Below are positions 1-64,000 of a stretch of DNA of 64,000 nucleotides, in pieces. Position numbers and translations under genes: made by a program. The notes below the pieces were generated by a model. It did no database searches and was not told where the DNA came from. It was given only the letters and a program-made list of their open reading frames with translations. The number at the start of each line of letters is the position of its first letter. The first letter of the stretch is position 1. Origin of the DNA: Candidatus Latescibacterota bacterium (GTDB taxonomy: Bacteria > Latescibacterota > UBA2968); the NCBI GenBank assembly GCA_965198115.1, contig OZ240241.1, forward strand, positions 7,840,001 to 7,904,000, read 5' to 3'.

Positions 1-381
1 CTCTGGAATCGCATCCGCCTCTCACCCGACACATTACCCACAGGCGAGCTCCGACTCATTCCGGGTACGATCTTCCAACGCTTCAGTCACGGCGCCTGGG
101 GTTCGAGGACAGCCACAGCCGTTCTCGGAAACGACCCCGACAATCCAGCTCTCCGCATCTACACGCTGACCTACGTGGATGTGAACCGCACGCTGGTCAT
201 CCATTTCAACAGGTCATTCCCCCACGAAATCGAATCGTGGACGGAAACAAGCCGCGGGCGCCGCCCAGAAGCCCCCGAACGTGTCACTCGGGCAACGCGA
301 AAGAAACGCATTCAGCTCGACTATTGGCGGAGACACGATGTGGCGAATACGCACTATCGCACACAGCTAGGGTTGGATTGA
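1..381 (+). CDS. hypothetical protein, 3' part (runs off window start)
   Basis: Frame +1 is open from base 1 to TGA 379-381 (LWNRIRLSPDTLPTGELRLIPG...IQLDYWRRHDVANTHYRTQLGLD). Confidence 0.75.
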   Translation, partial: LWNRIRLSPDTLPTGELRLIPGTIFQRFSHGAWGSRTATAVLGNDPDNPALRIYTLTYVDVNRTLVIHFNRSFPHEIESWTETSRGRRPEAPERVTRATRKKRIQLDYWRRHDVANTHYRTQLGLD

Positions 382-537
382 TCATTGGACCACGATAACG
401 GCGCCCCCGGGCAGAGCCCAGGGCGAGCGAGGCGCATCTTTTCTATTCGAACAAAAGAAAGCGATCCGCTCGTCCCCGTGCTCGGCACGGGGACGCTTTG
501 CCGGTTGTAACAAGGTTTGTTTCATGAGGAGAGGTTC

Positions 538-1391
538 ATGCAATTCGGTGCACACGAATCGATCGCGGGCGGCGTCTTCAACGCCATCACCCGCGGGCAA
601 ACCGCCACGTGCGATACGGTTCAGATCTTCAACAAATCCAACAGCCAGTGGCGTGCGAAAAAGCTGACCAAAGACGAAGTCGACGAGTATCTCGACCGCA
701 TCGAAGACACCGGCGTCACGGTCGCGTGCTCCCACTCCAGTTATCTCATCAACATCGGATCGCCCACAAGGCCCTCGGCACAAAATCCCGGAAATCGCTC
801 CAGGAAGAAGTCGAGCGTTGCAATCTCCTGCAGGTCCCGAACCTGGTTTTCCATCCCGGTTCCCACGTCGGATCCGGCGAAGAACCAAGTATGGATCGCA
901 TCGCGGAAAACTGTAATCAGGTCCTCACCGACGTGGGGGACAACGATGTCACTCTGTGTCTAGAGACCACAGCGGGTCAGGGCACAAACCTCGGCTACAG
1001 CTTCGAACAGATCGCGTATATGTTGGACCGCATCGAAGATCGTGAGCACGTCGGCGTCTGCCTCGACACCTGCCACATCTTCGCTGCCGGCTACCCCATC
1101 ATCGATCCCGGGGACTACGCGAAGACGATCGAACAGTTCGACGACACGATCGGGCTGAACAACCTGAAGATCATCCACGTCAACGACAGCAAGGGCGAAT
1201 TCGGCTCAAGAAAGGACCGCCACGAACACATCGGCGAAGGCCACATCGGCCTCGAAGGCTTCCGCAACTTCGTCAACGACCCAAGGATGAAGGACATCCC
1301 CTTCATCCTCGAAACACCCAAAGAGGATGACCTCCAGGAAGACATCGAGAACCTCAAGAAGCTCCGCGCACTCGTAGAAAAACGCCACTGA
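538..1391 (+). pseudogene. nfo: endonuclease IV (deoxyribonuclease IV), single frameshift near 770 (real or sequencing error)
   Basis: MQFGAHESIAGG, QIF, HSSYLINIGS in one frame; FHPGSH, ETTAGQG, CLDTCHIFAAGY, HVNDSK, DRHEHIGEG, ETP in the next frame. RBS GAGGAG before ATG 538. Confidence 0.9.
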
Positions 1392-1524
1392 GAACAGCGG
1401 AGAACACCAGGTAGATCGCTAACGATCCTCAGTTCTTCGGATGTATCGCCAGGACCTGACTCTTCTTTCTAACCCCTCAGCCCCTGAAACCTCAGTGTGC
1501 TCAGTGTACTCAGTGGCTGCCTTT
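1384..1524. repeat. inverted pair of 9-bp-period intergenic repeats (GCCACTGAG.. / ..CTCAGTGGC)
   Basis: gccactgagaacagcggagaacac at ~1384 and ctcagtgtgctcagtgtactcagtggctgc at ~1491. The same family recurs at ~5514, 7365/7493, 8961 and 12960/13046. Confidence 0.75.
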
Positions 1525-2029
1525 TATGGCTTAACCAAATGTCCGATCCTTTAGAACTCCGTGCACCAGGACGGGTCTTCCCGTTCGTCTTTCTCGTGGC
1601 CGGTGGGATCCTCTTGTTGAACGGTGTCGCGTTACTGGTCGTGCCGTTGCCGGGCAAGGCGCGGTGGTCGCTCGGACCGATCTTTCTGACTCTGGTCGGG
1701 GCGATCGGAATCGCGGCGGCAGTGTGGTCGTTTCGCAAGCAGTTTCAGGTGAGTCGTCTGGTCCAGTTGCTCAATGCCGATTTACCTTCGATCGGAACGG
1801 ACCCTGCCTCTCGCAACGATGCCCTGGCAACGATTCTAGACCGTATGTCGGATATCGTGGAGGCGGCGAAGAGTCATCCGAAGGCGGGCGTGAATCTGCT
1901 GCTGAGGATGGGCGGCCGGGAGGCCGTGATCGAGCGGAGTGCGGCGGGAACGTGGACGCTTCGCGCGGACCTGTCCCACCAGGAAAGAGCACGCGTAGAA
2001 GCTGCCCGTGCATCGATGATCGACGGAGA

Positions 2030-2671
2030 GTCATGACCTCCGGCAAAGCCGGAGGCTTGAAAACTTGTGAACCGCTCAAAGCGGTTGGAAACCAAGCGCC
2101 ACCTAAAGGTGGCGATTACCTGAAAATGTTGAGCTGGTCGAGACGCCGGTCCTCCCGCTCCTGGTTCTGGATATACTCCCGAACCGTCTGTTCATCCTTG
2201 CCAACGGTGGAGACCCAGTAGCCTCTTGCCCAGAAATGCTGCCCGGTGAAGTTCGACCTAACCTACGTCCCAGATAGTTCCGAGCAATGTGAATCGCACT
2301 CTTTCCTTTGATGAACCCTACCGTCTGAGCTACTGAGTGCTTCGGCGGGATCGAAATCAACGTGTGCACATGGTCGGATCGCAGGTGACCCTCTTCCACA
2401 CGGCATTCCTTCTGTGCGGCCAGATCCCGAATCACCTCGCCCAGATAGCGACGAATTTCACCATACAACACTTTTCTACGATACTTCCGAACTCAAACAA
2501 CGTCATACTTGCACTCCCATACCGTGTGACGTAGACTCCTTACGTTGTTCATTAGAGAGCCTTCCTTCCGTGTGCTTTGAGCGGTCCACGGCAAGGGAGG
2601 CTCTTACATATTTCTGGAACTGTCAAACTCTGGGAGTCTCCCCGGCAGAGCCGGGGGCTTACCAAGGTTTA
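2030..2671 (-). mobile_element. IS200/IS605-family element, tnpA only (no tnpB)
   Basis: Subterminal hairpins cctccggcaaagccggagg (~2037) and ccccggcagagccgggg (~2640); no TSD; Y1 transposase inside. Confidence 0.9.
2116..2552 (-). pseudogene. tnpA: IS200 Y1 (HUH) transposase, inactivated
   Basis: SLRHTVWECKYDVV*VRKYRRK (in-frame TGA at a conserved W), DHVH HUH motif, IKGKSA, frameshift near 2260, then FWARGYWVSTVG..REYIQNQ. Confidence 0.9.
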
Positions 2672-2907
2672 GTTAATCTGGTCGGAGGATGAAACGGAGG
2701 AGACGATCGCTGCAACCGAGGCGCTTGCGACGGAGATCTGGCGGTTACCGCCGGACTACGAAATCAGAGCAACGCTGGAGGTGTATCGGAAGGCAGACAG
2801 CTGAGCAGGCGTGTCGACAGCATCGCAACCTTCTGCGGCGTCGTTCCGCCGGAAAGTGAATGCCACGCCTGCTCGGACATTGGCCTAGTTTCTCCCCTGC
2901 CCCCTGC

Positions 2908-3486
2908 TCAATCCCAGGGCAGCGCCCCCGTCACCACCGCCTTCCTCATGTTCCCCAACCACGCCCGCCAGAACCAGTTCGTCTTGCTTCCCGCCGGTAG
3001 ATACGCGGGATCGATTTTATAGGCCTTGCCTCGCTCGATGTCTTCCTTCAGATAGCCCTCGACCGCCGAGAACGGAATCCACGCGAAGTTGCTTCGTTCG
3101 AGATAGGCGTCCGACTGTTCCGGCGGCGGATGATTCATCACGACCTGCGCCGGCACGAATTCGACCTCGGCAAAGTAGGCCGCAAATTCTCCATCGATTA
3201 CCGGCTTCTGCCCCTCGATCTTCGCCAGCAGATCAGCGCGCTTGAAGTAGCCTCGCGACTCCTCTTCCCCCTTGTGCGCCGCCGTCTGGGCAAGCGTTTC
3301 ACCTTCCCGCGCCCCTCCACCGAAACCCGCCCAGCCGCGCTGGCTGAAGTTGCCGTGCTCGGCCAGGAGGAGATACACCTCTCCCTCGCTCTGGAAGTAC
3401 AGCTGTACGCCTGCCGGCGGCTCGGCCACGGCTCGAGTATAACAGAAACACATGGTGAGCAACGTGAGAACTATCGATCTCTTCAT
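2908..3486 (-). CDS. secreted Nudix-fold protein with degenerate Nudix box
   Basis: N-terminal signal peptide (MKRSIVLTLLTMCFCYTRAVA). WAGFGGGAREGETLAQTAAHKGEEESRG matches Gx5Ex7REUxEExG with RE replaced by HK. Confidence 0.7.
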   Translation of the reverse strand: MKRSIVLTLLTMCFCYTRAVAEPPAGVQLYFQSEGEVYLLLAEHGNFSQRGWAGFGGGAREGETLAQTAAHKGEEESRGYFKRADLLAKIEGQKPVIDGEFAAYFAEVEFVPAQVVMNHPPPEQSDAYLERSNFAWIPFSAVEGYLKEDIERGKAYKIDPAYLPAGSKTNWFWRAWLGNMRKAVVTGALPWD

Positions 3487-3654
3487 ATCGATTCCTTCCC
3501 GGTAAGGGGTTGTCGTCAGCTGTTTGGCATCCCACCATACGGATACCCCAAAGGGATCGCAAAGCCGATCGCACGAAGCGTTTCCGCCCGCCCTGGTAAT
3601 GCACTGTGGCGAACAGGATTATGGGTTTTATGTAACAGATGCGCGTCGGTCAAT

Positions 3655-3790
3655 TCGAGCCCCTCGACCGCGCTCGGGACAGGCTCGGTCGAGAACTCGC
3701 CCCTTCCGACCAGGAGTCCGGCGGGTTTTTCCTGTGCAGGGATCTCTCACCGGGCCTGGTATATCGCTAGACCGGTTCGAGATAACAGAC
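3655..3790. repeat. cluster of REP-like palindromic elements
   Basis: cccctcgaccgcgctcgggacagg and gggatctctcaccgg...accggttcgagataac. The second recurs at 5412-5461, with related units at ~18904 and ~59530. Confidence 0.65.
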
Positions 3791-3932
3791 GGGCGCTAGC
3801 CTAGAAACGACAAGACCCGATTGCCCAACACGCCCGCTCCCGCTATACTGCCGGACGCGCAACGCGGCCGGGGTCCATTCACGTGCCTCGGCCTTCCACA
3901 GCATCGAGCTCAACCGAGCAGGAGAGAATGGC

Positions 3933-5117
3933 ATGACGCCACCATCAGGTGATCTATCAAGCGAGTCGATCCAGCCCAAGATTGACGACATCCAGGTCAT
4001 GATCTTGCAGGGGCCGGCGCGCAGCTACACGCTGGTCAAGATCGTTGCAGACGACGGCATCTACGGGATCGGCGAAGCCTACGGCAGTCCGGGCGTCGGC
4101 GTGAAGGAGCAGATCGAAGCCATCAAGCCGACGCTCATCGGAAAGAATCCGCTGGAAATCGACGCGCTCTACACCGGGATGGGCACACGCACGGATGGCT
4201 CGGCGCACGCATTGATGCGCGCCGCCAGCGGCATCGAGATGGCGCTGTGGGACCTGGCCGGCAAGATCCTGGGTGTGCCCTCGACGGTGCTGCTGGGCGG
4301 CAAGTTCCGCGACAAAGTTCGCGTCTACGATCACTCGAGCCCGCGCGACATGCTCGACCCCGCCGCGTGCCGCGAGTGGGCACAGAAGGTCAACGAAGAT
4401 CCGAGCGGATTCACGTGCCACAAGTTCGGCTTCCCCCACACGACGCCCGACACCGACAGCGCACGCGATCTCGCCAACCGGGTGCTCACCAGCAAAGAAT
4501 TGCGTCAGATCGAGGAAGGTTTCGCGAACTGTCGCGAGGCGATCGGCTGGGACCACGACATCATGGTCCACTGCCACTGGGAATACGACACGCGCACCGC
4601 GATCCAGATCGCCGAAGCCGTCGCCCCGATGAAGCCGTTCTGGTTTGAAGATGGGATGATCGTGAACTACACGGAGAGCTGGAAACGTCTGACCGCCAGC
4701 TCACCCGTACCGATCTGCACAGGCGAGAACCTGTGGCGACGGCAGGAGTTCGCGGATTTCATCGTCCATCAAGGGTGCGACATCCTCCATCCGGACCTGC
4801 GCAACAGCGGCGGCTTCCTGGAGAACAAGCGCATCGCTGACTTGGCCGAAGTATGGGGGCTGCCCATGGCGACCCACAACACTGGCAGCCAACTCAACAC
4901 CTGGGCGACCTGCCAGTGGGCGGGATCGATTCGCGACTTCCTCTTGTGCGAAACCGTCACCGGCAAAGGCGGCTGGATGGACGACGTGCTGATTCTCGAC
5001 GGACCCTACATCGAGAACGGCCACCTGCGGATCACGGAGAAACCGGGCCTCGGCGTCGACCTGAATCCGGATGTGGTCCAGGCCCATCTGGCAGAGGGGG
5101 AAAGCTGGTGGGGGTAA
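3933..5117 (+). CDS. mandelate racemase/muconate lactonizing (enolase superfamily) enzyme
   Basis: GIEMALWDLAGKILGVP..LLGGKFRDKVRVY, WFED, ICTGEN, HPDLRNSGG, PGLGVDLN; RBS GGAGAG. Confidence 0.92.
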   Translation: MTPPSGDLSSESIQPKIDDIQVMILQGPARSYTLVKIVADDGIYGIGEAYGSPGVGVKEQIEAIKPTLIGKNPLEIDALYTGMGTRTDGSAHALMRAASGIEMALWDLAGKILGVPSTVLLGGKFRDKVRVYDHSSPRDMLDPAACREWAQKVNEDPSGFTCHKFGFPHTTPDTDSARDLANRVLTSKELRQIEEGFANCREAIGWDHDIMVHCHWEYDTRTAIQIAEAVAPMKPFWFEDGMIVNYTESWKRLTASSPVPICTGENLWRRQEFADFIVHQGCDILHPDLRNSGGFLENKRIADLAEVWGLPMATHNTGSQLNTWATCQWAGSIRDFLLCETVTGKGGWMDDVLILDGPYIENGHLRITEKPGLGVDLNPDVVQAHLAEGESWWG

Positions 5118-5260
5118 GGCAAGAACCTGGAAGATTGAACGTTTGATCGAGGATCGAGAATTGGGGGTCGGATGGAGCGATCACGCAAGTAGAGACACAC
5201 GAGTTTCGTCCAACTTTCCGGAGCTATGGTGGAGGCGAGTCTACTCGGAGATTTGGGGCC

Positions 5261-5300
5261 TTCAAGTTAATTTTCCGATCGATCGGAAAATTAACTTGAA
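5261..5300. repeat. perfect 40-bp AT-rich palindrome without spacer
   Basis: TTCAAGTTAATTTTCCGATC is followed immediately by its exact reverse complement GATCGGAAAATTAACTTGAA. Confidence 0.95.
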
Positions 5301-5632
5301 ATGCTCTCGGACAGTCGGCGGAAGCCCTTCTGGCTACTTCTGGGCAGGCTTTTTGCGCAGGGATCCCTGTGGCCTTCGGCGACAAGGACCCGGGCGAACC
5401 CTTGTCGCGAAGGGATCTCTCACCGGATCGATTGGCGAGCGCGTGACCGGTTCGAGATGACGGCGGGCGTGGTGTTTCGCATCCGTACAGGTTGGCGTAT
5501 CGATCCTGCCCCTCCTCGGTAGTCTCTGTGTCCTCAGTGGCTGTCTTGGTCGCGGGGTTCCACTCCCCCCACCACTTGGCTATCTTCTCCCATCCCGCGA
5601 AACATTCCCTCGCAACAACGGAGATATCCAAC

Positions 5633-7357
5633 GTGCGCAAAGTCCTGCTCTTGCTCCTCTGCACCCTGCTCCTCTGCACCCCTGCTCCGCTCTTCGCCTG
5701 CGGCGGCTTCTTCTGCTCGATCTTCCCCGTCAACCAGGTCAGCGAGTCGATCCTCTTCGTCAAGGGCGAAGGGACGATCACGACGCACGTGCAGATTCAG
5801 TACACGGGGGAAGCCGAAGACTTCGCGTGGGTGCTTCCGGCCCCGTCTCTTCCCTCGCTGGACGTCAGTCACAACCTGATTTTCCAGCAGCTCCAGTTCG
5901 CCACACAGCCCTTCTTTCAGCTCGACTTCGAAGAAGACAGCGAGTGCTTCTTCTTTCCTCCGTTCGTCCGCTTTCTTGACGCTGAGGTCGCCGCTTCGTC
6001 CGACGTCGAGGTCATTTCAGAAGATCAGGTCGGTCCCTACAACACCGCCATCATCACGAGCGACGACCCCGATGCCGTCGTCACGTGGCTTCGCGACAAC
6101 GACTACGACGTCTCGGGTCTGGGTGCCAGCCTCATCGCCCCTTACGTTCAGGAGGGATTTTACTTCGTCGCCCTGCGCCTCGCGAAGGATAAAGACACCG
6201 GCGACATCCAGCCTCTCGCTCTCACCTACGAGGCCGAGATGCCGGGCATCCCCATCCGCCTCACCGCCGTCGCGACCGAAGCGGATCTGGGCGTCACCGC
6301 CTGGGTCCTCGGACAGAACCGCGCGATTCCTGACAACTATCTGCACATGGAGATCAACGAAGCTCGGATCGACTGGCTGAACGGGGGGTTCAACTACGCG
6401 GAAGTCGTGACGGAGGCTGTCAACGATGCGGGGGGAAATGCGTTCACGACCGATTACGCCGGGTCGTCGGACATTATGCTCGATCGCATCTACCGTGAAG
6501 GGCAATACGACCTGATCTCACTACGCTCGACCATCGATCCGGCCGAGTACCTCGACGCACTACTGCGTCAGGGCTTCCCGCGCGACAACCAGATGCAATC
6601 CCTCATCCGTCGACACATCCCGCTCCCTCAGGCAGTGATCGACGAAGGGGCCCTGCAGGTCCTCTACCGCGGCGACGTCGAAGCGATGGAACGTGATCGT
6701 GAAAACGGGACGCTTCTCGCGAACATCGAGCAATCGTTCTACAACGACATCAGCGCCTACGCCGAATGGACGGGCGATCTGATATTCGATCCCAACGCCT
6801 TCACCGACGATGTCGACGCGGTCATCGTCACACCGCTGCAGGAAGCCCAGGACGTGTTCGACGGCACGCCCTACCTCACGCGTCTGTTCACAACGTTGTC
6901 GGCCGACGAGATGACTCTCGACCCGATGTTCAATTTCAATCCCGACCTCGAAGACGTCGACAACGTTCGTCGAGCCACGGCACGGTGCGAATGTCCCGAA
7001 GGCGTCCCGCCGGAAGAGGTCAACCCGGAGGACAAAGTTCTGGTCATCACCCTGTCCGACGGCCGCGAGATCCGTATCCAGGGCCAACCCGGCCCCATCC
7101 CGCTTCCTTTCGAACCCCCATTCCTGCCCTCGGCCTCCGTCGTCCAGCGTCTCAACACGTCAGGTCCTCCCGAAACGGTTCAGACCCTCACCGCCATCAC
7201 ATCCGACTTCAATGACGACGGCGCCACGACGATCGACGACCTCCCCGACTTCGCCAACGCCTTCGGCAAAGCGTCGCCGAGATTCGACCTGGACAACGAT
7301 GGGATGATTGGCTTCGGGGATCTGTTGATCTTCGCGAGAGCTATCGGAGAAGGATAG
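5633..7357 (+). CDS. DUF2330-family secreted protein with C-terminal dockerin/EF-hand-like repeats
   Basis: GTG 5633 after GGAG; signal peptide then ACGGFFC, VQIQYTGEAEDFAWVLP, IPIRLTAVA, YLTRLFTTLSADEMTLDPMF; C-terminal DFNDDGATTIDD and DLDNDGMIGFGDL. Confidence 0.85.
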   Translation: MRKVLLLLLCTLLLCTPAPLFACGGFFCSIFPVNQVSESILFVKGEGTITTHVQIQYTGEAEDFAWVLPAPSLPSLDVSHNLIFQQLQFATQPFFQLDFEEDSECFFFPPFVRFLDAEVAASSDVEVISEDQVGPYNTAIITSDDPDAVVTWLRDNDYDVSGLGASLIAPYVQEGFYFVALRLAKDKDTGDIQPLALTYEAEMPGIPIRLTAVATEADLGVTAWVLGQNRAIPDNYLHMEINEARIDWLNGGFNYAEVVTEAVNDAGGNAFTTDYAGSSDIMLDRIYREGQYDLISLRSTIDPAEYLDALLRQGFPRDNQMQSLIRRHIPLPQAVIDEGALQVLYRGDVEAMERDRENGTLLANIEQSFYNDISAYAEWTGDLIFDPNAFTDDVDAVIVTPLQEAQDVFDGTPYLTRLFTTLSADEMTLDPMFNFNPDLEDVDNVRRATARCECPEGVPPEEVNPEDKVLVITLSDGREIRIQGQPGPIPLPFEPPFLPSASVVQRLNTSGPPETVQTLTAITSDFNDDGATTIDDLPDFANAFGKASPRFDLDNDGMIGFGDLLIFARAIGEG

Positions 7358-7430
7358 AAGAAGCGCCATTGAGAGCACTGAGGACACTGAGTTTTTGCGG
7401 GGTCTACAGGAGGAAGTTCGGAGATCCATC

Positions 7431-7458
7431 GTAGGGCCACGGCTTGCCGTGGCCCTAC
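7431..7458. repeat. GTAG-type REP hairpin (second copy at 8831-8856)
   Basis: gtagggccacggcttgccgtggccctac. A near-identical copy, taggccacggcgtgccgtggccctac, lies on the other side of the sulfatase gene. Confidence 0.8.
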
Positions 7459-7524
7459 CCTTGTACGTGCCGCGTTTCAACTTACCAGGTTTTCTCAGTG
7501 CACTCTGTGTGCTCAGTGGCTGTC

Positions 7525-8818
7525 TTAGTCTTCCGGGATAATCCTGATCGCAGGATCTTCGGTGCGTTCGCACCAGGCGCGGAGGCGGTTGCGGCACCAG
7601 GAGAGGTCACTGGCGTGGCGGGATTCGACGGCGAGGTTCACCATCTCGCCCGGGTCTGTGCACAGATCGACGAGTTGCTCACGGTGACGTCCCATTGCGT
7701 AGACGGAATACTTGTATGAATCGGTAACGAGTGATCGTGCGTGGGAGGGACCGCCGGGGCCGGTTCCGAAGTTGATTTCCGTTTCGATCACGAGTTCGTC
7801 CCGCCAACCGGCGTCATCGCCTCCCTCCACAAGCGGACGGACGCTCAACCCGTCGCGGCCGCTCGGGCATTCGGCCCCCGCGTAGTCGCACACGGTCGGC
7901 AGGATGTCCAGACCGTTCGAGATCAGATGCGCATCATCGATGCGCCCGCCTTCCTGACCGGGCGCCGACACGATCATCGGGATTCGGACTTCCTCTTCCC
8001 ACAGCGCTGTCTTCTGATTCCACTGGTGAGCCCCGTGACCGTCGCCGTGGTCGCTCGTGAAGATCACGACCGTGTCGTCCGCCTTCCCCGAAGCATCCAG
8101 CGCGTCGAGCAATCGCACAATCTCCGCATCGACTTTCTCGCAGACCCGGAAATACTGATGTCGCAGCCACCGCCATTCGTCCTCGTTCCATCCAATGTCG
8201 AATAGACGCGGGGCGACGCTCGCCGCAGCCACTGCAGCACGTCCGGCGCGAACGGCGGGATCGCAAAGTTCGCAGGGAGACCAGGGCAGTCTTCGAGCAA
8301 TGAAGGCTGAGGGACGGGCCCCTGAGGCAACGTCTGGTTCCGCGCGATCTGGCAGATGTCGTGCGGGTTGATGAACAACGCGAACAGGAAAAACGGCCGA
8401 TCACGTCGGAGGTCATAAACTCGGCCTCCGCACCCGGAATGGCATCGTCCCGACGTTCGCACAGAGGATCGAGCCCGCAGTCGGCAGGCGACGTGCCGGG
8501 CACGTGCCACTTGCCGGCCAGGGCGGCATCGTAACCGGCACCGCGCAGCACATTTCCGATCGCCTCCGGAACGAGCGCTTCATCGATGGGCGTGCCGTTG
8601 CTCGTGACCCCGGTCTGATGCGGCATCAAACCGGTCACGTAACTCGACCGCTCCGGCGCACAAAGCGGATGCGCGCAATACGCCCGCTCGAACCGCGTGC
8701 CCATCTCCGCGATCCGATCCATCCCCGGCGTCGACAGCTCGTCGTTGCCCGCGCAGCTCATCGCCCCAGCGAACTGCTGGTCCGTCGAGATGAACAGAAT
8801 GTTCGATTTGTCAGCCAT
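7525..8818 (-). pseudogene. sulfatase (choline-sulfatase-like), split by two frameshifts
   Basis: NILFISTDQQ, CAPERSS (CxPxR) and GKWH in ORF 7934..8818; PFFLFALFINPHDIC in the next frame; FTSDHGDG..QKTALWEE in ORF 7525..8232. Confidence 0.88.
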
Positions 8819-8996
8819 TCTTGCTCCTCATAGGCCACGGCGTGCCGTGGCCCTACCCTTCACCGTCCACTGTCATGGATCGAATTCGTAGATGTTACCG
8901 GACCCTTTCCGTACCTCCGGCTCCATCCCCACCAGGGCCTCGATCCTCCATCCTACCGTCCTCTCAGTGTCCTCAGTGTGCTCAGTGGCTGCTTTT

Positions 8997-10370
8997 GAGC
9001 TATAATCAAAAGGTGTGGAAAAAGAGAAAGGGCGACCCTACCCTTCCCGTGAGATAGTTGATTCACACAAAACCGGGTGAGAGGCCCGGTTGGGAAGGAG
9101 GATCGCCGTGAAGGAACATACGCATAGAGCCCCATTGAAGTCCATGCCGACGTGGGAGACGGTTGACGATTGGATCCGTGAAGAGATCCAGGGCCGGTTC
9201 CAGTCCATTCTGGAGGAGGAGGCGACCGCGTTCTTGGGCCGGTCGTGGTATGAGCGCCGAGCCGAGGTCGATAGCTCCAGGGGCTACAGGAACGGCTACG
9301 GCAAGCCCCGGCGTCTCTCGACGAGCTGCGGAACGATCAAGGTCCGGCGTCCCCGGGTTCGTGGTCTGGAAGAGCGGTTTGAAAGCCGCATCCTCCCCCT
9401 GTTCGCCCGGAGAACCAGGGCCATTGGAGATCTGCTTCCCGACCTTTATCTCCACGGTCTCTCCCAGGGCGACTTCGAGTTGTCTTTGCGTGCGCTGCTC
9501 GGTGATGGCGCGCCGCTTTCGCCGACCTCGATCGCTCGTCTTCGAGGGAAGTGGGAGGTCGACTTCCAGGACTGGAAAGAAAGGCGTCTGGATAATCGCG
9601 AACTGGTCTACGCCTGGGCTGATGGCATCTACGTCAAAGCCGGGCTCGAGCGCGAGAAGGCGTGTCTGCTGGTCGTGATCGGCGCGATGAGCGACGGCAG
9701 CAAGGAGATCCTGGCGATAGAACCCGGTTATCGAGAGTCTACAGAATCCTGGCTCACGGTGCTCCGGGATCTCCGGGATCGCGGGCTCGAACATCCTGTC
9801 CTGATCGCCGCGGACGGGAATATGGGCATCTGGGCGGCCGTTGATCAGGTCTGGCCAGAGAGCCGGCAACAACGGTGCTGGAACCACAAGATCCTCAACG
9901 TGCTCGACAAGGTCGCCAAGCGTGCACAGGCTGAAGCCCGCGCACTGCTCGTCCAGATCCCCTATGCCGGCACGAAAAAGGAGGCCGAGAAGCTCCGGAA
10001 ACGCTTTGCCGCACGGTATCGCTCACAGTTCCCTGCCGCCGTGGAGACGCTCGAAAGAAACTGGGATCGGATGGTCACGTTCTACGACTTCCCGAAGGAA
10101 CACTGGAAACACCTGAGAACCACGAACGTCGTCGAGAGCCCCTTTGCTTCCGTTCGGCTTCGCACAAACGCCGCCAGGCGATTCAAGAAAGTCAGGAACG
10201 CCACGACTCTCATCTGGCGTACGCTCAAGGTCGCAGAGAGCCGATTCAGGAAACTCACCGCGCCACACTTGCTACAACAAGTCTACGATCAGAAACACTC
10301 AACCGGACCGCAGGTCGAAGCCGGGAAGATGGCCGCCTGATTTCTTTTACACACCTATTGACCTGAGCTC
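8997..10370 (+). mobile_element. IS256-family element, copy 1 (1374 bp)
   Basis: Imperfect IRs gagctataatcaaaaggtgtg / cacacctattgacctgagctc; 8-bp TSD CTGCTTTT (8989-8996, 10371-10378). Confidence 0.95.
9090..10340 (+). CDS. IS256-family transposase
   Basis: YRNGY, WADGIYVK, ADG, QRCWNHK, RTTNVVESPF motifs. Confidence 0.95.
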   Translation: MGRRIAVKEHTHRAPLKSMPTWETVDDWIREEIQGRFQSILEEEATAFLGRSWYERRAEVDSSRGYRNGYGKPRRLSTSCGTIKVRRPRVRGLEERFESRILPLFARRTRAIGDLLPDLYLHGLSQGDFELSLRALLGDGAPLSPTSIARLRGKWEVDFQDWKERRLDNRELVYAWADGIYVKAGLEREKACLLVVIGAMSDGSKEILAIEPGYRESTESWLTVLRDLRDRGLEHPVLIAADGNMGIWAAVDQVWPESRQQRCWNHKILNVLDKVAKRAQAEARALLVQIPYAGTKKEAEKLRKRFAARYRSQFPAAVETLERNWDRMVTFYDFPKEHWKHLRTTNVVESPFASVRLRTNAARRFKKVRNATTLIWRTLKVAESRFRKLTAPHLLQQVYDQKHSTGPQVEAGKMAA

Positions 10371-10380
10371 CTGCTTTTTT

Positions 10381-11118
10381 CTACAACGGTCTACCCCGCA
10401 AAACCTCCCGACACTGCGACTCCCCATTCCCCGTCACGTTGTAAGCGAACGTGTTCGCTCGTCGATCGCGATCGGAGGTGTTCGGTGCGGAACCGTGAAT
10501 CACGAGTGCATTGAAGAAGATCGCGTCGCCGCGACCCATCGGGATGGCCGTCGCATCATCACGCGGCTGGTAGTGGCCCGGCAGGAAGACGCCGAAGCTC
10601 GTCTGCTCGCGCTGATGCTCCTGCAACCCCCAGTGATGACTGCCATCGACAAACTCCGTACAACCATTCTCTTCGTCTGTACGGTCGATCGACACCATAC
10701 AGTTCACCATCAACGGCCGATTTCCTTCCTTCTTCCAATAGGCATAGTCCTGGTGCCAGGGAATCGCCGTCCCGTCGTTGGCGGCCTTCATCAGCAGCTT
10801 GCTGTGATACAGCGATATGTCCGGACCGACCAGCGAGCCAATGACGTCAAGCGCCGTGTTGCTTCGCAGCATCGCATTCAGCGTCTGACTCACGAGCTCG
10901 CTGTGCATCAACTGTCGGATGCGTTTGGGCAGATCCTCATCTTCGAAGTCTTCCCAACTGATCCCCACGCCCTCAACCGGTGACTCAGCCATCCGATCGT
11001 GAAGATTGACGATTTCCTCATCTACTGCATCGATCGTTGCCGCGTTGAAGAATCCCGGCTTGTGTAGATAGCCATTGGCCTCGAACGAAGCCCTTTCATC
11101 AGGTGTTAATGACATCAC
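10381..11118 (-). CDS. phytanoyl-CoA dioxygenase (PhyH) family protein
   Basis: WHQDY HxD motif, ENGC, IHGSAPNTSDRDRR. Confidence 0.92.
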   Translation of the reverse strand: MMSLTPDERASFEANGYLHKPGFFNAATIDAVDEEIVNLHDRMAESPVEGVGISWEDFEDEDLPKRIRQLMHSELVSQTLNAMLRSNTALDVIGSLVGPDISLYHSKLLMKAANDGTAIPWHQDYAYWKKEGNRPLMVNCMVSIDRTDEENGCTEFVDGSHHWGLQEHQREQTSFGVFLPGHYQPRDDATAIPMGRGDAIFFNALVIHGSAPNTSDRDRRANTFAYNVTGNGESQCREVLRGRPL

Positions 11119-11255
11119 GGTTCCCTAAATCCCATGGAATCCAACAGCTGGCGAAGCCGTCGTAACCGCCCACGGCTGACCGCCGACCGCCCACCTGCTT
11201 TCACGCCCACCGTCAACCGTCCACGACGATGACCTTATCTCTCGTGAACGATTCC

Positions 11256-12026
11256 CTAAGGAATGGCGAACCGCATCGTCTGGATCACCCGGTCCCCCAG
11301 CACCTGCGGGCTGAAGGGCTTTGCGACGAAGGCGTCGATTCGCATCTCGACAGCGCGCTGCACGACCTCCGTCGTCGGCGAGGAAGTGATCATGATGATA
11401 GGCATGTAGCGCGTGTCGGGATCCGCCTTGAGTTGCTCCGAGACGTGAAAGCCATCGTCACCCGGAAGGAGATAGTCGATGATGGCAACGTCTGCCGGGT
11501 TACGCGTGAGTCGGTCCAGCGCTTCCTTCGGATCTACGTAGCAGTCGCAGAAAATGCCCCGGCGCTCCAGAGCTGCCTTCATCGCCTCGAGCGCATCCGG
11601 ATCGTCATCCAAAATCACCGCTTCGGCCTGTCGACCCAGGTTCTCTGGAAACAGCAAACCTTTGAGCAGGATCTGAAGGTCTTGCGAGTCGACGGGTTTG
11701 ACCAGATAGCCCGCAAGCTCACCGTTGGTCAGCATCTCGTGAGCGTTCTCCGTCACGAATCCGGTCACGACCTCGGCTTTTGGATAGTCCTCCTTGACCT
11801 GTCGAAGTAATTGCCAGCCGGTCATATCGGGCATCATCAGGTCGGTGATGACGAGATCCACCTCGTTCTCCGACAGAAAGGTCAGAGCCTCCTCTCCGGA
11901 CGAACTTCCAGACGCCTCGTAGCCCGCCATCTGGACGAGCTTCACGAGCGCACCGCGCACTTCGGCTTCGTCATCCACGAGATGAACGTGAAAGTCGGCT
12001 GGAGCTTTGGATTCTTCTTCGCTCAT
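11256..12026 (-). CDS. response regulator with two receiver domains
   Basis: VDD..TDLMMP..KPV and LDDD..IDYLLP..KPF; no output domain. Confidence 0.9.
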   Translation of the reverse strand: MSEEESKAPADFHVHLVDDEAEVRGALVKLVQMAGYEASGSSSGEEALTFLSENEVDLVITDLMMPDMTGWQLLRQVKEDYPKAEVVTGFVTENAHEMLTNGELAGYLVKPVDSQDLQILLKGLLFPENLGRQAEAVILDDDPDALEAMKAALERRGIFCDCYVDPKEALDRLTRNPADVAIIDYLLPGDDGFHVSEQLKADPDTRYMPIIMITSSPTTEVVQRAVEMRIDAFVAKPFSPQVLGDRVIQTMRFAIP

Positions 12027-12174
12027 AACTCACCTATTTCAAGTGAACGCTGACAGACAGGGCATAATCGGGGATCGCGTTCTCGCGGTCAAATGCCATC
12101 TCGGTCAGCACGCATTGCCGAGAGACCGACCACGGTATATCATGCATCGGTCCCCATTCCCGACGGAGTCACGC

Positions 12175-12948
12175 ATGCCGGCAGGTCAACTCGCAGGAAG
12201 GGTCGCGTTCGTCACCGGTGCCGGGAGCGGCATCGGACTCGCGACTGCCCAAGGGATGGCAAAGGCGGGTGCGAAGGTTGCCCTCGTCGGCATCCCACCG
12301 GACGGCGTTCGAACGGGCGCTAGACAGATCGTTGAGGCTGGAGCCGAGGCCATCTCGCTCCCGACCGATGTCTCCGATCCCGCAGCCGTCAAAGCAGCCG
12401 TAAAGTCGACCGTCGATCAGTTTGGCGGGATCGACCTTCTCGTCGCCAGTGCAGCTGTTCAGATGCACAACGAAGACCGAGACCTTCATACGTTGGACGA
12501 TAGGATCTGGGATCGGACCCACGACATCAACTACCGAGGTGTCTACCTCACGTGCAAGCACACGCTCGACCAGATGATGTCGCAAGGAACCGGAGGCGTC
12601 ATCACCATCGTGTCATCGGTCACCGCATTCGGCGGTGGTTCGGCCAACGTGAGCTACCTCAGCGGCAAGCACGGCCTCATCGGTCTGGCCCGTCATATCG
12701 GCGTGCACTACGCCGAGCACGGCATCCGGTGCAACGCGATCTGTCCTGGCGCGCTCGAGCGAACCCCGGACCACGATGTCCACCCCGACCCCGAAGGCCG
12801 CGCAGCACGACTCGCGGAAATCATCCCCCTGGGCCGGCCGGGCAGGCCCGAGGACATCGCACCCTGGATCGTCTTTCTATCAACCCCCAACGCCGGCTAC
12901 GCCACCGGCGCCACCTTCGTCATCGACGGTGGCCTCACTGTATCGTAA
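12175..12948 (+). CDS. SDR family NAD(P)-dependent oxidoreductase
   Basis: TGAGSGIG, YLSGK (YxxxK), CNAICPG, IDGG; ATG 12175 after GGAG. Confidence 0.93.
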   Translation: MPAGQLAGRVAFVTGAGSGIGLATAQGMAKAGAKVALVGIPPDGVRTGARQIVEAGAEAISLPTDVSDPAAVKAAVKSTVDQFGGIDLLVASAAVQMHNEDRDLHTLDDRIWDRTHDINYRGVYLTCKHTLDQMMSQGTGGVITIVSSVTAFGGGSANVSYLSGKHGLIGLARHIGVHYAEHGIRCNAICPGALERTPDHDVHPDPEGRAARLAEIIPLGRPGRPEDIAPWIVFLSTPNAGYATGATFVIDGGLTVS

Positions 12949-13104
12949 ACCCCGGGAAGCGCCACTGAGTTCACAGAGAAAGACCCTTATGGGATCAGAC
13001 GTAGGTTCCGGGCTGCCAACCGGATACCGTGCCATCCCCCAGATCCTCAGCAGTTCTCAGTGTACTCAGTGGCTGCTTTTCTATTCTTAGAAAAGGAGAT
13101 TGAC

Positions 13105-13467
13105 ATGGTCATTCGCAGCTGGAAGCAAGCCGTTCCCGTCGTCGGTCACGAAACAGCCATCATCTGGTCGATCTTTCGCGCCAAGGGATCCGAGGGTTTG
13201 ACAGATAAGGAAGCGCCGCTGCTCGGGACGACTGGATTCACACTCCACATGATGCAAGCTGGCATGGAGGGCGATTACCACGATCACGACGATCGCGAGC
13301 AGATCTATTACTTCACGGAGGGAAAGGGAAAGATGAAGATCGATGGCGAGATCTACGACGTCGAGAAAGGCGACGCCGTCCACCTTCCGCCGAAGGTCAT
13401 GCATCAACTCATCAACGACTCAGACGACTGGATCGAACATCTCATCGTCAGCGCACTGGCGAAGTAA
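13105..13467 (+). CDS. cupin domain protein
   Basis: HDHDDREQIYY..G..GDAVHLPPKVMHQL cupin motifs; RBS AAGGAG. Confidence 0.9.
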   Translation: MVIRSWKQAVPVVGHETAIIWSIFRAKGSEGLTDKEAPLLGTTGFTLHMMQAGMEGDYHDHDDREQIYYFTEGKGKMKIDGEIYDVEKGDAVHLPPKVMHQLINDSDDWIEHLIVSALAK

Positions 13468-13505
13468 AACCTGAAACCACCTCTCACGTTCGTTCGAGGC
13501 AGGCT

Positions 13506-13681
13506 CCACACACGAAATACACGAACGGGGAGCAACAATAGGATCGGGGATGCCTTTCACACCCAGGCCTGGAATACGCCTGGAGTAGTGATCCGCTCCC
13601 CCTAGTTGAAGCCGATGGTCCGTTGCCTGCTCATACGGAGGGATAGGGTTCTCTTTCGTGTGGTTCGTGTATTTCGTGGTA
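13506..13681. repeat. inverted pair of 9-bp-period repeats (CACGAAATA type)
   Basis: cacacgaaatacacgaa at ~13509 and ttcgtgtggttcgtgtatttcgtggt at ~13655; related copies at ~43385 and ~59686. Confidence 0.7.
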
Positions 13682-13704
13682 GGGTTTTGATTTCGTGGTT
13701 CGGA

Positions 13705-14580
13705 TTACTTCGCAGAGAGGGTCGCTGGCGCATCGCTAACGAGGGACTGGGCAAGCCGCGCGTGCGAGCCGTGGGCCACCGTATAGACACGCGTGATCTC
13801 CGCCCCAAGCAGCAGAATCTGACTCGAGATGTAGAACCAGAACATGATCACGATGAACGAACCCGCAGCCCCATAGACCGAGCCGAAGGCACTCGTGCGC
13901 AGATACCACAACATCAGGGACTCAGCGCCTACGAACACCAGCGCAGACGTGGCAGCTCCCAGTAGGACGTCCCCAACACGTCAGTTTGACGCTGGGCATC
14001 AGGCGGTAGACCATCGCGAAGGCGAACGAAAGGATGGCCCACGCCATCAGGAACTCGAAACCCTCGAGCAGCTGAGGATACTCCGAAACACGCGGAAGCA
14101 GCACATTCACCGACGGCTCCACGATCACCACACCAAAGAGAAGGGCGCCCGCTCCGATCGTCGCCAGGAACGCGGCAAAACGTCGGCGGAGCCGCGTCAG
14201 GATGTTCTGTCGATTTGGCTCGACCTCCAGACCGAGTTGAGCGCATCCTGCAATTGGGCGAACACGCGAGTCATCGCGTAAAGCAGTGTGATCGCACTGA
14301 CGGCTGTGGCGAACAAGCTCGACGATCGGTTGCGCACGCCAGACACCATAATGAGTATCGTATCGGCCGCGCGGTCGCCGAGAAGCTGGCTCGCCTCCGA
14401 GATCAGCCGCTTTTGTGCCTCGTCCTCTCCTAAAAAAGTCCCGGCAACCGCGATCAGAATGACCATGATCGGGGCAAGCGCAAACATCGTGTAGTACGCG
14501 AGACCGGCTGCCAATCTTGGGATTCGATGCTGCCGCCAGTTCGAGTAGAGAACTTTCAGATAATCTATCGCCATGGCCAC
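13705..14580 (-). pseudogene. YihY/virulence factor BrkB family membrane protein, frameshifted
   Basis: RLAAGLAYYTMFALAP, VFAQLQDALNSVW and SVYGAAGSFIVIMFWFYISSQILLLGAE spread over several frames. Confidence 0.88.
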
Positions 14581-14645
14581 CTAAATGTCAGAAAGACAAA
14601 ATTTTATGGCATTGTAGGACCAACAAAGACTTCGGTCAACCCCAC

Positions 14646-14674
14646 AAAAAAAACAGGGCTCGAATCGAGCCCTG
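14646..14674 (-). terminator. intrinsic terminator after the small minus-strand ORF
   Basis: Hairpin cagggctcga-a-tcgagccctg followed by T8 on the minus strand. Confidence 0.8.
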
Positions 14675-14679
14675 CCGCT

Positions 14680-14898
14680 TTAGGCCAACCTGACGACTGC
14701 AGGTGAATCGGGTATCTCCCCCCGGAACTTTTCAATTCCCCTGAATCGGCGCAACCCAGCGGTCGTGATTGCCCACCAACATGCCCACGCCAGAGCCAGA
14801 ATCGCCACCGCAGTGACCACGTAGCCTACCGTCTTCCGCCGCTTTTCCTCTCGTGCTGAGGCTTCGACAACCCTCTGGAACTTCCCCGACCCGGGCAC
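14680..14898 (-). CDS. small single-pass membrane protein
   Basis: GTG after AAGGAGG; one TM helix; terminator directly downstream. Confidence 0.65.
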   Translation of the reverse strand: MPGSGKFQRVVEASAREEKRRKTVGYVVTAVAILALAWACWWAITTAGLRRFRGIEKFRGEIPDSPAVVRLA

Positions 14899-15416
14899 GT
14901 CGGCCTCCTTTCAACGCAGCTATAAGCTGGTCTCTCAGATACCTTAACAATCGCTGATTTTTGCCCTGGTGTCAACCGTCGCCAGATGCAACGGCGTCTC
15001 GTGAAATTCAGCGTAATCTGAGAGACCTCGTAGGATGTCTCCTACACGAGTGTAGCCCCTTCCCTACCGACGTTTCATCCACGGTCCCAGACAGCCATGA
15101 ATCGTCGTAAGTCTTTGATTCGACTGTAGCAAAGAGTATATTCCCAAAAGTTTTTCATCATTGTAACAGGGGGCAATGATGAGGGGCTTCATTCTGCAAC
15201 TTGTCAGGTTTTGAGCCCCCCTCCGCAAGAACGACACGTTTCGATCATCTCTTCCTGCGATCGGGTTTTCCACCCGTCGGCACAGTGAGATAACGTCCCG
15301 CGAACGGATCCCTGTCTACGACCAGGGCCCTGATGTGTCGTTCGAGTATCTCTCCGGTCATCCACAAAATAGATGCCTTACGCTGCCGGGCCTGTGAACA
15401 AGAGGATACCTAATCC

Positions 15417-18400
15417 ATGTCATTGCTGATCTCCAGACTCCTGTCCACAGCACTCGGCCTGATCGTCCTCGCAGGCTGGTATACGCATAGCACGACACTG
15501 ATTCAGGTACTCCCCACGTTCGTCCCCATGCAATACAACACGGCGCTCGGGTTCTTCCTCTCCGGCTTGGGTCCTATCCTCGTCTATCGTGACAGATTGC
15601 CCTTCGCCAGGATGGTCGGAGTACTCGTCTCAACCATCGGGTTCCTGACTCTGATCGAGTATGTATTCGGCGTCGATCTCGGCATCGATCAGCTGTTGAT
15701 GGAACACTATGTCAACGTAAAGACCTCTCACCCTGGACGGATGGCGCCGAACACGGCCGTGTGTTTCCTCCTGTCCGGACTGTCCATTATCTACCTGACG
15801 CAGTCCGATTCGGAAACCAACCAGAAGATCACGGGTATTCTCGGAGCCGTAACCGCGTCCCTCGGCGCGGTGGCACTCTTCGGGTATATAAGCGGGCTGG
15901 AAACGACATACGGATGGGGACACCTCACTCGGATGGCAGTCCACACGTCGATCGGCTTCGTCGCCATTGGGCTCGGCGTGTTCATCAACTCCGTCCTCAG
16001 CCACCATCTGGGCGGGATTGGAAGTGCGACGTGGCTGACCTAGCCCATCGGGATTGGAACTCTGACGGCCGTAATCATCCTCTGGCAGGCCGTAGACGCA
16101 CAATCTTCGGATGGATCTCGAGCTCCCCAATTCACTCTACTGACGGGCCTGCTTCAATCGGCGTTGTTCACCCTCCTTGCCCACTACGTCCTCACCCGGA
16201 GAACAGCGGAAGTCGAGCTTAAATGCGCGCACGACGACCTGGAGAGGCGAATCGAAGATCGAACCGGTCAGCTGGCCCAAGCAACGTCGAAGGCCGAACA
16301 AGCCGCGCTCGAAGCGGAACAAAGATCCCGCGAGCTGGAAAAATCACGAAAGTGTCGACCAATCAGGCGGCGATCGAGACCAGCCTGGCGGCCTTGACTT
16401 CACAGCTCCAGGGCAAGCTGACGGTGGCAGAAGTCGCCGAGCGGTCTCTGAGTGCCATGGCCGATTACATGGGGGCTCCTCCAGTGGGCGCGCTCTACGT
16501 TTTAGAGGACGACGACCATCTCCACCGGTATGCGGCGCAAGCGCTGTCGGACGAGGCTGAGCCGCTTACCAGATTTCCGATCGGGACGGGGAGTGTGGGC
16601 TAGGTCGCGCAATCCCGGAAGCTGTGCATCCAGACTCCCCCGGGCGACACCTACGCGATCTCCTTCGGCTTCGGCAACGCCCCTGCCCTTCATATTGTGA
16701 CATCCCCTCTCCTCTCAAGCAACGAACTCACGGGCGTCGTGGAACTGCTTTTCCTAAACACCGTGCCCGAAGAAAAGACCCAGTGGTTGGAAGAAGCGTG
16801 CGGAATCGCTGCGACGTCGCTTCGCTTCGCCCTGGAAGCTGGTGTAAGAGCGCAGGCCGAAGAGCGCACCCGGCTGATTCTGGAGTCCAGCGGTGAGGGC
16901 ATCTTCGGGTTGGATCTCGAGGGCCGGGCGACGTTCGTAAACCCGGCAGTCTGCGAGATGCTCGGTTTCGCACCGGATGAGCTGATCGGTCAACCCGCAC
17001 ACGCGCTGATGCATCATTCTCGACCGGATGGGATTGCATATCCCGTTGAGGAATGCCCCATGGAGGCGGCATTCAGCCAGGGCATCGCAACGACGGTTGA
17101 CGACGAAGTGATGTGGCACAAAGCCGGCCACAGCATCCCGGTGGAATACACCGCGACCCCCATCAGGAAAGGGGAAGAGATCGTCGGCGCGGTGATCGGT
17201 TTCCGCGACATCACAGAACGGAAAGCAGCGGAGAGAGCCACGGAAGAGGCCAGGGAGATCGCCGAAGCGGCCGCACAGGCAAAAGCCGACTTCCTCGCGA
17301 ACATGAGTCACGAGATCCGCACGCCTATGAATGCCATCACCGGCATGGCTCACTTGGCGTTGAGAACCGATCTCGATCCTAAACAGAAAGATTATCTCGA
17401 GAAGATCCAGTCTTCGAGTCAGCATCTGCTCGGCATCATTAACGACATCCTCGACTTTTCGAAGATCGAGGCCGGCAAGATGGAGATCGAAACGACCGAC
17501 TTCGACCTGGAGAAGACGCTGGAGGTCGTGGCCAATCTGATTGGCGACAAGGCTGCGGCCGCGGGACTCGAGCTGATCATCGACGTCGATGCCGATCTTC
17601 CCCGGGATCTTCGCGGCGATCCGTTGCGGCTCGGGCAGGTGATCATCAACTACGCGAACAACGCCGTCAAGTTCACCGAGGATGGTGAAATCACCATCCG
17701 GGCGAAAGCGATCGAGAAGACCGAGACACACGTCCTGGCCCGATTCGAAGTGCAGGATACAGGTATTGGTCTCACACCCGAGCAGAAGGGTCGACTGTTC
17801 CAATCTTTCCAGCAAGCCGACACGACCACCACGCGCAAATACGGAGGCACGGGCCTGGGGCTCGCAATCGCCAAACAGCTGGCCGAGTTGATGGGCGGCG
17901 ACGTCGGCGTCGAGAGCGAATATGGAGTCGGAAGCACGTTCTGGTTTACCGCCCGACTCGAAATCGGCGAGCCCACCGAACGGCTTCTCCTACCCGCTCC
18001 TGACCTTCGAAACCGGCGTGTGCTCGTCGCGGATGACAACGACCATGCCCGCGAGATCATATCGGAGATGCTTGCGAGCATGACTTTTCGGGTGGACGCC
18101 GTCTCCTCCGGCGAAAAGGCCCTCTCGGCCATTTCCGAGGCGGACGCGATCGACGACGGCTACGAGATTGCATTTCTCGACTGGCAGATGCCGCCGGGCA
18201 TCGACGGCATCGAGACAGCACGTCGAATGCTTTCCACGAGCCTGAAAAGCATGCCGCATCCCGTCATGGTAACTGCCCACGGGCGCGAGGAAGTATTCCG
18301 CGAGGCAGACGAGGCCGGCATCGAAGTCACGCTCGTCAAACCCGTGAATCCATCGATTCTCTTCGATGCAGCCATACGCGCCCTGGGCGGAGAAATCAAG

Positions 18401-18835
18401 ACAGACGAACGTCAGTCCGACGCTGGGGGCTTGACGTCTGTCGACCTGGATTCCATCAAGGGTGCTCGCATCCTGCTGGCTGAGGACAACGCACTGAACC
18501 AGCAAGTGGCCGTGGAACTCTTGACCGAGGCAGGACTTGTCGTAGAGGTGGCCGAGAACGGGAAGATTGCGCTCGAGAAGGTTGCCGAGGATAGCTACGA
18601 TCTCGTCCTGATGGATATGCAAATGCCGGAAATGGACGGAGAAACCGCAACGATCGAAATCCGGAAAGACGGAAGGTTCGCCGATCTCCCGATTCTGGCG
18701 ATGACGGCCAACGTAATGGAAGCGGACAGGGAGCGAACACGAGAAGTAGGTATGAACGACCACATCGGGAAGCCCGTCGACCCCGAAGAGCTCTTCGAAA
18801 AACTGGCCCGATGGATACCCTCCACGGTCGGATAG
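15417..18835 (+). pseudogene. hybrid sensor histidine kinase (multi-TM, GAF, PAS, HisKA, HATPase, 2xREC) with a disrupted 5' half
   Basis: TM region with HPGRMAPNTA; in-frame TAG at 16041-16043 and 16601-16603 plus frameshifts. ORF 16697..18835 has [27 protein letters not shown] and two REC domains. Confidence 0.9.
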
Positions 18836-19036
18836 TGTGGTGTTACTAAGCGGGGTCACCGGTGATCTGTTACGCAGATCGCCCTTTAGAAGCGTATCGC
18901 AGGGTCACTTCGAGCGGAGTCGAGAAGTCCCTCAATGCACTTACGCCATGGGCGAGTTCTCGACTCGCGCTCGAACTGACGCCGCGTTTTCTCTTGCCAA
19001 AAACAGGTAACAGCAAGTGATCGAGTTCAGGAAAGG

Positions 19037-21184
19037 GTGCCGAAAGCTTTGAACCAGGATGATACGAAAGCACGCAACGAGGACGCATCCCCACGTGTGA
19101 GGATTGTCCAGATACTCTACGACAGGCCCATACCGATTCTGTGTGCGGTTCTCCTGGTTGGTTTCACGGTGGTCGGATGGTATGCGCTCAGGCTGTCCGA
19201 CAGGCTGATTCGGTCCAACGCGATCAACCACGCATCGCGCACCGCCGAGATGCTCGCATCGTTCCGGACAATCTATACATCGGACGTCGTCAGTCGCCTC
19301 AAACCGCAGGGTGTCGATATCAGACACGACTATGAGCGTCACGATGGCGCGATTCCCTTGCCTGCGACGTTGAGCATCAAGCTCGGAGAGCAGATCGGCG
19401 CCCTGGGAACAGGTCTGGAGGCATCGCTCTACAGCCCCTATCCCTTCCCCTGGCGTTCATCGGGGGGGGTCTTCGAGACGATTTCAGGAAGGCCGCGTGG
19501 GAGCAGCTGAACGCTGATCCCGACAGTCCGTTCTATCGGTTCGAGGAGTACCGGGGAAGGTCGTCTCTGCGTTTTGCGACGGCCGACCGCATGCGTCCCG
19601 AATGCGTGGACTGTCACAACACCCATCCTCAGACGCCCAGAACCGGGTGGAAGGCAGGCGATGTACGGGGAGTCCTCGAAGTGATCCTGCCCCTCGATAC
19701 GATTCGCGAGGAGATGGACGTCGGCATCCGGAACACGATGGTGTTGCTTGGAATAGCCGTCCTACTGGGCATTGGATGCCTGGCTGTAGCCATGGGCCAG
19801 ATGAGGTCGGGCGCCCGGCGCCTGGGTGAGCAGGTCGAGGTACGGACAGCGGCCCTGAACCAGAGCGAGACCGATAAGTCGGAACTGCTCCAGCTTCGTT
19901 CCCATCTCGAACGGCAGGTGGAAGAGCGTACAGCTGAGCTATCGGAGAAAGCGGAATCGGAGGCGAGCCTCGCTGCCCTGTCGTCTCGTCTGCAGGGAGG
20001 GCTCACGCCCAAACAAATCGCGCACGAGGCGATGGCCGCAATCATCGAGTCTACCGAGGCTCCTTCAGGAGCACTCTACGTACTCGAAGGGGACGGTCGA
20101 CTCCATCGACGAGCAGAGCACGCGCTGCCACCCGAAGCGACGGCACAGAACGTCTTCTCGTTGAGTTCCGGCAGCATCGGTCAAGCTGCTAAGGACCGAA
20201 AGATGCTGATCCGCGATCCCGGTGATCAGCAGTGGTCCATCACCTTTGGGCTGGGCAGGACACCACCGAGATCCATCGTCACGTGCCCTCTGGTTGCCAA
20301 CGATTCCCTTGCGGGCGTCGTCGAACTGTATCTGTTGACCGAGTTCAATGGCACACAGAGCCAGTGGTTGACCAAAGCATCACAGACCGTGGCGTCGGCG
20401 CTGCGGCTTGCGCAGGAAGGCAGTGAGAAAGATCGCGCCGATGAACAGACCCGCCTGATTTTGGAGTCGACTCCAGACTGCATGGTCATCACGAACGACC
20501 GCGGCGAAATCGTATTCGTCAATTCGGTCTCAGAAAAGACGTTCGGATACGACCGGAACGACCTCATCGGTCACCCTGTCACGGACCTGATCCCCGAACG
20601 ATACCACGGAAGCCACGGGGCCAACGTTGCAGGCTTTGTGGCCAACCCACACGTTCGGGAAATGGGGGCTGGACTCGATCTGTTCGCTCTCAAAAACGAT
20701 GGCTCAGAGTTTCCCGTACAGATCAGCCTGAGCCCGGTCGAATCCGACGAGGGATTGCTCATTGTCGCGGCCGTGAGAGACATCTCGGAGATGAAGGCCG
20801 AGCAGGCCCACTTCGGAAACTCTCACGTGCGACGGAGCAAAGCCCCGCACTCGTCGTCATCACAGATCGAGACGGTACGATCGAGTATGTGAACCCCAAG
20901 TTTACGGAAGTCACAGGTTACACATTCGAAGAGGCGGTCGGTCAAAACCCACGCTTCCTGAAGAGCGATAGGCAATCTCCCGAATTCTATCAAAACCTCT
21001 GGGACACGATTCTGGCCGGCGAAGAATGGCACGGTGAGTTTTGCAACCTCCGCAAGAACGGAGAGGAATACTGGGAGAGAGCATCCATTTCACCCAACGT
21101 GATGATCGCGGCGAGGTTTCTCACTTTGTCGGGGTGAAGGAAGACATCACAGAACGTAAAGCGCGGCGGGATCGGGCTGAGTAG
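19037..21184 (+). pseudogene. c-type heme (DUF3365/Tll0287-like) GAF-PAS-PAS sensor without a kinase core, frameshifted
   Basis: IPLPATLS..YSPYPFPWR, CVDCH (CxxCH), GDVRGVLEV, then GAF and two PAS. Ends at KEDITERKARRDRAE* 21184. Frameshifts near 19465 (G run), 20815 and 21095. Confidence 0.82.
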
Positions 21185-24010
21185 CGCCGGGAGACTGATA
21201 TGTTCAGAAATCTGCCAATCAGAACAAAGTTGCTCCTGTCACTCCTGCTCGTGGGGTTGGCATCGATCCTCGTAACAGGGACGCAGAGCTATTGGGATGC
21301 CCGGGAAGCGTTGCGCGAGGCCACGTTCAAGCAGCTCGCCGGCATCAGGGAGACGCGGAGTCGACAGATCCAGGATTACTTCCACCGTGTTCGGAACGAG
21401 ACGGTCGTCATGGCGCAGGGCAAGGCGATAGCCGAGGCGATGGTGCGATTCTCCGACGCTTTCGACAACATCGGCGAAGACGGAGAGACCGGGCAGCAGG
21501 AAGCGAAGCTCCGCTCCTACTACCAAGACCGATTCCTGCCCACGGTGAATTCGGAGCGCGGTGGATCTCTTTCCCTTGGGAACGTGATACCTCGGACGCA
21601 GGCAGGAATCTTGCTCCAATCCGCCTACGTTCTAGAGGATGTCCAGACCCGCGATGCCAGGCTCAAAAACTATGAACTGGTCCACGACGGCTACCACTCA
21701 ATGCTTGAGAGCATCAATACCAAGATCGGCTTCTACGACATCCTGCTTGTCGACTACGAGACGGGCGTCGTTGTTTACTCCGTGCTGAAAGAAACGGACT
21801 TCGCGACAAACCTCTACAATGGACCCTACGCCGAAACCCACATCTCGGAAGCCTTCAATAAAGCGGCGGCATCACGGAACGATGGATCGACCCATCTCGT
21901 CGATTTTAGGCTCCATCCCCCATCCAAGATGCACCCGGCCAGCTTCGTAGCATCTCCCATCTTTCGAAATGGTGAGAAAGTAGGTGTCCTCGTCGTTCAG
22001 ATCGACATCCACGACATCAACACCACAATGACGAGCGACGGCCAATGGGAAAAGGAAGGTCTCGGTGCATCTGGGGAGACGTATTTCGTCGGCGATGATT
22101 TCACCATGCGAAACGACTCGCGCTTCTTCATCCAGACACCGCTCGAGTTTTTTAAGATCCAGAAAAGCAGAGGTGTCGATCGGTCTTTATTGGAAGCCAT
22201 GAAATCCAACGGCACGACGATCAGCCGCCAGCGTATCCGAACAGAGGCCACCGCGAGTGCCCTTAACGGCGAGACAGACACCCGCATTGTCGAGGATTAC
22301 CGAGGCGTTCCGGTCATCAGCGCTTTCGCACCCCTGGAGATCGACAACCTGACGTGGGCGATCGCCGCGGACATGGACGTGGCCGAAGCCTTCGCGCCCG
22401 TAACCTCGCTCCGCGACAGTCTCCTGATCGAGGGCTTGGGGCTTTCCATCGCCATCCTTCTGATCGGCTTGTATGTGTCGGGAACCCTGTCCAAACCAGT
22501 TCTGCGCCTGAGTCACGCCATCGAGGCGTATGCAGCAGGAGAGCGTAACCAGCACGTAGAAGCCACGTCGAATGACGAAATCGGGTCCCTCACACAGGCG
22601 TTCAACCGTCTGATCGAGGATCTGTCGACGCGCGACACGGAAAGAAACCGAGCGGAAGAGGAGTTGAAAGAATTCGCGCGACAGGCCGAACTGCGCACGG
22701 GGGAACTGCAAGACCTGACAGAGGCGACGGAAGCACGGGCATTCGAGGAATCCAGCCTCGCTGCCCTGACGTCACAGCTGCAAGGGAACTTCCCCGTTGG
22801 GGAGGTCGCCGAGCGGGCGCTTGGTGCTATCACCGAATTCACTGGGGCGCCTGTCGGTTCCCTATACGTTCTCCAAGACGACGAGCGGCTACACCGAATC
22901 GCCTCACACGCACTGCCGCCCGAGGCCGAATCCCTGACCTCTTTCGCGCAGGGGATGGGAAGTGTAGGGCAAGTTGCACGGTCGGAGAAACTCTCCATTC
23001 ACGTACCACCAGAAGGCACTTACCCGATCTCCTTCGGTTTCGGCAGCGCTGCCGCAAACCAGATCGTAACCGCTCCTCTCGTCTCGAGCAATGAACTGGC
23101 CGGCGTCATCGAACTCTGCCTTCTCGAGGCCATCTCGCCGGATCATTTACGCTGGCTGGAGAAGGCGTGTGAAATCACCGCCGCAGCATTGCGGTTAGCC
23201 CAGGAAACGAACGAGCGTGAACAGGCGGAAGAGCGTACCCGTCTGATCCTCGAGTCGAGTGGCGAAGGCATCTTCGGCCTGGATGTGGAAGGACGGGCTA
23301 CGTTCGTCAATCCCGTAGCGTGCGAGATGCTGGGCTATGACCCGGATGAACTGATCGGTCAATCGACCCACGAACTGATTCAACACTCACGAGAGGACGG
23401 TACACCCTACCCCGTCGAGGAGTGCCCGATGCAGGCGGCGTTCACGACCGGCGTCGTCACGACGATCGACGACGAGGTCCTCTGGCACAAAGACGGACAC
23501 CCGATCCCGGTCGAATACACGGCTACACCGATCAGGAAGGACCGGGACCTGATCGGCGCCGTCATCAGTTTCCGTGACATCACCGAGCGCAAAGCGGCCG
23601 AGGAGATGGTTCGTCGAAAGCAGGACGAGCTGCAGGAGCTGTTCGACACGAGCCCCATCGGCGTCTGTATTACGACAGAGGGTGTCGTGCGCTACACAAA
23701 CGCGCGACTGGAGGAACTAGTCAGGCTGAAAGTCGGTGACGCGACGCCCGACGTTTACGTGAATCCCGAAGATCGCGATCGCCTGACGGCGGCGCTGGCC
23801 GAGAACGATATCGTCAGCGAATTCGAGATCCAGCATTGGAGCCCCGAAGGTGAGGCCAAGGACTTCCTGGCGACATACCTGAAAACAGAGTACGAAGGCA
23901 AGGCCGGCATTCTGTCGTGGATCGTGAACATCACGGAAAGAAAGGCCGCTGAAAGGGCGATGGCTGAAGCGAAGGAAATCGCCGAGGCAGCTGCCCAAAC
24001 CAAGGCGGAT

Positions 24011-24042
<32 letters not shown>

Positions 24043-25116
24043 GCCCATGAACGCCGTCATCGGCATGTCGCATTTGGCATTGAGAACCGACCTCGATGCC
24101 AAGCAGCGCGACTACGTACACAAGATCCACACCTCCGGCCAACATCTTCTCGGAATCATCAACGATATCCTCGACTTCTCGAAGATCGAAGCCGGAAAAC
24201 TCGATATCGAAACAGTCGACTTCGATTTTGACAGCGTGTTGGACAACGTCGGCAACCTGGTCGGCGAAAAGGCCTCCGACAAGGGCCTGGAACTCATCTT
24301 CGACGTCGAGCCCGACTTCCCCAGAGCGCTCAGGGGGGACCCCCTGCGGATTGGGCAAGTGATCATCAACTACTCGAACAACGCCGTCAAGTTCACCGAA
24401 GAGGGCGAAGTCTTCGTCCGAGCGAAGGTGGCGGAGGACCGCGGTAACGAACTACTCGTGCGGTTCGAGGTCCAGGACACAGGGATCGGTCTGACGCCCG
24501 AACAGAAGGGTCGACTCTTCCAATCCTTCCAGCAGGCCGATACGTCGACCTCTCGGAAGTACGGTGGTACGGGGCTCGGGTTAGCCATCTCCAAGCAGCT
24601 TGCCGACATGATGGGAGGGGAAGTCGGTGTCGAGAGCGAGCACGGTGTCGGTAGCACTTTCTGGTTCACCGCCCTCCTCGGACGCGGTGTCGAGCAGAAA
24701 AAGCTGCTCCTCCCCGATCCTGATCTGCGGAATCGTCGCGTTCTCGCCGTCGACGACAACGCCTACGCACGAGAAATCCTGTCGGAAACCCTCAAAAGCA
24801 TGTCTTTCCATGTCGACGTGGCCTCGAGCGGCGAAGAAGCATTGGAGACTATACAAAAGGCTGACGAATCCGGGGGACCCTATGAGATTCTGTTCATCGA
24901 CTGGCACATGCCCCCCGGCATCGACGGTGCGGAAACCGTCCGACAGATGAACGACCTCGGGCTGAAAACCGTGCCGCATCCTGTCATGGTCACCGCGTAC
25001 GGAACGCACGAGGTGACTGAGGCGGCTGAGGCAGCGGGCATCGAGACGACGCTCACTAAGGGTTTGCCACGAAATAAGTGCTGCACTTTTCAAGGTAATG
25101 ATCTTACGCTCGGAGT

Positions 25117-26326
25117 GTGGACGTCGAAACTCTCCGAACGAAGTATGAAGCCTTGGCTCCGGTGCTGACGGAACGCACGCGTCGTCTGTGGGCCGCCACG
25201 GAAGCCGAAGCGTTGGGTCACGGTGGGATCGCGATTGTGGCTCTGGCGACAGGAATGTCCAGAGAGCGGATCTTTCGTGGCATTCAGGAGTTGAGGTCGG
25301 ACGAACCTTTGGACCCGGCTCGCATCCGGCGTCCAGGCGGCGGTCGTAAGCGGAAGGCCGACACGGACCCGACGCTGTGGCAGGACCTGAATGATCTGGT
25401 CGAGCCAACGACTGCGGGGTCGCCTGACGACAATCCTCTGAGATGGACATCGAAGAGCACTCGCAAACTGGCCGCCGAGTTGCAAGCGATGGGGCATTCG
25501 GTGAGCCCCAGGATCGTTGCCAATCTCCTGCACGAACACGATTACACGCTGCAGGCGAATCGGAAGACAAGGGAGGGATCTGCACACCCGGATCGGGACG
25601 CTCAGTTCGTTTACCTCGATGATCGGATTAGCCAGCAGCAGCAGCAGGGCCTTCCCGTTATCTCGGTGGACACCAAGAAGAAAGAGTTGATCGGCGACTT
25701 CAAGAATCCTGGCCGAGAATGGCGACCCAAGGGAGACCCGGAGCGTGTGAAGGTACACGATTTCATAGTGCCTGCTCAGGGCAAGGCGATCCCTTATGGA
25801 GTGTATGATCTGAGCCGTGATGAAGGCTGGGTAAGTGTCGGTATCGATCACGACACGGCCAGCTTCGCCGTGAATGCGATCCGAAGTTGGTGGAAGAACA
25901 TGGGACGGCCCGCCTACGGCACTTCGACGCATCTGCTAATCACGGCGGACGCAGGCGGCAGCAACGGCGCCAAGACGCGGCTGTGGAAGTGGGAGCTGCA
26001 GCGCTTTGCGAATCGCACTGGCCTGACGATCACCGTATGCCACTACCCTCCTGGCACTAGTAAGTGGAACAAGATCGAACATCGCCTGTTCTCCTTCATC
26101 GCTATGAACTGGGCGAGGCAAGCCCCTGGTCAGCCTGGCTGCAACCGTGAATCTCATTGCCGGAACGACCACTCAAGCCGGTCTCCGAGTACGCTCCGAG
26201 ATCGACAAGCGACCCTACCCTAACGGGGTCAAGGTGACCGATGAACAGATGACCCAAATCGATCTCACTCCGCACGATTTCCACGGCGACTGGAACTACA
26301 CGATCCGGCCAATGGCTCAACATTGA
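25117..26326 (+). pseudogene. ISAzo13-family transposase, frameshift near 26112
   Basis: RRPGGGRK, WTSKS, ISVDTKKKELIG, PYGVYD, TADAGGSN, PPGTSKWNKIEHRLFS; C-terminus HDFHGDWNYTIRP in another frame. Confidence 0.92.
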
Positions 26327-26344
26327 GATCGACCGTTTATTTAT

Positions 26345-27771
26345 GGCTCTATCCGGGTTTCTCAACGGTGAAACTATAGAATGACAAGGTCATAGATCGT
26401 TCCCTACGCTTGGTTGTGTGTGTAGGACAATCAAAGCGAAGGGGGTGCGACCTATGACCGGGAGCAGATTACTATCGAAACTGCTGAGATTCAAGGGGTT
26501 CCGTGTTGTCAGCTGGTGGTTTGAGGGGAGAAGCTGCTTCGTCATCGCCGTAAAGCCACATAAGAATGGTTGTTGTTGTCCGGAGTGCGGCCGTCGAGGT
26601 AAAATCGTCCGCACAATGCCCCATCCGCGTCGGTGGCGTGACATTCCGGTGTGCGGGTGGAGGGTCTGGCTTCTCTACCATCCTCGGGAGATTCGGTGTC
26701 CTACCCACGGTCGTGTGGTCGAGGAGATTCCGTGGGCGGAGCGGTTCTCTCGGGTGACGTATCGCTTCGAGTATGCCATGCTGCGCTACTGCCAGACCAT
26801 GACGCAGAAGGCGGCGTCCGAGTTACTGCGCATCTCTGCCTCGACGCTGTCGGATCTCCTTCACCGATCCATCACGCGGCTTCGTGAAGGTCATCGTATC
26901 CGAGGGCTCAAAACCATCGGGATCGACGAGATCTCCTACGCCAAGCGTCACAGGTACGCCACGCTCGTTTACGATCTGGACCGCTCCTGCGTGGTGTGGG
27001 TTGGCCGCGGCAGGGCGCGTAAAACGATCGATCGGTTCTTCACAGAGGCTCTCAGTCCCTACCGGAGATCCAAGATCGGGTGGGCCTGCTGCGACATGAG
27101 CGAAGCTTGAAGCTTACATCGGAGCCATCCAGGAACACTGTCCGAATGCCAAGCTGGTCCTCGATCGCTTTCACATCGTCAAGGCTCTCAATGCCGCCGT
27201 TGACGAGGTCCGTAAGGACCAGTGGCGTAAAGCTGCCCCGGATGAGCGCAAAGCCATGAAGGGCCTCCGATGGCTCCTCTACCGGCACTCAGCGACACGC
27301 TCCAGAGGGGATACTCGGACACTCAAAGCACTGGAGAAGGCGAACTACCGAATCTATAGAGCCTGGAGACTCAAGGACGAGTTCGAGCAGTTCTGGGAAT
27401 ACAAAGCGCCCTGGGCTGCCGAACGCTTCCTGAAATGCTGGACGACGTCCGCACTCAGAAGTCGACGTGAACCCCTGCGAAAGTTCGTCAGGACCCTGCG
27501 ACAGCACTTCTTCGGCGTCCTCGCATTCGTGAACACGCGTCTTACCAACGCCATCGCCGAAGGCCTCAACCGAATCGTCCAAATCGTCAAGAACCGAGCC
27601 AGCGGATTCCGCACACTCGACGCATTCAACGATATGATCTTCCTTACCGTCGGAGACATAAACATCCCTGAGCAGATTCCGAAGAGGTTCCGCACACTCT
27701 AACCGCGCCCCCATGCCAGGAACCACGGCACCTTCACCCACTTCATCTCGTTGAGAGATCCGGATATAGCC
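26345..27771 (+). mobile_element. ISL3-family element, copy A (transposase broken by a 7-bp duplication)
   Basis: IRs ggctctatccgg / ccggatatagcc; 8-bp TSD TTATTTAT; gaagctt duplicated at ~27102-27115 (1427 bp versus 1420 bp for the other copies). Confidence 0.95.
26418..27702 (+). pseudogene. ISL3 transposase, frameshifted
   Basis: CPECG zinc finger, GIDE, CDM, DRFH and TNAIAEGLN split over two ORFs. Confidence 0.92.
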
Positions 27772-29076
27772 TTATTTATTCGCGAACCCTAAGCCCGTCA
27801 ACGCCTCCCTGTTGTTCGATGCAGCTGTCGTGGCGCTGGGCGGTGAATCCACTCAAACGGACGTCGCCCTCGAACAGGGCGTCTCCCCCGAAGAGCTCGA
27901 ACCCATCAGGGGCGCCCACATCCTGCTTGCCGAGGACAACGCCCTGAACCAGCAGGTCGCGTCCGAACTCCTCACGGATTCGGGCTTCATCGTCGACGTT
28001 GCCGAAAACGGCGAAGAAACCCTTCGCATGCTGGCCGAAGAGGGCTACGACGTGGTGCTCATGGACGTCCACATGCCCATCATGGACGGTCTCGTCGCTA
28101 CCAAGAAGATTCGCGAGCAGGAAAAGTTCGCTGACCTACCCATCCTAGCCATGACGGCCGGTGCCATGCAGTCGGACAAGGACCAGTGTGACGAGGCAGG
28201 GATGAACGATCACATTGTCAAACCGATCGACCCTGCCCAGCTATTCGGCACCCTTGTAAAATGGATCAAACCCGGCGAACGCCAATCCGCGGAGGCATCT
28301 GAGCCGACCGATGACCGTAGGGGCGGATTGTCATCCGCCCAACCACCCGATCACGCATTCGACGACGCGGTGCCATCAACGCCCACAAACGGTCCGGCGG
28401 CAGGAGGCCTCGAAACGGTACCTGGCCTCGACGTCGAGGCTGGCGTCAAACGGGTGATGGGTAAACGAGACTTCTACGACAGACTCGTGCGAGACTTCAT
28501 CACTGGTGAAGAGGCGATGGCGGTTGAGAATGTTCGAAGGCAACTGGCTGACGGGGATCGCGAGGCCGCAGAGCGAACCGCCCACTCTTTGAAGGGTGTA
28601 GCCGGGACGCTCGGAGCGGACGAGCTACAGAAGCGTGCAGCCGAACTTGAGACGGGCATCAAAGACCAGCGGGATGAATCTGAAATCGAATCGTTCCTTG
28701 AAAGTGTGGGCGAGGAGATGGTCCGACTGTCGACAGCCATCAAAAACGTCCTTGAGATACCGGTGAAGGATCAGCCGTCCTTCGCCAAAGCTGCCGATCT
28801 ATCGCCCGATGTCGTCGCCAAACTGCCAGAATTAGTAACAGACCTCAAAGAGCGCGAGTCACTCATCCCCGAACTGCAGGCCGGTATGTCGATCAACGAC
28901 ATCGAGTCCTTCGCCGGTGAGATCTGCGCCCTCGGGAAGACCTACGCTTACCCACCCCTTATCGAGTGGGGAGAGCATCTGAACGACGCAGCACAGATGT
29001 TCGACATGGACAAGATTGGCGAACAGTTGGGTGAATTCGACCAGCTCTCGAAAGCAATCGAAGAGATCCTTTAGAA

Positions 29077-31175
29077 ATGAGCACTCCCCTGACCGATAGT
29101 ATTTCGACGACAGGCACCAAAACCTACGTCTTGCTGGCTTGTGCCATCGGACTGATCGGAATCGGGGGTGTCTATAACGCAGCGAGTCTCGTCGACGCGG
29201 AGAGAGAGATCGAGGGGATTGACCACATCCGCATTCAGATGCTGATGTGTCGACGGCACGAGAAGGATTTCATCGCCCGTCGGGATACAAGTTACGTGCG
29301 GAAACACGTGGGGGCCTTCCAAAGCCTCTCGCGGGAGGTCGCCCAACTCGAGAACTCGACCTCTCTGTCGTTCACACCCTTGTTGGAGAGTTACAACGCG
29401 TCATTCCAGGCGGTCGCAGATGGGATTGTCGAGATCGGTCTGACCGAAAATGAGGGTCTGAGAGGCGAACTCAGAGCAGCGATCCACGATGTCGAGAGGT
29501 CACTGAACGCCATCGGTAACACCGATCTCCTGACCCGGATGCTGATGTGTCGACGCTACGAAAAGGACTTCCTCATCCGCAGTGATGCTCGCTCCGTCGT
29601 CCGGTTTACGCAGAGCGTCGATGGCCTTCTGGCAGAATCGAATCAGATGAATCTCGTCGTAGATGGCCAACCCCTATCCGACAGAATCGAACATTACCGC
29701 GAGGCGTTCAATGACCTCGTCGAAATCGTCGAAAGGGTCGGCTCCCACAAAGACACCGGACTGCGCGGAGAGATGAGACACGCCATACATCGTGTCGAAT
29801 CGTCGATCGCGACCCTAGACCAGATCGCTCAGACAGATCGGTACCAAAACGCGATCAGGATGGTCGTTTTACTCCTTCTACTTGGTGCACTCCTGGTGAT
29901 GTCGACCGTTCTCCTTTTCAAGATCTCCCGAATGAATACAGCTCTCAGCACAGAAGTGGCGTTCCGCAAGGAAGCGGAGATCTCTCTGGCTCGGGCAAAC
30001 GAAACCCTTGAGCAACGCGTCAGAGATCGGACACAGGAACTGAAGACCGCGAAGGACCAGGCCAAAGATGCACTTTCACGTGCCGAGAAGGCAGGACAAG
30101 CCAAGAGTACGTTTCTTGCCAACATCAGCCACGAAACCAGAACGCCGCTCAATGCCATCATCGGGGTCGGACATCCTCGAGGATTGCTCGGAACCGAAGA
30201 GCAGAGGGGCCACCTGAGAAGCATCCGGGAAAGCGGCCAAGTACTCCTCAGCCTCATCGGAAGGATTCTGGATTTCTCCCGCTTCGAATCCGAGGACATC
30301 TCACTCGAGCCGGTGAGCATCGATATCATCGACCTATTCACCGACCTCGAAACCCGCTATAGACCGGGTGCCGAAGCCAAGAATATCGAATTCAGCGTCG
30401 ACCTCGACCCTGAAATGCCCTCGGCTGTTGAACTGGATCAGAATCGCTTCCGGCAAATCCTGGACAGTCTCGTCGACAACGCCGTCAAGTTCACGGCCAC
30501 CGGGACGATCAGCATCGCGGCCCGCTCCGCCGTTTCCTCAGGGGATGCCTCCAGGGCCGATCTGAGCTTCGATGTGCAGGATTCGGGTGTCGGCATTCCG
30601 GAGGACCAACTCGAGGAAATCTTCGAACCCTTCACGCAGCGTGCGGGGCAAAGCATCAACGATTACGGGGGCACCGGAATGGGTCTGGCACTGACCGTGC
30701 GGCTCGTCGAGGCGATGGGCGGCACGATCCGGGTGACCAGCCAGGTGGATGTTGGCAGCACCTTCCACGTCCTGTTGCCGGACGTGCCGATCGACTCTTC
30801 CAAAACCGTCGGCGACGCGATGGCCGAGCAGGCCGATGGCGATGAAGCTGCACTCGAGGTCGATGCGTCATCGCTGTCTGGGTACCCTCGAATCTGGATG
30901 ACGGCGTTCGATCCAGGCTATCTGAGCTGGCCGTCATCCTCGATGAAAGAGCCGCGGGTTGTGATCAACTGTCCGAGACACAAACGATCAACGAAGTGGA
31001 AGCATTCGCTGAGGAAATGAAACAGCTTGCCATTCGCTTCGAATATCCGCCCCTCGTTGAGTGGTCGGAAACCCTCGCTGAGCAGGTCGTCACGTTCGAC
31101 ATGGACGGAATGTCGACCTCTCTTCAAAACTTTCCGCTCGTCATCACGACCCTGAAGGCTTTGAACGTGGCATAG
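29077..31175 (+). CDS. sensor histidine kinase with a duplicated helical periplasmic domain and C-terminal Hpt-like domain (frameshift near 30885)
   Basis: Two MLMCRR(H/Y)EKDF repeats, ANISHETRTPLN, DNAVKFT, YGGTGMGL; C-terminal INEVEAFA..YPPLVEW..FDM in a shifted frame ending at TAG 31175. Confidence 0.85.
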
Positions 31176-31252
31176 CCGAGCCGTCGTTAGCCGGCTGCAA
31201 TATCGGTTGAGAACGTAGGTTTCAGCATAACACCGCTGGGTGTAGCCACCTG

Positions 31253-33366
31253 ATGCTCGAAGAAAAGACCATATCCTGGAAGCGCTATGCTTCCGAGACA
31301 GCACTACTCGCACTCGCTTATTTTGTGTTTGCGCGTCTTGGACAGACGATGGCCATCCCACCCGGCAACGTCACGGCCGTATGGCCTCCCTCTGGTCTCG
31401 CGCTAGCCGCCTTCCTCCTGTGTGGGAACCGAGCCTGGCTGGGCACATTCATCGGCGCTTACCTAGCGAACAACAGTTTTTTCGACTATACGACTACAGA
31501 TCTTGCAATCCGCTCGATTTCCGTCGGCACAGTGATCTCCATCGGATCATTCCTCCAACCACTTGTGGGTCGATTCCTTCTTGTCCGATATGACGGGGAA
31601 CATCCACTCAGAACCGTAGGAACATTCCTGAGGTTCTGCACGATCGTCCCAATGATGTGTCTTGTGAGCGCATCCTTCGGCAGTACAGGTCTGTGTGTCG
31701 GTGGGTTCGCCGCGGTGGAAGCCTGGAGCGAGCTCTGGTTTACGTGGTGGTTGGGCGATTCGGTCGGGGTTTTCGTGGTCGTCCCATTCGTGATGGCCTG
31801 GCACGTCGATCGGCGCAACTTCCTCGGAACCGTTCGGAAAGTCGAGGCTGTGGGCCTTCTCGTCGCGATCGTCCTAAGCAGCCTTATCGCATTTACGTCC
31901 ATCTTTTCTTCGGAGACGAAGGGCTACCCTCTCGAGTTTCTGCCGCTCCCTTTTCTCCTTTGGCCAGCGCTGAGGCTGGGAACCAGGGGCGCGGCGACAT
32001 CGATTCTGTTGGTGGAAACGATCGCCATCCTTGGGACGGCCTCACGACAGAGTCCGTTCATCGTAGAATCGGCTAACCACTCCCTCATACTTCTTCAGCT
32101 GTTCATTGTCGTGATTACGATGACCGTCATCGTTCTGTCCATCTTCGTGGAACAGAATCGAAGGGCGGAACGCGCACTGCAGGCCGCTCACGATGAACTC
32201 GAGCAGCGCGTCAACGATCGAACACTCGAGCTGTCCGAGGCTACCAAACAAGCGGAGCGGGCAGCACACGAAGCCACAGCGGCCAATCGTGCCAAGAGTG
32301 TGTTCCTCGCCAACATCAGCCACGAAATCCGCACGCCCCTGAACGCGATCCAGGGGTTCGCCGAAATTCTCGCCCGGAGAATCGCCGATCCTCAGCAGAA
32401 CGATTACGTACAGTCTATCGACTCCAGCTCGAAGACACTCCTCGAATTGATCGACAACATCCTCGATCTTACCCGGACGGACTCCGGCGAGCTGGAACTT
32501 GCAAAACAGCCCATCAGCACCGTGAAGCTTTTCAGCGACCTCGTAGACCAGTATGGACCGCTGGCCAACCACAAGGCCATCACATTCAACGTCGAGGTTG
32601 ACCCCGGCCTACCGCAGGTCATCAGGGGCGACGACCGGCGACTCTACCAGATCCTCTCGAATCTCGTCGACAACGCAATCAAATTTACCGGGTCCGGTCG
32701 GGTTTCGGTCAAAGCACGCGGGATTGTCTCAGAGCGTGCAAGGGGCCACATCGATCTGGTCGTCGAGGTCGAAGACACGGGAATCGGCATCCCCGAGGAG
32801 GAGCGCGATCGCATCTTCGGCGCGTTCAATCAGAAAAGCGATCAAAGCATCAACGAATACGGCGGTACCGGGCTCGGGCTCGCGCTGACCCAAAGACTGG
32901 TAGAAATGATGGGCGGACGAGTAGACGTAACAAGCGAAGTAGGTGTCGGAAGCAGTTTCAAAGTGACGGTCCAATCCGTCGAAGTGATCGATCCCTCGAC
33001 GGTTGCTGAGCTGGAAGCCGGAGACGACGCCTCGACTGCCGAGCTCACTGAAGCGTGGGCATCCGAGGACCTGACGGATGAAGCCCGTCGGCGGCTGCCC
33101 GATCTCCTGAGCTTCCTGGAGGCCCAGACCACCACGTGTGAAGAGCTCACATCAACATTGACCATCAACGAAGTAGAGCACTTCGCATCGGCCATGACCG
33201 AGAAAGGTGCGGAGCACCACTACCCTCCGCTCACGGTTTGGGCGACACGCCTCTCGCGTCAGGCGGAAACGTTCGACATGGTAGGACTGGCAGAGTCCTG
33301 AAACGCTTTCCACAGCTCGTCGTCGCAACAGCCGAACTCACGAAGAATGGGGCCGATCGTGCGTAG
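31253..33366 (+). CDS. MASE1-domain sensor histidine kinase with C-terminal Hpt-like domain (probable 1-bp deletion near 33298)
   Basis: [10 protein letters not shown] and [11 protein letters not shown] (MASE1), [20 protein letters not shown]. The ORF stops at 33301, but the paralogous tail LKRFPQLV continues to TAG 33366. Confidence 0.88.
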
Positions 33367-33805
33367 GTGGCTAACCACAGGATGGCTTTGGTTGGAGACC
33401 CTCCAGAATTTCGTGCGCGTGGATTACGACCTCAGCAAGACGCGTTCAGCTCGACCAGTTGGTTCGCCGCACCAGGATCTCGAAACAACATTCGGAGACC
33501 CCGCGATGCTCGCTAAGGAGGCGATCGAACGCGTCGCGGAACACGCCGACGTATCGGCTCGTGTCGTTCCGATCAGCCTTATCGGAATCGGACGATGCGG
33601 TCCAATTCAGCATCCGCACCGGGCCGTCGGCCATCTCGTACGACCCGATGGACGCACTGGTCGAAGAACTCGAGAGCAGCGACAACGGCTAGATGGCGGC
33701 CAGAGGGTTTCGCATATCTCGTCTCTCGGGCCCACGAAGGCGATGTAGAAGCCGCGTCCCAGGAGGATGGCACGACGTCTCACGCTTCGTCATTAAAAGA
33801 GAGGA

Positions 33806-34828
<1,023 letters not shown>

Positions 34829-34910
34829 GGTAACTTCGTTTACGCTGAATCGGCAGATTTCTTAGATTAACAAGACTATCTATCGGACCCTCCTGCGGAA
34901 GAGGAATCCT

Positions 34911-35882
34911 ATGCCGGACGAAACAAAGGGTGATCGCGTTCTGATCGTCGACGATACGCCCCGAAACATCCAGGTTCTCGGAACCATCCTCAAAGACCAG
35001 GGCTACCAGATCAACGTCGCGCAGAACGGATTGCAGGCGCTCGACGTTGTGACCAAGGTGACCCCCGACATTATCCTTCTCGATGTGATGATGCCCGAGC
35101 TCGATGGCTTCGAGACGTGCAAACGCCTGAAAGAAAACCCTGATACGGCGGAAATCCCCGTCGTCTTCCTCACGGCCAAGGTTGAAACAGAGGACGTCGT
35201 CCACGGGTTCGAACTCGGCGCGGTCGATTACGTGACAAAGCCTTTCAACCCCACCGAGCTGCTCGTCCGCGTAGACACTCACCTCACACTCTACAAGCTT
35301 AAACGCAACCTCGAACAGCTGGTCGAAGAACGCACCGAAGAGCTTCAGTTTGCCCACGCACAGCTTCAGCAGTATGTCAAGGAACTGGAAGTGCGCGATC
35401 GGCTGACTCAATTGCAGATGAAGAGTCCCACTTTCGACGAAGCCTACGAGGCCATCCTGATAGCCATCAACGATGCCGTCGCCCCGACCGCGACAACGAT
35501 CTTCACGACGGACGACGCAGGGTCCACGCTGGTATCCGCTGCCGACCTGGGTGACGGGTCGGCGCACATTGGCGAGGCGCACACCCCTTCCCCTCCCGCT
35601 GAAGGAGATCCTGCTGCCGAGGCCTTCGCCCAGCAGAGCCCGGTGTCCAAGGACGACCACGCTGCCGTCCCTATTCTCTGCGACGAGGTAACCCTGGGGG
35701 CCGTTACCGTCACAGGCCTGTCGGCAACAGCCTCGAGCCGCAGCATCGATAAGACCGCGCTACTCGATGCGCTATGGCGTATCGTCTCGGATGGAGCTGT
35801 CGTCTTGCACAATGCCCAGCTCGCGGCAGATCTCGAATCCGGCGATCTGAACGTCGATGACCTCCTCAACGTGGACATCTGA
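34911..35882 (+). CDS. response regulator (REC, coiled coil, GAF-like)
   Basis: REC nearly identical to that of 33806; LEQLVEERTEEL coil; AVPIL..LGAVTV..LHNAQL GAF-like tail. Confidence 0.87.
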   Translation: MPDETKGDRVLIVDDTPRNIQVLGTILKDQGYQINVAQNGLQALDVVTKVTPDIILLDVMMPELDGFETCKRLKENPDTAEIPVVFLTAKVETEDVVHGFELGAVDYVTKPFNPTELLVRVDTHLTLYKLKRNLEQLVEERTEELQFAHAQLQQYVKELEVRDRLTQLQMKSPTFDEAYEAILIAINDAVAPTATTIFTTDDAGSTLVSAADLGDGSAHIGEAHTPSPPAEGDPAAEAFAQQSPVSKDDHAAVPILCDEVTLGAVTVTGLSATASSRSIDKTALLDALWRIVSDGAVVLHNAQLAADLESGDLNVDDLLNVDI

Positions 35883-36649
35883 GTTGACAGACTCATTTGA
35901 CATACCGGGCGTCAACCTCCTGGTCGACCCAGGCCTGCAACCGGGCAAATTCACAGAAGAGGGCAAGCTCGAGTTCAGCGACTTCGACTTCCAGCCCACG
36001 GTCCGATCCGGGCAGGAGCTCGCGTCGGTAGACAGCTCACATCCCGAATCCAAAGTATTGACCTCCGGCTCGAACGTTCGCGTCGAAATTCGCGAAGGTG
36101 GGCTCGGCTTCTTCGCGGAAGCGGACGGCGTGTTCCGGCTGATCAACAACCAGCTCGCCGTGTTCGAAATCCTCGAGATCGACGGTGACGTCGGGTTCGA
36201 GACTGGAAACCTTCGGTTCGACGGGTCCATCTACATCAAGGGGCGCGTAAATCAGGCATTCGCCGTCAAATCCGGCGGAGACGTCATCGTCGCCGGGAAC
36301 GTCGAGGCTGGGGCCAAGATCACTGCCTCGGGCGGTGTCTACGTCGGCGGCGACGTGAAGGGATTGAGGACGAAAATCGTCGCCATGGGTCCGATCCGAA
36401 CGGGATTCGTCAACGAAGCCTATGCGTTCAGTGGCAACGACATCGAGATTGGAAATCTGTGCGATCGTGGGACACTCCGGGCCGGCGGGGCGATTCGTGT
36501 CAACAAGATCGAAGACCCTAGAAGTGGAGGCATTGCGGGCGGCCAGGCTTGGTCGCTGTCGGGCATGGATGTCCACCAGGCCGGTACGCCCACAGGGACC
36601 CTCACCCAGCTCAATGCAGGTCTCGACCTCGAACACGGAAAGAAGCTAG

Positions 36650-38203
36650 GAGCCTGTCGGGTTACACCCGGAAGCTCGTTGAGATTAAGTCCAGCTGAGT
36701 CTGTCAGCGACCGGTTACCTTCGTTTTTTCCTTGAGCCGAGTTCCTCTTCGGGATCAGGTAGCCAATGAGAGTCGATAGAGTTTCAGAAGGTTGTGTGTG
36801 AGACAGATCAGGTTCCATTCTCTGATGACTTTGTGGATTCGGCGGAATGAGAATCGGGTGAAGTTCCGAACGGATTTGATCTGTCCAAACACGGGTTCGA
36901 TGATCTGTTTTCTTTTTCAGTAGGTGCAGCGACCTTTCTGTGTGAGAAGCTTTCTCGCCATTTTGTCTTTCGTCGTTGCGCCCTTGGGGATCCGTCCCCT
37001 GGGGCAGGTCGCGATGGGCGTTCCATGTTTCTGTTTTGTCGTCGCCACATAGAGGTCGACGCCATCTGATTGAACCTGATCGACCTGACTTTGGTTGAAG
37101 TATCCGGTGTCGGCAGTGAGGTGCTTGGGTGTCGTGCCGCCCATATTCGCTCTGATCTGGTTGACCATAGGTGTCATCTGGTTCTTGTCATCAGCTTCTT
37201 GGGTGACGTCGGCAGCAACGACAATCTGGGCCTTGTCATCCACAGCAGCTTGGCAGTTGTAGGCTTGAAGGAATTGGCCCCCTGAGACCATGATCCGTGA
37301 GTCGGGATCGGTGAAGTTCAGTTGTTCCTTTCAGTCGGGCTCTTTCGATGGAGGCTTGGGCTTACGTCCACGACCGCCGCGGCGCTCCCGGGCCTTTACC
37401 TTCTCTTCATACGCTGCCTGCTTCTCAGGAAACTCAGCCTCCGCTTCGGCTTCGATCTCGGCTATTGCGTCGCGGATTACTTTGAGTCGAGTCTCCCGGT
37501 GCTGCAACTCCTCGGGCAACTCGTCGCCGCGGTTGTCCTTTCCGTAGAGTTCGTCTTCGGCCGCGTCAGTGGCTTCGGCCTCGGTCAAGAGTCTGCGCAC
37601 TTCGGCCTCGATCTCGGCTTCTTTCTTCTTCATCCGGCCGTAGCTCATCGCTTTGTGTTTTGAGGCATTTGCTTTGACTTTCGTGCCATCCAACGCCACG
37701 TGTCCCAGCTTCACCAGACCTGCCTTCACGCAGAGACACAGCACTTGCCTGAACAGACCTGAGAGGGCATCCAGATGCCGTTGACGAAAGGTCGATATCG
37801 TGTCGTGATCAGGATGCTGATCCAGGCTGAGCACACGGAAAGCAACCGAGTCATAGGTCGCACGCTCGATCTTGCGGGAACTCCTGATGCCTTCACAGTA
37901 ACCATACAGCAGTAGGCTCACCATCATCCGGGGATCATACGGTGGCTGGCCACCTTGAGACCCATCGTAGGTCTCGTAGATCGCGGACAAATCAAGTTGT
38001 CCGACGATATCCAGAATGAAGTAGGTCGGATGACCCTTGGGAAGCCAACTCCGGAGATCCGGAGGCAGCAACATCAACTGAGCCGGATTGTAGACACGAA
38101 ACCGAGTAGAAGTGCTCAACGGAAACCTCCAATTCAGAGTCGGAACCTTGATCGCACTTCTACAATACGAAATCTTCCTCCGGCTGGGTACTCCGACAGG
38201 CTC
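36650..38203 (-). mobile_element. IS1182-family element, copy 1
   Basis: IRs gagcctgtcgg / ccgacaggctc; CTAG TSD (36646-36649, 38204-38207). Confidence 0.95.
36756..38119 (-). pseudogene. IS1182 transposase with an in-frame TGA and a 3' frameshift
   Basis: YDPRMM..SSRKIE..PDHDTISTFR, ALDGTKVKANAS, then PD*KEQLNFTDPDSRIM, AYNCQ, ADTGY, IEPVFGQIK. Confidence 0.9.
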
Positions 38204-38615
38204 CTAGACGACCTAAACGATAAAATCGAGGCCGGCAACAAGCAGATCAAACGTCTGCTCGACCGAATGGGCATGACGACGATCGACGTCCCACAGATCC
38301 AGAGACGGCTTGCAGCGGCGCAGGGTCCAAAGCGAAAGATCCTGGCTGTGGCAGCTCGTCAGCTTGGCGAGATCGTCAAGGCCCATCAGGAACTGCTCGG
38401 GGAACGCGGCAAGGTCCATTCAGCCCTGGAAAAGCGGCTGACCGACGCACGCGTGAAGATCCGCGAGCACGTCTACACCGGTGTGGACGTACGAATCGGC
38501 GACCAGAATATGAAAGTCAGGGATGAGCTCGACGGCGTCGAATTCTTCGTCCGGAATGACATCCTCGTCCACGAGCCCATAGGCAGCTGACGGAAATCCC
38601 CACCCCGAGTCCCAC

Positions 38616-39317
38616 ATGCCCGACACACTCGCCGTATCCCTCATCACACCTACTTACAACGAACGAGAAAACGTTCCGATCCTGGCCGAGGAGATCTTCG
38701 CCACGCTCGAAGATCATCCGGAGATCGACCTGGAGCTCATCGTCGTCGACGACAATTCTCCCGACGGCACGGGCGAAATCGCGGAATCGTTGAAGGGGAA
38801 GTATCCGGTGCAAGTCATCCACCGGTCCGGTAAGCTCGGTCTCGGAAGTGCCGTGATGGAGGGATTCGGGAAAAGCGACCGGGATTTACTTGGCGTCATC
38901 GACGCCGACCTCAGCCACGACCCGGTCCTTGTTCCGCAACTGATTAAGGGGCTTGCAACGCACGACATTATGATCGGTACGCGTTACGATCCCGAGAGTC
39001 GCGTCGAGAGGTGGCCGTGGTATCGAAAAGCGATCTCCATGGCCGGTGTCTCGATGGCTCGAGCACTTACGGGTGTAAAGGACCCTCTGGCCGGCTACTT
39101 CTTCCTCCACCGTCGCGTCATCGATGGCTTCGAACTCAATTCTCCTGGCTACAAAATCCTCTTCGAGATTCTGATCAACGGCGAATACGACAGTTTCGCC
39201 GAGATTCCCTTCGTCTTCCGCAACCGCCAGTTCAGCAGCAGTAAACTGAACCTCCTCGAATACTACCTCTTCGCCAAACAGCTCTACATCTTCAGCATCA
39301 AGAAACTGAGTGAATAG
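38616..39317 (+). CDS. GT2 glycosyltransferase (polyprenol-phosphate mannosyltransferase-like)
   Basis: PTYNERENV, VDDNSPDGT, GLGSA, IDADLSHDP, EIPFVFRNR..SKL. Confidence 0.92.
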   Translation: MPDTLAVSLITPTYNERENVPILAEEIFATLEDHPEIDLELIVVDDNSPDGTGEIAESLKGKYPVQVIHRSGKLGLGSAVMEGFGKSDRDLLGVIDADLSHDPVLVPQLIKGLATHDIMIGTRYDPESRVERWPWYRKAISMAGVSMARALTGVKDPLAGYFFLHRRVIDGFELNSPGYKILFEILINGEYDSFAEIPFVFRNRQFSSSKLNLLEYYLFAKQLYIFSIKKLSE

Positions 39318-39537
39318 GCAGAAGTGAGAAGGAAAGCCCTATTCCTTCTGCCCTGTCGCACCGACGATTACGGCGAAGCCTTGTTACTGCCGACTGCCCA
39401 CAGCTTACTGCCGACTTGGCTTCCGTCAGCCGTCGCCGCTGTTCCTCTGTCTTCGGTCCTGTAACTTCAGTCCGGAGACTGCTCCCACCAAAACGGGCGA
39501 AGCCAGCTGCTCCGTCCACTGTCTCCCGTCATACCGG

Positions 39538-40986
39538 CTACTCCCACGGCATCGGGTATCGCCTTTCCCATCCAACACGCCCAAAGCTCGAGCTACTCGA
39601 ATTCGTGCGATGTCGTCCGGCAAACGATGAATCGGCCACCGACCGCATGATCTCCGAAGTCAGAATACCATCCAGACGGCGATAAATGTCTGAACAGACG
39701 GGGTCACTGGCCCGATTGTTCTGTTCCGTCGGGTCGTCTTCCAGATTGAACAAGTGTGTGCCCCTCCCATACTTACAGAGCTTCCACGTGCCGTCGAACA
39801 ACATCCAACCGTTCTTCAACGCCCCGAAGATGTGTTCGCGACACGTCTCGTCGCGCAGCCCCAGTCCGGTCAGGGGCCGTGCATCCATGTAGGATGGGAT
39901 GCGCTGACCCGCCAGGTTCAGAACCGTAGCCGTCACGTCGGTCAATGTCACGAGGTCGTCTAATACGTCGGAAGCTAAACCCGGATGACGAACGAGCATC
40001 GGCACGTGGCAGGCCGCTTCGTAGTAGGAGCCTTTGCCCCCCAGATCGTGATCGCCGAGGTAGTCTCCGTGGTCGGAGGAAAAGACGATCACCGTATTGT
40101 CGAGGATTCCTCTCTCTTGCAAAGCCTCGACGATACGGCCGACTTCGAGATCGATCTGTTTGACCAGACCGGCATAGCGGGCACGCTGCATCAGATAGGT
40201 TTCGTGGGATGGCGGTTCATCGTTCCGAATCGAGTACCACGACGTCCCGGTTCCGGGCCGATGGCTTCCTCCTCCCGCGCGCATGACCGACGTGTCTTCC
40301 AGGTTTCCCGGAATGGGTTCTAGCATGTCCTCGAGCTTGTAGGTCGCATACTCTACCGCCGGATCGTAGGGCGAATGAGGACCTGGAAAGCCGACCATGA
40401 TCGCAAAAGGAGCTTCGTCGTCGTAGGTGGAGATCCATCGTGCCGTCTCCTCGCCCACGAAGTGATCCACGTTGCACTCCCAGGGCTGCGGGCTGGTGCA
40501 CGCCATGTGATACTGGTGATACTCGGGGACGTCGATAAAGTCTCTTTTCGTGTAGCCTGCTTCGCGCAAGTAGAAATGATAGTCGTCCTCGATGAACCCC
40601 CAGAGCTTGTCTTCCGCGATGATCCGCTCCTGGAAGCCGAATCGCTTCTCCCACGGATAGAAGTGCATCTTCCCCGTCGCGAGCGTGCGATATCCCGCAT
40701 CATTCAGCAACTCCGGCCACGTGTGGATCCCACAAGTTTGATGATCCGGCCGCACGTATGTGGAGTTGTCCAGTACACCAACCCTGATCGCATTCATCCC
40801 CGTCAGCAGCGAGGCTCGAGCCGGTACGCAGACAGGGTGTTCGGAATAGGCATTCCGATAACGGATTCCCTGCGCCCCCAACGCATCGATGTTCGGCGTC
40901 TCTATGAACGATGCGCCGTAGCAGCTCAAAAAGTCGTGCCGCAGCTGATCCGGCATCATGAAGATGATGTTTGGCCTATCCGTCAT
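39538..40986 (-). CDS. sulfatase family protein
   Basis: PNIIFMMPDQLR, CVPARASLLTG, GKMH, PGPHSPYD, SSDHGDYLG. Confidence 0.93.
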   Translation of the reverse strand: MTDRPNIIFMMPDQLRHDFLSCYGASFIETPNIDALGAQGIRYRNAYSEHPVCVPARASLLTGMNAIRVGVLDNSTYVRPDHQTCGIHTWPELLNDAGYRTLATGKMHFYPWEKRFGFQERIIAEDKLWGFIEDDYHFYLREAGYTKRDFIDVPEYHQYHMACTSPQPWECNVDHFVGEETARWISTYDDEAPFAIMVGFPGPHSPYDPAVEYATYKLEDMLEPIPGNLEDTSVMRAGGGSHRPGTGTSWYSIRNDEPPSHETYLMQRARYAGLVKQIDLEVGRIVEALQERGILDNTVIVFSSDHGDYLGDHDLGGKGSYYEAACHVPMLVRHPGLASDVLDDLVTLTDVTATVLNLAGQRIPSYMDARPLTGLGLRDETCREHIFGALKNGWMLFDGTWKLCKYGRGTHLFNLEDDPTEQNNRASDPVCSDIYRRLDGILTSEIMRSVADSSFAGRHRTNSSSSSFGRVGWERRYPMPWE

Positions 40987-41130
40987 GCATCAGCCCTCGT
41001 GCCGTTTTGTCGTTCGCGAAAACCCATCGGTGGGACTCCTCCCGTTATCCTGAAATCCGTATGCCATCTATTCGCGGCCGGGAGGCCGCTCCCACCACAG
41101 AACCTTCGCCTGTTCGCCCACTCGCCGTGC

Positions 41131-42270
41131 TCACTGATCCACCACCGATCCATCGACATGCAACCTTGTGTTCCTCGCCCGCCCCTTGTAAGGGTGCTTC
41201 TCCATCGCATCAGGTGCGAGTTCCACGCCGATACCCGGCCGATCCGGAATCTTGATAAATCCGTTTTCGATCTCCAGGACTTCTTTCACGATCTCGCTCT
41301 TCGGTGGTTCCCCCTCACCCGTCGGATACTCCTGAAGAGCGAAGTTCGGAATCGAGGCGGCGATCTGGATACACGCGGCCGTGCTGACGGGGCTCAACGG
41401 ATTGTGTGGAACGACGCCGACGTGGTGGGCTTCTGCAAGCGCCGCGATCTTCTTGCTGTGCGTGATGCCGCCAGCCATGCAGACGTCCGGCCGTACGTAT
41501 TGCACCGCATTGCGTGCCAACAGCATCTCGAACTCGTAGATCGTGTGTAGCCGTTCTCCCGTCGCGATCGGAATGTTGATCTTCTGGGCGACCTCCCCCA
41601 TCGCATCGAAATTGTCCGGCCGAATCGGATCTTCATAGAAGTAGGGACGATAGGGCTCGATCGCTCGCCCGAGGGCAATCGCTTCGGCCGGCTCCATACG
41701 TCTGTGGATTTCGATGCAGAGATCCACATCATCCCCCACGGCGTCACGGTACGCAGCCACCGTATCGACCGCGTCCTTAATTTTGTGCGAGTGCGTCATG
41801 AAATAAGGCACCTCGCGGGGCTCATCCAGGAAAGGCGTCAGATGGCCAACAGCCGTGAAGCCCTGCGCTTTCGCATCGATGCAACCCTGAATCAGCTTCT
41901 CCTTGGTGTCCCCCTTCACGTGGTAGTAGACACGCGCGATGTCCCGGCACTTGCCCCCAAGCAACTGGTAGACGGGTACGCCGAAATGCTTTCCGGCAAT
42001 ATCCCACAGCGCGATGTCGATCGCGCTCAAGGCGCCCATGATCGCGGCCCCCCGAAAGTGGGTGCACCGATACAGATATTGCCAGTGGTGCTCGATCAGA
42101 AGAGGATCTTTGCCAACAAGATAGTCACGGTAATTTTCCATCACCGCAGCGGAGGCATCCAGGTAGCCCCATGCGCCAGACTCGCCCAGACCCACCAGAC
42201 CCGCATCGGTGTGAACCTCACAGAACAGGTAACGATCGATCGGCAGAATCTTCAGATCGGTGACTTTCAC
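41131..42270 (-). CDS. dgoD: galactonate dehydratase-like enolase-superfamily enzyme
   Basis: SAIDIALWDIAGK..PVYQLLGGKCRD, EIHRR, FYEDP, ATGERL, PHNPLSP, ALQEY. Substrate is not certain. Confidence 0.75.
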   Translation of the reverse strand: MKVTDLKILPIDRYLFCEVHTDAGLVGLGESGAWGYLDASAAVMENYRDYLVGKDPLLIEHHWQYLYRCTHFRGAAIMGALSAIDIALWDIAGKHFGVPVYQLLGGKCRDIARVYYHVKGDTKEKLIQGCIDAKAQGFTAVGHLTPFLDEPREVPYFMTHSHKIKDAVDTVAAYRDAVGDDVDLCIEIHRRMEPAEAIALGRAIEPYRPYFYEDPIRPDNFDAMGEVAQKINIPIATGERLHTIYEFEMLLARNAVQYVRPDVCMAGGITHSKKIAALAEAHHVGVVPHNPLSPVSTAACIQIAASIPNFALQEYPTGEGEPPKSEIVKEVLEIENGFIKIPDRPGIGVELAPDAMEKHPYKGRARNTRLHVDGSVVDQ

Positions 42271-42357
42271 GGATGACTCCTAACGAGGAGGTTTGGTACA
42301 CATAAACCGATGCGTTATACTCACTGAAGCAGTTCGTCCCAAATGCGGAGGTCCAGG

Positions 42358-43224
42358 ATGGAAAAGCGACCCTACGGAAACAAGCCTGATCAGTTAAGCA
42401 TCATTGCTCTCGGCGGCATCGTCGTCAAAGACACCGAAGCGCCCGACGCGAGTCGTCTTGTTTCACACGCGATCGACAATGGCATCAACTACTTCGACGT
42501 GGCCCCCGGCTATGGTACCGCCGAAGAATGCCTGGGCCCGGCGCTCGAGCCCTATCGAAACGACGTCTTCCTGGCCTGCAAAACAGGACGCCGCGACCGC
42601 GAAGGGGCGCGTGAAGAGCTCGATCGCTCCCTCAAGCGTTTATGTACCGACCACTTCGATCTCTATCAGCTCCACGCGATGAAGACGTGGGAAGATTTCG
42701 ATCAAGCCACGGGACCCAACGGCGCGTTGGAAACTTTCTACGAAGCACGCGAGAAGGGACAGATCCGATACATCGGATTCTCGGCACACTCGGAACCGGT
42801 CGCGCTGGCCCTGCTCGACCAGCTGGATTTCGACTCCGTCCTGTTTCCTCTCAATTGGGTGAACTATCTGGAGGCCGACTTCGGCCCCCGAGTTGTTGAT
42901 AAGGCCGCGTCGAAAGGAGCCGGCCGACTCGCCCTCAAAGCCCTGGCAAAAAGCCGCATTCCAAAGGGCGTAGACCGCCCATTCGAGCGATGCTGGTACG
43001 AACCCTGTTCGGACCCCGAACTCGCAAGCCTCGCGCTCAGGTTCACCCTCAGCCAGCCTATCACAGCAGCAATCCCTCCCGGTGACCCCGGTCTCTGGGA
43101 AATGGCCGTTGCGATCGGCCAGGACTTCAAACCCATCACCGAAGACGAAATAGGAATCCTTCGTGTAAAAGCGACCGAGAATACACCGTTGGCGAGTGAG
43201 GACTGGCTCGTCGAAGTACGATGA
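42358..43224 (+). CDS. aldo/keto reductase
   Basis: GINYFDVAPGYG, ACKT, SLKRLCTDHFDLYQLH, IRYIGFSAH. Confidence 0.92.
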   Translation: MEKRPYGNKPDQLSIIALGGIVVKDTEAPDASRLVSHAIDNGINYFDVAPGYGTAEECLGPALEPYRNDVFLACKTGRRDREGAREELDRSLKRLCTDHFDLYQLHAMKTWEDFDQATGPNGALETFYEAREKGQIRYIGFSAHSEPVALALLDQLDFDSVLFPLNWVNYLEADFGPRVVDKAASKGAGRLALKALAKSRIPKGVDRPFERCWYEPCSDPELASLALRFTLSQPITAAIPPGDPGLWEMAVAIGQDFKPITEDEIGILRVKATENTPLASEDWLVEVR

Positions 43225-43229
43225 ACCCT

Positions 43230-43411
43230 ACCACGGAGAGCACGGAGGACACGGAGGGTATTTCCTAGTCATCCGTTCTTTTTGCCAGAAACAGCGATCC
43301 CTAGAGGATCGGGTCTGGCCCCGATTCTCGATGTTCGATCTTCGATTCTCTCGATCTCCTATTCCCGGTTCCGGGTCCCCGTTTCTCGTGTGTTTCGTGT
43401 ATTTCGTGGTT
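43230..43411. repeat. 9-bp-period and 7-bp-period intergenic repeats
   Basis: accacggagagcacggaggacacggag; tcgatgttcgatcttcgattc; tcgtgtgtttcgtgtatttcgtggt. Confidence 0.7.
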
Positions 43412-43840
43412 CCCGTTTTCGCCTTACTAGGAGCCTGTCGGAGTACCCAGCCGGAGGAAGATTTCGTATTGTAGAAGTGCGATCAAGGTTCCGACTCTGA
43501 ATTGGAGGTTTCCGTTGAGCACTTCTACTCGGTTTCGTGTCTACAATCCGGCTCAGTTGATGTTGCTGCCTCCGGATCTCCGGAGTTGGCTTCCCAAGGG
43601 TCATCCGACCTACTTCATTCTGGATATCGTCGGACAACTTGATTTGTCCGCGATCTACGAGACCTACGATGGGTCTCAAGGTGGCCAGCCACCGTATGAT
43701 CCCCGGATGATGGTGAGCCTACTGCTGTATGGTTACTGTGAAGGCATCAGGAGTTCCCGCAAGATCGAGCGTGCGACCTATGACTCGGTTGCTTTCCGTG
43801 TGCTCAGCCTGGATCAGCATCCTGATCACGACACGATATC

Positions 43841-45214
43841 GAGCTCAGGTCAATAGGTGTGTAAAAGAAATCAGGCGGCCATCTTCCCGGCTTCGACCTG
43901 CGGTTCGGTTGAGTGTTTCTGATCGTAGACTTGTTGTAGCAAGTGTGGCGCGGTGAGTTTCCTGAATCGGCTCTCTGCGACCTTGAGCGTACGCCAGATG
44001 AGAGTCGTGGCGTTCCTGACTTTCTTGAATCGCCTGGCGGCGTTTGTGCGAAGCCGAACGGAAGCAAAGGGGCTCTCGACGACGTTCGTGGTTCTCAGGT
44101 GTTTCCAGTGTTCCTTCGGGAAGTCGTAGAACGTGACCATCCGATCCCAGTCTCTTTCGAGCGTCTCCACGGCGGCAGGGAACTGTGAGCGATACCGTGC
44201 GGCAAAGCGTTTCCGGAGCTTCTCGGCCTCCTTTTTCGTGCCGGCATAGGGGATCTGGACGAGCAGTGCGCGGGCTTCAGCCTGTGCACGCTTGGCGACC
44301 TTGTCGAGCACGTTGAGGATCTTGTGGTTCCAGCACCGTTGTTGCCGGCTCTCTGGCCAGACCTGATCAACGGCCGCCCAGATGCCCATATTCCCGTCCG
44401 CGGCGATCAGGACAGGATGTTCGAGCCCGCGATCCCGGAGATCCCGGAGCACCGTGAGCCAGGATTCTGTAGACTCTCGATAACCGGGTTCTATCGCCAG
44501 GATCTCCTTGCTGCCGTCGCTCATCGCGCCGATCACGACCAGCAGACACGCCTTCTCGCGCTCGAGCCCGGCTTTGACGTAGATGCCATCAGCCCAGGCG
44601 TAGACCAGTTCGCGATTATCCAGACGCCTTTCTTTCCAGTCCTGGAAGTCGACCTCCCACTTCCCTCGAAGACGAGCGATCGAGGTCGGCGAAAGCGGCG
44701 CGCCATCACCGAGCAGCGCACGCAAAGACAACTCGAAGTCGCCCTGGGAGAGACCGTGGAGATAAAGGTCGGGAAGCAGATCTCCAATGGCCCTGGTTCT
44801 CCGGGCGAACAGGGGGAGGATGCGGCTTTCAAACCGCTCTTCCAGACCACGAACCCGGGGACGCCGGACCTTGATCGTTCCGCAGCTCGTCGAGAGACGC
44901 CGGGGCTTGCCGTAGCCGTTCCTGTAGCCCGTGGAGCTATCGACCTCGGCTCGGCGCTCATACCACGACCGGCCCAAGAACGCGGTCGCCTCCTCCTCCA
45001 GAATGGACTGGAACCGGCTCTGGATCTCTTCACGGATCCAATCGTCAACCGTCTCCCACGTCGGCATGGACTTCAATGGGGTTCTATGCGTATGTTCCTT
45101 CACGGCGATCCTCCTTCCCAACCGGGCCTCTCACCCGGTTTTGTGTGAATCAACTATCTCACGGGAAGGGTAGGGTCGCCCTTTCTCTTTTTCCACACCT
45201 TTTGATTATAGCTC
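43841..45214 (-). mobile_element. IS256-family element, copy 2 (1374 bp)
   Basis: Near-identical to 8997-10370; 9-bp TSD CACGATATC (43832-43840, 45215-45223). Confidence 0.95.
43871..45121 (-). CDS. IS256-family transposase
   Basis: 416 aa, a few substitutions relative to copy 1. Confidence 0.95.
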   Translation of the reverse strand: MGRRIAVKEHTHRTPLKSMPTWETVDDWIREEIQSRFQSILEEEATAFLGRSWYERRAEVDSSTGYRNGYGKPRRLSTSCGTIKVRRPRVRGLEERFESRILPLFARRTRAIGDLLPDLYLHGLSQGDFELSLRALLGDGAPLSPTSIARLRGKWEVDFQDWKERRLDNRELVYAWADGIYVKAGLEREKACLLVVIGAMSDGSKEILAIEPGYRESTESWLTVLRDLRDRGLEHPVLIAADGNMGIWAAVDQVWPESRQQRCWNHKILNVLDKVAKRAQAEARALLVQIPYAGTKKEAEKLRKRFAARYRSQFPAAVETLERDWDRMVTFYDFPKEHWKHLRTTNVVESPFASVRLRTNAARRFKKVRNATTLIWRTLKVAESRFRKLTAPHLLQQVYDQKHSTEPQVEAGKMAA

Positions 45215-46397
45215 CACGATATCGACCTTTCGTCAACGGCATCTGGATGCCCTCTCAGGTCTGTTCAGGCAAGTGCTGTGTCTCTGCGTGAAGGCAGGTG
45301 TCTGGTGAAGCTGGGACACGTGGCGTTGGATGGCACGAAAGTCAAAGCAAATGCCTCAAAACACAAAGCGATGAGCTACGGCCGGATGAAGAAGAAAGAA
45401 GCCGAGATCGAGGCCGAAGTGCGCAGACTCTTGACCGAGGCCGAAGCCACTGACGCGGCCGAAGACGAACTCTACGGAAAGGACAACCGCGGCGACGAGT
45501 TGCCCGAGGAGTTGCAGCACCGGGAGACTCGACTCAAAGTAATCCGCGACGCAATAGCCGAGATCGAAGCCGAAGCGGAGGCTGAGTTTCCTGAGAAGCA
45601 GGCAGCGTATGAAGAGAAGGTAAAGGCCCGGGAGCGCCGCGGCGGTCGTGGACGTAAGCCCAAGCCTCCATCGAAAGAGCCCGACTGAAAGGAACAACTG
45701 AACTTCACCGATCCCGACTCACGGATCATGGTCTCAGGGGGCCAATTCCTTCAAGCCTACAACTGCCAAGCTGCTGTGGATGACAAGGCCCAGATTGTCG
45801 TTGCTGCCGACGTCACCCAAGAAGCTGATGACAAGAACCAGATGACACCTATGGTCAACCAGATCAGAGCGAATATGGGCGGCACGACACCCAAGCACCT
45901 CACTGCCGACACCGGATACTTCAACCAAAGTCAGGTCGACCAGGTTCAATCAGATGGCGTCGACCTCTATGTGGCGACGACAAAACAGAAACATGGAACG
46001 CCCATCGCGACCTGCCCCAGGGGACGGATCCCCAAGGGCGCAACGACGAAAGACAAAATGGCGAGAAAGCTTCTCACACAGAAAGGTCGCTGCACCTACT
46101 GGAAAAGAAAACAGATCATCGAACCCGTGTTTGGACAGATCAAATCCGTTCGGAACTTCACCCGATTCTCATTCCGCCGAATCCACAAAGTCATCAGAGA
46201 ATGGAACCTGATCTGTCTCACACACAACCTTCTGAAACTCTATCGACTCTCATTGGCTACCTGATCCCGAAGAGGAACTCGGCTCAAGGAAAAAACGAAG
46301 GTAACCGGTCGCTGACAGACTCAGCTGGACTTAATCTCAACGAGCTTCCGGGTGTAACCCGACAGGCTCCTAGCCTGAATTATGCATAAAAAAAAAG

Positions 46398-47817
46398 GGC
46401 TATATCCGGATCTCTCAACGAGCTGAAGTGGGTGAAGGTGCCGTGGTTCCTGGCATGGGGGCGCGGTTAGCGTGTGCGGAACCTCTTCGGAATCTGCTCA
46501 GGGATGTTTATGTCTCCGACGGTAAGGAAGATCATATCGTTGAATGCGTCGAGTGTGCGGAATCCGCTGGCTCGGTTCTTGACGATTTGGACGATTCGGT
46601 TGAGGCCTTCGGCGATGGCGTTGGTAAGACGCGTGTTCACGAATGCGAGGACGCCGAAGAAGTGCTGTCGCAGGGTCCTGACGAACTTTCGCAGGGGTTC
46701 AAGTCGACTTCTGAGTGCGGACGTCGTCCAGCATTTCAGGAAGCGTTCGGCAGCCCAGGGCGCTTTGTATTCCCAGAACTGCTCGAACTCGTCCTTGAGT
46801 CTCCAGGCTCTATAGATTCGGTAGTTCGCCTTCTCCAGTGCTTTGAGTGTCCGAGTATCCCCTCTGGAGCGTGTCGCTGAGTGCCGGTAGAGGAGCCATC
46901 GGAGGCCCTTCATGGCTTTGCGCTCATCCGGGGCAGCTTTACGCCACTGGTCCTTACGGACCTCGTCAACGGCGGCATTGAGAGCCTTGACGATGTGAAA
47001 GCGATCGAGGACCAGCTTGGCATTCGGACAGTGTTCCTGGATGGCTCCGATGTAAGCTTCGCTCATGTCGCAGCAGGCCCACTCGATCTTGGATCTCTGG
47101 TAGGGACTGAGAGCCTCTGTGAAGAACCGATCGATCGTTTTACGCGCCCTGCCGCGGCCAACCCACACCACGCAGGAGCGGTCCAGATCGTAAACGAGCG
47201 TGGCGTACCTGTGACGCTTGGCGTAGGAGATCTCGTCGATCCCGATGGTTTTGAGCCCTCGGATACGATGACCTTCACGAAGCCGCGTGATGGATCGGTG
47301 AAGGAGATCCGACAGCGTCGAGGCAGAGATGCGCAGTAACTCGGACGCCGCCTTCTGCGTCATGGTCTGGCAGTAGCGCAGCATGGCATACTCGAAGCGA
47401 TACGTCACCCGAGAGAACCGCTCCGCCCACGGAATCTCCTCGACCACACGACCGTGGGTAGGACACCGAATCTCCCGAGGATGGTAGAGAAGCCAGACCC
47501 TCCACCCGCACACCGGAATGTCACGCCACCGACGCGGATGGGGCATTGTGCGGACGATTTTACCTCGACGGCCGCACTCCGGACAACAACAACCATTCTT
47601 ATGTGGCTTTACGGCGATGACGAAGCAGCTTCTCCCCTCAAACCACCAGCTGACAACACGGAACCCCTTGAATCTCAGCAGTTTCGATAGTAATCTGCTC
47701 CCGGTCATAGGTCGCACCCCCTTCGCTTTGATTGTCCTACACACACAACCAAGCGTAGGGAACGATCTATGACCTTGTCATTCTATAGTTTCACCGTTGA
47801 GAAACCCGGATAGAGCC
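46398..47817 (-). mobile_element. ISL3-family element, copy B (1420 bp)
   Basis: Same IRs; A-rich flanks ataaaaaaaaag / ataaaaaag (imperfect TSD). Confidence 0.95.
46467..47744 (-). CDS. ISL3 transposase
   Basis: Intact 425-aa ORF (ATG 47708 is the likely start) with zinc finger and DDE motifs. Confidence 0.95.
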   Translation of the reverse strand: MCRTIKAKGVRPMTGSRLLSKLLRFKGFRVVSWWFEGRSCFVIAVKPHKNGCCCPECGRRGKIVRTMPHPRRWRDIPVCGWRVWLLYHPREIRCPTHGRVVEEIPWAERFSRVTYRFEYAMLRYCQTMTQKAASELLRISASTLSDLLHRSITRLREGHRIRGLKTIGIDEISYAKRHRYATLVYDLDRSCVVWVGRGRARKTIDRFFTEALSPYQRSKIEWACCDMSEAYIGAIQEHCPNAKLVLDRFHIVKALNAAVDEVRKDQWRKAAPDERKAMKGLRWLLYRHSATRSRGDTRTLKALEKANYRIYRAWRLKDEFEQFWEYKAPWAAERFLKCWTTSALRSRLEPLRKFVRTLRQHFFGVLAFVNTRLTNAIAEGLNRIVQIVKNRASGFRTLDAFNDMIFLTVGDINIPEQIPKRFRTR

Positions 47818-47903
47818 ATAAAAAAGGTAGTCTCCTTGTACAAGTGTTTGTTTTTACCTACATTAGGGCTGACACATCAAAACAACACTTGGAAGGAACT
47901 ACC

Positions 47904-49241
47904 GTGATAGAACCTAGTCAGATCCGGTTACCATTCGCAAGCATTTCGGGCAAGGTAGTTGAGGCTGATTTTGCCGGTGGCGCCGTCAGGAGTGACGGTG
48001 GAGTTCTGTTGCTTCGCGCCCTTGAGTCTCAGATGGGATTGATCGCCAGAATGGTAGATGCTTTGCGAGATCGTCGTCACCCAAGCTATATCGATCACAC
48101 GCTTTTGGATCTTGTGAAGCAGCGTGTTTTTCAGATCGCTTGCGGCTATGAAGATGCCGTCGATTGTGATGATTTGCGCCACGATCCGGGCGTCAAGGCT
48201 GCCTGCGATCGGCTTCCTCTTTCCGGTCCTGATCTCGGGAGCCAATCAACGATGACACGACTTGAGAATGATGTGCGACGCTCGGATTTGTATCGGCTCG
48301 CACGGGCTTTTGTAGACGGGTTCATCGCATCGTATGACCAGGCACCCCCAAGCATCATTCTCGATATCGACGACACGGATGACCCAACGCACGGTGCGCA
48401 ACAATTTTCACTCTTCAACGCGTATTACAATGAACACTGCTATATGCCGCTACATATCTATGAAGGCCAAAGCGGCAAGCTCATTACGACGATCTTGAGA
48501 CCCGGGCATCCGACGAACGGTAAACAGGTCGTTTCTATTCTCAAGCGCTTGGTGGAACACCTACGCGGATCTTGGCCAAACGTGGAGATCATCGTTCGCG
48601 CAGACTCAAAGTTCAGCTCACCAGAGATGCACGATTTCTGCGAAGACAACGGTATCTACTACGTTCTGGGCCAGGGCGCCAACTCCAAGCTCAAAGCGGC
48701 TGGACAAAACCTGATGGACCAAGCGCTACGTCTGAGCGAGCATAAGGAGACGATTCGCTTGTTCTCATCCTTCTCATATCAGGCTGGCACCTGGCGGCAG
48801 CCTCGCCGGATCATTCGCAAGGCTGAAGTCACAAACGGCGAAGCAAATCCAAGATACCGCGTGACCAATTTACAGAGTAATCGAGACGGCTTTATCTATG
48901 ATCGTATCTACTGCGCAAGGGGACGCACGGAAGGCTTCATCAAGGACCACAAAACATTCCTTCACTCCGATCGAACATCGTGCCACAAGTTTGAAGCCAA
49001 CCAGTTCCGACTCTTTCTACACAGTGCTGCATACGCCTTGCTTCACGCACTCCGATCACAGGGACTCAAGGGCACCGCGTGGACCAAACCTCAGGTCAAC
49101 ACGATACAGAACCGTTTCCTCAAAATCGGCGCGAGAGTCATTGAAAGCGCACGAAGAATCCGATTCCATTTTCCAACATCGTATCCACTCAAAAACGTCT
49201 TGGTGTCAATCATCACCAGGCTCGAAACGAACACGCAGTAA
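47904..49241 (+). CDS. IS1380-family transposase
   Basis: SDGGVLLL, QRVFQIACGYED, LDIDDTDDPTHGAQ, VRADS, YCARGRTEGFIKDHK, ANQFRL; GTG 47904 after GAAGGA. Confidence 0.95.
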   Translation: MIEPSQIRLPFASISGKVVEADFAGGAVRSDGGVLLLRALESQMGLIARMVDALRDRRHPSYIDHTLLDLVKQRVFQIACGYEDAVDCDDLRHDPGVKAACDRLPLSGPDLGSQSTMTRLENDVRRSDLYRLARAFVDGFIASYDQAPPSIILDIDDTDDPTHGAQQFSLFNAYYNEHCYMPLHIYEGQSGKLITTILRPGHPTNGKQVVSILKRLVEHLRGSWPNVEIIVRADSKFSSPEMHDFCEDNGIYYVLGQGANSKLKAAGQNLMDQALRLSEHKETIRLFSSFSYQAGTWRQPRRIIRKAEVTNGEANPRYRVTNLQSNRDGFIYDRIYCARGRTEGFIKDHKTFLHSDRTSCHKFEANQFRLFLHSAAYALLHALRSQGLKGTAWTKPQVNTIQNRFLKIGARVIESARRIRFHFPTSYPLKNVLVSIITRLETNTQ

Positions 49242-49614
49242 CAACGCCGATCTATACCGGGGACAGCTATGTACACGTCGCAAAACAACACCTGTTCCGG
49301 ACGAAAATCGTGACTCTTGCGACTCGTAGAGACCGCTTACGGGACCTTGGACATCCGAAGAAGCCGAGAACAAATCCTGTGCGTGATCACATCACTCCAA
49401 AACAACCTAAACTCAAATTCATGCATGATTCAGGCTAAAAAGCCCCGTCAAACCGCAACAGGGCCTTCTTTGTCGGAATTCTTAATCCGAAGGGACGAAA
49501 TCGTCTTTTCCGACCTCTGCCCTCTCCCACGCCCCTGCAGATCTCAGTGATCTCAGTGCCTGTCCTGAGTAGGCTGCGAAGCAGCCATACCGAAGGGGCC
49601 GCCTTGTATTTCAT

Positions 49615-50432
49615 TCAGAACAGATTCAGGAACCGATCCACCGCCTCCCCCAACGCAATGTCCTCTTCTGCAAGCCACGTGTTGTAATACCTCAGGAACG
49701 GCATAATCTAGTTCGTCCCCGTCGCCACCGCTCTCACGTGAAGTCGGCCCATCGGCCCGACGACCTTCAGATAATCCGTCTCGTAAAACCGTCTCAGCAC
49801 GGCCTCCACATCATACTCCACCTCTTGATGTCGGACATCCCACCCGTCTGATCGCTGATCGAGGATCAGGTATTGCGCGGCAGGATTGTAATCCCGGGCA
49901 AACCGACGGATCCACAGTTGACGATCGCCCGGTCCTTCCACAGCCGAACTTGCGGGTTGTGTTGATGCCCTCGGATCAGATAGCGCTCATCGATCCCGGC
50001 GAATATCTCCTCCAACTCCTCCTCGGGCGTGTAGGCCTTCATACTCCCATACTCGCTCCGAGGGGTCGCGTGAAAGAACAGGATATCATCCGTGTCCGGG
50101 GGACGATACGTCAACGGAAGATCCCCGAGTATCCGTCGCTCCTCCGGTGAGAATTCCCCAGCCCCCCACTGAATCGGCCCGAACTGCTCCGATTCCCAAC
50201 GCGGGTCCGCATCCTCCGTTCCGAACCTCGCCAGATAGCTCTCGCCGTTCCCACGCAGAACGGGACAACCGAGATCGCGCACGATCTTCCAGCAGGCAGC
50301 CGAATCCGGCGAGCCGATCACGACATCACCGACGATGACGATCAGATCGACATTCTGCTTTTCCACGTGATCGAGCACGGCTTCCAACGCCGGAAGATTT
50401 CCGTGGATGTCGGACAAGGCAGCAATCCGCAT
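49615..50432 (-). pseudogene. metallophosphoesterase (YfcE-like), frameshift near 49895 and in-frame TAG at 49708
   Basis: SDIHGNLPALEAVL, GD, RGN, GHQH, NCGSVGLP. The tail continues IMPFLRYY..FLNLF* to 49615. Confidence 0.85.
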
Positions 50433-50625
50433 ACGGTTTCCTTTGAGGGTGATCGGACTGGCACGAGCGGTTGAGGCAGTGAATTCCTAAATATAGGCCA
50501 GCGTCCCTGACCGATCAGCATCGCTGACATTTCTCTGTAGACGCACAACGGCACACCCCGTTTCTTAGCCGACGGATGGATGTCAAGCAACAGCGTCTAC
50601 GCGATCCTGACAGGAAGGATACATC

Positions 50626-53352
50626 GTGGGGGAGTGGGTCACTCGAGGGTTCGATGCCTTTTCCAGAGGCGTTTTCGGCAACGCCGGACAGAATTTGTAT
50701 GTATCGAGTGCCGGTGTGCTACAGAGGATCTTCCATTTCGATCTGAATTGCGACGGCTATGCCGACCTCGTGTTCTGCGACAGCCAGAACGATTGGGAGA
50801 AACCGCCGACTTCGGTCTATGAAGATCCGCTGGATTCTCGGCGCCTTGTCGAGCTCCCCGCTGAAGGAGGTTGGAGCGGTGTCGTCATCGATCTGACGGG
50901 CGACGGGTTCGACGACCTCGTGGTCGGCAACCATTACAACGGCATCCGGCGCGATCTGAGCTCGAGCGTGTATTTCGGATCGCCTGACGGCTGGTGCGAG
51001 CGCTACACGCAGCGACTACCCGCCCCGTTCACCACGTCTGTGGCGGCCGGCGACTTCAACGGCGACGGGAGGCTCGATCTCGCCTTCCTCTGTTGTCCAG
51101 ATCCCAGAGCGACAAACGACACGGCCGTACGGGTCTTCGCGCAGACGGAATTGGGCTTTGAAGCCAAGCAGCGAGAGGACTTATCGCTTCCAACATCGTC
51201 CAGCAGCCCCGAACAGCTGCTGTCGGCCGACCTGGATCGTGACGGCTTTCACGATCTCGTCGTGCGCGGGGCCGACGCATCGGTGCGCGTCTATTGGGGT
51301 GGGGAGAACGGTCTGAGCCCTGAACGGTTCATCGACGTCAAAGAAGCCAGCGATGTGCCTACCGTGAGACCGGATTTCGCGCACGCACGCGAACACGGAT
51401 ACGCCGAGTTTGTCGCCGACGCCGCACCCTTACCAGCGACGGTCCAGGACGAGGCAGGAGATGTGTGTCTCTTTCTCCCGTCGCGAGACGCCGCCTACCT
51501 CGTGCCGGTCCAACCCGGTCGTGCATTCGGCGTTCCTCAGACGCTGCCCTGCGTGAACCCGATGGCGGCTGCGACAGGCGATCCGGATGGTAGCGGCCGC
51601 ACATCGCTCGTCGTCGCGTGCAGGGATCCACACCGCGACGCCGAACGTTCCTGGGTGTTCCAACCCGATAACGAAGGGGGTTGGACGACTGACGGAGCAG
51701 TCTCTCTGCCCACGCACGGAGCTTGCGACGTCGTCGCGACCGACCTCGACGGCGATGGTCGCACGGAGATCGCCATTTGCCAGAGCCACACTGAGAACAG
51801 CTACACCACAGACTCAGTTGTGTTCAAAGAAGCTCGCAACCCGTTCCCATTCGAGACCCACGACGCACGTCGCGTGCTCGTAGGCCGGCCACGCGGAGCG
51901 GAGGGTCCTCCCGCACTCGCCTTCATCAACCACTTCGCAGGCCCCCTGCCGGGAAGCCGAGAGGTCGGCATCTACTGGGGTGGCGCGGACGGCTTCGACG
52001 CTGAGCGCAGGTCATCCGCGCCGTCCTGGGGCGCCGTCGAGTCGCTCGGAGTCGATGTCAACGACGACGGATGGCCCGACCTCGTGCTCGCCAACTGTTC
52101 GGAGAACTCGATCTGGATCGACCCTGGATCCTATGTCCTGCACGGAGGATTGGACGGGCTCGCAACAGAGCCGAGTCAGATCCTGCCCACGACACGCGCC
52201 CACGGCGTCGCCTGCGCCGACCTGGATCGGGATGGCTGGCTCGACCTGGTATTCTGCGGCTTTGCCAACTCCGAGTTGCTTCTACTCCGCGGCGGACCCG
52301 ACGGCTTCGACATCGAGCACCCGGAACGGATACAGCTCGTCTTTGAAGGCGACACCTGGAGCGAGCCACGATGGATCTACCTCGCGGACCTGAACCGCGA
52401 CGGCTGGCTCGATCTCGTGGTCCCGAACATCACGGGCGAACGCAGCGCGATCCTTTGGGGAAGTCCGGACGGATTCGACATCGAGCGTCGACAATTGCTC
52501 TCTGTCCGGCACGCCGCCTGCGCTCGGGCGGCAGACCTGAACGGCAACGGCTGGCTCGACCTCATCGTCGGCGGTCACGAGCCATCCGTGCTCGAACCAC
52601 ACGACAGCTTCGTCTACATCTATTGGAATGGTCCGGACGGATTGTCGGAAAGTCGTCGCACACTGCTGCCGGCCAGCGCGGTCAACGCCATCTCCGTCGC
52701 CGACTTCGACAACGACGGTCAACTTGACGTGTTCGCCTGTTCCTACCACGCCGGCCTCGAGCGTGACGTCGATTCCTTCCTCTACTGGAACAGAAGAGGG
52801 CGTGGCTTCAGCGAAACTGACCGCCAGCGGCTGTTCACGCACTCCGCGTCGGGTTGCGTCGCGGCCGACTTCGATGGAGACGGACGCGTGGACCTTGCGA
52901 TCGCTTACCACAAAGTTGAAGGCAGTCACGTCGGTCACTCGGCAGTGTGGTGGAACGGCGAAGACGGCTTCGATCCGCATCGCGTGACACGACTTCCGAC
53001 GAGCGGACCTCACGGGATGACCGCCATCGAACCAGGCAATCAGTTGGATCGTGGACCTGAGGAATACTATGAGTCCGAGCCCTACGAGCTTCCTAGGCCC
53101 GCCCGCACCATCGAGTGGGAAGCAGAGGTGCCGTCGACGTGTTGGGTACGGGCCCAGGTTCGTATGGCTCCCACGCGCGAGCGGCTGGGCGAAACCACGT
53201 GGTCCGGGCCAACAGGCGACACCAGCTGGTTCGAAAATAAGGATCGGCTTCCCAACCGGGCGGGACGGTGGATCCAATACCGCCTCGCACTCGGTGCCCG
53301 AAACGGATGCGGCTCCCCGCGGGTCACCCAGGTCCGCGTCATCTACGACTGA
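50626..53352 (+). CDS. FG-GAP/VCBS repeat protein
   Basis: About 11 D(L/F)(N/D)xDGxxDL repeats with YWG/LWG strands; C-terminal WIQYRLAL..SPRV domain. Confidence 0.92.
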   Translation: MGEWVTRGFDAFSRGVFGNAGQNLYVSSAGVLQRIFHFDLNCDGYADLVFCDSQNDWEKPPTSVYEDPLDSRRLVELPAEGGWSGVVIDLTGDGFDDLVVGNHYNGIRRDLSSSVYFGSPDGWCERYTQRLPAPFTTSVAAGDFNGDGRLDLAFLCCPDPRATNDTAVRVFAQTELGFEAKQREDLSLPTSSSSPEQLLSADLDRDGFHDLVVRGADASVRVYWGGENGLSPERFIDVKEASDVPTVRPDFAHAREHGYAEFVADAAPLPATVQDEAGDVCLFLPSRDAAYLVPVQPGRAFGVPQTLPCVNPMAAATGDPDGSGRTSLVVACRDPHRDAERSWVFQPDNEGGWTTDGAVSLPTHGACDVVATDLDGDGRTEIAICQSHTENSYTTDSVVFKEARNPFPFETHDARRVLVGRPRGAEGPPALAFINHFAGPLPGSREVGIYWGGADGFDAERRSSAPSWGAVESLGVDVNDDGWPDLVLANCSENSIWIDPGSYVLHGGLDGLATEPSQILPTTRAHGVACADLDRDGWLDLVFCGFANSELLLLRGGPDGFDIEHPERIQLVFEGDTWSEPRWIYLADLNRDGWLDLVVPNITGERSAILWGSPDGFDIERRQLLSVRHAACARAADLNGNGWLDLIVGGHEPSVLEPHDSFVYIYWNGPDGLSESRRTLLPASAVNAISVADFDNDGQLDVFACSYHAGLERDVDSFLYWNRRGRGFSETDRQRLFTHSASGCVAADFDGDGRVDLAIAYHKVEGSHVGHSAVWWNGEDGFDPHRVTRLPTSGPHGMTAIEPGNQLDRGPEEYYESEPYELPRPARTIEWEAEVPSTCWVRAQVRMAPTRERLGETTWSGPTGDTSWFENKDRLPNRAGRWIQYRLALGARNGCGSPRVTQVRVIYD

Positions 53353-53543
53353 GTAACAGCACCTTCAGTAATGTTTCTCTGTGGTTCCTCGTCCCCCCGC
53401 TGAACCATCCACAGCTACGCTTCTCGATAAAGCGGATCTCCGAAGCCACAGGGGCGAAGCCGTCTGTTCTGTCCTCTGTCCTCTGTATCCGTCTTCTAAC
53501 CGTCCACCCTCAGCGATCTCAGCGGCTTCCGTTCAAGTTACCT

Positions 53544-54770
53544 CTAAAGCGCCCGTAGCAGCTCCATCGCCGCCTCGTTCACCCATCGACGACCGTGAAA
53601 CCGCTTCCCATACTCGAGCGGAGTGACGTCGTGGTACTCGTGCACCTTCTCATCCTCTGTGAAGTCGAGCGCCTTTCGGATCGAGGCCCTCGCGTTTGGA
53701 TCGGAACCCCTATCGAGCAGCGTCCGCGCCATCGACGCATCCTTCTGTCGACCACAGGTATACGCCTGTGACACAACAGCGCTGAACAGCGGCGGATGTC
53801 CGCCAAAACCATCATCGTCCACTTCCGCCCGTGCGCTCGGATCTGCACCTCGGTCGAGCAGCCAATCGAAGATCTCCTGCTCGTCGAAGTCCACGGCCAT
53901 ATGCAACAGCGTCCCACCGTCCAACGGCGTTCCGTGCAAACCCGTGCGGCCTTCGTTGGAATAGGGGTAAATGTCTTCGTAGGAGAAGTGCCGTGTCAGC
54001 AGATCGGGATTTCGTTCGAGGTGGTCTTCGAGCAGATCGATGCGGCCCTGGTGAAAAGCCATCGTTACCGTTTCGGGCAGCTCCGTCCCGTGTCGTGAAA
54101 GGATTTCGAGACAGCGATGTTTACCCTCCGGATTCCGGCTGTATGTCTCGAGGACCATCCGGAGCGGCTCGGTCGCGTTGCCCTCCCGATCGACCGGTGG
54201 CGCGCCCAGTTCGTCGACGAGGAAAGCGAGTCCGTCTCCACTCACCGTTTCGCACGGCAGCATCACCATCCCCGGTTCAGGCGCTCCACCCATCTCGGTC
54301 AGACGACGCGCAACATCGATCTTGCCCTGCAACACGGCTCGACTGAACGCGAACTGCACATCCTCTGCTCCGAGTTCCATCAGTAGGTCGATCACAGGTT
54401 GCTTGCCGAGGTTGGCGGCGAAAGACATCGGGGGTCCCCAGGAGGAATCCTCACCCCGAACCTGTTCCACCATCAGCTCCGGATGCTCCGTCACGAGCCG
54501 TCGGATGTCATCCAGCGCATCGTTGGAAATGGCGTGTGATAGTTCCGCACCCAGCCTCATACGCGGCCAACTCGGAAAATCATAGGTTCGTGCGAGGACC
54601 AGCTGCGCATCCGTCAGCTTGGCTTCAGTTCGCGGGACACCACGAGGATGGAATGCCTCGAACTCTTCCACAGCATCGGATTCGCCGGAGACATAGCTAT
54701 CCAGCAGATCCTTTGCCTGATTCTTGAGCTGTTCGAGATTGGGGTCGAGAGGAAGGCGGCGCTTGGCCAT
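53544..54770 (-). CDS. ankyrin-repeat protein with an N-terminal helical domain
   Basis: TLLHMAV..LLDRGADP and LLDRGSDPN; N-terminus LPLDPNLEQLKNQAKDLL..AQLVLARTYDFPSW; RBS AAGGAG before ATG 54770. Confidence 0.9.
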   Translation of the reverse strand: MAKRRLPLDPNLEQLKNQAKDLLDSYVSGESDAVEEFEAFHPRGVPRTEAKLTDAQLVLARTYDFPSWPRMRLGAELSHAISNDALDDIRRLVTEHPELMVEQVRGEDSSWGPPMSFAANLGKQPVIDLLMELGAEDVQFAFSRAVLQGKIDVARRLTEMGGAPEPGMVMLPCETVSGDGLAFLVDELGAPPVDREGNATEPLRMVLETYSRNPEGKHRCLEILSRHGTELPETVTMAFHQGRIDLLEDHLERNPDLLTRHFSYEDIYPYSNEGRTGLHGTPLDGGTLLHMAVDFDEQEIFDWLLDRGADPSARAEVDDDGFGGHPPLFSAVVSQAYTCGRQKDASMARTLLDRGSDPNARASIRKALDFTEDEKVHEYHDVTPLEYGKRFHGRRWVNEAAMELLRAL

Positions 54771-54787
54771 AGCCATCTCCTTTTGTA

Positions 54788-54895
54788 GAAACACCCGGTA
54801 TCCGCACCACGGGCAAGTGAAAGGAGACGTCTATCGCTCTCTGATAAGAAGGCTGGTCAGGTGGGCTCGGCCCTTTCCGCGGATTGGATGCTCCC
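54788..54895 (-). ncRNA. putative structured 5' leader RNA
   Basis: Nested pairings GAGCAUCC/GGGUGUUU, AUCCGCG/UGCGGAU and GGGC/GCCC enclose two internal hairpins and end just before the RBS. Predicted by eye only. Confidence 0.55.
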
Positions 54896-55105
54896 TGCGA
54901 GCACATCATTAGCCTGAATCATGCATGAATTTGAGTTTAGGTTGTTTTGGAGTGATGTGATCACGCACAGGATTTGTTCTCGGCTTCTTCGGATGTCCAA
55001 GGTCCCGTAAGCGGTCTCTACGAGTCGCAAGAGTCACGATTTTCGTCCGGAACAGGTGTTGTTTTGCGACGTGTACATAGCTGTCCCCGGTATAGATCGG
55101 CGTTG

Positions 55106-56443
55106 TTACTGCGTGTTCGTTTCGAGCCTGGTGATGATTGACACCAAGACGTTTTTGAGTGGATACGATGTTGGAAAATGGAATCGGATTCTTCGTGCGC
55201 TTTCAATGACTCTCGCGCCGATTTTGAGGAAACGGTTCTGTATCGTGTTGACCTGAGGTTTGGTCCACGCGGTGCCCTTGAGTCCCTGTGATCGGAGTGC
55301 GTGAAGCAAGGCGTATGCAGCACTGTGTAGAAAGAGTCGGAACTGGTTGGCTTCAAACTTGTGGCACGATGTTCGATCGGAGTGAAGGAATGTTTTGTGG
55401 TCCTTGATGAAGCCTTCCGTGCGTCCCCTTGCGCAGTAGATACGATCATAGATAAAGCCGTCTCGATTACTCTGTAAATTGGTCACGCGGTATCTTGGAT
55501 TTGCTTCGCCGTTTGTGACTTCAGCCTTGTGAATGATCCGGCGAGGCTGCCGGTAGGTGCCAGCCTGATATGAGAAGGATGAGAACAAGCGAATCGTCTC
55601 CTTATGCTCGCTCAGACGTAGCGCTTGGTCCATCAGGTTTTGTCCAGCCGCTTTGAGCCTGGAGTTGGCGCCCTGGCCCAGAACGTAGTAGATACCGTTG
55701 TCTTCGCAGAAATCGTGCATCTCTGGTGAGCTGAACTTTGAGTCTGCGCGAACGATGATCTCCACGTTTGGCCAAGATCCGCGTAGGTGTTCCACCAAGC
55801 GCTTGAGAATAGAAACGACCTGTTTACCGTTCGTCGGATGCCCGGGTCTCAAGATCGTCGTAATGAGCTTGCCGCTTTGGCCTTCATAGATATGTAGCGG
55901 CATATAGCAGTGTTCATTGTAATACGCGTTGAAGAGTGAAAATTGTTGCGCACCGTGCGTTGGGTCATCCGTGTCGTCGATATCGAGAATGATGCTTGGG
56001 GGTGCCTGGTCATACGATGCGATGAACCCGTCTACAAAAGCCCGTGCGAGCCGATACAAATCCGAGCGTCGCACATCATTCTCAAGTCGTGTCATCGTTG
56101 ATTGGCTCCCGAGATCAGGACCGGAAAGAGGAAGCCGATCGCAGGCAGCCTTGACGCCCGGATCGTGGCGCAAATCATCACAATCGACGGCATCTTCATA
56201 GCCGCAAGCGATCTGAAAAACACGCTGCTTCACAAGATCCAAAAGCGTGTGATCGATATAGCTTGGGTGACGACGATCTCGCAAAGCATCTACCATTCTG
56301 GCGATCAATCCCATCTGAGACTCAAGGGCGCGAAGCAACAGAACTCCACCGTCACTCCTGACGGCGCCACCGGCAAAATCAGCCTCAACTACCTTGCCCG
56401 AAATGCTTGCGAATGGTAACCGGATCTGACTAGGTTCTATCAC
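55106..56443 (-). CDS. IS1380-family transposase
   Basis: Near-identical to copy 1 (K>R, W>Y and R>H differences). Confidence 0.95.
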   Translation of the reverse strand: MIEPSQIRLPFASISGKVVEADFAGGAVRSDGGVLLLRALESQMGLIARMVDALRDRRHPSYIDHTLLDLVKQRVFQIACGYEDAVDCDDLRHDPGVKAACDRLPLSGPDLGSQSTMTRLENDVRRSDLYRLARAFVDGFIASYDQAPPSIILDIDDTDDPTHGAQQFSLFNAYYNEHCYMPLHIYEGQSGKLITTILRPGHPTNGKQVVSILKRLVEHLRGSWPNVEIIVRADSKFSSPEMHDFCEDNGIYYVLGQGANSRLKAAGQNLMDQALRLSEHKETIRLFSSFSYQAGTYRQPRRIIHKAEVTNGEANPRYRVTNLQSNRDGFIYDRIYCARGRTEGFIKDHKTFLHSDRTSCHKFEANQFRLFLHSAAYALLHALRSQGLKGTAWTKPQVNTIQNRFLKIGARVIESARRIRFHFPTSYPLKNVLVSIITRLETNTQ

Positions 56444-56529
56444 GGTAGTTCCTTCCAAGTGTTGTTTTGATGTGTCAGCCCTAATGTAGGTAAAAACAAA
56501 CACTTGTACAAGGAGACTACCTTTTTTAT

Positions 56530-57949
56530 GGCTATATCCGGATCTCTCAACGAGATGAAGTGGGTGAAGGTGCCGTGGTTCCTGGCATGGGGGCGCGGTT
56601 AGCGTGTGCGGAACCTCTTCGGAATCTGCTCAGGGATGTTTATGTCTCCGACGGTAAGGAAGATCATATCGTTGAATGCGTCGAGTGTGCGGAATCCGCT
56701 GGCTCGGTTCTTGACGATTTGGACGATTCGGTTGAGGCCTTCGGCGATGGCGTTGGTAAGACGCGTGTTCACGAATGCGAGGACGCCGAAGAAGTGCTGT
56801 CGCAGGGTCCTGACGAACTTTCGCAGGGGTTCAAGTCGACTTCTGAGTGCGGACGTCGTCCAGCATTTCAGGAAGCGTTCGGCAGCCCAGGGCGCTTTGT
56901 ATTCCCAGAACTGCTCGAACTCGTCCTTGAGTCTCCAGGCTCTATAGATTCGGTAGTTCGCCTTCTCCAGTGCTTTGAGTGTCCGAGTATCCCCTCTGGA
57001 GCGTGTCGCTGAGTGCCGGTAGAGGAGCCATCGGAGGCCCTTCATGGCTTTGCGCTCATCCGGGGCAGCTTTACGCCACTGGTCCTTACGGACCTCGTCA
57101 ACGGCGGCATTGAGAGCCTTGACGATGTGAAAGCGATCGAGGACCAGCTTGGCATTCGGACAGTGTTCCTGGATGGCTCCGATGTAAGCTTCGCTCATGT
57201 CGCAGCAGGCCCACTCGATCTTGGATCTCTGGTAGGGACTGAGAGCCTCTGTGAAGAACCGATCGATCGTTTTACGCGCCCTGCCGCGGCCAACCCACAC
57301 CACGCAGGAGCGGTCCAGATCGTAAACGAGCGTGGCGTACCTGTGACGCTTGGCGTAGGAGATCTCGTCGATCCCGATGGTTTTGAGCCCTCGGATACGA
57401 TGACCTTCACGAAGCCGCGTGATGGATCGGTGAAGGAGATCCGACAGCGTCGAGGCAGAGATGCGCAGCAACTCGGACGCCGCCTTCTGCGTCATGGTCT
57501 GGCAGTAGCGCAGCATGGCATACTCGAAGCGATACGTCACCCGAGAGAACCGCTCCGCCCACGGAATCTCCTCGACCACACGACCGTGGGTAGGACACCG
57601 AATCTCCCGAGGATGGTAGAGAAGCCAGACCCTCCACCCGCACACCGGAATGTCACGCCACCGACGCGGATGGGGCATTGTGCGGACGATTTTACCTCGA
57701 CGGCCGCACTCCGGACAACAACAACCATTCTTATGTGGCTTTACGGCGATGACGAAACAGCTTCTCCCCTCAAACCACCAGCTGACAACACGGAACCCCT
57801 TGAATCTCAGCAGTTTCGATAGTAATCTGCTCCCGGTCATAGGTCGCACCCCCTTCGCTTTGATTGTCCTACACACACAACCAAGCGTAGGGAACGATCT
57901 ATGACCTTGTCATTCTATAGTTTCACCGTTGAGAAACCCGGATAGAGCC
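56530..57949 (-). mobile_element. ISL3-family element, copy C (1420 bp)
   Basis: IRs; TSD TTTTTTAT at 56522-56529 and 57950-57957. Confidence 0.95.
56599..57876 (-). CDS. ISL3 transposase
   Basis: Intact 425-aa ORF. Confidence 0.95.
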   Translation of the reverse strand: MCRTIKAKGVRPMTGSRLLSKLLRFKGFRVVSWWFEGRSCFVIAVKPHKNGCCCPECGRRGKIVRTMPHPRRWRDIPVCGWRVWLLYHPREIRCPTHGRVVEEIPWAERFSRVTYRFEYAMLRYCQTMTQKAASELLRISASTLSDLLHRSITRLREGHRIRGLKTIGIDEISYAKRHRYATLVYDLDRSCVVWVGRGRARKTIDRFFTEALSPYQRSKIEWACCDMSEAYIGAIQEHCPNAKLVLDRFHIVKALNAAVDEVRKDQWRKAAPDERKAMKGLRWLLYRHSATRSRGDTRTLKALEKANYRIYRAWRLKDEFEQFWEYKAPWAAERFLKCWTTSALRSRLEPLRKFVRTLRQHFFGVLAFVNTRLTNAIAEGLNRIVQIVKNRASGFRTLDAFNDMIFLTVGDINIPEQIPKRFRTR

Positions 57950-57957
57950 TTTTTTAT

Positions 57958-59377
57958 GGCTATATCCGGATCTCTCAACGAGCTGAAGTGGGTGAAGGTG
58001 CCGTGGTTCCTGACATGGGGGCGCGGTTAGAGTGTGCGGAACCTCTTCGGAATCTGCTCAGGGATGTTTATGTCTCCGACGGTAAGGAAGATCATATCGT
58101 TGAATGCGTCGAGTGTGCGGAATCCGCTGGCTCGGTTCTTGACGATTTGGACGATTCGGTTGAGGCCTTCGGCGATGGCGTTGGTAAGACGCGTGTTCAC
58201 GAATGCGAGGACGCCGAAGAAGTGCTGTCGCAGGGTCCTGACGAACTTTCGCAGGGGTTCAAGTCGACTTCTGAGTGCGGACGTCGTCCAGCATTTCAGG
58301 AAGCGTTCGGCAGCCCAGGGCGCTTTGTATTCCCAGAACTGCTCGAACTCGTCCTTGAGTCTCCAGGCTCTATAGATTCGGTAGTTCGCCTTCTCCAGTG
58401 CTTTGAGTGTCCGAGTATCCCCTCTGGAGCGTGTCGCTGAGTGCCGGTAGAGGAGCCATCGGAGGCCCTTCATGGCTTTGCGCTCATCCGGGGCAGCTTT
58501 ACGCCACTGGTCCTTACGGACCTCGTCAACGGCGGCATTGAGAGCCTTGACGATGTGAAAGCGATCGAGGACCAGCTTGGCATTCGGACAGTGTTCCTGG
58601 ATGGCTCCGATGTAAGCTTCGCTCATGTCGCAGCAGGCCCACTCGATCTTGGATCTCTGGTAGGGACTGAGAGCCTCTGTGAAGAACCGATCGATCGTTT
58701 TACGCGCCCTGCCGCGGCCAACCCACACCACGCAGGAGCGGTCCAGATCGTAAACGAGCGTGGCGTACCTGTGACGCTTGGCGTAGGAGATCTCGTCGAT
58801 CCCGATGGTTTTGAGCCCTCGGATACGATGACCTTCACGAAGCCGCGTGATGGATCGGTGAAGGAGATCCGACAGCGTCGAGGCAGAGATGCGCAGTAAC
58901 TCGGACGCCGCCTTCTGCGTCATGGTCTGGCAGTAGCGCAGCATGGCATACTCGAAGCGATACGTCACCCGAGAGAACCGCTCCGCCCACGGAATCTCCT
59001 CGACCACACGACCGTGGGTAGGACACCGAATCTCCCGAGGATGGTAGAGAAGCCAGACCCTCCACCCGCACACCGGAATGTCACGCCACCGACGCGGATG
59101 GGGCATTGTGCGGACGATTTTACCTCGACGGCCGCACTCCGGACAACAACAACCATTCTTATGGGGCTTTACGGCGATGACGAAGCAGCTTCTCCCCTCA
59201 AACCACCAGCTGACAACACGGAACCCCTTGAATCTCAGCAGTTCCGATAGTAATCTGCTCCCGGTCATAGGTCGCACCCCCTTCGCTTTGATTGTCCTAC
59301 ACACACAACCAAGCGTAGGGAACGATCTATGACCTTGTCATTCTATAGTTTCACCGTTGAGAAACCCGGATAGAGCC
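57958..59377 (-). mobile_element. ISL3-family element, copy D (1420 bp)
   Basis: IRs; TSD TTTTTTAT at 57950-57957 and 59378-59385. Confidence 0.95.
58027..59304 (-). CDS. ISL3 transposase
   Basis: Intact 425-aa ORF. Confidence 0.95.
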   Translation of the reverse strand: MCRTIKAKGVRPMTGSRLLSELLRFKGFRVVSWWFEGRSCFVIAVKPHKNGCCCPECGRRGKIVRTMPHPRRWRDIPVCGWRVWLLYHPREIRCPTHGRVVEEIPWAERFSRVTYRFEYAMLRYCQTMTQKAASELLRISASTLSDLLHRSITRLREGHRIRGLKTIGIDEISYAKRHRYATLVYDLDRSCVVWVGRGRARKTIDRFFTEALSPYQRSKIEWACCDMSEAYIGAIQEHCPNAKLVLDRFHIVKALNAAVDEVRKDQWRKAAPDERKAMKGLRWLLYRHSATRSRGDTRTLKALEKANYRIYRAWRLKDEFEQFWEYKAPWAAERFLKCWTTSALRSRLEPLRKFVRTLRQHFFGVLAFVNTRLTNAIAEGLNRIVQIVKNRASGFRTLDAFNDMIFLTVGDINIPEQIPKRFRTL

Positions 59378-59636
59378 TTTTTTATGCATAATTCAGGCTA
59401 GAGACACCATATCGATCCACGCGCAAAATACATTTAAAGATCGACTGCGAGTTCCGAATCCCGAGTAGAGATCTTCGAGTGTAGAAGGACGCCCCCTCAT
59501 CTTGTTCGCAGGCGGGGGTACATCCTGAGCCCTCGGCTTCGCTCAGGATAATCCGTCGAAGGGCGCTCCCACCGGTTGTCTGCGACCTCCTATCCACCCG
59601 GGGCCCATTGTTCCCTACCAAGTCTTCTTGTTTTTC

Positions 59637-59712
59637 TTCCGTGTATTCCGTGTATTCCGTGGTCCAAGTGTTTTTCGCTTTTCCGTTCATGTTTTTCGTG
59701 TATTTCGTGGTA
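59637..59712. repeat. 9-bp-period intergenic repeats
   Basis: ttccgtgtattccgtgtattccgtggt and ttcatgtttttcgtgtatttcgtggt. Confidence 0.7.
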
Positions 59713-59722
59713 AGGTTTTCCA

Positions 59723-61306
59723 ATGCGAGATCTCTCACGCGACAGCACGCACCTCCACATCGACGACAAGGCACAGACCTTCCTCGACAACCTGATTCTC
59801 GAATCCGTCACGGACGTGACTCGCCGATGGCACGCGCCCGAACGATTCGGGGATGGCCCCGTCCTCACGAAAACCGAGAACTGGGAAGTGCTTCCCTACT
59901 TCGGCTGCGCAAACCACACCGTGCTCCGCGATTCAGCCGATGGTCTTTTCAAGTGTTGGTATGAGATTATGGTCGGTGAACCCGACGCGAAGAAGATGGG
60001 CCTGGGGATGGAAAGCCGTATGTGTTACGCCGTCAGCGAGGATGGCGTCCGCTGGGAAAAACCCGGGGTCGGTATCACCATCGATGGCCGTAGAACCAAC
60101 ATCGTCCTGGGTGATGAGGAAACCGGCGCACACGGATTGATGGTGGCCGAAGATCCTCACGGAGATACATGCGGGCGCTTCAAGGGACTTTTCACACGGA
60201 TGTGGGACCACAACAAGAATCGCCAGATCGTGGCCGCGCATTCGCCCGACGGAATCGAGTGGCACCTCTATGACAAACTCCCCAGCGTCGGTTCAGCGGG
60301 ACCTCGTCTGTGCGATGTTCACATCGTCGCCGTCGACCCAGACTCTCGCGAGTACGTCGCCTACACACGTCACTTCCTGATGACAGCCGGCGCCACGCGA
60401 TCCCGATTCGATCGTGACGTCACTTTCTCACGGCCCTACGAACCCGACACCTTCGCCTCGTATTCGCAGCGGAGGATCTGGCAGATCCGCAGCCCCGATT
60501 TCATCCACTGGAGCGAACCCCTTCTCCTCGCCGCCGCGGACGAAGAGGAAGACAACATCGACGAATCTTTTTACGGAATGGTGCCCTATCGCGTCGGCAC
60601 GCAACACATCGCTCCGCTCAACGTTTTCAGCGCGGTCGACAACGTGATGGAGGTCCAGCTCCTCCACAGCCGAGATGGCCTGCGCTGGAATCGGGCAAAC
60701 CGTCGGCAGCCGTTTCTCGATCATCGGGGCGACGGGCACTGGGACGCGCATATGGTGTCGATCGTCAACCCGCCGATCGCGATCGACGGCGAGCTCTGGT
60801 TTTTCCACAGCGGGACCGACTTCCACCACGACTGGTGGCTCGTCGGCAAGCGGGAAGGCATCGACCATCCCGAGGCGAACGATCCCCTCGGGTGCGGGGC
60901 ATCATTCGGACTGGGAATCGCGAAACTTCGGAAGGATGGCTACGCCGGCTTATTCGCCAACCCGTATCGACAGGGCATCGTTACCACGCGCTCCCTGATC
61001 AGCCTTGGGAGCCGGCTATCGATCAACGCCAAGTGCGGGCCAGGAGGCTCGGTCCGCGTCGAAGCACTCAATCGTGACGATCAGATCCTCGGATCGTGCA
61101 ACCTCGAAAACAGCGATCCCTTCGAAGGCGACACGACCGATCACACAATGACCTGGAACGGCGACCCAACAGTACCCGCCGGACGGGGCCAGGACCTCTA
61201 CTGGCGCAAGCTAAGATTCTACCTCCGCAACGCCGAACTCTATTCGTTCCGCTTCACCCACTCAATTGAAGACCCCGACCCCTTCAAAACCGAAAAGGAG
61301 TGGTAA
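59723..61306 (+). CDS. hypothetical beta-propeller protein (glycoside hydrolase clan-like, Asp-box motifs)
   Basis: YAVSEDGVRWEKP, HSPDGIEW, SPDFIHW, HSRDGLRW, LRKDGY, LRFYLRNAELYSF. Confidence 0.8.
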   Translation: MRDLSRDSTHLHIDDKAQTFLDNLILESVTDVTRRWHAPERFGDGPVLTKTENWEVLPYFGCANHTVLRDSADGLFKCWYEIMVGEPDAKKMGLGMESRMCYAVSEDGVRWEKPGVGITIDGRRTNIVLGDEETGAHGLMVAEDPHGDTCGRFKGLFTRMWDHNKNRQIVAAHSPDGIEWHLYDKLPSVGSAGPRLCDVHIVAVDPDSREYVAYTRHFLMTAGATRSRFDRDVTFSRPYEPDTFASYSQRRIWQIRSPDFIHWSEPLLLAAADEEEDNIDESFYGMVPYRVGTQHIAPLNVFSAVDNVMEVQLLHSRDGLRWNRANRRQPFLDHRGDGHWDAHMVSIVNPPIAIDGELWFFHSGTDFHHDWWLVGKREGIDHPEANDPLGCGASFGLGIAKLRKDGYAGLFANPYRQGIVTTRSLISLGSRLSINAKCGPGGSVRVEALNRDDQILGSCNLENSDPFEGDTTDHTMTWNGDPTVPAGRGQDLYWRKLRFYLRNAELYSFRFTHSIEDPDPFKTEKEW

Positions 61307-61396
61307 CCTTACCCTTGCTTTCGTCCAACCCCGCTGATTCACATTTACCCTACCCAATTCCATAATTTCCTATTTTCCTGATTTCCTAATGAAGCC

Positions 61397-62230
61397 TCAA
61401 TGATGATCCACCCTCGGCTCGATCGGGATCGCACGAAACTCCAGAATCATATCCGCGAGCTCACGCGCCGATGCATTGAACCATTTTTCACCCTTTTCGA
61501 CAGTTCCCTTCGTTGCGTCCCCGATCACGCCCGTATCGGTGAGGCGTGACCAGTGATCCATCATTTTCAGCGGCGCACCACCCTTCCCACGCGCCCAGCC
61601 CCGCCAGTAGAATCGTGAGACCCCTACCTTGACTTCCGACGCGGCTTTGTCCATCTGCACCGCTTCTTCGTTGAGATACAAATAGGCCGACGTCTCGACC
61701 TCGTCCGCGTGCGACATCACGTCGGATTCCGTGAAATCCTCGAACCCTCCACCGACACCCGGCCCCACGGCGGCACAATGCACGTCGGTCTCAATCACCG
61801 TCCGCCGAGCGGCGAGTTCAAGGATCGCCTCGTTGGAGCCGTGGCCATTCACGATCATAATCTTGCGAAATCCGTGGTGGGCCACACTCTTCGTAATGTC
61901 CAGCACGAAGTGCAGTAAATGCTCGTCTCTAATTGTGATCGTGCCCGGGAAGTCCATATGGTGATCTTCAAACCCATAGGCGACCTCTGGTAGGACGAGC
62001 ACATCGTCCGGAATCAGCTTCGCGGCCGCATCGCAGACGCTCGCCACAACGAACGTGTCCACGTCCAGCGGCAGATGGTGGCCGTGATCTTCCGTAGACC
62101 CGACAGGTAGAACAACAACCGGCTGCTTCTCAATCAGATCACGTAGTTCAGGCCAGGTATAGTGGTCGTATCGATACGGCAATCTGGGGCCTCGCACGAT
62201 GTCTCCTTTCAAGATTGTGAGAGTCGCCAC
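61397..62230 (-). CDS. creatininase family amidohydrolase
   Basis: LPVGSTEDHGHHLPLDVD, HHMDFPGT, NGHGSN, HADEVETS, GVIGD. Confidence 0.92.
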   Translation of the reverse strand: MATLTILKGDIVRGPRLPYRYDHYTWPELRDLIEKQPVVVLPVGSTEDHGHHLPLDVDTFVVASVCDAAAKLIPDDVLVLPEVAYGFEDHHMDFPGTITIRDEHLLHFVLDITKSVAHHGFRKIMIVNGHGSNEAILELAARRTVIETDVHCAAVGPGVGGGFEDFTESDVMSHADEVETSAYLYLNEEAVQMDKAASEVKVGVSRFYWRGWARGKGGAPLKMMDHWSRLTDTGVIGDATKGTVEKGEKWFNASARELADMILEFRAIPIEPRVDHH

Positions 62231-62391
62231 GACGCGAATTCTATTCCGCTCTCACGAGTAAGAATTCGGTCACAGCAGGACCGTGACGTCCTTATCCTGC
62301 CTTGCAATAAACGCAATGCGATCCGGGCACCGGAATCTATACCCAAACACCTGTAACCTTCCATCACACGACTCGATAGGAAAGCGAAAAC

Positions 62392-63726
62392 TTGACTGAC
62401 ACCGTCGATACCGGCCAAACCGTCGACCAGGTTCGTGAAAAGCTGGTCGATGGCGTACTGCTGGTGCTCGCACTCCTCATGATCCCGGCAACGCTTCTAT
62501 CCTGGTCTCGTATCCATATCGTTGGCTTTCATCCGATCATGGTTTTGCACGCTGCGGTGGGGGTAGGACTCGTAGTCGTTGCGTTGTTCCGTCGACGGAT
62601 GTCCCTTCTCGCAAAATCGTGGGTGGTTCTCGGCGTATTTTTCCTCCTCGCGACGGCCGGCTTGCTTGTATTCGGTCTCGTGAGCTTCGGAACCGAGGTG
62701 CTCCTGCTGATGACTCTACTCGCGAGCGCACTCATGGGCAAGAAGTGGGGTTGGCGTGCCCTGGCTATATCGGGTCTGACCACCGGTCTTATCGCGCTCG
62801 GTGTATCGATCGGTGTAATTACTTTCGATATCGATATGGGAGTCTATTCCCTCGCACCCCTGACGTGGGTAGTTTCCACCGCGCTTTTCGTCTGCATCCT
62901 TGCGCTCGGAGTAACGATTCTCGGGGGCATTCACGACGCGCTACTCGCGTCGATCGCTTCCCTCCGCGAACAGGCAGCAGAGCTCGCAAAGGCTCGAGAC
63001 CAGTCTGAAATCGCCCATCGTTCGAAGAGCGCCTTTATGGCGAACGTCTCTCACGAGTTTCGGACACCACTCAACGCAATCGTCGGATACGCAGAGCTTC
63101 TCCAAAGAAAGGTGACGGACGAGAGACAACAGTCCGAGTTGGCGACGATCGCCACGAGTGGCCGAGGCCTCGCCCTTCTAGTCGACAGCATATTGGATCT
63201 GTCACGTCTGGAGGCGGGCGACATTAAACTCGACGCAGGTCCGACCGTGCTACGATCGTTTATCGACGCGTTCGCTCCCCGATACCAGCGAGGTGCAACA
63301 GAAAAGGGGTTGCAGTTCACGTGGGACTCGGACGGAGACGTACCCTTCTGCGTGGAACTCGACGAGATCAGGATGACCAAAGCACTCGGCCACCTTGTGG
63401 ACAACGCGATCAAATTCACCGACGACGGCGAGGTCTCGGTGACGATCGGTGTTCGATCCCGCACCGATGAAATAGCGCATTTAGTGTTCTCGGTACGCGA
63501 CACCGGCGTCGGCATCCCAGAGAACCAGCAACAGGCCATTATGGAACCGTTCACCCAGGCTGATGGGCAATCCGTAGACGACTACGGGGGTACCGGGATC
63601 GGATTGTCGCTCGCCAAGCGATTGGTCCAATCGATGGGGGGGCGTCTGCTCGTAGAGAGTCGGGAAGGTGAGGGCAGCACGTTCTCGATCGAGATGGAGG
63701 ACGTCCCGATCGTCGATGAACAATAG
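62392..63726 (+). CDS. membrane-bound sensor histidine kinase
   Basis: About 6 TM helices, ANVSHEFRTPLN, DNAIKFT, DTGVGI, YGGTGIGL. Confidence 0.92.
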   Translation: MTDTVDTGQTVDQVREKLVDGVLLVLALLMIPATLLSWSRIHIVGFHPIMVLHAAVGVGLVVVALFRRRMSLLAKSWVVLGVFFLLATAGLLVFGLVSFGTEVLLLMTLLASALMGKKWGWRALAISGLTTGLIALGVSIGVITFDIDMGVYSLAPLTWVVSTALFVCILALGVTILGGIHDALLASIASLREQAAELAKARDQSEIAHRSKSAFMANVSHEFRTPLNAIVGYAELLQRKVTDERQQSELATIATSGRGLALLVDSILDLSRLEAGDIKLDAGPTVLRSFIDAFAPRYQRGATEKGLQFTWDSDGDVPFCVELDEIRMTKALGHLVDNAIKFTDDGEVSVTIGVRSRTDEIAHLVFSVRDTGVGIPENQQQAIMEPFTQADGQSVDDYGGTGIGLSLAKRLVQSMGGRLLVESREGEGSTFSIEMEDVPIVDEQ

Positions 63727-63854
63727 AATTGGCAACGGATTGAAATCGAGGCAGAAGAGAGGGCCGCAGTGTTTCGCTGGGCCCTTTCGACGGTACATAA
63801 AGAAACTCCCTATCGCTTTGACAGGATAGGGAGCTCAGACGCTCAGCACCCGCT

Positions 63855-64000
63855 TCAACTCAGCAGGTTCAGCATTTCGCGATCCTCTCTCCGCTCAGCC
63901 ACTGCCCGCGGCGTTCCCCACGTCGATCCTTCGGGCGCATCCGGATCGGCGCCTTGCTCGATCAGAAACTTGACCATTTCGGGCTGACCGCGTCTGACAG
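63855..64000 (-). CDS. ankyrin-repeat protein, 3' end (runs off window end)
   Basis: The minus frame reads VRRGQPEMVKFLIEQGADPDAPEGSTWGTPRAVAERREDREMLNLLS*. Confidence 0.75.
   Translation of the reverse strand, partial: VRRGQPEMVKFLIEQGADPDAPEGSTWGTPRAVAERREDREMLNLLS

Follow-up and report, generated by a model that had tools for sequence, protein, structure and literature searches.

Does the RNA upstream of an ankyrin-repeat protein gene in a Candidatus Latescibacterota genome form a conserved structure, and does that structure belong with the N-terminal domain that the gene encodes? The gene lies in a window of 64,000 nucleotides, the whole stretch of DNA that was analysed (GenBank assembly GCA_965198115.1, contig OZ240241.1, positions 7,840,001 to 7,904,000), and had been singled out as a candidate pairing of a multi-stem leader with an ankyrin protein. 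Window coordinates of the features are collected in Table 1.

The N-terminal domain of the ankyrin protein

The original prediction described a distinct non-ankyrin domain at the start of the protein, and this was confirmed: the quoted motifs are present and the domain spans about 78 amino acids. A Pfam scan of the window protein returned ankyrin matches at residues 285-362, the repeats making up the C-terminal half, and no match in the N-terminal part. Structure prediction for the domain gave four helices with confidence (pLDDT 92). Foldseek with this model returned nothing at an E-value of 0.001, and the best fold-search match (Z 4.2, rmsd 4.2, 65 aligned) neither marks the fold as new nor speaks against a known one. 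A sequence search of solved structures with the domain returned designed helical proteins and chance rows only, while three clusters without a name in the ESM Atlas (0.75-0.81) serve as a lead only. The type I profile (our term for relatives of the window domain) alone collected 10,394 clusters at 50% identity (E-value 0.001), many family proteins having two to three matched domain stretches. Among 61 domains scanned with Pfam, we found weak OST-HTH/LOTUS matches in 3 and weak Glyoxalase_8 matches (E-value up to 0.1) in 13; scans of the same 61 with NCBIfam, PHROGs and PADLOC gave no family common to more than two.

A likeness to Glyoxalase_8 (PF20066) had been suggested for this domain. It holds at the level of profiles (hhalign probability 97.4, E-value 1.2e-11, 55 columns), as an N-terminal homology, but lies below the Pfam cut-off of 23.7 bits: the window protein gave no match and the best full-length relative reached 21.5 bits. 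The two have motifs in common (LKxQAKxL and one like LELVARxxGFxDW), whereas the type I domain usually has about 20 extra residues between them and lacks the C-terminal part of PF20066. Downstream, a gene for an FG-GAP repeat protein (908 aa, window 50626-53352) converges on the ankyrin gene; we saw no tie to the leader.

Table 1. Features of the ankyrin locus, in window coordinates
Feature	Position	Strand	Remarks
Ankyrin-repeat protein gene	53544..54770	-	408 aa; ATG at 54770
N-terminal helical domain, about 78 aa	54537..54770	-	Distantly related to the N-terminal part of Glyoxalase_8; putative RNA binder
Conserved leader RNA (type I)	54768..54906	-	From just before P1 to the start codon; covariance-model match of 94 bits (copy in the training set)
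Hairpin P1	54890..54902	-	Loop bases 54894-54897 are the 5' side of pseudoknot PK1; covariation
Two-pair helix P2, then conserved nAA	54877..54887	-	Loop 54879-54884 provides the 5' side of the kissing pseudoknot PK2
Hairpin P3	54863..54873	-	99% of cells paired; swaps from G-C to A-U
PK1 3' strand	54858..54861	-	Top covarying pairs in two alignments, absent from the model; A-U in 43 and G-C in 19 of 65
Anti-Shine-Dalgarno strand (P5 5' strand)	54820..54828	-	Compensatory change in 9/9 pairs in alignment A3 and 8/9 in A4, both fitted to a model already holding P5
Hairpin P4	54793..54814	-	Loop carries the PK2 3' strand (54800-54805); covariation
Shine-Dalgarno strand, predicted paired in P5	54775..54783	-	Sequence; mean unpaired probability 0.20 vs 0.35 in controls
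DDE transposon (Pfam DDE_Tnp_1_4)	54910..59400	-	Two ISL3 copies nested near the far end

Conserved fold and position of the leader

A conserved leader does lie upstream of the gene, as had been claimed, but the fold proposed for it was mostly wrong. That fold equals the minimum-free-energy fold of 54770-54900 (-37.8 kcal/mol), yet it is no better than chance (z +0.68, 140 of 200 shuffles as good, ensemble frequency 0.012). Rfam 15 gave no match over the leader, either in the scan of the whole window or in the leader region at an E-value of 10, and a lead to the sul1 motif, which that release includes, found no support. Since the single-sequence fold was at shuffle level and Rfam had no match, the leader had to be judged by comparison, and single-sequence folding was dropped as evidence for structure.

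Searching 168 Latescibacterota genomes for the domain gave 209 matches, spread over 70 of them; we took 93 loci, aligned 57 leaders and trained model R1 on these with the nested helices only, leaving out PK1, PK2 and P2. R1 found a leader at 79 of the 93 protein-first loci (22 of the 36 held out from training). The five helices first proposed were then re-counted on the 57 homologous leaders. Only AUCCGCG/UGCGGAU holds, with 95% of cells paired; it is the PK2 helix. The helix GAGCAUCC/GGGUGUUU (55% of cells paired) and the hairpins CUGACCAG (53%) and GAGAGCG (33%) do not, and GGGC/GCCC in the proposed register is 86% paired yet shows compensatory change in none of its 4 pairs. Covariation upstream of homologues, suggested as a check, is strong but supports a different fold, which does not close a few nucleotides before AAGGAG, as had been thought, and instead pairs the ribosome-binding site itself.

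From its 5' end this fold consists of P1, PK1 (joining the P1 loop to the strand after P3), P2 with nAA after it, P3, a linker that varies from 15 to 57 nt and is never shorter, and a long 3' hairpin made up of P5 and P4. The loop of this hairpin forms the kissing interaction PK2 with the P2 loop, and at the base of the hairpin the Shine-Dalgarno sequence is paired. Covariation in a plain alignment had as its top two pairs those joining the P1 loop with bases just past P3, outside any nested fold, and in P2 the pair 24-37 of alignment A3 has 5 compensatory cells. The P5 duplex is rich in G-U pairs and of modest strength (-8.8 kcal/mol). No covarying alternative fold was found on the homologous leaders.

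An independent, RNA-first set came from a DNA pattern scan of species genomes that yielded at least 120 loci, of which 80 with flanks were scored together with 7 viral ones; 65 of these 87 were true leaders, assigned by record title to Actinomycetota, Acidobacteriota, Gemmatimonadota, Alpha- and Betaproteobacteria, Verrucomicrobiota, Planctomycetota and others. On these 65 leaders the 33-pair structure pairs in 95.3% of 2128 cells, with compensatory changes in 20 of 33 pairs; none of 500 shuffles scored as high and slid partners gave 42-51%, in controls that take no account of kinship and with P1 and P3-P5 counted on alignments fitted to them. As the pattern scan had fixed PK2 in this set, PK2 was judged on the 79 protein-first leaders instead (alignment A4), where it is 98.9% paired with 3 of 6 pairs compensated; its sequence is nearly invariant in type I. 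Many G-C pairs of the structure never vary among the 65 leaders, and among the unpaired positions just 3 are near-invariant. G-U pairs are more frequent than A-C mismatches (240 vs 58 overall, 25 vs 14 in the pseudoknots), which favours an RNA on this strand. The geometry is strict: in 101 of 114 leaders, 2 nt follow the kissing strand on its 3' side.

A hexamer resembling TTGACA starts 32-42 nt before P1 in 60 of 114 non-redundant leaders, against 18 of 559 background windows, and folding prediction on the 114 leaders gives the Shine-Dalgarno sequence a mean unpaired probability of 0.20; with a shuffled 5' part the value is 0.35. From the hexamer position and this pairing, the leader is likely the 5' end of the message, in a translation-off state when folded. 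The transcript would start 2-3 nt before P1.

At the window's own copy the DDE transposon, which we take to be of the IS1380 family, ends 8 nt upstream of P1, inside the putative -10 region, a feature overlooked in the original prediction. By eye, its far flank is like the promoter region of a same-genus orthologue, so the insertion likely split the leader's -10 box. A search for a consensus promoter of this copy found none, and the copy may be silent. The window has no terminator-like site between leader and gene. The DDE_Tnp_1_4 element has 67 BLAST matches in the genome, 18 of them near full length, and the two insertion-sequence nests of the window (54910-59400 and 46391-49452) show it receiving ISL3 copies repeatedly at the same point near one end.

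Co-occurrence of leader and domain in three subfamilies

The window's own genome has four domain genes, one of them frameshifted, and all four are preceded by the leader; nhmmer with the window leader returned only those four upstream regions, and the profiles agree. In the frameshifted paralogue (G000:C1:70657-70896) the frame is broken after about 65 codons and the leader is intact. Among the 65 RNA-first leaders, the first reading frame that follows has the domain in 63, the other two being a truncated start and a degraded remnant. We also counted both partners in six whole genomes, chosen as domain-rich, scoring 150 candidates per genome and setting aside fragments and second copies per frame: 52 of 53 RNA matches (E-value below 1e-8) stand directly before a domain, the remaining one heads a two-gene unit of a FliG-like gene and then a domain gene, and 53 of 62 domain genes have the RNA. 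Each locus has a single copy of the leader, and a genome has up to 16 copies. A detectable leader is absent from 14 of the 93 protein-first loci (14 of the 36 held out) and from 9 of the 62 domain genes in the six genomes; model R2 found no match before the 14 leaderless type I genes.

That the RNA tracks with the N-terminal domain across different C-terminal fusions was borne out, and the fusion partners are unrelated. In the 59 proteins scanned, the domain is followed by ankyrin repeats, an APH kinase, a sigma-54 AAA domain, TPR, FliG, PcfJ, an epimerase, AhpC, a glyoxalase, a bifunctional nuclease, or nothing. These domains have no pathway in common; several are detoxification-like (glyoxalase-like, aminoglycoside-kinase-like), and those with Pfam matches are mostly not nucleases. 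FliG- or FliM-like domains recur as fusion partners or neighbours (L042, L061, L072, L310, P0098, P0104, P0137, P0209).

Several loci depart from the usual arrangement. In two (L012:1276-1500 and L019) a short reading frame begins at the leader's own TTG start and runs for about 29 codons, its stop codon overlapping the ATG of the domain gene in the manner of translational coupling. Two domain genes (L024, L054) have apparently lost all or the 5' half of the leader, the first with a transposase-like sequence directly upstream. Five stand-alone domain proteins of 84-115 aa (L087, L088, L090, L091, L092) have no leader, four of them having a different conserved upstream region in common; they could be free trans-acting regulators. 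One contig from a viral collection (L218, IMGVR_UViG_3300036904_000151) has a true type I leader with a domain gene.

These results also bear on a leader that acts as a stable RNA partner, kept in place or cut off as a small RNA in a ribonucleoprotein with the N-terminal domain (antitoxin-like, a scaffold or a protective 5' structure), where pairing of the ribosome-binding site would only limit output. Two pseudoknots with a strict geometry (101/114, linker never below 15 nt) suit one stable fold, as do the two to three domain stretches of many proteins and the lack of a covarying alternative. We nevertheless regard this as quite improbable, given the single copy without an array, the absence of a terminator-like site between leader and gene in the window, the C-terminal domains that are mostly not nucleases, and an anti-Shine-Dalgarno helix that is strongly selected and has many G-U pairs.

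Because leader and domain are adjacent DNA, most of their co-occurrence is expected from linkage alone. What goes beyond linkage is confined to the cases in which a MATE or FliG-like gene comes first and to the pattern across three subfamilies, among related genomes that are not independent.

Before true Glyoxalase_8 genes we found a second RNA (type II), which model R1 misses (3.2 bits). Its sequence cannot be aligned with type I and P3 is inserted elsewhere, but the core topology is the same: P1, PK1, P2 then GAA, and a PK2 formed with the loop of a 3' hairpin that, by eye, often stops just short of the Shine-Dalgarno sequence and not over it. An alignment of 22 of 25 loci is 94.5% paired, with compensatory changes in both pseudoknots; the three left out are an RNA upstream of an intervening MATE gene, a Glyoxalase_8 match without the N-part, at which there is no RNA, and a helicase gene. 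At four loci (L246, L250, L270, L286) an N-part of Glyoxalase_8 type is joined to another kind of domain, among them a Lon substrate-binding domain and a ClpX zinc finger, and each of these genes has a type II leader ahead of it.

A third RNA (type III) precedes genes for the DnaB-like helicase PRK05973 (NF004629) at 24 of 24 readable loci out of 25. The N-part of this helicase is related by profile to type I (probability 88.8, 29 columns) and to type II (94.1), and its leader has the helix order of type I with the ribosome-binding site in a stem; it differs in a shorter domain, one fixed C-terminal ATPase and another PK2 sequence. The type III alignment (23 sequences) is 94.8% paired with 11 of 27 pairs compensated, though none in PK2. 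Model R2 gave no match at the type III loci, and a search for PRK05973 among the genomes around G170 found none over the cut-off in 250 scored genomes. The core topology is common to three subfamilies whose pseudoknot sequences differ. Rfam 15 matched the leader at none of 10 type I, 22 type II-search and 5 type III loci; elsewhere in those loci it returned tRNA, a SAM riboswitch, SorX-like and chance matches, one SorX-like match lying downstream of a PRK05973 gene (L253:1293-1358) at 46.1 bits, against a gathering score of 46.6.

We surveyed 81 genomes of one alphaproteobacterial family for type II RNA and the domain, scoring 39 candidates per genome; since the candidates were limited to that number, the genomes are incomplete and kin are not independent, the survey is suggestive and not a test. 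The RNA occurs in 40 genomes and the domain in 39; in the single mismatch (G675) the RNA lies 52 nt from a contig end. With G675 set aside, the other 41 genomes, which lack the domain, have no RNA match, and 3 of 53 domain matches have no RNA. Of the 59 RNA sites, 48 immediately precede a domain gene and 2 a MATE gene that is itself followed by a domain gene; 2 more lie at contig ends. The remaining 7 head a MATE gene, confirmed as MatE with Pfam in 4 cases, and the fetched stretch contains no domain gene; every one of them comes from a genome with the domain at another locus. Overall, the order RNA, MATE, domain gene was found at 3 loci, so that type II RNA heads MATE genes at 10. This pattern is suggestive of a diffusible partner and would argue against a mechanism acting through the nascent peptide or coding sequence.

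The MATE loci could also speak for an orphan translational riboswitch, in which a small molecule or ion, for instance a toxic compound or a stress metabolite, would bind the 5' double pseudoknot and thereby gate the ribosome-binding-site helix; the N-terminal domain would then be a co-regulated passenger or a binder of the same signal. A compact, tertiary-type fold with an expression-platform-like 3' hairpin, the many invariant G-C pairs and type II RNA directly ahead of efflux genes (7 alone, 3 then followed by a domain gene) fit this reading, and the detoxification theme of MATE pump, glyoxalase-like and aminoglycoside-kinase-like genes would suit a ligand sensor too. We consider it unlikely because only 3 unpaired bases are near-invariant, the subfamilies differ in pseudoknot sequence, the fused domains share no pathway and the 41 domain-less genomes have no RNA. 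What the downstream genes have in common is the domain, though 7 RNA sites head MATE genes alone.

Physical adjacency, with a G-U-rich ribosome-binding-site helix of modest strength, would be expected of a structure that needs no protein (thermometer-like or mRNA-stabilising) and that is merely carried along when domain shuffling moves the first 230 bases of the gene. This is very improbable in our view: RNA type stays paired with domain subfamily across large distances, and RNA without an adjacent domain gene occurs only where the genome has the domain elsewhere.

Proposed control of translation and known systems

Conservation of the RNA, its covariation and its position at the front of the unit are shown, as is its tight co-occurrence with the domain in three diverged subfamilies. 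Judging from these sequence comparisons, we think it rather probable that the N-terminal domain binds the leader and thereby controls translation of its own gene and of other leader-bearing genes. The folded state, with PK1, PK2, P4 and P5 together, would be the translation-off state; the domain would bind the folded 5' part, most likely stabilising it, and the ribosome-binding site would probably be held closed by the bound domain. Feedback would then be negative and pooled over all paralogues, one loop being common to all leader-bearing genes, and the varied C-terminal domains may be cargo under dosage control or else sensors that tune binding. Control is more likely to be by repression than by activation, although the ribosome-binding site is predicted to be mostly paired without protein, which makes a repressor less obviously needed.

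More broadly, we tentatively propose that a superfamily of RNA-binding domains and its cognate double-pseudoknot RNA form a portable module of promoter, leader and domain, grafted onto unrelated proteins and operons so that a single feedback circuit would govern them after transcription; at least three subfamilies would each have an orthogonal pair of their own. If true, this would give the Glyoxalase_8 N-terminus its first function, assign a function to a very large unannotated domain family and add a class of structured bacterial leader RNA that spans many phyla. It would also point to a regulon controlled after transcription, with a multidrug-type efflux gene among its members in culturable relatives of Rhizobium, and the RNA-protein pairs, being small and diverged, might serve as orthogonal switches of translation. 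Were the RNA a riboswitch instead, it would be a common orphan class with a new ligand.

A literature search, with subscription journals outside its scope, found no description of the RNA or the domain. The parts consulted of PMC5737381 and PMC11109978 hold nothing relevant, and their supplements may list the motif under another name; the same is true of the parts consulted of PMC2864571 with its supplements, in which Solibacter-1 and Soil-1 are different sequences, of the text and one supplement of PMC8632094 (by term search) and of the supplements of PMC6429828. A phage or plasmid element was rejected as an explanation: annotated phages gave no match, 5 of 6 plasmid records are non-mobilizable, and 1 of 7 viral pattern matches is a true leader.

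In type III toxin-antitoxin systems the gene for a nuclease toxin is preceded by arrayed pseudoknot repeats and a terminator; this assignment was likewise rejected, on the single copy per locus, the absence of a terminator-like site in the window and the absence of a credible PADLOC match. Translational riboswitches with kissing loops or double pseudoknots, such as that for cobalamin, resemble the present RNA in having a tertiary fold beside the ribosome-binding site; the present RNA differs in having no Rfam match and few invariant unpaired bases, and in being tied to a protein domain and not to a pathway. The sul1 RNA motif, as described in the parts consulted of the source (Weinberg 2017; PMC5737381), is likewise an orphan cis-regulatory candidate in 5' UTRs, but it lies near sulfate-transport and sulfur genes, and none of our three types matches it or any other Rfam family.

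ANTAR, a small helical domain that occurs in fusions with varied sensor domains, gave no Pfam match among the 61 domains at an E-value of 0.1, nor in the window protein. The consulted parts of PMC8164766 describe an ANTAR protein recruited to a structured leader, with translational control when the RNA overlaps the ribosome-binding site; the pairing of a protein with a structured leader and the overlap with that site are similar here, where binding is inferred. ANTAR targets are dual stem-loops, whereas covariation gives the present RNA two pseudoknots and a long occluding hairpin, and this RNA mostly precedes the gene of its candidate binder. In that respect it resembles autogenous leaders: in the sections consulted of PMC11109978, candidates for protein binding are defined as motifs that lie in the 5' UTR of the message encoding their likely binder, and here too a structured motif in the 5' UTR of the candidate binder overlaps a translation signal (the Shine-Dalgarno sequence, with compensatory changes). 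It differs from these leaders in its partner, a portable domain joined to many unrelated ones, with up to 16 leaders per genome.
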